From a virus (lineage: Duplodnaviria > Caudoviricetes), in the IMG/VR virus record IMGVR_UViG_3300020045_000192, positions 1-35,722 of that record: a stretch of DNA of 35,722 nt; one strand, given 5' to 3'. The notes beneath the pieces are model-generated. The model had not been told where the DNA came from. It was given only the letters and a program-made list of their open reading frames with translations, and ran no database searches. Position numbers and translations under genes: made by a program. How positions within the stretch are numbered: the first letter of the stretch is position 1; each line of letters begins with the position of its first letter. Positions 1 through 35,722 of this stretch are shown here, piece after piece.

Positions 1-104
1 CAAGTCTGTAACCAACAGCGCCAGCAACGCCCACGCATCAAAGTCCATGCAATGAACACGCAAGAGGACATGGTTGACGCGCAAGTGGTGCAAGGCATCA
101 TCCG
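1..104. repeat. Perfect 104-bp inverted copy of 1001-1104 (probable chimeric contig end)
   Basis: 1-104 is the exact reverse complement of 1001-1104, which lies inside the portal gene. Confidence 0.95.
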
Positions 105-1308
105 CGCCAGCGGCAGCAGCCATCACGCCAGCTTGAGGCGGTTCAGGTTGCAGACGTTGTGGCACAGGCGCAGGGCGGCCTTCAATGTCTGTTTGCTTGT
201 AACGCAAGACAGGGAAGGACTTGATGTTTGCTTGCGCCCAATCGTTTTCGTGGCCTTCGTCTTGACCTTCAGCCAACAGCCATTTGGCCTTTGGAGCCAA
301 TGCAACGCCTTCTGTAATAGAAGTCTGCCAGAAGTTATACATGCGCTGCGGGTCTTTGGCATAGCGAATCATGCCGAACTTCTTGCGCTTGTCACCAATC
401 ACGATATGGCGACCATACACAGGAACGATTGGGATGTAACGACCAGCCCATGAACCTTCTTCCACCACATCGTTTGCTGTCAGCTTGCAATATTTGATGG
501 TTTTCTTGTAAGAATCGCGTGAATCAATGACAGTAATTTTTGCAGCAGCCAAACGAGCAAAGAAGTCTTTGTCATCAGAGAAAGTGCTTGAGCCATCGCT
601 TAATTGGTACAAAGTGGCTTTTTCACGCACTGTGTAGTAATACTCAGCGAGGCGAATATCCTCTTTGGTAATCCACTCTGATTGGCTGTCACCTGTGCCG
701 CGCTGTGTGAACGATGTGCCGCCATCAACAGAAGCCTTTGGATAGAGCTTTGAAAACTCTTTCTTGGGCATCATTGTTGTAATCAAGCAACGGTCAGCGT
801 CAGAGCCATCAGGAGCCACAGAATTAGGGTCGAAATACACAGTGAACGGATTGTCCACAGGGTCAATGAAGATTTCTTGATCGAACGAATCTTCAGAAAC
901 GTAATCTGTGCGAACGCGCATAAAGCCCCAACCCATGCGAACAGCGTATTCAAAAGCGTTGTCATAAGCGTGGTCAGCGTTGGAATTGACTTCAATGTGA
1001 CGGATGATGCCTTGCACCACTTGCGCGTCAACCATGTCCTCTTGCGTGTTCATTGCATGGACTTTGATGCGTGGGCGTTGCTGGCGCTGTTGGTTACAGA
1101 CTTGGCGGCAATAGTTATCCACCTTGTTCACCGTAATGACAGGGCGTGATTCCAGATTGCGTGAGTTCTGCAACTCTACGGGCCATTGGTCGCCACCACC
1201 AAATTTCAGGTCTTCAAGCGCCTCTTGGCGGTTCATTGTGTCGGCATCATTTGCCAATTTCAAGAACTCAATTGCTTCTTGAATCCGTGGGTCGTAATCG
1301 TCTGCCAT
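105..1308 (-). CDS. Portal protein, P22 gp1-like, N-terminal ~400 aa (partial; absent from ORF track because it runs off the edge)
   Basis: Manual translation MADDYDPRIQEAIEFLKLANDADTMNRQEALEDLKFGGGDQWP...RP.ITVNKV...RQQRPRIKV; AGGA RBS; directly downstream of terL. Confidence 0.9.
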
Positions 1309-1338
1309 ATATGTCCTAGGTTGACAAGTTAGCCAATT

Positions 1339-2622
1339 TTAGCCCATCCAGCCATGAGCGCCACCATAATATTGCGTAGGTTTTACTTTCCTTCGCTCTT
1401 TAGGCTCGTTAATCATTAGACCGATGTAACGGAAAGCGTCAGCCCCGTGTGAATATTGGTCGTGAACTGGTGTTTTGCTGAACTGCTTGGTGTCTGGGTC
1501 AACATCGTAACGGTAGTGACGCAGGCACTGCAATCCTTCGTGGCAATTGTCACGGTCAAACCAGCAGTTTCTGAAGATGGTTCTGGCAGCGTTGATACTG
1601 TCCAAAATTGGGGTTTTGCCAATGATTTTGGTTTTGTAGCCAGCAGCCCTGACAATTTCTTCAATGCTTCGACCATTGCCAGCCAAAGTCTTGTTCTCAG
1701 CGTCATGCGGTAGCCATAGCGTGTCATAGATATACCCAAACGTTTGCATCTTTGCCAGATACTCGCTCATGGTCTGCTGATTGCCTTCAATGTAGCGAAT
1801 GATGCGGGTTTCCATGCCCACAAACTGCAAGAACCAAATGGCGGTAGCATCAGACCAACCCAAGTCAAAGATGGCGTGAACAGGCTTTGTGGGGTCATAG
1901 TTGACCTTTGTAATGCGCCCATCCAACTCAGCCACTTGCATTTCTTTGGCAAACACAGCGCCATCAACTGTTTGGCGGCACAAACCTTCCCAAACCACGT
2001 TGTAGGCTTGCGGGTCGCGTGTTTTGAGCTGGTCTTTCTCAAGACGTAGCGTGTCAGGAAACCAAGGGTTATCCGACCAGTTAATCTTGACCACCAAGCA
2101 ATCATCAGGCGGGTGAAGCACGAAACGTTGGTAAGTCTCGTCTGATTCCAACTCAGGGTTGAACGTAATCCAAATCTCAGAATTGGGCTTGCGGATAGTT
2201 GGGATAAGCACGTTCCAGCTCAAACGGCTGGTTGTCTGAGCTTCTTCCACCCAACAAATGTCCACACCTTCATAGGACTTGACGTTTGCCACGTTGTTCT
2301 TGAGGCCAACAAAGCTGAACTCTGACCCGTTCTTGCCACGGATGCTAGTTTGGGTGATTTCGTAGAACGAGCCAAGGCCAAGGGATTCAATCTGGTCGCA
2401 CAGCAGCTTGTGAACCGAATCCTTGATTGAAGTCTGAAACTCACGGGCGCACAGGATGCGTAATTGGTCCTTGGCGGCTTTAATCAGCAACGCCCTTGCC
2501 ACACCCCATGACTTAGCGCCACCACGCCCACCGTACAAGACTTTGTAGCGTGACTTCTCAAACAAGCATTGCAGCTTGATGGGAAACTGTGCATTAGCAA
2601 TGGCGGTGTTGACTTCTGACAT
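1339..2622 (-). CDS. terL: Terminase large subunit (PBSX/XtmB-like)
   Basis: YGGRGGAKS Walker A, WVEEAQ Walker B, TFNP motif, DLG and HGADAFRY nuclease motifs. Start moved to MSEVNT (AAGG RBS) because the longer ORF overlaps a tRNA. Confidence 0.95.
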   Translation of the reverse strand: MSEVNTAIANAQFPIKLQCLFEKSRYKVLYGGRGGAKSWGVARALLIKAAKDQLRILCAREFQTSIKDSVHKLLCDQIESLGLGSFYEITQTSIRGKNGSEFSFVGLKNNVANVKSYEGVDICWVEEAQTTSRLSWNVLIPTIRKPNSEIWITFNPELESDETYQRFVLHPPDDCLVVKINWSDNPWFPDTLRLEKDQLKTRDPQAYNVVWEGLCRQTVDGAVFAKEMQVAELDGRITKVNYDPTKPVHAIFDLGWSDATAIWFLQFVGMETRIIRYIEGNQQTMSEYLAKMQTFGYIYDTLWLPHDAENKTLAGNGRSIEEIVRAAGYKTKIIGKTPILDSINAARTIFRNCWFDRDNCHEGLQCLRHYRYDVDPDTKQFSKTPVHDQYSHGADAFRYIGLMINEPKERRKVKPTQYYGGAHGWMG

Positions 2623-2634
2623 TTTTTCCTTAAT

Positions 2635-2709
2635 TGGCTCCTCAACGTGGGGTCGAACCACGGACCAACAGATTAACAGTCTGCTGCTCTACCTCTGAGC
2701 TATTGAGGA
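2635..2709 (-). tRNA. tRNA-Asn (GTT) with encoded CCA
   Basis: TCCTCAA-TAGCTCAGAGGTAGAGC-A-GCAGA-CTGTTAA-TCTGT-TGGTC-CGTGG-TTCGACC-CCACG-TTGAGGA-GCCA folds as a canonical cloverleaf. Confidence 0.96.
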
Positions 2710-3120
2710 TTATTCTTCTGCTGGCTTCACAAACGTCACGTTAATGCCTGAAAGCAAAGGCGCACCATCAGCACCCGTGATCTCAGTCTTTGTGCTTTCA
2801 CGGTACTTCTTTGGGAATCGTGCAGCCATTGACCTTGCCCAAATGGATGCGTTTAGCTTGTCGCTTTCTTTGTTCTCAACCATGTGAGTTTGAGCCATGG
2901 TTTCCCACCAATCAAGTTCCATGTCTTTTGCAACCGCTATTGCTTCTCGAAATTCTGGGTGCGCATCCATCCATCGGTACAAAGTAGCCGTTCCAACGCC
3001 AAGAATAGCACCAATTGATTCAGTAGATTTGCCAATCTTTCCAAGCTCAATTGCTTGTTCACAGTATGACGGGTCATACAAACTTGGTCTTCCAACAGGT
3101 CGTGTTTGTGTGTCTTCCAT
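2710..3120 (-). CDS. terS: Terminase small subunit
   Basis: GRPSLY N-terminus, HTH (LGVGTATLYRW...HPEF), EITGADGAPL tail; lies upstream of terL. Confidence 0.85.
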   Translation of the reverse strand: MEDTQTRPVGRPSLYDPSYCEQAIELGKIGKSTESIGAILGVGTATLYRWMDAHPEFREAIAVAKDMELDWWETMAQTHMVENKESDKLNASIWARSMAARFPKKYRESTKTEITGADGAPLLSGINVTFVKPAEE

Positions 3121-3124
3121 AGCA

Positions 3125-3601
3125 TTAGGGCAATTGAATTGCCATCCATCGTTTAGGCACAATTGAAGGATTGGCTTGAGCCATCGCAACCATTGTTGTA
3201 GCAATCTGATTTAACAGACGGTAATCTTGTGTTCGTTTCAATTCGTTGTAACGCTTGCCAAGAAACTTTTTGACGGAAAAAAGATAATCTTGAACATATC
3301 CAGTTTCAAAACCTTCACCGCCTTTAGCAATATTTGTCAGTCCATGTCCAAGTTTTTTAAATTCTTCAATGTAATAGATTTCTGCTTTTTTCCAATCTTC
3401 TTGGCTTACTTCTTCAAGCACAATCAGCTTTGGCGTTAGGCTTTTACCCGTTACTTGGCGAATCCAGTTGCATTTATACGATACTTTGCCAGTTTTTGCT
3501 TCACGCAAATGACTTGCAAAACGCTCTTTTACACAGTCAGCCTTGCCCACATACCGAATTTCATCAGTTTCAGGGTCTGCCAATGCGTAAATAAATGTCA
3601 T
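3125..3601 (-). CDS. GIY-YIG family homing endonuclease-like protein
   Basis: FIYAL..P....RYVGKA....RF..H, E..YI and LTN...GGEG motifs. Confidence 0.8.
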   Translation of the reverse strand: MTFIYALADPETDEIRYVGKADCVKERFASHLREAKTGKVSYKCNWIRQVTGKSLTPKLIVLEEVSQEDWKKAEIYYIEEFKKLGHGLTNIAKGGEGFETGYVQDYLFSVKKFLGKRYNELKRTQDYRLLNQIATTMVAMAQANPSIVPKRWMAIQLP

Positions 3602-3720
3602 TTGTCTTTACCAGTTACCACAGTCGTTTGTTTATAAAGGCGTGGGCGCTTCTTTGGGTCTTTTTCTTCAAGCATCTTGCCCAACTTCCACAAAAGCCAT
3701 TGAATCTTACGCTTGAACAT
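3598..3720 (-). CDS. 40-aa basic hypothetical protein
   Basis: MFKRKIQWLLWKLGKMLEEKDPKK...; ATGA coupling to the GIY-YIG gene. Confidence 0.5.
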   Translation of the reverse strand: MFKRKIQWLLWKLGKMLEEKDPKKRPRLYKQTTVVTGKDK

Positions 3721-3910
3721 TGTTTTCACCAAAGTAAGCCAACAGGTCAATGTCTTCATTCAGGTTCTTGAACCGTTCCTCAAACGAGTAGACGATGCCT
3801 TTATACAAGCTGACATAGTAGCGATTGCCGTTCTTTTTGTAGAACTCCAACTGCTTCTTGGCTATGCCGTAAGCCATTGCCAGCGTGTAAATGTTCTCTT
3901 TAACTATCAT
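3707..3910 (-). CDS. Hypothetical protein
   Basis: ORF coupled by ATGA to GroES. Confidence 0.6.
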   Translation of the reverse strand: MIVKENIYTLAMAYGIAKKQLEFYKKNGNRYYVSLYKGIVYSFEERFKNLNEDIDLLAYFGENNVQA

Positions 3911-4191
3911 TCTTCAACAAAACAAATGTCTTGCCAACTCATTTTCAGGCATTGGTCATCACCCAACTTCAGCGGCTCAAACTTCAAATATTCGTCTTTA
4001 GCTGTGTTGGCTACCGTACCAAAGTGGACTTTATCGCCCATCTTTAGCCCCTGGCGCTCTGCTTCGTCACCCAAAGCGACCACATGGCCTGTCGTTGGGT
4101 AGCCTTCCACCTTGCTCAAATCCAAGACTTCAGACTTAAAGCGTTGCTCAGGTTTGACAATAATTTTGTCTCGCAATGGCTTAATGTTCAT
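3907..4191 (-). CDS. groES: GroES-like co-chaperonin (Cpn10)
   Basis: MNIKPLRDKIIVK...GHVVALG...LKMGDKVHF...DI pattern, 94 aa. Confidence 0.8.
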   Translation of the reverse strand: MNIKPLRDKIIVKPEQRFKSEVLDLSKVEGYPTTGHVVALGDEAERQGLKMGDKVHFGTVANTAKDEYLKFEPLKLGDDQCLKMSWQDICFVEE

Positions 4192-4505
4192 GCCGCCACC
4201 TTCTTGGTGTACTTGCGTTTTGGCTTTTTGTCATAGCCTGTTTCAATAATCGTTTGTTCAAGTGCTTTTTGAGCATCTTCCAATGAAATTTTTGGATGCC
4301 CAAGCATTTCACCCAATGTTTGCTTCATTTCACGAACAGGCAATGCCAACATATCAGGCACAGGCTCTGAGTAAGGCACAGGCGTGAATTCACCGCACCA
4401 TTCATTTGGTGAACGGGTCTGGAACAGCGGAAAGCGCCGACAAGTTCCAATGGCCTGCCCACTATCACAGAAGTGGTCACAAGCCTTACAATTCTTAACA
4501 GACAT
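4188..4505 (-). CDS. Cys-rich metal-binding hypothetical protein
   Basis: CKACDHF...GTCRRFP...EWCGEF; AAGGAG RBS. Confidence 0.7.
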   Translation of the reverse strand: MSVKNCKACDHFCDSGQAIGTCRRFPLFQTRSPNEWCGEFTPVPYSEPVPDMLALPVREMKQTLGEMLGHPKISLEDAQKALEQTIIETGYDKKPKRKYTKKVAA

Positions 4506-4532
4506 GGCGAATCTCCTTATTTGCCTTGTTTA

Positions 4533-4569
4533 GAAGCCCTTGCAGTTCCTTCTCAACTGCTTGGGCTTC
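4533..4569. other. Intergenic hairpin (GAAGCCC/GCAGTT stems)
   Basis: Minus strand reads GAAGCCC-AA-GCAGTT-GAGAAGG-AACTGC-AA-GGGCTTC. Confidence 0.55.
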
Positions 4570-4574
4570 GCTTT

Positions 4575-4790
4575 TTAGCGGTAAGCTGCTTTTTCTTTAA
4601 CGTAGCAGATGCCAGCAGTGCGACCAGTGTCGAACTTCTTGTCAGCGCCCACTGCGTCTTCTTTACCCATAGCCACGCCACCGCGCAAGCCTTCTTTACG
4701 CTCACCAGTACGGTCAGAAGAAGTTGCGCCCATTGGTGCTTTTGCGCCAGTAGTGCTAGGGATGCCTTTGTTTGAATCCATTTTACCCAT
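4575..4790 (-). CDS. Gly/Lys-rich hypothetical protein (71 aa)
   Basis: MGKMDSNKG start with AAAGGA RBS, downstream of a consensus promoter. Confidence 0.7.
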   Translation of the reverse strand: MGKMDSNKGIPSTTGAKAPMGATSSDRTGERKEGLRGGVAMGKEDAVGADKKFDTGRTAGICYVKEKAAYR

Positions 4791-4821
4791 GATGTTTCCT
4801 TTAGGGATTAAGTGTTTGGTA

Positions 4822-4850
4822 ACTTTATGCCGTTGGTGGCACAATGTCAA
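4822..4850 (-). promoter_or_regulatory. sigma70 promoter heading the packaging/structural operon
   Basis: TTGACA-17 bp-TAAAGT. Confidence 0.65.
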
Positions 4851-4872
4851 TGCAATTTTAACAGGAAATCCT

Positions 4873-5037
4873 ATGCCTACCAATTTTAAAGTCTCTGGCG
4901 ACATGAAATCTAAAAAGACCCCAACAGGTCATTATGAACCTGTCAAAGAGCATCGTGAAGAAATGAAGCGTATTGCAGCTTTGGAAAAAGAACTCAAGCG
5001 CCACGAGAAAATGCCAGCGTCTAAGGCTCACGGTTAA
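4873..5037 (+). CDS. 54-aa basic protein on the opposite strand
   Basis: ACAGGA RBS, MPTNFKVSG...; fills an otherwise empty gap. Confidence 0.6.
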   Translation: MPTNFKVSGDMKSKKTPTGHYEPVKEHREEMKRIAALEKELKRHEKMPASKAHG

Positions 5038-5341
5038 GCTCGTCAGGCCATTTGCCTTGGCCTTTTAGCTTTGCCTCGGTCTTTTGATAGGCCATTTGCC
5101 ACAACATTCGGCGCTGTTCCTTGTTGAGCCTTGCGCCTTGGTCTAGTTCCATGTGGCATTTTTGACACAAAGCGGCTGTGAATTCGTCACTTGCCTTGAT
5201 TCCCCTGCCTTTGCCGTGTTCAGCCCAATTGCTGTGAGCGGCTTGGGTTTCGCCTTCTATGTAGCAGTTTTGGCATGGCAAGCTGGCTACGTTTTGAAGG
5301 TGCTTTTTGCTACGAAAGTAGTTGAACTTGGGGATCATCAT
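5021..5341 (-). CDS. DUF968/DUF1364-like Zn-binding HNH-fold protein
   Basis: LPCQNC...AAH...GKGRGIKASD..LCQKCH motifs. Confidence 0.7.
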   Translation of the reverse strand: MMIPKFNYFRSKKHLQNVASLPCQNCYIEGETQAAHSNWAEHGKGRGIKASDEFTAALCQKCHMELDQGARLNKEQRRMLWQMAYQKTEAKLKGQGKWPDELNREP

Positions 5342-5595
5342 GCTTCACCTCTTGCTCGAATTGATTGGGCGCAGCACTCTGCTGCTTCGTTCCAGTATGT
5401 TGGACAACACCCGTTATCAGGACCTTCGCCAACATCGTTTTCACACACCTTTGCACACGCCTCACGCTCTTTGGCTGCTACGAGTTTGGCAAAGGCTTCA
5501 ATACCTTGCATGACATTGTCGTGAGGCATCAAATACGGACTGTTCGCGATAAGACCAGCCTCTTTAGCCATCTCAATGATTTCATCTTGTGTCAT
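5338..5595 (-). CDS. Hypothetical phage protein (EREACAK...IRARG type)
   Basis: ATGA-coupled on both sides; recurrent small phage motif set. Confidence 0.7.
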   Translation of the reverse strand: MTQDEIIEMAKEAGLIANSPYLMPHDNVMQGIEAFAKLVAAKEREACAKVCENDVGEGPDNGCCPTYWNEAAECCAQSIRARGEA

Positions 5596-6050
5596 ACGAT
5601 TTCCACCACATCTTTCCCGTGACTTTTAATGTAATTGGCGGTCTTACGAATCATCTTTTCGTATTCTGACCGTGGGATGCTGGTGCGCTGAAGGTCGTGA
5701 AACTCCCACACATCCTTGATTGCCTTGATTCCTGCGCCTGACAAGCCCATCTTTTTGGTTTCTTGATAGCGTTTGGCAGATTCCAGCATAGCAGCCTGGG
5801 CTTCTTGGCAATACGGCAGGACTTCAGGGCCAATATTAGCTTTGCCCATTGTTTCGGCAATGTTGATAACATCAGCAAGCCAGCGCCAATCTTCTGTTGT
5901 TCCCTTGCCTTTGGTCATTGCGTCAATGGCTGAAAGCTCACAAAGTCGCAGTTTGTCCAATGATTGCTTGTCAGACACAGCAGCGCCAGCGAGTCCATGA
6001 GCCAAACTGTTTAGTAATGGATAAACTTTTCTTCGACATTTTTTACGCAT
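5592..6050 (-). CDS. Hypothetical phage protein
   Basis: Coupled ORF starting MRKKCRRK. Confidence 0.7.
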   Translation of the reverse strand: MRKKCRRKVYPLLNSLAHGLAGAAVSDKQSLDKLRLCELSAIDAMTKGKGTTEDWRWLADVINIAETMGKANIGPEVLPYCQEAQAAMLESAKRYQETKKMGLSGAGIKAIKDVWEFHDLQRTSIPRSEYEKMIRKTANYIKSHGKDVVEIV

Positions 6051-6528
6051 GACGTGCAAACTCCTTGTGACATTCTTGCCTAAAATTTTTTATTGCATTA
6101 GCTGCATCTTCAATATTTTTAAAATAACCAACAACTTTTGGTTTTCCATAAATGTTTAATTTTGCAACCCATCGTTTTTCTCTTGCATACCAAGAAACGC
6201 CTTTGTAACCAGATTTGTTTGTTACTTTTATGCCTTGATTCCAATTGTTTTGTGACTGATTGCATTCACGCAAATTTTCAATTCTGTTATCAAGAGGATT
6301 GCCATTGATGTGGTCAATTTGTTTTGGCATACAACCATAATGCAACAACCAAACAACTCGATGGTTGTAATATTTTTTACCCTTAAAAGAAAAATATTTG
6401 TATCGTCTAAGGTCGCCATTTCCAACAATGGTTCCTTTTATTGATTTTGTTGATGTTGTGATTTTTCGTTTTAACTCGCCATTAGGCAAATATTCTAAAA
6501 GCTCATTGACTTTTTCATAGGTCAGCAT
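6043..6528 (-). CDS. HNH homing endonuclease with AP2-like C-terminal domain
   Basis: HRVVW...IDHINGNPLDNRIENLR...N..N...SGYKGVSW; AT-rich DNA. Confidence 0.92.
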   Translation of the reverse strand: MLTYEKVNELLEYLPNGELKRKITTSTKSIKGTIVGNGDLRRYKYFSFKGKKYYNHRVVWLLHYGCMPKQIDHINGNPLDNRIENLRECNQSQNNWNQGIKVTNKSGYKGVSWYAREKRWVAKLNIYGKPKVVGYFKNIEDAANAIKNFRQECHKEFARHA

Positions 6529-6562
6529 GATGAATCTCTCATGTTACGAATCATTAAAGGTT

Positions 6563-6610
6563 GTGGCAGGCAGTGATTCAATCTGCTTTTCCCCCGCTAA
6601 AGGTAGCCAC
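6563..6610 (-). ncRNA. c4-like three-way-junction RNA upstream of the HNH gene
   Basis: GUGGC-UA-CCUU(UAGC)GGGG-GAAAA-GCAG(AUUGAAUCA)CUGC-CU-GCCAC. Confidence 0.6.
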
Positions 6611-6619
6611 GCTCATATT

Positions 6620-7024
6620 TTACTCAAAAGTGATGCCGTTTGTAGCGCCCCATGCTTGTAAAAATTCAACAAAATCACTTGCTTGCTCTTTTGTAAATTT
6701 TCGTGTTTGCTGACCTAGCTGACAAATTCCATCACCAGACAAGTTTGGAATCACTCGACCAGATGACAAGCCATTTTGTTTGCAAAATTCTTGCACTAAA
6801 AGTCTTTTCCAATCCTCTGCATCCCACTTTGCACCTAGATGCTGGGCTTGTTTTGCAATCTGTCCAATCAATTCGTGATACAGGCGCTCTTGCTCACGGC
6901 TTTTGCTTGCGTCTTTGACTTCTAGCGTCAGTTTGCGCCCTGCCGCCAATGCTGCCTTGACTTTAGGCCAAAGGCTTTGCATTAGCGCAGATGCTTGCTG
7001 CTGGTCAATCAGGTCGTATCTCAT
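6620..7024 (-). CDS. ninB: NinB-like recombination protein
   Basis: KSREQ..LYH.LIGQIAKQ...W.AEDWKRLL...LG..T.K.......F.EFL.AWGA. Confidence 0.8.
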   Translation of the reverse strand: MRYDLIDQQQASALMQSLWPKVKAALAAGRKLTLEVKDASKSREQERLYHELIGQIAKQAQHLGAKWDAEDWKRLLVQEFCKQNGLSSGRVIPNLSGDGICQLGQQTRKFTKEQASDFVEFLQAWGATNGITFE

Positions 7025-7272
7025 TTGAGCCTGTCAGCAACCAAAGTGCTGTAACCCGCAACGTCATGCCACGAATCAAAGTAATTCGGATTGCCGTTCA
7101 AGATTCTCGCAATCTTGTGAGCCACCATTTCCAATGCTTCAATCTGGTCTGCGTCAAGTTCATACAAGCCGTGTTCACGCATCACGTTTTTAAGGTCTTG
7201 GCTGATTTTTGCGTGTGTTGCAAATTCGCCGTAAGTTTTTTGACGCTGTTTCAAAGTTTTTTCAATAGTCAT
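7021..7272 (-). CDS. DUF6378-like protein
   Basis: TL.QR...YG.F...KIARIL.G.P...DSW.DVAGY. Confidence 0.75.
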   Translation of the reverse strand: MTIEKTLKQRQKTYGEFATHAKISQDLKNVMREHGLYELDADQIEALEMVAHKIARILNGNPNYFDSWHDVAGYSTLVADRLK

Positions 7273-7559
7273 TTGATTGCTCCAATAAATTTCAATGCTT
7301 GCTCTGGATTCTCTACAACGCCCAAGAAGGCGCTTTTCCATTCCTCATGCCACTTCACTTGGTCTGGTGTTAATTGACGCTTTGACGGCGGTTGTCGCCC
7401 ATCCTTGACCTCAATAAGATAGAACGCGCCTTGGTATTTGACCAACAGGTCAGGTACGCCTTTGCCAACAGCCGCCAAAGACTGAACTTGAGCGCCAGCC
7501 GCCCGTAGCGCACTGACCACCGCTTCTTGATTTGCGTCAATTTTTGCCGCCCTTCTCAT
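7269..7559 (-). CDS. VRR-NUC / Holliday junction resolvase-like nuclease
   Basis: DANQ..VV.ALR..G, GVPDLLV, IEVKDG and LTPDQ..W motifs. Confidence 0.85.
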   Translation of the reverse strand: MRRAAKIDANQEAVVSALRAAGAQVQSLAAVGKGVPDLLVKYQGAFYLIEVKDGRQPPSKRQLTPDQVKWHEEWKSAFLGVVENPEQALKFIGAIK

Positions 7560-7711
7560 TGAAGTTCCATCGGCAACTCAACAACTGGCAAAGCCAAGAT
7601 AGTCTCTTTGGCGTACTCAAACCCCAAGTCGTATGCGTTGCTCATGACTGTTACTGTGTTTTCATCGCAGCCTACGCCACGCAACATTGCGATCATGTCA
7701 TCTTTATTCAT
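7556..7711 (-). CDS. 51-aa hypothetical protein
   Basis: MNKDDMIAMLRGVGCDEN...; ATGA-coupled at both ends. Confidence 0.65.
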   Translation of the reverse strand: MNKDDMIAMLRGVGCDENTVTVMSNAYDLGFEYAKETILALPVVELPMELQ

Positions 7712-8487
7712 GATTTATCTTTCTCAGGATAAGTTTGGATAATTCCGTGGGCGGCTTCGATTGCTCGAAAGGCTGCATTAGCAAGTTCTGTTTCAGAGTA
7801 CGCACCAAGCACGCATTCCTTTGCAAACACTAACAAAGGGTTCTCATCCGTCAGCGGCTTACGCTCCGCTATGCGTTGTTGTTGTTGTTGCGAGAGTCCT
7901 CGAGCTTCGCCCTGCGGTGGTGTGGTGTAGCGTTTCATGTACGGTATAAATCCACGCAAGATACGAAGCGCAAGCATTGCGTCCTTGTTCACAGGGTCAT
8001 GGAATGGGTTCGTTCTGCTGTGATGTTCTTCAATTACTCGGTCAAATGCTTCACACATATCGTCTAGGTTGTATCCAGCCCACGCCACAGGCTCACCATG
8101 CTCTTGCTTCATGCCTTGTTGACGACCTGCCTCAAACCCAGCCTCATAGAAGTATCGATCTGCCGATGTTGCAGGGCCAGTTGGTCGCTCTTGCTTCTCT
8201 GCCCCCGCGATGGAGCGCATTTTGGCAATCACAGCAAACGGGTCTTCTCCCCACTTCACCCCAAGTGCCGTATATAAGTCCATCATGTGCGCGGCTTTGG
8301 CTGCATCACTGCCTTGGTAGTTGTCTTGCTCACCCTGCTCTACCTCGCTAACGCTCGTTTGCTTGGCTAGTGCTTCTTCTAGGGCTGTAATTGCGTGGCG
8401 ATACGCATCTTCACCTTCTACTTCAATGATGAAGTTATTTGCATCTTCCAACGCCTCAAGCGCCAGCTTCATTGCTTCTTTACTCAT
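7708..8487 (-). CDS. Mosaic hypothetical protein (EPVAW / YTTPP / RKPLTD motifs)
   Basis: Coupled ORF with short recurrent phage motifs bracketing unrelated segments. Confidence 0.7.
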   Translation of the reverse strand: MSKEAMKLALEALEDANNFIIEVEGEDAYRHAITALEEALAKQTSVSEVEQGEQDNYQGSDAAKAAHMMDLYTALGVKWGEDPFAVIAKMRSIAGAEKQERPTGPATSADRYFYEAGFEAGRQQGMKQEHGEPVAWAGYNLDDMCEAFDRVIEEHHSRTNPFHDPVNKDAMLALRILRGFIPYMKRYTTPPQGEARGLSQQQQQRIAERKPLTDENPLLVFAKECVLGAYSETELANAAFRAIEAAHGIIQTYPEKDKS

Positions 8488-8591
8488 AGCGGTGCATCCT
8501 CAGTTTGTTGGCGTTGCTGTTGAGCATATTGTTTGATTTGTTTTGCAGTCCAAGGAACTGCGCCTGTGGCTGGTGGAAAAGGCCAGTTCAT
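8484..8591 (-). CDS. 35-aa hypothetical protein
   Basis: MNWPFPPATGAVPWT...EDAPL; ATGA-coupled. Confidence 0.6.
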   Translation of the reverse strand: MNWPFPPATGAVPWTAKQIKQYAQQQRQQTEDAPL

Positions 8592-8740
8592 AGACGCTCC
8601 AATGCAAAATCAATTGCTACAAGTGCAGCTTCTTCAACTTCAAAGTTTGGATGGTAGATTTGTGTTTCTGTGTGTGACAAGGCTTCACGCGCCAAAGTCA
8701 GGGCTTGTTTAAGCTGTTCAATCAATGCTTTTTCGCTCAT
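8588..8740 (-). CDS. 50-aa hypothetical protein
   Basis: MSEKALIEQLKQALTLAREAL...; ATGA-coupled. Confidence 0.6.
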   Translation of the reverse strand: MSEKALIEQLKQALTLAREALSHTETQIYHPNFEVEEAALVAIDFALERL

Positions 8741-8940
8741 TTGGTCACCTCTGCGTCAACAATGCGAATCAGGGCAGCAATCATGTCTTTTGCTTGGTCT
8801 TTGGTCAAAGTGACATGGCAACGGGCAGCTTCAACCACCACGTTTAACCATACACCGCCATCATGTGCATCAACATGGATGTGGCGGCGCTTGCGTGTCG
8901 TTTCAATGCGTGTTTCGAGTTCCATTTCATAGCCTTTCAT
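8737..8940 (-). CDS. Hypothetical protein
   Basis: Coupled ORF; the true start may be MELETR. Confidence 0.65.
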   Translation of the reverse strand: MKGYEMELETRIETTRKRRHIHVDAHDGGVWLNVVVEAARCHVTLTKDQAKDMIAALIRIVDAEVTK

Positions 8941-9110
8941 TTACGTTCTTCAACTCGTTCTCTTACTGTTTCAACCAACCCAACCCACAAACCTGACGAA
9001 TCATCTTCCAAGTCTTGCGCCCGTTTCTTGGCATAAGGTATCCAGCCCTTCTGCAAAGCCATCTTTGTCAGATGCTCCACTTGTTGCTCGAATACTTGGT
9101 TGAAATCCAT
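8937..9110 (-). CDS. 57-aa hypothetical protein
   Basis: MDFNQVFEQQVEHLTKMA..GW..YAK.RA; overlaps the 3' half of 9001-9213. Confidence 0.6.
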   Translation of the reverse strand: MDFNQVFEQQVEHLTKMALQKGWIPYAKKRAQDLEDDSSGLWVGLVETVRERVEERK

Positions 9111-9213
9111 CTAAGTCGCCTGTCAGTTCAAGTGCTTTGTTGATTGTGTCTAGATTATAAGACAGATTATCCTTGATTCCATCTAAAACTTCTCTTGCTT
9201 GCAATAAATTCAT
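9001..9213 (-). CDS. Hypothetical protein
   Basis: ATGA-coupled to the upstream gene; ALELTGDL motif. Confidence 0.55.
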   Translation of the reverse strand: MNLLQAREVLDGIKDNLSYNLDTINKALELTGDLDGFQPSIRATSGASDKDGFAEGLDTLCQETGARLGR

Positions 9214-9593
9214 GGCTCGTAGCTTTTCCGCAACGCTGCAAGTTTTGCAAGTGCTTCAGCCTTAACTCGCTCACCTTCTGCAATTTCAGCCTGAGTTTTT
9301 TGTCGCGTAATAGCAACAACAGGCTTATCAGGAATGTTTGGCCCTGCATTGCACATCTCGCGGAAAGTTACTGCGCTCGGTGGAAACTCACCTTTAAGGT
9401 GGGCTAAAGCATAGTCAAGGCTTGGCTTGTAAGTCAGGAATCGACCAAGACGCTCTTTCCATACCTGGCGAATGATTTGCGGGTCTACGTTTTGCCAGTT
9501 GGTTTCAAACCTAGCGCCATATATTGCGTTCATCGTGCTGAAGATGTAGTCAAATCCAGAATCAGCATCACAGAAGTCGTTTTGGTTCCACAT
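9210..9593 (-). CDS. Putative helicase loader (lambda P-like position)
   Basis: IF..M.AIYG.RF...W and FPPS...F..MC motifs; follows the initiator gene. Confidence 0.6.
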   Translation of the reverse strand: MWNQNDFCDADSGFDYIFSTMNAIYGARFETNWQNVDPQIIRQVWKERLGRFLTYKPSLDYALAHLKGEFPPSAVTFREMCNAGPNIPDKPVVAITRQKTQAEIAEGERVKAEALAKLAALRKSYEP

Positions 9594-10365
9594 TTGGAAT
9601 CTCCTCAAGAACAGTTACAGGTTGTGACCAGAATGGTTGTGGCTTTGGCGTTGACATTCCACGGGTCAACTGAGCCATGTGGTTTTGACGCTTGTCGGCA
9701 GTAGATTGTTTCTTTTCAACCCAATCAGCTTCAAAACTAATCCAGTTCTTTAAACAGCAATGACTGATTGCTTGCTCAATAGGCCAGCCAGCTTTTTCAG
9801 CCTGGTTAATAAACTTCTTCCATCCTGTTTCTGTAAGTGTCTTTGCCTTCTTGTCCTTGCGAACAGTCATCCAATCATTCCAAACTTGCTGGTCAACAAA
9901 ATCAGGACAAGCAACGCTAGTTGCGTTCTTCTCTTTCTTTTTAATGTTTGAAGGTGAAGGTGAAGGTGATGTGCTATCTGCCGAGCATTGCTCCGAGTAT
10001 GCTTCGACTATGCTTGGAGCATTTTTATTACCCCAACGAGCCTGTGCGCCCTTCAATCCACGCTCTTTGTTGGCTTTTTTGTTGTGATTGGCTTTGACCA
10101 TCTCATTTTCAACACGCGATTGAAACCATGCTCCATCTTGTATTTCAAAGAATGGCTCAAGCATAGTCCGAGCATTAGCCCAAGCATCAGGTGAAAGTTT
10201 TGTAATCTGAGCAAGGACTGCATCATTGTCAGGCGGCGCACCGCTTTTCCAATAGTCCATCAGCAAGAGCAAATAAGCCCCGTGTTGCTCAGTAGTCAGC
10301 CGTGAAGTGGCAGACAAATAATCCGCAATGTATAGCGGCATCCATATATCAACTTTTGTAGCCAT
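9568..10365 (-). CDS. Replication initiator, YdaU/DUF1376 family
   Basis: WMPLYIADYL..T..LT.EQHGAY.LLL..YW; G.KGA.ARW; SPSPSPS linker; C-terminal W.DW...RK domain. Confidence 0.85.
   Translation of the reverse strand: MATKVDIWMPLYIADYLSATSRLTTEQHGAYLLLLMDYWKSGAPPDNDAVLAQITKLSPDAWANARTMLEPFFEIQDGAWFQSRVENEMVKANHNKKANKERGLKGAQARWGNKNAPSIVEAYSEQCSADSTSPSPSPSNIKKKEKNATSVACPDFVDQQVWNDWMTVRKDKKAKTLTETGWKKFINQAEKAGWPIEQAISHCCLKNWISFEADWVEKKQSTADKRQNHMAQLTRGMSTPKPQPFWSQPVTVLEEIPNVEPKRLL
9982..10190. repeat. Putative replication origin: two inverted clusters of AGCAT-core iterons
   Basis: Repeats at ~11-12 bp period in 9982-10022 and 10158-10190; GACTATGCTTG (10006-10016) is the reverse complement of CAAGCATAGTC (10158-10168). 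Confidence 0.6.
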
Positions 10366-10392
10366 AAGGCTTTCTCCGCAAACTCCCTGAAA

Positions 10393-10458
10393 GAAACAAG
10401 CGGCAGGGGGGGAGTACCCTTTTCGGTTTGGAGATCAGGCCAAACCTAGCCGTGTTTC
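10393..10458 (-). ncRNA. c4-like three-way-junction RNA in the leader of the initiator gene
   Basis: GAAACA-CGGC-UA-GGUUUGG(CCUGAUCU)CCAAACC-GAAA-AGGG(UACUCCCC)CCCU-GCCG-CU-UGUUUC. Confidence 0.7.
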
Positions 10459-10463
10459 AAAAC

Positions 10464-10491
10464 ATTATATCTTGAGAAGAATCAGAATCAA
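10464..10491 (-). promoter_or_regulatory. sigma70 promoter for the c4-like RNA and initiator
   Basis: TTGATT-16 bp-TATAAT just upstream of the RNA 5' end. Confidence 0.6.
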
Positions 10492-10518
10492 GATAACGAT
10501 AACAAGAAAATGGAACAT
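10465..10518 (-). CDS. 17-aa hydrophobic micropeptide
   Basis: MFHFLVIVILILILLKI; TGATG coupling to the upstream ORF. Confidence 0.35.
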   Translation of the reverse strand: MFHFLVIVILILILLKI

Positions 10519-10667
10519 CAGTTAAACCAAAGGTAAAAACCGTGAAGGATGCCGATTGGGAAAAAGATAGCGCCAGCCACTAAGAAGCCCCAAAAGCCAT
10601 GTGCAAAGCAAGTGAAGATGTGGGTAAGCCAGGCAAAGAAACACAGGAAAGCAATAAATCCACCCAT
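10518..10667 (-). CDS. 49-aa membrane protein
   Basis: MGGFIAFLCFFAWLTHIFTCFAHGFWGFLVAGAIFFPIGILHGFYLWFN; TAATG coupling to MazG. Confidence 0.7.
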   Translation of the reverse strand: MGGFIAFLCFFAWLTHIFTCFAHGFWGFLVAGAIFFPIGILHGFYLWFN

Positions 10668-10975
10668 TACGCTTCCTTTACAAAAATGCCATCGGCGTTC
10701 ATTGAACCTTTGCGGTCTTTGATTTGCTCATAGGCGGCTTCAAGGCAGTCAGTCAGATTTACATCTAGCAAGGCACAGACGTTAATCAGGCAAACTAATG
10801 TATCTCCCGCCCCATCTATTGCAGCTTCTCTGTTGTTATCACGCAACGCATCCACCAATTCGTTCACTTCTTCACAGGCCTTGATAGCCTGCGCCATAGG
10901 TGTGCTGTTTGGAATGATTTTTCGAGCTTCTGACCAGCGGATTACCGCCATTTCAAGTTCAGCAAATGTACTCAT
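10667..10975 (-). CDS. MazG-like NTP pyrophosphohydrolase
   Basis: Q..K..EE..EL..A...D..GD.LV.L...CL..AY..IKDRKG.M..G.FVKE. Confidence 0.85.
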   Translation of the reverse strand: MSTFAELEMAVIRWSEARKIIPNSTPMAQAIKACEEVNELVDALRDNNREAAIDGAGDTLVCLINVCALLDVNLTDCLEAAYEQIKDRKGSMNADGIFVKEA

Positions 10976-11127
10976 TAGAAACAGCTCGTAGTGCAAGATT
11001 GACCATTACCAAAGCAAGTGGTTGTGCAAGTGACCATCTTGCCGTTCATCATGTAGGTGTTGGTGTACATCTGAGCGTTTGCGGTAAATGCAAGCGTTGC
11101 CAAGATGATTGCGATTGCTTTTTTCAT
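10975..11127 (-). CDS. Secreted Cys-rich miniprotein (50 aa)
   Basis: MKKAIAIILATLAFTANA|QMYTNTYMMNGKMVTCTTTCFGNGQSCTTSCF; AAAGGAG RBS. Confidence 0.75.
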   Translation of the reverse strand: MKKAIAIILATLAFTANAQMYTNTYMMNGKMVTCTTTCFGNGQSCTTSCF

Positions 11128-11141
11128 ATTTACTCCTTTGT

Positions 11142-11297
11142 TTAAAACCATTCAGGGCGTATCAACTTGAGCTGCCAGATACGGTGCTTTGGTATTCCAT
11201 CGCGTTTCCATATCCAAACAGCGCCTCTTGTTACGCCCAATAGACGGGCAAGCTCACTCTGTGAGCCAGCGTTCTTGATAAGCTGTGTGATAGTCAT
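11142..11297 (-). CDS. Cro-like HTH regulator
   Basis: GSQSELARLLGVTRGAVWIW...IP..R..QL...RPEWF; first gene of the leftward arm. Confidence 0.85.
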   Translation of the reverse strand: MTITQLIKNAGSQSELARLLGVTRGAVWIWKRDGIPKHRIWQLKLIRPEWF

Positions 11298-11400
11298 GGC
11301 GCAAGTGTATAGATATTTTGACAAAAATACAACATAAAGCAAATATTTTTTTATTTCTTGATTGTGTTTTGATAAATCGGTCTAAATTGCTATACACTTC
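11298..11400. promoter_or_regulatory. Divergent early promoters sharing an inverted 10-mer
   Basis: Minus: TTGTAT-17-TACACT; plus: TTGATA-18-TACACT; AAGTGTATAG (11303-11312) and CTATACACTT (11390-11399). Confidence 0.65.
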
Positions 11401-11443
11401 ATTCATCCCGCAGCGCAACGCAAACGGTACTTTAGGAAACAAA

Positions 11444-11638
11444 ATGAAACTTAACGACACCACCCGCACCTACCCACGCACTCTTGAAGAAGCGTTCCCA
11501 GACAACGTTGAAGACCAGCAACGCTTGCAACAGAATCAATGGATGGAAACACACGCACCTGATTACGAAAAGTGGCTAAACATTGTTTACGCCTTTGCCG
11601 CAGGTTTCATCGTAGCAATGTTGGCATTTGGAGCATAA
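11444..11638 (+). CDS. Small protein with C-terminal TM helix
   Basis: TAGGA RBS; TTRTYPRTLEEAFP motif; hydrophobic tail. Confidence 0.7.
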   Translation: MKLNDTTRTYPRTLEEAFPDNVEDQQRLQQNQWMETHAPDYEKWLNIVYAFAAGFIVAMLAFGA

Positions 11639-11640
11639 AC

Positions 11641-12195
11641 ATGAAAAACATCGCATCAGCTTTGGTCAAAGCACAAAAAGCCTTTGGCCCTGCACTCAAG
11701 ACTTCCACCAATCCGCACTTTCGTTCAAAGTATGCTGACCTTTCAGCTTGCGTTGAAGCTGTTATTGACGCGCTTAACAACAATGGCATTTTCTTGCTTC
11801 AAAAGAACTATGACTGCGCCGATGGCATTATGTGTGAAACAGTCTTTGTCCATGAATCAGGCGAAATGCTTGAATGTGGCATTGTTCACTTTCCTGCGGT
11901 CAAAAAAGACCCACAAGGCTATGCTTCTGCGCTGACATACGCCAGACGTTACAGCTTGATGGCGGCTTGCGGCATTGCCCCTGAAGATGATGATGGCAAC
12001 AAAGCCTCACGCCCTGAAAAAACTGTGGTTGATTCAAACTTGATGGCTGACCACATCACAGCAATTCAAGACGCAACTGACGAAACAACGCTTAAAGCCG
12101 CTTACCAAGCTGCTTACAAAGCCTGTGGCACAGACGCTAACTGGCAGAAAAAAATTATTGCGGTCAAAGATGAAAAGAAAGCGAGCCTGAAATGA
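11641..12195 (+). CDS. erf: ERF-family single-strand annealing protein
   Basis: NPHFRSKYADL, HESGE, PQGYASALTYARRYSL and EDDDGN motifs. Confidence 0.92.
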   Translation: MKNIASALVKAQKAFGPALKTSTNPHFRSKYADLSACVEAVIDALNNNGIFLLQKNYDCADGIMCETVFVHESGEMLECGIVHFPAVKKDPQGYASALTYARRYSLMAACGIAPEDDDGNKASRPEKTVVDSNLMADHITAIQDATDETTLKAAYQAAYKACGTDANWQKKIIAVKDEKKASLK

Positions 12196-12230
12196 TTGAG
12201 CAAGGGCATCTTGTGTGATACGATGTGAGC

Positions 12231-12725
12231 ATGATTACAAAACATGACCTCATTGAATTGTTTGATGTTTATTCAGATGAAGGAAAATTTGTCTGGAAGA
12301 ACGTATCAAAACATCACAAACGTCTTAATGGACAAGAAGCAGGATGCCCTGCCGTCAATCAAAATGGAAAAATTTACTGGAACATAAAAATCAACAACAA
12401 ACGATACAAACGTAGTCGATTGATGTTTCTTTATGTTTATGGTGAATTTCCAAATCCATGCGTTGACCACATCAACGGCAACTCTCTTGATGACAGGATT
12501 GAAAATCTTAGAGAAGCAACTGTTATTGAAAACGCATGGAATCACAAAAAAAGAAAAAGAAGAATTGATTTGCCAATGGGTGTGAGAAACATGGCAAATG
12601 GAAAATTCCAAGCAAGGATTAGCTACAAAGGTAAGCAATTGCATCTTGGGGTGTTTGATACACCAGATGAAGCAAAAGCGATTTATGAAACAAAACGAAA
12701 GGAACTTTATGGAAAATTCGCTTGA
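12231..12725 (+). CDS. HNH homing endonuclease with AP2-like domain
   Basis: VDHINGNSLDDRIENLREAT..EN..N...LPMGV...HLG.FDT; AT-rich DNA. Confidence 0.9.
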   Translation: MITKHDLIELFDVYSDEGKFVWKNVSKHHKRLNGQEAGCPAVNQNGKIYWNIKINNKRYKRSRLMFLYVYGEFPNPCVDHINGNSLDDRIENLREATVIENAWNHKKRKRRIDLPMGVRNMANGKFQARISYKGKQLHLGVFDTPDEAKAIYETKRKELYGKFA

Positions 12726-13353
12726 GATTACTCAGGGAAGTGATGCTTGGTTTGCTCAACGACTGGGCAAAGTGACTGCAAGCCGTGTTGCTGACGTTAT
12801 CGCCAAGACAAAGACGGGTTACAGCACCAGCCGTGACAACTACATGGCTCAGTTGGTCTGTGAGCGTATGACCAACACCGTAGCCGAATCCTATTCAAAT
12901 TCAGCTATGCAATGGGGTACTGAAACAGAACCATTGGCTAGGGCGGCGTATGAAGCCCATGCTGACGTTTTAGTGGATGAAGTTGCCATGATTACCCATC
13001 CAACGATTGAAGCCGCTGGCGCTTCTCCTGACGGGCTTGTGGGTGATGTTGGACAGCTTGAGATTAAGTGTCCCAATACGGCAACGCACATTGACACCTT
13101 GTTAAGCCAAACAGTGCCAGGCAAGTACAACACCCAAATGCAATGGCAAATGGCTTGCACTGGTCGCCAATGGTGTGACTTTGTATCGTTTGACCCACGG
13201 TTGCCCACAGAACTTCAATTGTTTGTAAAGCGCGTTCCCCGTGATGCTGCTTACATTCAAATGCTTGAAGAAGAAGTCAAAAAGTTCTTGGTTGAACTCG
13301 ATGGCAAAATTACGAAACTTAACGAACTGAAAGAAAAAAATGGAAACTCGTGA
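12709..13353 (+). CDS. YqaJ / lambda-exonuclease family recombinase
   Basis: QGS..W...RLGKVTAS, MQWG...EP.AR, ASPDGLV, EIKCP and QMQWQM motifs. Confidence 0.93.
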   Translation: MENSLEITQGSDAWFAQRLGKVTASRVADVIAKTKTGYSTSRDNYMAQLVCERMTNTVAESYSNSAMQWGTETEPLARAAYEAHADVLVDEVAMITHPTIEAAGASPDGLVGDVGQLEIKCPNTATHIDTLLSQTVPGKYNTQMQWQMACTGRQWCDFVSFDPRLPTELQLFVKRVPRDAAYIQMLEEEVKKFLVELDGKITKLNELKEKNGNS

Positions 13354-13573
13354 AATGACTTATGGTGAAAAAGCGGTTGGTTTGACATTTAACCCAAGCA
13401 ATGATGATGCAGTTGCGCAGTGCAAACAAGAATTTGCTGCTGTTATTGACAGAATGAACAATTTGCGCAATCAAACAGACAATACTGAAGTAAAGCGCAT
13501 GGCAAGTGTTGCAATCACAGAAGCTCAAACAGCGCAGATGTGGGCAGTAAAAGCAATCACTTGGAAATTTTAA
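13340..13573 (+). CDS. Acb2/Vs.4-like helical-hairpin protein (putative cyclic-nucleotide sponge)
   Basis: 77 aa, two helices, C-terminal R.ASVAITEAQTAQMWAVKAI. Confidence 0.55.
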   Translation: METREMTYGEKAVGLTFNPSNDDAVAQCKQEFAAVIDRMNNLRNQTDNTEVKRMASVAITEAQTAQMWAVKAITWKF

Positions 13574-13582
13574 GGAAACACA

Positions 13583-13837
13583 ATGGCAATAATTTATGAA
13601 GTGACTGTCCGAGCTGGCACATACCAAAAAGACGGACAAGAAAAAGTGCGTTACCAGCGTATTGGCAGCGTCATTGAGACAAAGAAAGGAATGATGCTTA
13701 AGTTGGATTCTGTGCCTTTGGTTGAAGGCGGTTGGGAGGGTTGGGCTTACTTGTTCACACCAAAAGAAGGCGATCAGAAGTTTGCGCCAGCCAAGCAGTC
13801 AAATGATGGCTTTCCAGACGATGACATTCAGTTTTAA
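13583..13837 (+). CDS. Small SSB-like protein
   Basis: beta-rich body with acidic DDDIQF tail; lies in the recombination operon. Confidence 0.6.
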   Translation: MAIIYEVTVRAGTYQKDGQEKVRYQRIGSVIETKKGMMLKLDSVPLVEGGWEGWAYLFTPKEGDQKFAPAKQSNDGFPDDDIQF

Positions 13838-13844
13838 TTGATTT

Positions 13845-13929
13845 TGGCGAAAGCGGATGCTGTTAGATAACGCCCAACCAAGTGATTCAGTTCATGCGGT
13901 GCAGCCCTAACAGACGTAGCGAGTAGCCA
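13845..13929 (+). ncRNA. Structured RNA candidate with loop-E-like motif
   Basis: UGGC/GCCA, GAAA/GAGUA internal loop, GC/GC, AUG/CGU, CUGUUAG/CUAACAG. Confidence 0.55.
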
Positions 13930-13950
13930 CCCATTTGCATAGGAACCAAT

Positions 13951-14253
13951 ATGTTTAAATTTATACGAGCAAGAGCAACAGACGCAATCACCAGCTTTCA
14001 AGCGGCTGATTCAATCAAAGACGTAGCCAAAATGCACCAAGAAGTCATTGTGGCTGCACTGCAACGGTTTGGACCACTTGGCAAAGACGGAATTGCAGAA
14101 CGCACAGGACTTCAAAGCAACCAAGTAGCCAGACGAATGAACGAGCTTCAAAAGCTAGATTTGATTGAATTGACAGGCAATCAAGTTCAATCCCAAAGCG
14201 GCAGGGCAGAACGTGAATGGCGATTCAAGCCAGTTCAACAGGAATTGTTATGA
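13951..14253 (+). CDS. Winged-HTH DNA-binding protein
   Basis: RARATD..TS..AA; IAERTGL...QVARRMNEL; SGR.EREW. Confidence 0.7.
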   Translation: MFKFIRARATDAITSFQAADSIKDVAKMHQEVIVAALQRFGPLGKDGIAERTGLQSNQVARRMNELQKLDLIELTGNQVQSQSGRAEREWRFKPVQQELL

Positions 14254-14549
14254 AAACACCACACAAACACGCAGAACTTATTAAGGCATGGGCTGATGGT
14301 TCTGAAATCCAAATTAAGTTTTATAACGGTTGGCGAGATATTCAACCAATTGATTGGAGTGAACACGCTGAGTTTCGCATCAAGCCAGAGCCAAAGCCAG
14401 ACATGGTTTACTACGGCGCATTGGACGAGCCAGCACGCGGGGCTTACACCTTGCACACTTGCTTTACGCGTCAACAAGATTCACGCGACCAAGTTAAGCT
14501 CACATTTGATGGCGAAACAGGAAAACTTAAATCAGTAAAAATGCTGTGA
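14250..14549 (+). CDS. Hypothetical phage protein
   Basis: MKTPHKHAELIKAWADG.EIQ...RIKP; ATGA-coupled. Confidence 0.7.
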   Translation: MKTPHKHAELIKAWADGSEIQIKFYNGWRDIQPIDWSEHAEFRIKPEPKPDMVYYGALDEPARGAYTLHTCFTRQQDSRDQVKLTFDGETGKLKSVKML

Positions 14550-14591
14550 TTACGTTTTTGATTTTTGCACTTTTGATTGATTGGATGATTG

Positions 14592-14843
14592 ATGATTGTT
14601 AATGCGTTTCACAAGGATTACGTTTCAACGTATATGCCTGAATTTTTAAGCACAATCCGCAAAGAAGCGGATGCCAAGGCAAACGGTATGAAGTTTGGCA
14701 CAAAGGCAAGAGCCACACGCGAAAGCGATGGCAGAACCAAAACAAGCGCCTTGAGCGACTTTCCAAAGACCAAGCGCGTGTCAATTGAACGCACAGACTT
14801 TTTTGTTTATTCAAAGGCAGGGATGCCAAAGGGGGTTAAATGA
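14592..14843 (+). CDS. Hypothetical protein
   Basis: ORF coupled to the next gene. Confidence 0.6.
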   Translation: MIVNAFHKDYVSTYMPEFLSTIRKEADAKANGMKFGTKARATRESDGRTKTSALSDFPKTKRVSIERTDFFVYSKAGMPKGVK

Positions 14844-15052
14844 ATGAGCCAGCGTTCCCAGTAAAAGCAGAGCCGTTCAGTCGTGACGACAAAAAAGGCA
14901 TGACCCTGCGCGATTACTTTGCAGCCAAGGCGATGCAGGCTTTGATTCACTCATTTGGATACCGCGAAGGTAACAACATAGTAATTCCAAATAACGTATC
15001 AGGCCATGCCTATACGATGGCAGACGCAATGATGAAAGCGAGGCAAGAATGA
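14840..15052 (+). CDS. Conserved small phage protein
   Basis: PAFP...GMTLRDYFAAKAMQ...AY.MADAM.KAR. Confidence 0.8.
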   Translation: MNEPAFPVKAEPFSRDDKKGMTLRDYFAAKAMQALIHSFGYREGNNIVIPNNVSGHAYTMADAMMKARQE

Positions 15053-15234
15053 GCGATGGCGGCAAAGGCGACAAGCAGCGACCCACGGACCACAAAAAGT
15101 GGTCAAGCGGCTATGACAACATTCAATGGACAACAGAAGAAGATGAAGAATTCAACCGTATTCAAGACCGTACTAGCACCGAACGCCCCTTGGCCTTACC
15201 AGCCACCGAAAGCGAAAGAGCCAAAACCAGTTAA
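15049..15234 (+). CDS. Hypothetical protein
   Basis: MSDGGKGDKQRP...YDNI.W; ATGA-coupled. Confidence 0.6.
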   Translation: MSDGGKGDKQRPTDHKKWSSGYDNIQWTTEEDEEFNRIQDRTSTERPLALPATESERAKTS

Positions 15235-15248
15235 GCCACCAAAGTCAA

Positions 15249-15443
15249 ATGAGAACAAATGCAAGATTGCCGTTACACATCGAAAGCGTGACAAGCTATC
15301 GGGGCGACTCTTGCCTAACGATTGGGTGGCTTAATCGTGAACAGCGTGTTGCAAAGGTCAAAGAACAAAGGCTTTGGCGTTGCAAACGCTGTGACGAATA
15401 CTTTCAAACACTAGCAGAAGCAAGGGAACACAAACATGGTTGA
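15249..15443 (+). CDS. Small Zn-finger-like protein
   Basis: WRCKRCDEYF....A.EHKH; start uncertain. Confidence 0.5.
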   Translation: MRTNARLPLHIESVTSYRGDSCLTIGWLNREQRVAKVKEQRLWRCKRCDEYFQTLAEAREHKHG

Positions 15444-15528
15444 ACTAATTGGCTTTCTATTTGCCTCAGTAGTCTTGTCTGTGGTTGTGTTTCTTCTTGT
15501 TCTTGCTTTGTTAGTTGCTCAAGACTGA
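15436..15528 (+). CDS. 30-aa single-TM peptide
   Basis: MVELIGFLFASVVLSVVVFLLVLALLVAQD with AGGGA RBS; converges on the endolysin gene. Confidence 0.5.
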   Translation: MVELIGFLFASVVLSVVVFLLVLALLVAQD

Positions 15529-16170
15529 CTTTAAACAAACGTCATACAAGGCTTGGCGTTGCTCAAGGCCAATAAAACCACCATTGATTTTTTTGGTCAT
15601 GCCTTTAATGTCGTTGTTGTCGGCGAATGTGGATAAGGCGTTTGCTTTCCAGAACCATCCTGCGGACCTTGCGGCATAAATAGGTTCAAGAAGCAAATCA
15701 GGATTGCTGACAAGATTAACACCCAACCCAGACCCGCATTTTTCATAATTGAATTTTCCAGTAAGTTGCTTCAATCCTCGCCCACGAAACGCCCACCCTT
15801 CACCAGATTCAGCAGGACCGTTGCCCATGCGTGAGCTGTAAACCAAGTTTGCGATAAGTTCAGGCTTACCCGCTATGCTGTTAGCCACAGCCGTAGGCAC
15901 TAGCTTTCCGTTTTCTTTAACGGGCTTCTTATCCGCGCCAAGAACAGCAAAACGGTTAGGCCAACAAGCAGCCAAAGTCGCAGCGCGGTAATTAAGATTC
16001 TCGGAAAGCATCGTATAGCCGCCAGATTCGTGCGAAGTCTGAGCCAAGAAACCAGCGATTCTTTGCGGTGTGTCAATTTCAAATTCCTGACAAGTGGCAA
16101 CTATTGCGTCAATCCACTTTTCTGGGTTCTTAACCTTGGCAGCTTGTAGATTTGCAATGGTTGGAATCAT
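15511..16170 (-). CDS. Endolysin, glycoside hydrolase family 19
   Basis: FLAQ..HESGG...ENLNY, FRGRGLKQLTG..NY, SAGWFW and TKKINGG..GL..R motifs. Confidence 0.93.
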   Translation of the reverse strand: MIPTIANLQAAKVKNPEKWIDAIVATCQEFEIDTPQRIAGFLAQTSHESGGYTMLSENLNYRAATLAACWPNRFAVLGADKKPVKENGKLVPTAVANSIAGKPELIANLVYSSRMGNGPAESGEGWAFRGRGLKQLTGKFNYEKCGSGLGVNLVSNPDLLLEPIYAARSAGWFWKANALSTFADNNDIKGMTKKINGGFIGLEQRQALYDVCLKSVLSN

Positions 16171-16655
16171 TTTTCACCGCCCATGTCTTTTTGCTTTTTG
16201 TCCACATCTTCTTGCGATTTGTTAGACGAGCCAAAAAAGAAGCGAATTAACGAGTTCACAGCAGTACCAATAAGAAAACCAAGGATGATGTTCACAAAAT
16301 CACGGTTGCGGTTCTCAATGGGCATAAACGACACCATAAAGAAGTACAGGAACGACACCACGGTGATGAACCAAGCGTAATGCTGTGCAAATCTGCGTGT
16401 GGTTTCGTCTTGCATATACATATCCGTGGCGCGTTGGGTAGATTTCTCGTCAAGCGCAGCCATAAACTCAGAATGGCGGTTGGCTTCTTCTTGCAACTTG
16501 GCGTTGTATTCAGGCGTGGCTTCACCTTCTGGTTTCAGCTCCATGCCCAACTTCTCTTGCACAGCGTCAACGCCTTTTTCAATCACTTGGTCAGCAACTT
16601 TGTGCATCCCGTTGTTGATTAGGTTGGCTACGATTCCAGCAACGATTGGCAACAT
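16167..16655 (-). CDS. Putative holin (two C-terminal TM helices)
   Basis: Adjacent to the endolysin; ILGFL.GT...FFFGSS motif. Confidence 0.6.
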   Translation of the reverse strand: MLPIVAGIVANLINNGMHKVADQVIEKGVDAVQEKLGMELKPEGEATPEYNAKLQEEANRHSEFMAALDEKSTQRATDMYMQDETTRRFAQHYAWFITVVSFLYFFMVSFMPIENRNRDFVNIILGFLIGTAVNSLIRFFFGSSNKSQEDVDKKQKDMGGEK

Positions 16656-16852
16656 TATTTTTCCTTCTTCAGTTCTTCTTTAAGTTTCCGCAGTTCACGG
16701 GCTTCTTTTTGGATTTCAGCTTTCATCCACAGCGTTTCCACATAGGCAATGAAAGACAAAGAAAACACGACAACAAGCACAGCAAGCACAATCAAATGTG
16801 CCAGAAAGACGCTCGTTGAATCGCTTGGTTTTTTACTTGCCACAACAACCAT
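16655..16852 (-). CDS. TM plus coiled-coil lysis-region protein
   Basis: One TM helix and a charged coiled tail. Confidence 0.55.
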   Translation of the reverse strand: MVVVASKKPSDSTSVFLAHLIVLAVLVVVFSLSFIAYVETLWMKAEIQKEARELRKLKEELKKEK

Positions 16853-17478
16853 CCCAAAAAAATCAACCCAACCAAAGCAACGCCAGCATCAATTGACTTT
16901 TCAGCAACTTCACGCATCAAAGCATCTTGTTCACGCCTTAATGCTGCATCTTCTTTTGCCTGCTTCTCACGCGCAATCCGTTGTTCTTCTTCTATCTGCT
17001 TACGCATTTCTTCAAACTGCGACCACAAAGCACCCAATTCAGGTGGGCTGTGATACACCATTTGCTCACGCAATTCAACTTGCATAGCCAACAGCTTCTG
17101 ACGCACCATGATGCGCTTTAAAGCCATACGTTTTAACGAAGTGCCAGGCGCTTGAACCTTCTTGGCTTCTCGTTCCTGTTCCCAGAAAAGTTCCTCAAGC
17201 CTGTCAAACGCATCAAACATATTCCCAAGCTCGTCACCAATCTTGAAAATAACTTGGTCAGGGTCTGCTTTTGCTACTTCCGCAACACGCGCCTTCTCAG
17301 CCTCAATTTTCTTAGCTTGTTCCTTAGTAACCGTCTTGCCAGCAAATTGCCCAGAAATTTCATCATAGATTTGCTTTACGTTACCAGCTACGCCCTTCAC
17401 TTCTTTGTAAAGAGCGCAGCCATCTTTGACTAACTTAAAAGCCGTTGTCGCCGCGAATAACGCAGTTCCAATTGGCAC
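16792..17478 (-). CDS. Coiled-coil protein with C-terminal TM helix
   Basis: Long ORF in the lysis region. Confidence 0.7.
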   Translation of the reverse strand: MPIGTALFAATTAFKLVKDGCALYKEVKGVAGNVKQIYDEISGQFAGKTVTKEQAKKIEAEKARVAEVAKADPDQVIFKIGDELGNMFDAFDRLEELFWEQEREAKKVQAPGTSLKRMALKRIMVRQKLLAMQVELREQMVYHSPPELGALWSQFEEMRKQIEEEQRIAREKQAKEDAALRREQDALMREVAEKSIDAGVALVGLIFLGWLLWQVKNQAIQRASFWHI

Positions 17479-17479
17479 A

Positions 17480-17683
17480 TTACAGACCGATTAGTTTCTT
17501 GAAGAACTCAGCACCAACGCCAGGACCAAGAAGCACAACAGCCATAACCGCATACAACAAGTATTCGATTTTGGTCATGCGCTTATCGCCGTTTTCTAGC
17601 GTTTCATTGATTTTTTCATATCTAAGCGCACAAACTTCTTCGTGCGTAGAAAGACGGGCCTCTGTTGCGTCAATTGTTGCCAT
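17480..17683 (-). CDS. Small membrane protein (XhlA/holin-like)
   Basis: HEEVCALRY..I...L...M.KIE followed by a TM helix. Confidence 0.6.
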   Translation of the reverse strand: MATIDATEARLSTHEEVCALRYEKINETLENGDKRMTKIEYLLYAVMAVVLLGPGVGAEFFKKLIGL

Positions 17684-17685
17684 GG

Positions 17686-18213
17686 TTAGCTCTTTTGGAT
17701 GTATGCCAATGCGTAGTAGGCAGGCAAGTTAGAGCCTGTGCCTGTGGTGTTGGATGTAGCGCCCACAACGTAAGAATTGCCAGCGCCAACCACAAACTTG
17801 TCACGCAAGTCAGGTGTGCCGTTTGAGCCGTTACACAAAACGTAACCAGTTGGAATGGATGCAATAGCACCAGACCACATCAAAATACAGCCTGTTGGCA
17901 CTTCAGACGTAGCTGGCGCACTTGTCAAGATGCCAGCAATGTTGTCGTAAGTTTGAATGACCACGTTTGCAGAATCAGCCAAAACAAACTTGTATGAACT
18001 GCCATCAGTCAACCAAATCTCAGAAGGTGGGCGACCATCAGTTCCCAAGACGATTGGGTTGGTGTTGGCAACCAAGCCTGAACTGCTTGTGAAAGTTGAC
18101 AAAGGCGTAGACGAACCAGCAACGTATGCGTAAAGCAACCCGCCTGAAAGTGGAATGCCTGTGGTGGTAAAAAACTGAAAGCCGTTACCAATGGGTGAAA
18201 GATTGACTGCCAT
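17686..18213 (-). CDS. Short tail protein: virion-attachment domain plus tail-collar domain
   Basis: QFF...G.PLSGG..Y.Y.AG...NTNPIVL...GR; PTG.ILMWSG...IPTGY.LCNG..GTPDLRDKF. Confidence 0.8.
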   Translation of the reverse strand: MAVNLSPIGNGFQFFTTTGIPLSGGLLYAYVAGSSTPLSTFTSSSGLVANTNPIVLGTDGRPPSEIWLTDGSSYKFVLADSANVVIQTYDNIAGILTSAPATSEVPTGCILMWSGAIASIPTGYVLCNGSNGTPDLRDKFVVGAGNSYVVGATSNTTGTGSNLPAYYALAYIQKS

Positions 18214-20216
18214 TATTTTCCTTTACCAATGTCTTTTAATTGAACGCCAGCGCCAGGCTGCAATGATTGTTTAAGCTGTTGTGCTTCTGCACGATTAGCC
18301 AAGAATTGGCGACCCATACTGCCCAAAGGCAATGGAATACCAGCTTTAACGCTTCCCAAGTTCAATGCTTGTTCAGCGCCAGTTTTTGCTTTTTCACCCA
18401 TCATGGCTGTAAATGTGTTTGATTCATTTACATAGCTGCCCTTTGGTCGAACTTGCGTATATCGAGCAACGTTGCCCAATGTCTTCAATTGCTTTTCAAC
18501 ATCAGGGCCAACAATAGCCAATAACTTAGGGTCAACTTGTGCCAAGGCTTTGTTGTAACCAGCTTGGCTAAAGTTACCGTTTTCATTGATAACACCAGCT
18601 TTGTTTTTAAGCCAGTTGACCATGCCAGCAGCCATTGTTTCACGGGCAGCGGAATCTTGACCAAGAATCTGAATCATCTGGTCAACATCAGCCTTTTTGC
18701 CATTTACAACATATTTGTTGATGAAGTCATCAGCAGCCACAGTGCCGTTGATAGCGGCTTTGTAAGCCTTGTCCTTGCCTAGCAAATCAAAGCGTTCTTT
18801 GGCGGCTGCGCGAGCAGCATCAGCTAACGGCTTAAGTTCAGAAGCAGCGCCCGTCAAAGGCAAATCTTCCAAAGCCTGACGCGCTACGTTACAAGCGGCA
18901 ATAGTATTGCCATCGCCAGCGCGTTCAGCCTTACGAACTTCAGCAGCCAAGTTTGTACGCAGTGCTTCAAATTGCTCAAACGTCATTTGCTCACCGCCTT
19001 TGAAGGCTTCCAATTGTTTTGCAATAGGAGCTGGCAAATAATCGGTTTTCAATTCTTTTTTGAGATTCTTGAAAGTATTGTCAGCAATTGCTGCGCCATC
19101 AACAGGAAAATCACCGCCAGCAGCATCTTTAAGTGCTGTGTATTTCTCATTGATGCCTGCTTTAAGCTGATTGTCAATTTCTTTGTAAGAATTGATTAAG
19201 GCTTGACCATTTTCAACGTGAGTAGTGCCAAAAACATTAGGCGCTGCATTGTCACGAATGGCGTTCAAGTTTTCAATCAACTGACCGTTTTGTTCATTCA
19301 AACGATTAGCCAATTCAGGATTTTTAGCCCTGCCATTCATTTCATTTGAAATTTTGTGAATGTCTTGAGTTGCTTGGCCTTCAGTCAAACGCACAGGAAT
19401 TGGCAAAGAATCAGCTTCAACATGGCGCTCAAGAACAGGCAAGTTGACCTGACTTACAGGCACATCTTTCAATGATTGCTGAAGTTCAGGGCTGGCGCTT
19501 TCTAAAGCAGAAACAACAGCAGCTTCATTTGTTCTAGCAGCAGCGCCACCAGACTGCAAACCACCACCAGCAGCTTTTTCAATTCGCACAGTTGGCAATT
19601 CAGCCTTGAGCTTTTGGAATCCTGCTTTCAACTGGCTAGGTGCGCCCATTGCTTGCTGTGTGGCAGGGCCGACAACAGAAGCCAAGCCAGAAGCTTCAGG
19701 AACGCCAACAGGCGGCAATTTGCTTGCTTCAAATGCTTGTTGAAGTCCTTGAATATACTCTTGGCCTTTGGCTGTGCGTGGCTGATAGGTCATTTGACCC
19801 ATCAAGTTTGCAGCTTGTTCTTCACCAGCTTGCACACCTTCTTTAGTGCCAAACTTACCAGAACGAGCCGCAGCAACAAGACCAGTAGCCGCAGCCAATG
19901 GAGCAGCCACAGCGCCTGTCAAAGCAGTCAAGCCAACTTCACCAGCACCTTGCAACTTCTGACGCATTTCAAAGCCAGTTTTAATTGCATCGCCAACAAT
20001 GCTGCCAGACTGTTGTTTTAGTTGAGCAGGAGTTGCCGCAGGCGTAGCTTCCCACAAGTCAGCAATGGTTGCGCCTTGTGGTTGCTCTAGGATTTGTTCG
20101 TTGATTTCAATACCGTTTTTATAGGTACTGAAAGGTTTTTGCTTGGGCGAAATGTCAGAAGCGCCACCTTTAGGCTTTACTTCTGGTTCACCCCAAAGAT
20201 CAGCGACTGTTGCCAT
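18213..20216 (-). CDS. Large DNA-ejection/internal virion protein
   Basis: 667 aa, Ala-rich and helical; third gene of the ejection trio. Confidence 0.65.
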   Translation of the reverse strand: MATVADLWGEPEVKPKGGASDISPKQKPFSTYKNGIEINEQILEQPQGATIADLWEATPAATPAQLKQQSGSIVGDAIKTGFEMRQKLQGAGEVGLTALTGAVAAPLAAATGLVAAARSGKFGTKEGVQAGEEQAANLMGQMTYQPRTAKGQEYIQGLQQAFEASKLPPVGVPEASGLASVVGPATQQAMGAPSQLKAGFQKLKAELPTVRIEKAAGGGLQSGGAAARTNEAAVVSALESASPELQQSLKDVPVSQVNLPVLERHVEADSLPIPVRLTEGQATQDIHKISNEMNGRAKNPELANRLNEQNGQLIENLNAIRDNAAPNVFGTTHVENGQALINSYKEIDNQLKAGINEKYTALKDAAGGDFPVDGAAIADNTFKNLKKELKTDYLPAPIAKQLEAFKGGEQMTFEQFEALRTNLAAEVRKAERAGDGNTIAACNVARQALEDLPLTGAASELKPLADAARAAAKERFDLLGKDKAYKAAINGTVAADDFINKYVVNGKKADVDQMIQILGQDSAARETMAAGMVNWLKNKAGVINENGNFSQAGYNKALAQVDPKLLAIVGPDVEKQLKTLGNVARYTQVRPKGSYVNESNTFTAMMGEKAKTGAEQALNLGSVKAGIPLPLGSMGRQFLANRAEAQQLKQSLQPGAGVQLKDIGKGK

Positions 20217-21481
20217 TATTGTGTTAATCCCATCTGTTTGAGCAATTTCACACGGTTTCCAAAGTCAGCAATTTCAGCCTTGGACATTCTGGCTTTCATT
20301 CTAGCCACATCCTCTGGCGTTGCCTCTTGGAACAAGCGTGGGTCAGCCACTTGATTGAATACGTTGAGCTTTTGTTGATAAGCGGCAGAATCTTGAGCAA
20401 CAGGAGACAAGAACGCAGCCTTGGCTTGGTTCATTTTCTCAATGCCAATCATCTGGTTTGAAATTTCTTTGATGGCACGTTCGTTCAGCTTCTTACTTGG
20501 GTTAGCAATTTCAGCCAAAGCCCTTGCTGCGTCAGTGTTGCCGCCAGCCATTGCCAACAGTGCTGAATTCTTAGCCAATTCTTCTGTGGAAACCTTTTCG
20601 GCTTCATAAGCAGAAATGCCAACAGCATTAAGAATACCAGCCGCCAATTCCTTACGAGCGCCACCAGTGCCAGTGAAGGCATCAGGTGCAAACTTCTTGA
20701 TGTTTTGAAAAATTGCAATGCGTGGTTGGGCTTCTGTTGCTGCTTTTTGGGTTTTAGACCAATCTTCACTAACAACCGTGTTTGCAGCGGCAGCAGTTGG
20801 AGACAAAGCAGTTGGCAAACGTGGCTTGTTTGTAACTTGTTGGCTTTGTGGGCCAATCACATAACGAGTTCCAGGCGGCAAACCAGTGTTATCACCTTCA
20901 ACTGCCACAGCTTCTGTGGTTGGCGGCAATTGAGTTTCAATTCCCAAACCCTGTGGAGTGCCAGGCGTGATTCCAGTAAGAGCTTGGTTGCCCATTTGAA
21001 CGGGCAATTGTTGTGTGCCAGTGTTAAGCATGGATGCAGACGGGTACATCTTTTCCAATTGAACTTGTGTGCCAGCAGCAGTTGCCAACTTCTTAGCCAA
21101 ATAAGCACGAAGTTCAGACTGTGTGCCTTTCTCTGGCAAACCAGCCAACGCTTGTTTTACGGCTGTTTCAGGACCACCAGCATTGGTAATTAACTCTGTA
21201 ACATGGCTTCTTACCTTGTCAGCAGATAAATCTTTATCACCCAATAAAGTTTGGATGCCTTGAATTGCGTTGGTTGTATGCGAAAGCATATTTTTCAACT
21301 GCGCGTCACTTGTGCCAAATTGCGCTTGCTTAACTTCTTCCTCTGCTTTTTGCACTTGCAAAGGATTCATTTGTTGCGCTTGGCGATACTGTTGAGCAGA
21401 ATTAGCAATGTTTAGCATATCGCTCAAACTCATGCCTTGTGGCGGCTTGATGCCTAATGCAACTGGTGTGAAATCAGCCAT
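20216..21481 (-). CDS. DNA-ejection protein (gp20-like position)
   Basis: Gln/Ala-rich, synteny. Confidence 0.65.
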   Translation of the reverse strand: MADFTPVALGIKPPQGMSLSDMLNIANSAQQYRQAQQMNPLQVQKAEEEVKQAQFGTSDAQLKNMLSHTTNAIQGIQTLLGDKDLSADKVRSHVTELITNAGGPETAVKQALAGLPEKGTQSELRAYLAKKLATAAGTQVQLEKMYPSASMLNTGTQQLPVQMGNQALTGITPGTPQGLGIETQLPPTTEAVAVEGDNTGLPPGTRYVIGPQSQQVTNKPRLPTALSPTAAAANTVVSEDWSKTQKAATEAQPRIAIFQNIKKFAPDAFTGTGGARKELAAGILNAVGISAYEAEKVSTEELAKNSALLAMAGGNTDAARALAEIANPSKKLNERAIKEISNQMIGIEKMNQAKAAFLSPVAQDSAAYQQKLNVFNQVADPRLFQEATPEDVARMKARMSKAEIADFGNRVKLLKQMGLTQ

Positions 21482-21490
21482 GACTTGTCC

Positions 21491-22309
21491 TTATGTTCTG
21501 AAATAATCGCCAATTGACGTACTGCCTTGGCCTGGCACATTAACCATGCCAGAACCACCGCCAGACCAACCAGAATTGTCGCTGAATGTTTGACCTTGTG
21601 GCTTCAACATTTGCGAAAGCATATATTGGTTGCCCAAGTTTTGAATTGAACCACCCATAGCATTTGCAGAACCAATTTGACCAGCAGCAGCAGCAGAGCC
21701 AGCATTAGAAATTGCTTGACCAATGTTTGCGCCAGCGGCTGTGCCTGCTGTGCCTGTTTGACCAAGTGAAGTCTGACCTAAACCAGCAATTGAAGCCAAT
21801 GTGTTGTAAATGTTTCCACGTTGCGTTTGGAAACGGTTAAACGCATTGCCATATTCTTGGCTTGCTTGACCTTGTGTGTAGTCTTGCAGACCAGCCAAAG
21901 CGTTGCCACTCAAAGCGCCACCACCAAGGTTAGCTTGGCGCATCGCTTGGTCTTGGCCCATCTTCAAACGGAAAGCGTAACCAGGGTCCATGCCCTCTGC
22001 AAAGTCTTGAGGCGTAAACTGTTTCGTCAAATAACCAGAACCTGTCTTCATGTCTCCAACAGGATTGCCAGCTTCATCATAAGTTTGGTATTGACCAGAA
22101 CCTAATGCGCCAATTTGCGACAAAGCACCTTGACCAGCAGCGCGATAACCAGTTTGTTGCAAATTCTGCTTATCAAACATGGCTTTCTGCAATGCCGCAG
22201 ATTCCCTTGCGGATTGGGCTTGTGTTTCTGCTGCATTTTCAGCGGCATTTGAACCCATGTAGCCGCTTACAAGTGTTGCACCCGCAACTGCGGTCATTCC
22301 CCATGTCAT
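21491..22309 (-). CDS. DNA-ejection protein (P22 gp7-like)
   Basis: Gly/Ala-rich; DPGYAFRL..G...SGN.L..L..Y.Q..AS.EY..AFNR. Confidence 0.75.
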   Translation of the reverse strand: MTWGMTAVAGATLVSGYMGSNAAENAAETQAQSARESAALQKAMFDKQNLQQTGYRAAGQGALSQIGALGSGQYQTYDEAGNPVGDMKTGSGYLTKQFTPQDFAEGMDPGYAFRLKMGQDQAMRQANLGGGALSGNALAGLQDYTQGQASQEYGNAFNRFQTQRGNIYNTLASIAGLGQTSLGQTGTAGTAAGANIGQAISNAGSAAAAGQIGSANAMGGSIQNLGNQYMLSQMLKPQGQTFSDNSGWSGGGSGMVNVPGQGSTSIGDYFRT

Positions 22310-22866
22310 AGCTTAACTCCTTCGTTTTCCAGTTTTAGCATCTCAACGGATGCAATTAAGCCCAATTCGTCATAACTAGGGGCGATAACTTCTTGCTCAA
22401 TCTTGCCAAGGTTTTCCTCACCAAGATGTTCTGTCATGTGTACTGTTGCCCAAATTGTGTCTTCTTCAGCATAAACAGCACGTTTTAAACCGACCTCAGA
22501 CACAAAAATGCAAGGCGCTTCAAAATACTTTTTGCCAAACTCAGTTGCCACCGATACCTTGCCCTTCATAATGAAGTTCAAATGTTGATGCTTGTGAATC
22601 TTGCCAATAATCACTGTGCCTTTTGGAATTAGCATTTCACGGGCATAAGTCCCGCAACCATACTTTTCATCCACAGGCGAAAAATGATGCGTCAAAGTGC
22701 AATCATCTAATGTTGATTCAACTTCACCGTTAGCAATCATTTCCATCAAACCATTTTGAAATGTCATTACATTTTGACGAAATTTGACTTTTTGAAGTGA
22801 GTTTTGACCTTGCTGCGTTTCAACAACATCGCTTTTAACAGCAAGCAAATCAATAGAATTTTCCAT
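22306..22866 (-). CDS. Cupin-fold protein
   Basis: H.F....Y.REM.IPKG..IIGKIHKH.H....KG...AP..FVS..G.KR..YA.ED..W.TVH. Confidence 0.7.
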   Translation of the reverse strand: MENSIDLLAVKSDVVETQQGQNSLQKVKFRQNVMTFQNGLMEMIANGEVESTLDDCTLTHHFSPVDEKYGCGTYAREMLIPKGTVIIGKIHKHQHLNFIMKGKVSVATEFGKKYFEAPCIFVSEVGLKRAVYAEEDTIWATVHMTEHLGEENLGKIEQEVIAPSYDELGLIASVEMLKLENEGVKL

Positions 22867-22867
22867 G

Positions 22868-23110
22868 CTATTGATTGTAATATGGAACCTTAAAAGGTTG
22901 ACCATTTACTGTGATGTTTATAAAGCCCACAGGGTTAGCTGGCAACGTTGGGCCAGCAGCGTCTGTGGTTGCAGAATCAGACGATGAAAAGTTAATCATG
23001 TTCAAAAAGAACTGTTGCCACGCCCGTGTTGGTCTTTTCGTAGCCCCGTCAAGGAACTCAGATTGTGGGTATGGGTTCAGTTGTGGTGAACTTGGTAGAC
23101 CGCTTGCCAT
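22868..23110 (-). CDS. Small tail protein
   Basis: PTRAW..FF; LPANP.GF....VNG...KVPYY; follows gp10. Confidence 0.65.
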   Translation of the reverse strand: MASGLPSSPQLNPYPQSEFLDGATKRPTRAWQQFFLNMINFSSSDSATTDAAGPTLPANPVGFINITVNGQPFKVPYYNQ

Positions 23111-25317
23111 TAGTTATCCGCTCCACTTGCTTTAAGGTTTGCAGACACAATCACAGCCTTTACAGGGTCTGTAATCGCCACTTCAAAGATTCGGTCACGC
23201 GCCATGCCCAATCTACGCCAGATGGCACGATTCTTGTATCGGCCTTGTTTACCGATACCAACCCAATACTCACGCGACCAAGTAGAACCACCGTCATTTG
23301 ACCAGCGAAGCATGGCCTGTGGGTCTACGTTTGCCGATGCAGTACCAGTTGAGCCAGCAATAGCGATGCCAGCGATGGCAATACCAGCAATGGCAGAGCT
23401 GTTAGCAGAGTTAGAAACGCCCGACAAACCCACGCCTGGCTGGAACTGAATCTGCAATTCATCAAAGTATTGACGTTGCAAGTCAGAAACCAAGTGTGGG
23501 CAACGGCGCAATCTGCGGATTTCACCGCCATCGTCTGTGTAATTTTCAGTGTCCAACAAATAAATCTTGCCGTTTTCCCAATCGCCAACGTAAACATTGC
23601 CGTTGAAAGAGGCAGAACAGTTGGAGCGGTGACGGTGATAAACGTTGTTTGAATCAACCCACAGCCACTTGTGCCACATAGTTGTCGATGTGTCGTAAGC
23701 CCATGTAAGGTCAATGCTTGGGAACGAAATTACATAGATTTCATGGCCTTCAAGCTGGTATGTATAAGCAACAGCATCCGTGATGTTTTGGTTCAACAGG
23801 CTGTTTTCTACTGCGTGAGTAGAAATACGTGTTGGGGTGTAACCGTTCATCTGAACAATCATGCCTTGACCACGGTTGTTCTTTGACAGATAAGCAAACG
23901 AGTTGCCCAATCGAGCCATTGAATACTGCGCGGCAATGCCGTGTTGGGTAGAAGTGCCAGGGATGCGCTGGAAAGGGAACGGAAACGCACCCACATCAGT
24001 CCACACTTCTGACGATTCAGAACCCAACAAATAAACTTCACGGTGGTCAACAATCAGCGAAACCAAATAGTCAGGCGCACCGTCTTTGCTGGCAAAACTC
24101 AAACCAGAACTGATTGGCGACAAGGTGTTTGTTGCGCCCCATTGCTGTGAATTTGGGCGGTTGTAAACAAAATAATTGTCCACAATGTCCACAGTGCCAC
24201 CACCGCTAAAAGCACCATCCGTGGCTGGCATCTGGCTGAAGTTGAGCAAATACATGGTTTCTGAAGCCACATATTGCGCTGAACTTACAGTGTATGTGCC
24301 AGTAGAACCAGAACCAGTGCCAAAGGCATTGATAATTGTTCCTGACGTTACGCCAACGCCTTGGACTGTTTGACCAAGGTAAAGAACACCGCTTGCCACG
24401 TTTGAAACGGTCATTGTGGTGTTTGCTACCGCAAAAGTCAGGCCAGTAAGAGAGCCGACCACAGTTGTCACGCCACTGCCAGTTGGAGTTGTTGACAACG
24501 TGAAAGTTGTCGTTCCGTTGGTGGCAGTGATGTAATAGGTTGTTGGGTTTGTGTAGCCAACAATAGAACCAAGACCGCCAGCAGTTCCGCTAATTGTTAC
24601 GGCCTGACCAACTTCCAAAGTTGTTCCAGCAGCAGTTGCAGTGAATTGACCAGCAATGCCACTAACAGCAACACCAGTTAAGGTTTGACCAATTGAAGCC
24701 GTAACGGTAGCGCCAGCCTGAACACCGTTCATTGTTTGGCTGGTCACAGTCTGCGACTGATTGACCGTGTAAGTGCCTGTGCCGCCTGAACCAGTACCCA
24801 ATGCGGTAATGATGGTGTTTGGCAACATACCAACACCAAAAATCTGCTGACCAACACGAATAGTGCCAGAAGCAACAGAAGAAACGGTCAATGTAGTGCT
24901 TGAGACTGAGCCAACAAAGTTTGTCACTGGCAAGCTGTTGATGCGCCATGTGTAACGGTAAGAACCGTCAACAATGTAAACGTTTATGCCATTATCGGAA
25001 ATGCTGACACGGCCTGACGTAGAGTTTAAGAACCCAAGCAGGAAATAAGAGCTAGTTGCGTTAATCGCATAAACATACGGGCCTGAGACAGCAATCATCA
25101 ACTGACCGCCTGAAATAGTACGCATACCGCGCACTTCTTCTTCTGGGGGTAGTTGAACAAACTGCGTCAGCCCTGGCGTTGGGTAAAGCGCAACAATGCC
25201 ACGCTCCCCCGCTTGTTTCATCGGGTCAATTTCTCCAAAGAAGTTAATCAGTTCCTGTGCATCTTGGTAGATGGATGGAGCTTCATAGCTTGGCCCGATA
25301 AAACCAAAATCTGCCAT
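23110..25317 (-). CDS. Tail hub / packaged-DNA stabilisation protein, P22 gp10-like, with ~230-aa insertion
   Basis: LYPTPGL, DNG...IVDG, FASKDG.PD, RISTHAVE, MLRWSNDGG.TWS, WRRLG.ARDR.FEV..TDPV. Confidence 0.9.
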   Translation of the reverse strand: MADFGFIGPSYEAPSIYQDAQELINFFGEIDPMKQAGERGIVALYPTPGLTQFVQLPPEEEVRGMRTISGGQLMIAVSGPYVYAINATSSYFLLGFLNSTSGRVSISDNGINVYIVDGSYRYTWRINSLPVTNFVGSVSSTTLTVSSVASGTIRVGQQIFGVGMLPNTIITALGTGSGGTGTYTVNQSQTVTSQTMNGVQAGATVTASIGQTLTGVAVSGIAGQFTATAAGTTLEVGQAVTISGTAGGLGSIVGYTNPTTYYITATNGTTTFTLSTTPTGSGVTTVVGSLTGLTFAVANTTMTVSNVASGVLYLGQTVQGVGVTSGTIINAFGTGSGSTGTYTVSSAQYVASETMYLLNFSQMPATDGAFSGGGTVDIVDNYFVYNRPNSQQWGATNTLSPISSGLSFASKDGAPDYLVSLIVDHREVYLLGSESSEVWTDVGAFPFPFQRIPGTSTQHGIAAQYSMARLGNSFAYLSKNNRGQGMIVQMNGYTPTRISTHAVENSLLNQNITDAVAYTYQLEGHEIYVISFPSIDLTWAYDTSTTMWHKWLWVDSNNVYHRHRSNCSASFNGNVYVGDWENGKIYLLDTENYTDDGGEIRRLRRCPHLVSDLQRQYFDELQIQFQPGVGLSGVSNSANSSAIAGIAIAGIAIAGSTGTASANVDPQAMLRWSNDGGSTWSREYWVGIGKQGRYKNRAIWRRLGMARDRIFEVAITDPVKAVIVSANLKASGADN

Positions 25318-25320
25318 AGA

Positions 25321-25854
25321 TTACTCGTAAAGAATGTTAATTGAACCAGCGTCGAAGGTGTCTGTGCCGTTGACTGTTGTAATGCGTATACGGTCAAGAG
25401 CGCCACCGAGGGTAATGGAGCCGTTTGTTAGATAAGTGCTTGCTGCATCTGACCTACCAACACTTCCGACACAAACCCAAGTGTTTCCTGTTTGCAAAGT
25501 TAAAACAACACCGCCGTGTACAACAACAGCAGCCGCCCAATTACTCGTATTAACCCCTACACCAAACCCTGTTGTAAACAGGCTAGATGCAACTGTTGAG
25601 TTTGTAACTATGGTATTCGAGCCTAAGTAACCAGAAGTTGTTACACTTCCAGAACCTATTTGTATCTGTGGAGGCGATGTTCCGTTTGTACTGAAACCGC
25701 TGAACATCACGGTAATACGCTTCACCCAAGAAGGGATAGAAGTGAAGTCAATGCTAGTGCCAGATGTGCTTGCTACGGCTGTGCCAGATGTGATACCTAG
25801 AACAGCACCTGAGTTAACTGTGACCCCTGCGGAACCGTTGATTACTACGCTCAT
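25321..25854 (-). CDS. Small beta-rich fibre/receptor-binding module
   Basis: ASTSGTSIDFTSIPSWVKRITV...LDRIRITTVNGTDTFDAGSINILYE. Confidence 0.7.
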   Translation of the reverse strand: MSVVINGSAGVTVNSGAVLGITSGTAVASTSGTSIDFTSIPSWVKRITVMFSGFSTNGTSPPQIQIGSGSVTTSGYLGSNTIVTNSTVASSLFTTGFGVGVNTSNWAAAVVVHGGVVLTLQTGNTWVCVGSVGRSDAASTYLTNGSITLGGALDRIRITTVNGTDTFDAGSINILYE

Positions 25855-26048
25855 TCTGCTTCCCCTTGTGTAGCCAGCCACTTTTGGAACTTAGCTTGTT
25901 TTGCTTCTTCTGCGGCTACTTTAGCCAATCGAGCAGTTTCTTCAACTTGCCACGTAGCGTATTGCACAGCAGCAGCTTCTTGCTCCTGTTGCGTCAATGC
26001 AACCACTTCTTGTTGACCCGTTGCAAGGTCTACAACGATGCGATTCAT
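25851..26048 (-). CDS. Small helical protein (putative fibre chaperone)
   Basis: MNRIVVDLATGQQEVVALT..E; ATGA-coupled on both sides. Confidence 0.6.
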   Translation of the reverse strand: MNRIVVDLATGQQEVVALTQQEQEAAAVQYATWQVEETARLAKVAAEEAKQAKFQKWLATQGEAE

Positions 26049-26449
26049 GCTGACAATGCACGAAGTTGTGCAGTAGTTGCGCAAGCATCAACCAAGCCTG
26101 TAACGTCACGCAGGCGCTGCTTCTCAGCCACGATAGCTGTGGTGTCTGCACCTGATTCCAAAGCACGTTGGAACAACACATCTTGAGCAGCCAACAGAGG
26201 CTCACGGTCAGCGCGGAGGCGAGCCTTGGTGATCTCTTTAGCTTTGTCGAGATTGACAATCACAACACCGTTAGCGAGTTCCCATGCGTTGAAAAAGTCA
26301 TTGTCTGCTTGAGGCAGCTCTGAGTCTTGAATGATGATTGAAGTCGATGGGGTGTCTTTAGCTTTAACAGTGTGAATGTCAAGTTCGCCTGTGGGGATGC
26401 AGACGCTCACGCCGCCGTTGCTGTTTGTGAAGATGATTACTTGTGCCAT
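26045..26449 (-). CDS. Tail fibre assembly chaperone-like protein
   Basis: R..REPLL...DV.F.RALE...KQRLRDVT. Confidence 0.7.
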   Translation of the reverse strand: MAQVIIFTNSNGGVSVCIPTGELDIHTVKAKDTPSTSIIIQDSELPQADNDFFNAWELANGVVIVNLDKAKEITKARLRADREPLLAAQDVLFQRALESGADTTAIVAEKQRLRDVTGLVDACATTAQLRALSA

Positions 26450-26470
26450 GGTTGTGATCCCTATTAAAAA

Positions 26471-26869
26471 TTAGTTGCCAAAGATTGCCACAGATACATA
26501 ATCTGGGTCAGTCGGTGTCCATGATTCATTCAACGTATAAATGCGTAACTGCGTTGTTGTATGGGTGCTTGCATTATGTCTTTCAGTAATGACAATTGCA
26601 CTTGTCGTCAACCTACCACCACCAAACGTTGCTGAGTAATTAGCATCACTGAGCGCAGTAGAAAAGTTGATTGTGTAGTCACCAGTGCCGTTGTCAGTAA
26701 TCGAGCTGACGTTGTAGCTTGAACGGATAGCTACTGTGCCAGTGCCGTTGAAGTTCACCCAAGCCAAAGCATTGGTGGTCACACCGTTCGATTGAAGTTT
26801 CATCACTCCAGAGCCATCAGCGGTCTGGACAATGCCGTTTGTAGGGGATGCGTTAATAATTGTTGTCAT
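26471..26869 (-). CDS. Small fibre module, paralog 2
   Basis: AWVNFNGTGTVAIRSSYNVSSITDNGTGDYTINF. Confidence 0.75.
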   Translation of the reverse strand: MTTIINASPTNGIVQTADGSGVMKLQSNGVTTNALAWVNFNGTGTVAIRSSYNVSSITDNGTGDYTINFSTALSDANYSATFGGGRLTTSAIVITERHNASTHTTTQLRIYTLNESWTPTDPDYVSVAIFGN

Positions 26870-26882
26870 GCTGATTTACCTA

Positions 26883-27272
26883 TTAACGGAATACCGCGTA
26901 TTCAACATACACAGCATCTTGATACGCGTTTAAATATGTTGAAGTAGCAACGCGAATGCCTGTAGTTGTTGGAGCCACTCCAGGGTAAGCGCTGGTAAAC
27001 ATGGCAAAACTAGCATTTGAAGCCATACCTTGTGCGCTGTAATTAGCATCAGGCAGCGCAGTAGTGAAGTTAATCGTGTAATCACCAGTTCCGTTATCCG
27101 TGATGCTTGATACGTTGAACGATCCACGAATTGCAACAGTACCTGTACCGTTGAAGTTCACCCAAGCGCGGCACAGCGTACCCGTCTGAGTACCATTGCC
27201 ATCATTAAACTGAGGCGGTGTTCCAGCAGTGCTTGATTGCACCACATCTGTTAAAACCGAACCGTATGTCAT
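26883..27272 (-). CDS. Small fibre module, paralog 1
   Basis: AWVNFNGTGTVAIRGSFNVSSITDNGTGDYTINF. Confidence 0.75.
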   Translation of the reverse strand: MTYGSVLTDVVQSSTAGTPPQFNDGNGTQTGTLCRAWVNFNGTGTVAIRGSFNVSSITDNGTGDYTINFTTALPDANYSAQGMASNASFAMFTSAYPGVAPTTTGIRVATSTYLNAYQDAVYVEYAVFR

Positions 27273-27281
27273 ATTCTTTCC

Positions 27282-27737
27282 TTACAAAATAACCCAACGG
27301 CTACCGTCTGGGATTGTCACAGTCACGCCACTATCAATCGAGATAGGGCCAACACTGCTAGCGCTTCTACCTGTCGTGATAGTGTAATCATCAGTGATTG
27401 TCATGTTGTTCTCAAACATACAGTTGTTTGCGCCCATGTAGGCGGCTGTTGTCTGACTTGTGCCATCAGCAAAGTTAATGCTTCCACCAACGTCTAAATT
27501 ACCAGTAAGAGTTAAATCATTGGTAATTTCAATTGTGTCAGTAACAGTCAAATTTGCAATGCTAACGTTTTGGCTGGCATCAATGTTCAAAGCATCCAAA
27601 CCGCCAGTTTGCAACGCAAGTGTTGTGCCATTCAATATGCCGCTGAATGATTCACCATCATAAACAGCAGAGTTAACGTCATTGAGCCATGCAGCAACAA
27701 TAACCGTTTGATTGTCAATAAACGTGGTCGATGCCAT
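27282..27737 (-). CDS. Short fibre base/adaptor protein
   Basis: N-terminal F.D..T.I.A.WLNDVN anchor; C-terminal SVGPISI.SGVTVTIP.GSRWVIL. Confidence 0.7.
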   Translation of the reverse strand: MASTTFIDNQTVIVAAWLNDVNSAVYDGESFSGILNGTTLALQTGGLDALNIDASQNVSIANLTVTDTIEITNDLTLTGNLDVGGSINFADGTSQTTAAYMGANNCMFENNMTITDDYTITTGRSASSVGPISIDSGVTVTIPDGSRWVIL

Positions 27738-27746
27738 GTCAGTTCC

Positions 27747-28727
27747 TTAGATAAAGCCGCCAGTGAGAATCCAGCCAGCGTCTTTGGCTTTGTTGACCAA
27801 AAGAGCGTCAGGATAACGAGCCGTTTGAAGTGGCGACATATTGGTTCGTTTCAACGTAGCTTTTGCTTGTGCAGCGTAAGCGTTAATCATTTGAATCTGT
27901 GTGCCGTTTACTTTGCCATACATAGGCATCAAACGTTCAGCCAAGCACCAGCGCAACGCCATTGAATAGCCTTGCGGTAAGCTGACTTCTTCATAAAGAT
28001 TTCCGTAGCGTGTAAACAAAGTGTTTGCAAACAAGTGCATTTCACCCTGAGAAGGGCTAGGCCAGACAAACAAGTTGCCTGAATCTTCATTTGGGTTGTA
28101 GTAAATCGCTTTGGGCCAAGGACCGTTCAACGTCTTCAGACCAATCATTTGATAGTCTTGAAGCGCCAGCACAGAAATTGGGTAGTCCAAACCGCCGCTG
28201 TTGATTGGCTGACCGTTAGACGTTGTGTTTACACGAACAAACGCAGAATCAATGCTCAAAGGCTTTTGATAATTGGCAGTGATGGTCGTAGCAGCCACAG
28301 TTTGTGGGATGTTTACGCGATAAGTACCAGCTTCAATGACGTTACCGCCAGCGCCTGTGATGCTGCGAATAATCTTTGTGCCTGACACAATGCCGCCACC
28401 ACTTAGCAACTGACCTTGTGCCACGGCGCCTGAGTTGACGCTTGTGACGGTCAGAATGTCGCCAGCAATTGAACCTTCAAAAGAAGCGCCAATGAAGTTG
28501 GTGGTTTCTGGGTACGGGCCAAGACTGTATTGGACTTGGTTTTGAATGACAGGGAAAATGATTTCGGTTACGTTGAAAACCATCATGTTCTCGTTTGACC
28601 ACTGGTCAACCAAGTCATTCATCATTTCAAAAGCGTCTTGGGCGGCTTCAGGCGTGGGTGTTTCACCAGCTTCTAATGCGCCAATGTCTTTTAATGCCCT
28701 GCTAATGATTTCAATTGGCTTTGTCAT
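27747..28727 (-). CDS. Head-tail adaptor (P22 gp4-like) with inserted beta-domain
   Basis: II.RAL..IG.L.AGETP...A.DA....ND..DQW; LPQGY..AL...LA..L.P.YG. Confidence 0.75.
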   Translation of the reverse strand: MTKPIEIISRALKDIGALEAGETPTPEAAQDAFEMMNDLVDQWSNENMMVFNVTEIIFPVIQNQVQYSLGPYPETTNFIGASFEGSIAGDILTVTSVNSGAVAQGQLLSGGGIVSGTKIIRSITGAGGNVIEAGTYRVNIPQTVAATTITANYQKPLSIDSAFVRVNTTSNGQPINSGGLDYPISVLALQDYQMIGLKTLNGPWPKAIYYNPNEDSGNLFVWPSPSQGEMHLFANTLFTRYGNLYEEVSLPQGYSMALRWCLAERLMPMYGKVNGTQIQMINAYAAQAKATLKRTNMSPLQTARYPDALLVNKAKDAGWILTGGFI

Positions 28728-29035
28728 TTCATATCCAATGTGAAGACCTGTGGAACCCAGGGCGGCAAGACTTTCTGTGTCTTCAATGCTTCAAGCTGTT
28801 CCGTTAGGCATGATTCTATGATATTTTTGCCGTATTGAACAGCCTCTTGCTTAATCCAGCCAGCCACAGTTTGCTCTGTCACTTCTTCAAAAGGCACAGA
28901 CAAAACAGGGTCGCCAAACTTCCAATGGCCTTCTGTTTCCACAGTCTTACCATCTTCTGACAGCGTAACGTGGTATTTCGCTTGAGTAATCAAACCATCT
29001 TTGGCTTGAATTTCAAGAATTTTCCATTCAAACAT
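28724..29035 (-). CDS. Conserved fibre-associated small protein
   Basis: WKI.......I....Y...PF.EVTE..V..W...LPPW. Confidence 0.65.
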   Translation of the reverse strand: MFEWKILEIQAKDGLITQAKYHVTLSEDGKTVETEGHWKFGDPVLSVPFEEVTEQTVAGWIKQEAVQYGKNIIESCLTEQLEALKTQKVLPPWVPQVFTLDMK

Positions 29036-29044
29036 GGCTTTCCT

Positions 29045-31744
29045 TTATAAAACAACCCAACGCGAACCGCTTGGCACTGTTACCGTTTGCCCTGAAGCAA
29101 TTGATACTGGACCAGCAGACATGGCGCTTGAACCGCTTGGGATTGAATAGCTTGCGGCAACCGTTTGGCTGTTAATCACAATGCCATTCGTTGCGTTGAC
29201 CAAAGCACCTGTCACCGTACCGCTTGCGGTCACGTTTGTGGAACTCAAAGTTCCTGTGCTTGGGTTGTATTGCAGCTTGGTTGACGATACATCTTCACCA
29301 GTGATTGTGCCTGTCGTTGCACTTGTGAAAGTCAAATAGCGCGTAGCGTTGGTCGTTGTGTCATCAGTGATTGTGATGCCAGTTACAGGCGCAGCAGCCC
29401 AAGATGGCACACCAGCCGCCAACGTCAAGATTTGACCGTTAGAGCCAGCCGCCAACATGGTTGTAGAGCCTGAACTTGCCTGATAAGGCAAAGAGCCAGC
29501 AGCACCGCCAGCCAAGTTTGTGGCTGTGGTTGCGCTTGTCGCTGTTGCCGCATTTCCACCAATTGAAAGGCTTGAAGCCGTACCTGTCAAACCAGTACCA
29601 GCACCAGTAAAGCTGGTTGACGTTAAAACGCCCGTGGATGGGTTGAATTGGTACTTGGTAGAGCTGACATACTCAGTTGATGCAGCGCCTGTTGTAGCGT
29701 CTGCAAACAACGGATAGCGCGTGGCATTTGTGGTTGTGTCATCAACAATCGTGATGGCTGACGCTGGCGTTGTCCAAGTTGGGGCGCTTGAACCGTTTGA
29801 GGTTAAAACCTGACCAGTTGTTCCAGCACTGCTAAATGCGTAAGCAGTACCAGTTCCATAGGGAACAGCACCAGCAGTAGGCGTAGCAGAACCATTTGTG
29901 CCGCCTTGTGCAATGCTTAACGTTCCGATAATGTGCGTTGTTTCCGTAGAAATAAACTGCACAGAAACTAGCAAAGTTCCAATTGAAGGGTTTGCGCGAA
30001 TAATCACGCCGACTTGAACTGCATAGTATGGATTGCTTGGCTCTGTCGCTGTAAACGCCCCTGGCGTAGTTGGCGAAATAAACACAGCCTGACCATCAGT
30101 AAATGCTGAAGTGTCTAATCCGTTTACCAAGCCAGAAATGGTTGCATAACCAAATCCGTTATCTGCAATGTCTGTGGTTGTGACACCAATAATGTCAGAA
30201 GTGGCAAACGATGTGGCAATTGCCAACGCAATGGTTGGTGTGTTGCCTGTTGCTCCATTGACATATACAACAGAGCCGTTTGGAATGTCAGCACCTGTCT
30301 GATTTCTTACTCGAACAATGCTTTCCTGCCCGATATTCACGGACATTTGCGAGTTGTCGTTGTAATAGTTCAGCGTGTGGGCTGTTGAATCATAGAAAAC
30401 ACGGCCTTCAGCGTAGGTTGGCGCTGCGGATGGCGTGTAAGCTGTGTAATCAGAAACAGTTGGGTTATTCAGCGTGGCAGCAGTAGCCAAGGCAACAACA
30501 GTGCCTGTGCCAGTTGTGGAATATGAAGTTCCCCAAGCTGTGCCTGTTGAAAGTGGGATGCCTGTTCCTGGATAAACCATAGGCGCAGCGTTTGAAATGC
30601 TAACAGCAGCAGAACCGTTGTAGGTTGATGAAGATGCTGTAATTCCAGAACCAAACGTTAGGTTGTATAAGTTACCACCCAAAGAAACGCCAGAAATGGT
30701 GCTGTTTGCCAATTGAGCATTGGAAATCGTGCCACTCAAATCAGTTGTTGGGATGCTGGAAACTGCTGTCAAAGCAGATGTTCCACTTCCTTTAACGTAA
30801 CCTGTTAATGTTGTTGCACCTGTACCACCATAAGCAACGTCAACGGTTGTTGCGTTCCATGTGCCAGTTGAAACTGTGCCAACACCTGTAATGCCAGTGT
30901 AAGAACCAGACAATCGAGCAGAATCAATCGTTCCCGATGTGATTTGAGTTCCAGCAATAGCAATGTCTTGGTCTGTCAGGCTGGTCAATTGACCTTGTGC
31001 GTTAACAGTAGCCGTGACGGTCTTTGACGCAGAACCTTTGGTTGCCGCAGTAACGCCTGTGTCGGTAATGCTGAACGTATTAGCGGCAAGGCTCAAGCCT
31101 GTGCCAGCGTAATAAGTGCCAGTTCCTGAGAATTGAACAAACGTGATTGCGGTGACGTTAATCGTGCCAATGTCGGCAGAATTAGAAACCCAACCAGTGT
31201 TGATGTTGGCAAAGCCGTTCAGGATTACGGTGTAGGCGCCTGGCACTTCTGACCACACATCCATATCGGTTGCGCGTGTCCAAGTGCTTGAACCAGCAAT
31301 GTAAATGCCGTTCTGTGACTGTGTGCTTTGATTCTTGACCAGAACACGGTCACCAGCCAATGTGGTGTAGGTGTCAATGGTCTGCAATCCAGACAAAGTA
31401 ATGTCTGCGGTTGTAGCGCATTTGACAGCTTGCTTCGGGTTTAGCCCTTGAGCGACTGCATCCACATATTGCTTATTGACAATATCCGTGTTGGCAGAAG
31501 GCGCAGTGGAAATCGTGCCAGTTGTCGTTGCAACGTTAGAAAACACGCCAGTTGAAGGCGTTGTCGCCCCAATTGTCGTGCTGTCAATCGTGCTGTTTGT
31601 GATGTGCAGACCTGATTGGTCTGGGTCCACAGTCGCATAAAACGGCTGTCCCTGACCAATGAAGGTTTGAAATTCACCGTCAACGTCAAAATACGCCTGA
31701 ACAGGCAGTAAGTTTTGGTTTTCTGATTCGGCGGGGTCAGCCAT
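29045..31744 (-). CDS. Long Thr/Gly/Ser-rich fibre protein (899 aa)
   Basis: NKQYVD..AQGL..K..V..ATTA.I.LSG.QTID...GDRVLVKNQ...QNGIY domain; GGTG repeats; duplicated DDTTTNATRY unit. Confidence 0.85.
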   Translation of the reverse strand: MADPAESENQNLLPVQAYFDVDGEFQTFIGQGQPFYATVDPDQSGLHITNSTIDSTTIGATTPSTGVFSNVATTTGTISTAPSANTDIVNKQYVDAVAQGLNPKQAVKCATTADITLSGLQTIDTYTTLAGDRVLVKNQSTQSQNGIYIAGSSTWTRATDMDVWSEVPGAYTVILNGFANINTGWVSNSADIGTINVTAITFVQFSGTGTYYAGTGLSLAANTFSITDTGVTAATKGSASKTVTATVNAQGQLTSLTDQDIAIAGTQITSGTIDSARLSGSYTGITGVGTVSTGTWNATTVDVAYGGTGATTLTGYVKGSGTSALTAVSSIPTTDLSGTISNAQLANSTISGVSLGGNLYNLTFGSGITASSSTYNGSAAVSISNAAPMVYPGTGIPLSTGTAWGTSYSTTGTGTVVALATAATLNNPTVSDYTAYTPSAAPTYAEGRVFYDSTAHTLNYYNDNSQMSVNIGQESIVRVRNQTGADIPNGSVVYVNGATGNTPTIALAIATSFATSDIIGVTTTDIADNGFGYATISGLVNGLDTSAFTDGQAVFISPTTPGAFTATEPSNPYYAVQVGVIIRANPSIGTLLVSVQFISTETTHIIGTLSIAQGGTNGSATPTAGAVPYGTGTAYAFSSAGTTGQVLTSNGSSAPTWTTPASAITIVDDTTTNATRYPLFADATTGAASTEYVSSTKYQFNPSTGVLTSTSFTGAGTGLTGTASSLSIGGNAATATSATTATNLAGGAAGSLPYQASSGSTTMLAAGSNGQILTLAAGVPSWAAAPVTGITITDDTTTNATRYLTFTSATTGTITGEDVSSTKLQYNPSTGTLSSTNVTASGTVTGALVNATNGIVINSQTVAASYSIPSGSSAMSAGPVSIASGQTVTVPSGSRWVVL

Positions 31745-31753
31745 AAAGCCCCC

Positions 31754-32089
31754 TTAAAAAGCGATTGGGGTAACGTAAACGATAGAAGGGCCAGCAGCCG
31801 AACCAATCATTCGCACATAAGTGGGAGTTGTTGGAACTGCAAACAGAATCGCGTCATTCATCGAAGGTGGCAACACAAAGTCACCAGTTGTTGAGCCACT
31901 TACTGGCAAAACAGGAGCGCCAACACCAGTTGGACCAAATTTCACCGCAACGCTGGTTGCACCAGTGTTAATCAGGGAAACGTAGTTACATTGAATGTTT
32001 GGATTGTTGTTGACCAAAGCCTCAGAAGTGGCTGTTGCGCCAGTAGAGACTGCAACCGTTGGACCGACTACACGGAAAGGAGTAGACAT
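31754..32089 (-). CDS. Small beta-rich virion protein
   Basis: AAAGGA RBS; lies in the structural operon. Confidence 0.65.
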   Translation of the reverse strand: MSTPFRVVGPTVAVSTGATATSEALVNNNPNIQCNYVSLINTGATSVAVKFGPTGVGAPVLPVSGSTTGDFVLPPSMNDAILFAVPTTPTYVRMIGSAAGPSIVYVTPIAF

Positions 32090-32118
32090 AGATTTTCCTT
32101 TGCAAAGATGGGCTGATT

Positions 32119-32781
32119 TTACCTATTTCGCAGGTAATTTCCTAGATGCCCTTGAAAGATTTTATACCCAACATGGCCCATAGCCATTTCAGGGTCAATC
32201 CACACTTGACCGCCAATCTTTCGCCAGCGAATACAGAAACTGTAATCTTCACCCCATTTGTAGCCATCCTCAAAGATATGGTCAAACAAAGGATAGAACT
32301 GTTTGTCACGCTCTGCGGTGTAAAAGTGGCGTTCAGGGTACTCAGCAATCATGCGTTCAATGCAATTGCGGCTGATTTTCATAAACCCTGTTGGTACTGA
32401 CTTCACTTCAAGCAAGCCCGTGTTTGGGTCTGCCCACAGTTCTTTTTTGTCAAGATAATGCAATTGATAGTTGACTGGGTCACGGCGACCAGGGTAGATG
32501 CCAGCCACCAAGTCAACAGGAGCGTCAACCAGCTTGAGCAAAGCACCAGCCTGCCAAGTCACATCCGAATCAATAAAAATCAATTGATCACAGTCTGATT
32601 CCCAAAAGCGCGTGGCAATAATGCCTCGGCTGTCAGCAATTAGCGCGTTGCCAATGTCATCAACTAGCGTGAATCTGTCGCCCCTTTTGACCAGTTCCAA
32701 CGTATCGTTGAGCAAGGAACGCATTGTTCCCATGTGTACCGTTCCCGTGTAAGCAGGAATGGCAATCATTACGTGTTTCAT
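32119..32781 (-). CDS. Glycosyltransferase (GT-A fold)
   Basis: VMIAIPAY, FIDSD (DxD), TGFMKI.R, GEDYSFC.RW...GG..W.D and HVG motifs. Confidence 0.8.
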   Translation of the reverse strand: MKHVMIAIPAYTGTVHMGTMRSLLNDTLELVKRGDRFTLVDDIGNALIADSRGIIATRFWESDCDQLIFIDSDVTWQAGALLKLVDAPVDLVAGIYPGRRDPVNYQLHYLDKKELWADPNTGLLEVKSVPTGFMKISRNCIERMIAEYPERHFYTAERDKQFYPLFDHIFEDGYKWGEDYSFCIRWRKIGGQVWIDPEMAMGHVGYKIFQGHLGNYLRNR

Positions 32782-32795
32782 TCTTTTTCCTTCTC

Positions 32796-32832
32796 AAAAA
32801 GAAACGCCACCCGATTTTACTCAGGTGGCGTT
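32796..32832 (-). terminator. Rho-independent terminator after the capsid genes
   Basis: AACGCCACCTGA-GTAAAA-TCGGGTGGCGTT followed by TCTTTTT. Confidence 0.8.
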
Positions 32833-32851
32833 AAGGCAACTGCTTAAAAAA

Positions 32852-33085
32852 TTAAGCGGTCAAACCAACGTTCTGCAAAGCAGTGATGATGGCATTAGTT
32901 GCGGCAACAAACTCAGCAGTTGATGGGGCAGCGGTCAATGCGGTGATTGCGCCTGCTTGTGCAACTGGAGTAGTACCGTAAAAACCCACCAGACCGCCAG
33001 AAGCGCCAACGAGTGCGCCATCAGCAGCGTTACCGTTCAACAGGTAAATAGGGGTTTGGGTTGATGCTGGTCCTGGATTAGACAT
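32852..33085 (-). CDS. Putative capsid decoration protein
   Basis: Follows the coat gene; GFYGTTPV.Q...I..AL...GL. Confidence 0.65.
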   Translation of the reverse strand: MSNPGPASTQTPIYLLNGNAADGALVGASGGLVGFYGTTPVAQAGAITALTAAPSTAEFVAATNAIITALQNVGLTA

Positions 33086-33116
33086 GATATTTCCTTAAAA
33101 AGTTTGATTTAGAAAT

Positions 33117-33132
33117 GGGGGGCGAACCCCCC
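33117..33132 (-). other. GGGGGG-UUCG-CCCCCC hairpin after the coat gene (weak terminator or stabiliser)
   Basis: Perfect 6-bp GC stem with a poor U-tract. Confidence 0.55.
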
Positions 33133-33140
33133 AAGACTGA

Positions 33141-34397
33141 TTAGGATGCAACGCGGCAAGCCAATTCAGGGTACAGAGGCGCCCAACCGTACAACACATC
33201 CAAACGAGTTGGGATGCTGTCGTTGTTGATCGTGTACTGACGAACCACGCGCATTGACAAACCAATTTCCTTGTCGCTTGCACGACCAGCAAAATGCACG
33301 CCTTCTGGCAATTCCAAATCGGCTACTGCCAAAGTGAAAGCGTTTTTGTGCATGATGATGTTCTGAGCAGACACCACACCAGTTTTGTTGAACTGGGTCA
33401 CGGCAGCAGAGCTAGAAGTTGTTGGGATTGTCACGTTCTGGAATTGACCAGCAGTGATAACGGCAGGCGACACAACCACGTTGGCAGACGAACCAGAGCT
33501 GATTGCAACGGTTGTTTTCACAACGAAGTTACGCAGCTTGTTCGAGCCGTAGGCTTGACGGTTCTGTGGGTTGACAGCATACACGCCATCAATCGTGAAA
33601 ACGTCACCAGCGTTCAAGTTGATGATACCTGTGTTGGCGGCAGTCATGCTGATAGTGGAGCTAGAAGCCCAACCAGAAGTCAAGAAGCCAGTGCCAGTTG
33701 TGGTGTTCACAGAAGCGGTCACGGTGTCGGTGCTGTTGTCACCGAAAGTTTGTGCCACAACGTTCTGGTCCAGTTTCCAGTTCATACCACCAGAATCACG
33801 GCCCATCAAACCTTTACGGTATTGAGAAGCGATGGCTTCTTGAGGAACGAACAAACCTTTCAAGCTGTTCACGATAGAAGCAGATGTGAAGGGTTCAACG
33901 ATACATGAACGGCGACCATCGCGTGGTGCGCCTTCGCTGTCGAGATAAGCGCCAGCGGTCAAGTAGGTCAGGAGTTCAGTAGGCACAACGCCAGCAGTAC
34001 CAACGATGTTGGCAGTTTGAGCCACAGCCATAGCCATACCGTCACGGTCAATCTTGTTGGCGATTGCAGCGATTGCAGGCTTCAACACGCGATCAGAGAA
34101 CATGTCCAAAGACAATGCCAAATCTTGGGTGGTGAACTGTGTGTCAACGTGGAATTGTGTCGAAAGGGTCACAGGCACGCTGGTTTCGTTGAAATCTTCA
34201 ACGTTCAGAGCGGGGCCAGTAGTACCGATGAAACGACCAGGCTTGCGAACGTTCACGGTGTTACCGATCTTAGCGCCCACGACAGCGAATTGGTCGTCAT
34301 AGTTGCGGTCAACTTCAGAAGTGAAGGTCAACTCGTTTTCCAAGACCATCAACGCTTCGTTGGTGATCTTGCTAATGGTCAATAAATTGTTTGACAT
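33141..34397 (-). CDS. Major capsid protein, P22 coat (gp5) family
   Basis: N.LLT...IT.EAL.VLEN.L, KIG.TV.VR.P, H..AF.LA..DL..P and RLDVLYG motifs. Confidence 0.93.
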   Translation of the reverse strand: MSNNLLTISKITNEALMVLENELTFTSEVDRNYDDQFAVVGAKIGNTVNVRKPGRFIGTTGPALNVEDFNETSVPVTLSTQFHVDTQFTTQDLALSLDMFSDRVLKPAIAAIANKIDRDGMAMAVAQTANIVGTAGVVPTELLTYLTAGAYLDSEGAPRDGRRSCIVEPFTSASIVNSLKGLFVPQEAIASQYRKGLMGRDSGGMNWKLDQNVVAQTFGDNSTDTVTASVNTTTGTGFLTSGWASSSTISMTAANTGIINLNAGDVFTIDGVYAVNPQNRQAYGSNKLRNFVVKTTVAISSGSSANVVVSPAVITAGQFQNVTIPTTSSSAAVTQFNKTGVVSAQNIIMHKNAFTLAVADLELPEGVHFAGRASDKEIGLSMRVVRQYTINNDSIPTRLDVLYGWAPLYPELACRVAS

Positions 34398-34421
34398 TTT
34401 TTGCTTTCAAAAAGATTAGGT

Positions 34422-35318
34422 TTACCGAATTTTTCCCGCTTTGCGAAGTTCTTTCCACTGCGCTGCTGTTCCAAAAAAGACCCCATTGGAATCTAATGGC
34501 ACATCAGGTGTGTTCTTACCCCCGCGAATCGGTTGAATCGGTGCTGGTGCTTTACTTCTAACAATCGGGGCTGGCTTCTCTGCTTCGGGCTTTGCCTCAA
34601 AACGAGCTTCCAACTTCCCAATCTCTCGCAACGCTTGCTTTGGCGACAAACCAGCGATTTTCTTTGCGACTTCATCGTTCTCAGCTAGGTGATACAGGAT
34701 TTGTGGGCCTACGTCACTCTCCAGAATGGCATCACGAATGTCGTCATTTACGACCACATCACTTGACGCAACAATGTCATCAAAATCAGGCAAAGATGCT
34801 TTGGCTGCTTCCACTTTGCTAGTCCATTGGGTAATTACCTTCTGGCGTTGCTCGGCTTCTTTAGCCTGTGCTTCTTCACGCTTCATATCAGCAATGCGCT
34901 TGTCGGCTGTGTACTCGGCAAGAGCTTCAGCATATTCAAACGCATCACTGAACTGGCTAGGTTGCGGCTTTTCGTCAACAAACTCTGCCTTTGTGGGCTG
35001 TTGTTTGCCTTCTAAAGCTGCCAAACGCGCTTCTAGAGCTTGCCTTGCTTCACGTTCTTGTTGCGCTTCTTTACGCGCTTCTTCACGTTGCTTAGTAATC
35101 TCAGAAAAACGGCGCTCAAGTTTAGGATTTTGCTTGCGCTCACCCTCTTGTTTTGCTTCGGCTTCTGCTTCTTCAGGTTCACTCTGTTCAACTGCTTCTG
35201 TCGGCTCCGATTGCTCGGCCTCGGCAGGAGCTGGTGATTCAGCTAAACCTAATCTGTTTGCATAAAATTCCGCTGCGTTTTCGCTGGTCAAAACTTGACC
35301 TGCATTTTTTTCAGACAT
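34422..35318 (-). CDS. Scaffolding protein
   Basis: Acidic coiled coil between portal and coat; GPQILYHLA.N; SKAPAPI.P. Confidence 0.8.
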   Translation of the reverse strand: MSEKNAGQVLTSENAAEFYANRLGLAESPAPAEAEQSEPTEAVEQSEPEEAEAEAKQEGERKQNPKLERRFSEITKQREEARKEAQQEREARQALEARLAALEGKQQPTKAEFVDEKPQPSQFSDAFEYAEALAEYTADKRIADMKREEAQAKEAEQRQKVITQWTSKVEAAKASLPDFDDIVASSDVVVNDDIRDAILESDVGPQILYHLAENDEVAKKIAGLSPKQALREIGKLEARFEAKPEAEKPAPIVRSKAPAPIQPIRGGKNTPDVPLDSNGVFFGTAAQWKELRKAGKIR

Positions 35319-35335
35319 TACGTGTCCCTACGAAT

Positions 35336-35360
35336 TTGCCCCGTGAACCTCACGGGTAAG
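35336..35360 (-). promoter_or_regulatory. Hairpin in the scaffold leader
   Basis: CCCGTGA-GGT-TCACGGG just upstream of the AGGGA RBS. Confidence 0.45.
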
Positions 35361-35383
35361 GTTGTGGTTAATCTACCACAGAA

Positions 35384-35722
35384 TCATTGTCCCATCAAGG
35401 GGTTTTGTTCATTGTCAATGTCCGACACTGCAAATTGCGCCGCTTGCAGTTGGTCTGCGTTACGAGCTTCAATTTCTTTGACCAATCGGCCTGTGTCCAT
35501 GTGATGAATGAGCAACTGCACAATCGCATCCAGCTCAGTCTTGTTCTGGCTTGTGATGGCGCGTGTGTTCTGGTCATTGACCTTAACTTCAGCCATTGTT
35601 TCAGTGTTGTGAGCGCGTGAAGTCACATCCATCAGCTTGCGCTTGTTGTTGCCTTCTTCCTTGATTTGAGCCACAGACTGACCATACTTCAGGTCAAGCT
35701 GCATTGCTTCCATCTGTTTCTG
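35384..35722 (-). CDS. Portal protein C-terminal fragment (partial)
   Basis: Frame open from the window edge; coiled-coil; precedes the scaffold gene as in P22 order. Confidence 0.8.
   Translation of the reverse strand, partial: QKQMEAMQLDLKYGQSVAQIKEEGNNKRKLMDVTSRAHNTETMAEVKVNDQNTRAITSQNKTELDAIVQLLIHHMDTGRLVKEIEARNADQLQAAQFAVSDIDNEQNPLMGQ

Follow-up and report, generated by a model that had tools for sequence, protein, structure and literature searches.

The CI RNA of phage P4 is grouped with the c4 RNA as a three-stem phage RNA in which a loop pairs at a ribosome-binding site (RBS). The Rfam family int-alpA (RF02996, type Gene; sRNA), which also has three stems, joined by the junction strands UA, GAAAA and CU, is reportedly one of the RNA candidates of Weinberg et al. 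2017. The c4 RNA of P1/P7, about 77 nt long, is released when RNase P cleaves a precursor, and it places two loops, a' and b', on their targets (excerpts of PMC5320573); c4 is also listed in a table in the available part of PMC2864571. In the IncI-alpha plasmid ColIb-P9, a pseudoknot between a loop and the leader, located upstream of the RBS, governs the translation of the initiator repZ and thereby copy number (excerpts of PMC8383071). Self-complementary loops, including the GACG tetraloop, pair identical RNAs in retroviral kissing-loop dimers, and natural functional RNA homodimers are described as rare (excerpts of PMC7357161). A literature search, made mostly without subscription papers, found no study of int-alpA function; the word alpA is absent from the available main text of PMC5737381, and in the accessible portions of two other papers int-alpA is mentioned as a table entry (PMC12370729) and as a gene-order label (PMC13612085).

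The window analyzed here is a whole virus record of 35,722 bases, with a CheckV completeness estimate of 100%, and its relatives come from freshwater and aquatic metagenomes. The gene content includes P22-like head and tail genes, Erf, an exonuclease, NinB and several HNH genes. A tRNA gene at 2638-2709 (-), whose anticodon GUU was read from the alignment, sits between the terminase subunit genes, and the 77-aa product of 13340-13573 (+) has an Acb2/Tad1 hairpin domain (E 3.4e-10) and probably serves as a nucleotide sponge against host defence. The ORF at 10365-9568 probably encodes an O-like replication initiator, to judge from its protein matches (Table 1). Inverted and direct repeats lie within this gene at 9960-10021, with a 13-pair hairpin at 9989-10021, and, by analogy with lambda O, might mark an origin of replication.

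The leader in front of the initiator gene is the subject of this study. The initial annotation regarded it as an RNA-only switch controlling the initiator in a phage that has no protein repressor. Every motif letter that it quoted was found in its place on the minus strand, and on the whole its observation was partly confirmed and its interpretation partly supported. Control of translation by RNA only is probably right, but the absence of a protein repressor was too strong a claim: a Cro/YdaS-type HTH gene is present, though neither a CI-type repressor nor an integrase was matched in the 56 ORFs scanned (of 169). The leader is presumably transcribed from a sigma-70-type promoter, with a predicted start at about 10458-10456, roughly 7 nt past the -10 box. 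Promoter-like sites in themselves were not above chance in number (four against 3.6 in shuffles); among viral family leaders, a TAnnnT hexamer was present 5-14 nt upstream in 97/120, against 17/120 in a control window. The Shine-Dalgarno (SD) sequence GGAGA stands 7 nt ahead of the initiator ATG at 10365 (minus strand).

Table 1. Positions of the leader parts, their targets and the neighboring genes in the window
Feature	Position	Strand	Details
Predicted sigma-70-type promoter	10464..10491	-	TTGATT-16-TATAAT; TTGATT 10491-10486, TATAAT 10469-10464; 10/12
Outer extension P1b	10458-10454 with 10397-10393	-	P1 and P1b together span 10393..10458
Stem P1	10452-10449 with 10404-10401	-	
Junction strands	10405..10448	-	UA 10448-10447, GAAAA 10424-10420, CU 10406-10405; conserved int-alpA core
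Hairpin P2	10425..10446	-	7 bp, 22-nt arm; 8-nt loop L2 at 10439-10432
Self-complementary 4-mer GAUC at the L2 tip	10433..10436	-	Predicted kissing site between two molecules
Hairpin P3	10407..10419	-	Loop L3 UACUCCC (10416-10410), reads the leader
Target t1, GGGAGU	10382..10387	-	6 bp with L3, -9.4 kcal/mol; predicted pseudoknot upstream of the ribosome footprint
Shine-Dalgarno GGAGA, containing target t2 (GGAG)	10373..10377	-	4 bp with L3, -5.9 kcal/mol
Predicted replication initiator	9568..10365	-	DUF1376 N-terminus; PHROG primosomal protein matches
Weak P-like helicase-loader match	9210-9608		Next after the initiator gene
Cro/YdaS-type HTH gene	11142-11342	-	Divergent early-promoter region
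Second leader copy	6526..6610	-	Short-P2 class, before the HNH gene; int-alpA 30.3 bits
Second-copy loops	L2 6599-6596; L3 6582-6574	-	L2 UAGC; L3 AUUGAAUCA
Second-copy targets	t1 6553-6548; t2 6536-6531	-	t1 UGAUUC; t2 GAUUCA
HNH endonuclease gene	6043..6528	-	Second leader copy in front

The proposal of a three-way-junction RNA at the predicted transcription start was borne out, with three stems (P1-P3) that covary. It is this covariation, that is, comparative evidence and not the stability of the fold, by which we judge the junction to be real. The predicted minimum-energy fold of the leader is a three-way junction; its folding energy is not unusually stable against shuffles (z -0.37 and -1.14) and is uninformative, and a pseudoknot-blind ensemble gives pairing probabilities of 0.3 for P1 and 0.99 for P2. 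Homologs of the initiator were found at 41 loci, and the same fold was recognized by eye in 36 of the 38 upstream regions inspected. In an alignment of 28 hand-picked long-arm leaders, 88.8% of the stem cells are paired, against 71.9% when shuffled, and 14 of 21 stem pairs have changed on both sides. P1 is paired in 99.1% of its cells and P2 in 92.3%, with five of the seven P2 pairs changed on both sides; the lower value for P1b (65.7%) arises since the alignment is out of register there. Across the family, P1 has a median of nine pairs, with 9.0 from a leader's own flanks and 7.0 from swapped ones. In the stems G-U outnumbers A-C by 27 to 13, which modestly favors the sense strand.

The best Rfam match of the leader is int-alpA, over the full length of the model (1-71) at 30.2 bits, below the gathering cut-off of 35.8, with E-values of 0.017 against the library and 3.9e-6 against the single model. 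The leader has the three stems and the junction of that family (C-UA-G, C-GAAAA-G and C-CU-G), and in this phage it stands 5' of the initiator and an HNH gene, in keeping with a location upstream of phage and mobile-element genes, a feature (before integrases and the like) read from the family name. In the int-alpA consensus, too, the final part of the model complements L3, and L2 contains ACGU. The short P2 of int-alpA (4 bp, 5-nt loop) is replaced here by an arm of 22 nt; among 141 family leaders, 52 have a long arm and 86 a short one. Because both the formal score and the short P2 failed, the leader was filed as a variant, and on these sequence comparisons it is a long-armed, divergent int-alpA. 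The same model matched 19 of 20 hand-picked family loci at E<=1, nine of them above the cut-off. It stops at t1, the first target of L3, and leaves out t2 and the RBS; a description of the pseudoknot with t1 may already exist in the supplement of PMC5737381. At one family locus, L100, an Rfam isrJ match (1112-1188 (+), 39.5 bits) was located just upstream of the family pattern match at 1201.

The c4-like identity first given to this RNA did not survive. The models of c4 (RF01695) and c4-2 (RF02944) had no match at E<=10 in the phage's own record, none at E<=5 in a whole-library Rfam scan and none in the 20 family loci; since the covariance models are without a match and the second loop does not read a target, membership of c4 or c4-2 was rejected. 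PK-repZ likewise gave no match in the whole-library scan.

The family was gathered by fixed junction patterns and its sequences are related, so that the counts are not independent events. By our estimate the pattern is present in some 3,800 stretches of viral, 7,300 of metagenome and 1,300 of genome sequence, and a variant of it in 2,600 viral stretches. Enterobacter phage Tyrion is a cultured phage with a member of the family. A stem-only filter was passed by 96/117 distinct viral and 77/117 metagenome matches, and by 32/120 genome and 25/119 variant matches; given these low pass rates, the genome and variant estimates consist mostly of chance matches. The genome matches that passed are titled Proteobacteria, Planctomycetota, Bacillota, Chloroflexota, Acidobacteria and Nitrospirae, among others. 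Of 57 downstream proteins hand-picked from 136, 26 act on DNA (12 HNH, five integrases, five initiator-type proteins, two antirepressors and two Dam methylases), one is a peptidase and 30 are without a Pfam match. The leader is also present on one RNA-library contig, although such presence does not show transcription.

Loop L3 was compared with the tail that follows it in 115 distinct loops of 5-12 nt, taken from 177 leaders, with swapped tails as the control. Complementary 4-mers peak twice, at tail positions 13-17 and 26-29. A site of at least 5 bp was found for 106/115 distinct loops (24.3 with swapped tails) and a second one of at least 4 bp for 95/115 (15.0 with swapped tails). A metagenome hold-out restricted to new loops (n = 44) gave 39 against 8.6 for the first site and 36 against 5.7 for the second. 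The ribosome footprint extends from about -20 to +15 around the initiation codon. Both sites are present in 128 of the 163 leaders followed by an ORF, and there the median position relative to the start codon is -23..-18 for t1 and -11..-6 for t2; t1 is thus just outside the footprint and t2 on the SD. As t2 overlaps the SD, part of the signal from C-rich loops is shared SD sequence, some of which the swapped-tail control absorbs.

These results support one of the pairings originally suggested for the leader and not the others. The match of loop ACUCCC to GGGAGU belongs to a class far above chance, with an L3 site of at least 5 bp in 78/80 same-size leaders against 25.5 with swapped tails. The match of loop CCUGA to UCAGG (10390-10386, minus strand) is a chance one: the 5-mer at this loop position has its complement in the leader's own tail in 8/80, against 5.4 ± 2.1 when swapped, two leaders (L029 and L426) share the CCUGAUCU loop without UCAGG, and six leaders with UCAGG have other loops. 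The supposed contact of UCUCC with the SD is likewise a chance match, the 5-mer at that position having a complement in its own tail in 0/80, against 2.1 ± 1.2 when swapped, and the SD is matched by L3 instead (CUCC:GGAG). The idea of two loops reading the leader and RBS therefore holds for L3 and fails for L2, whose apex is complementary in 14/80, against 16.1. The rest of the genome was also scanned for a second target of the joined loops; TCAGGGAGT with one mismatch had three matches, against 4.9 expected.

L2 has a different property. With eight loop types longer than 10 nt dropped and shuffled loops as the control, the tip carries a self-complementary dinucleotide in 39/41 distinct loops (17.4 shuffled) and a palindromic 4-mer in 28/36 loop types of 5-10 nt (4.6 ± 2.0 shuffled), the 4-mer being missing in the other eight; only 2/107 L3 loops have the same palindromic property. 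The palindrome register was picked after the first set had been seen, and the clean test is the hold-out of 12-13 new loops, from which four leaders with long loops were dropped; with the register preset, it gave the dyad in 12/13 (against 4.1) and the 4-mer in 9/12 (against 1.3). Eleven of the 16 possible 4-mer palindromes occur among the family's L2 loops. The absent ones are UUAA, GUAC, CUAG and AUAU, all four with a central UA step, and UAUA. In the alignment, two adjacent columns at the center of L2 are complementary in 28/28 rows (AU 19, GC 9). A copy of the L2 4-mer was no more frequent in the leader's own flanks than by chance (35/126 against 33.1). The best duplex of L2 with its own tail measured 3.29 bp, and 3.31 bp in the control (41 loops); in all, three tests placed the pairing of L2 with the tail or the SD at chance level. 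Because adjacent bases cannot pair within one loop and no partner was found in the flanks, L2 pairing is likely between molecules, and the simplest reading would be that two identical molecules pair through it. Anticodon mimicry by L2 was dropped as a candidate, the varied loops sharing self-complementarity and not a codon. The GACG tetraloop occurs in 11/177 leaders, and the short-loop classes GACG and UAGC have a 2-nt dyad. In MoMuSV a GACG loop forms a kissing homodimer of 2 bp (excerpts of PMC7357161).

The element could also act as DNA instead of RNA, as an operator, a methylation site or a single-strand hairpin, since some loop 4-mers, GATC among them, coincide with methylation or restriction sites and many of the downstream genes act on DNA. 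We consider this highly improbable, as the eleven palindromes vary and lie mostly off the inverted-repeat axis of P2, t2 tracks the RBS, the element begins right after the -10 box, and G-U exceeds A-C in its stems.

Considering the two loops together, we propose, with a probability of about 0.5, that this is a cis-acting int-alpA-type leader in which kissing dimers would move L3 from t1 to the RBS and so limit initiator dosage. In a lone transcript, L3 would rest on t1, which is closer than t2 and in most cases stronger, so that the SD would stay free and the gene ON. At higher transcript levels, the palindromic L2 loops of two leaders would form a kissing pair, and in this dimer the L3 of either leader would move to t2 within the RBS of the other, turning translation OFF. 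The dosage of initiators, nucleases and integrases would be limited by such a switch. The parts of this model differ in strength. Translational control by the leader is quite probable, because one loop has two targets and one of them is on the RBS. That dimer formation is the input to the switch is favored by a slight margin; transcript concentration is suggested as the input because L2 self-pairs, and the weakness of a kiss of 4 bp or 2 bp counts against it.

The two alternative pairings of L3 would be enough for a switch that works purely in cis, with a protein, a junction ligand, temperature or ribosome traffic as the driver and L2 as a structural or protein-binding element. Strong conservation of the junction nucleotides from phylum to phylum is in line with this possibility, as is the pseudoknot control of an initiator known for repZ (excerpts of PMC8383071). 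Such a switch, however, leaves the palindromes unexplained, in which eleven 4-mers covary at adjacent positions that are unable to pair within one loop, and we regard it as rather unlikely.

With regard to the sign of the proposed dimer switch, an OFF dimer is moderately preferred to an ON dimer. Whether P2 is short or long, t1 lies practically equally far from the junction (14 and 15 nt), which is what an intramolecular contact predicts; of the two targets, t1 is transcribed earlier and pairs more strongly in 93/141 leaders, and an excess of the controlled genes would be costly. Against an OFF dimer, the weaker t2 must displace the stronger t1, as the energies for this leader indicate (Table 1). 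The opposite arrangement would place L3 on t2 in the monomer (OFF) and on the partner's t1 in the kissing dimer, freeing the RBS, and would amount to a threshold switch that turns genes on at a high transcript level or upon co-infection. The passage from a weak site in cis to a strong one in trans would then be downhill, and the short free linker between P1 and t1 (median 5.5 nt) may put t1 too close to the P1 foot to be reached in the monomer; late or co-infection expression would also suit homing endonucleases and integrases. A t1 distance that stays constant despite a twofold change in P2 is nevertheless hard to reconcile with a rigid trans contact on a 5-nt tether, and t1 is transcribed first, so that we hold this arrangement to be unlikely, if slightly less so than the purely cis switch. 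The spacing between t1 and t2 did not grow with the length of P2 (11 against 13 nt), and the geometry thus bore no mark of pairing in trans.

Processing of the kind known for c4 has little room here. Because transcription probably starts about 7 nt after the -10 box, the predicted start coincides with the 5' end of P1b, and there would be no upstream precursor for RNase P to cut. A loosened c4-like model would have a short RNA of about 60-65 nt, terminated or processed so that it lacks t1 and t2, acting in trans by docking on the full mRNA via L2 and blocking t2 with its free L3. At least five U in an 8-nt window after P1, resembling a weak terminator, were found in 92/153 leaders, a free L3 would need no strand swap, and c4 loops do pair at an RBS (excerpts of PMC5320573). 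The U-run is, however, missing in 61/153 leaders and partly paired into P1b in the long-P2 class, a terminator scan made no call at the site on the minus strand, similarity to c4 is absent and L2 does not read the tail; this model is accordingly improbable. A universal terminator after P1 was rejected on the same U-run count.

The second leader copy of the phage, in front of an HNH gene, has the same design as the first with wholly different letters in L2, L3, t1 and t2, and no further copy was found in the whole record. A second, related HNH gene at 12225-12725 (+) has a -10-like box right before its start and is without such a leader. In one contig (run X2) both flanks are kept and 10370-10444 is replaced by 74 other letters, in another (X19) the leader is retained at 89/90 letters and is followed by different sequence from the gene start, and identical L3 loops occur with different L2 loops. 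These swapped modules and the mixing of L3 with L2 show that the leader module reassorts as a cassette between related phages, which would fit the specificity role raised as a possibility in the initial annotation. Among 164 loci there are few phages with several copies; L2 differs between the copies in this phage, L035 and L037 and is shared in L550, so that L2 types are not always orthogonal. A 56.9-kb contig carrying two initiator homologs with near-identical leaders (L001 and L014) may be a chimeric assembly.

In summary, the comparative case for an unusual mechanism in a long-armed variant of an orphan family is strong, as far as sequence comparison goes. If the model is right, int-alpA gains a testable mechanism, and the leader illustrates a way in which initiator levels could be metered in a phage that lacks a CI-type repressor. 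As a concentration sensor it would be compact (about 90 nt) and re-programmable, controlling replication initiators, homing nucleases, integrases and antirepressors, and its swappable loop/target pairs would keep phages or genes from cross-talk. More tentatively, and somewhat short of an even chance, it could be a widespread phage leader that senses its own concentration via a kissing loop, an autoregulator that needs neither protein nor antisense RNA. Regulation of a bacterial or phage mRNA leader by self-dimerization did not come up in our literature search, made mostly without subscription papers.

Compared with the systems described above, the leader resembles c4 of P1/P7 in being a three-stem phage RNA with a variable loop that pairs at an RBS and with possible specificity types. 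It differs in the use of its loops: L3 has two targets downstream, and L2 is complementary to itself. The control of repZ involves a separate antisense Inc RNA, whereas the model proposed here needs none and has a three-way junction and two alternative targets; near the leader no opposing promoter-like site was found, the nearest on the plus strand (10293-10322, 9/12) being inside the gene. Finally, retroviral dimers serve genome dimerization and packaging, whereas the dimer predicted for this leader would act on translation, both in phages and in mobile elements of bacteria.
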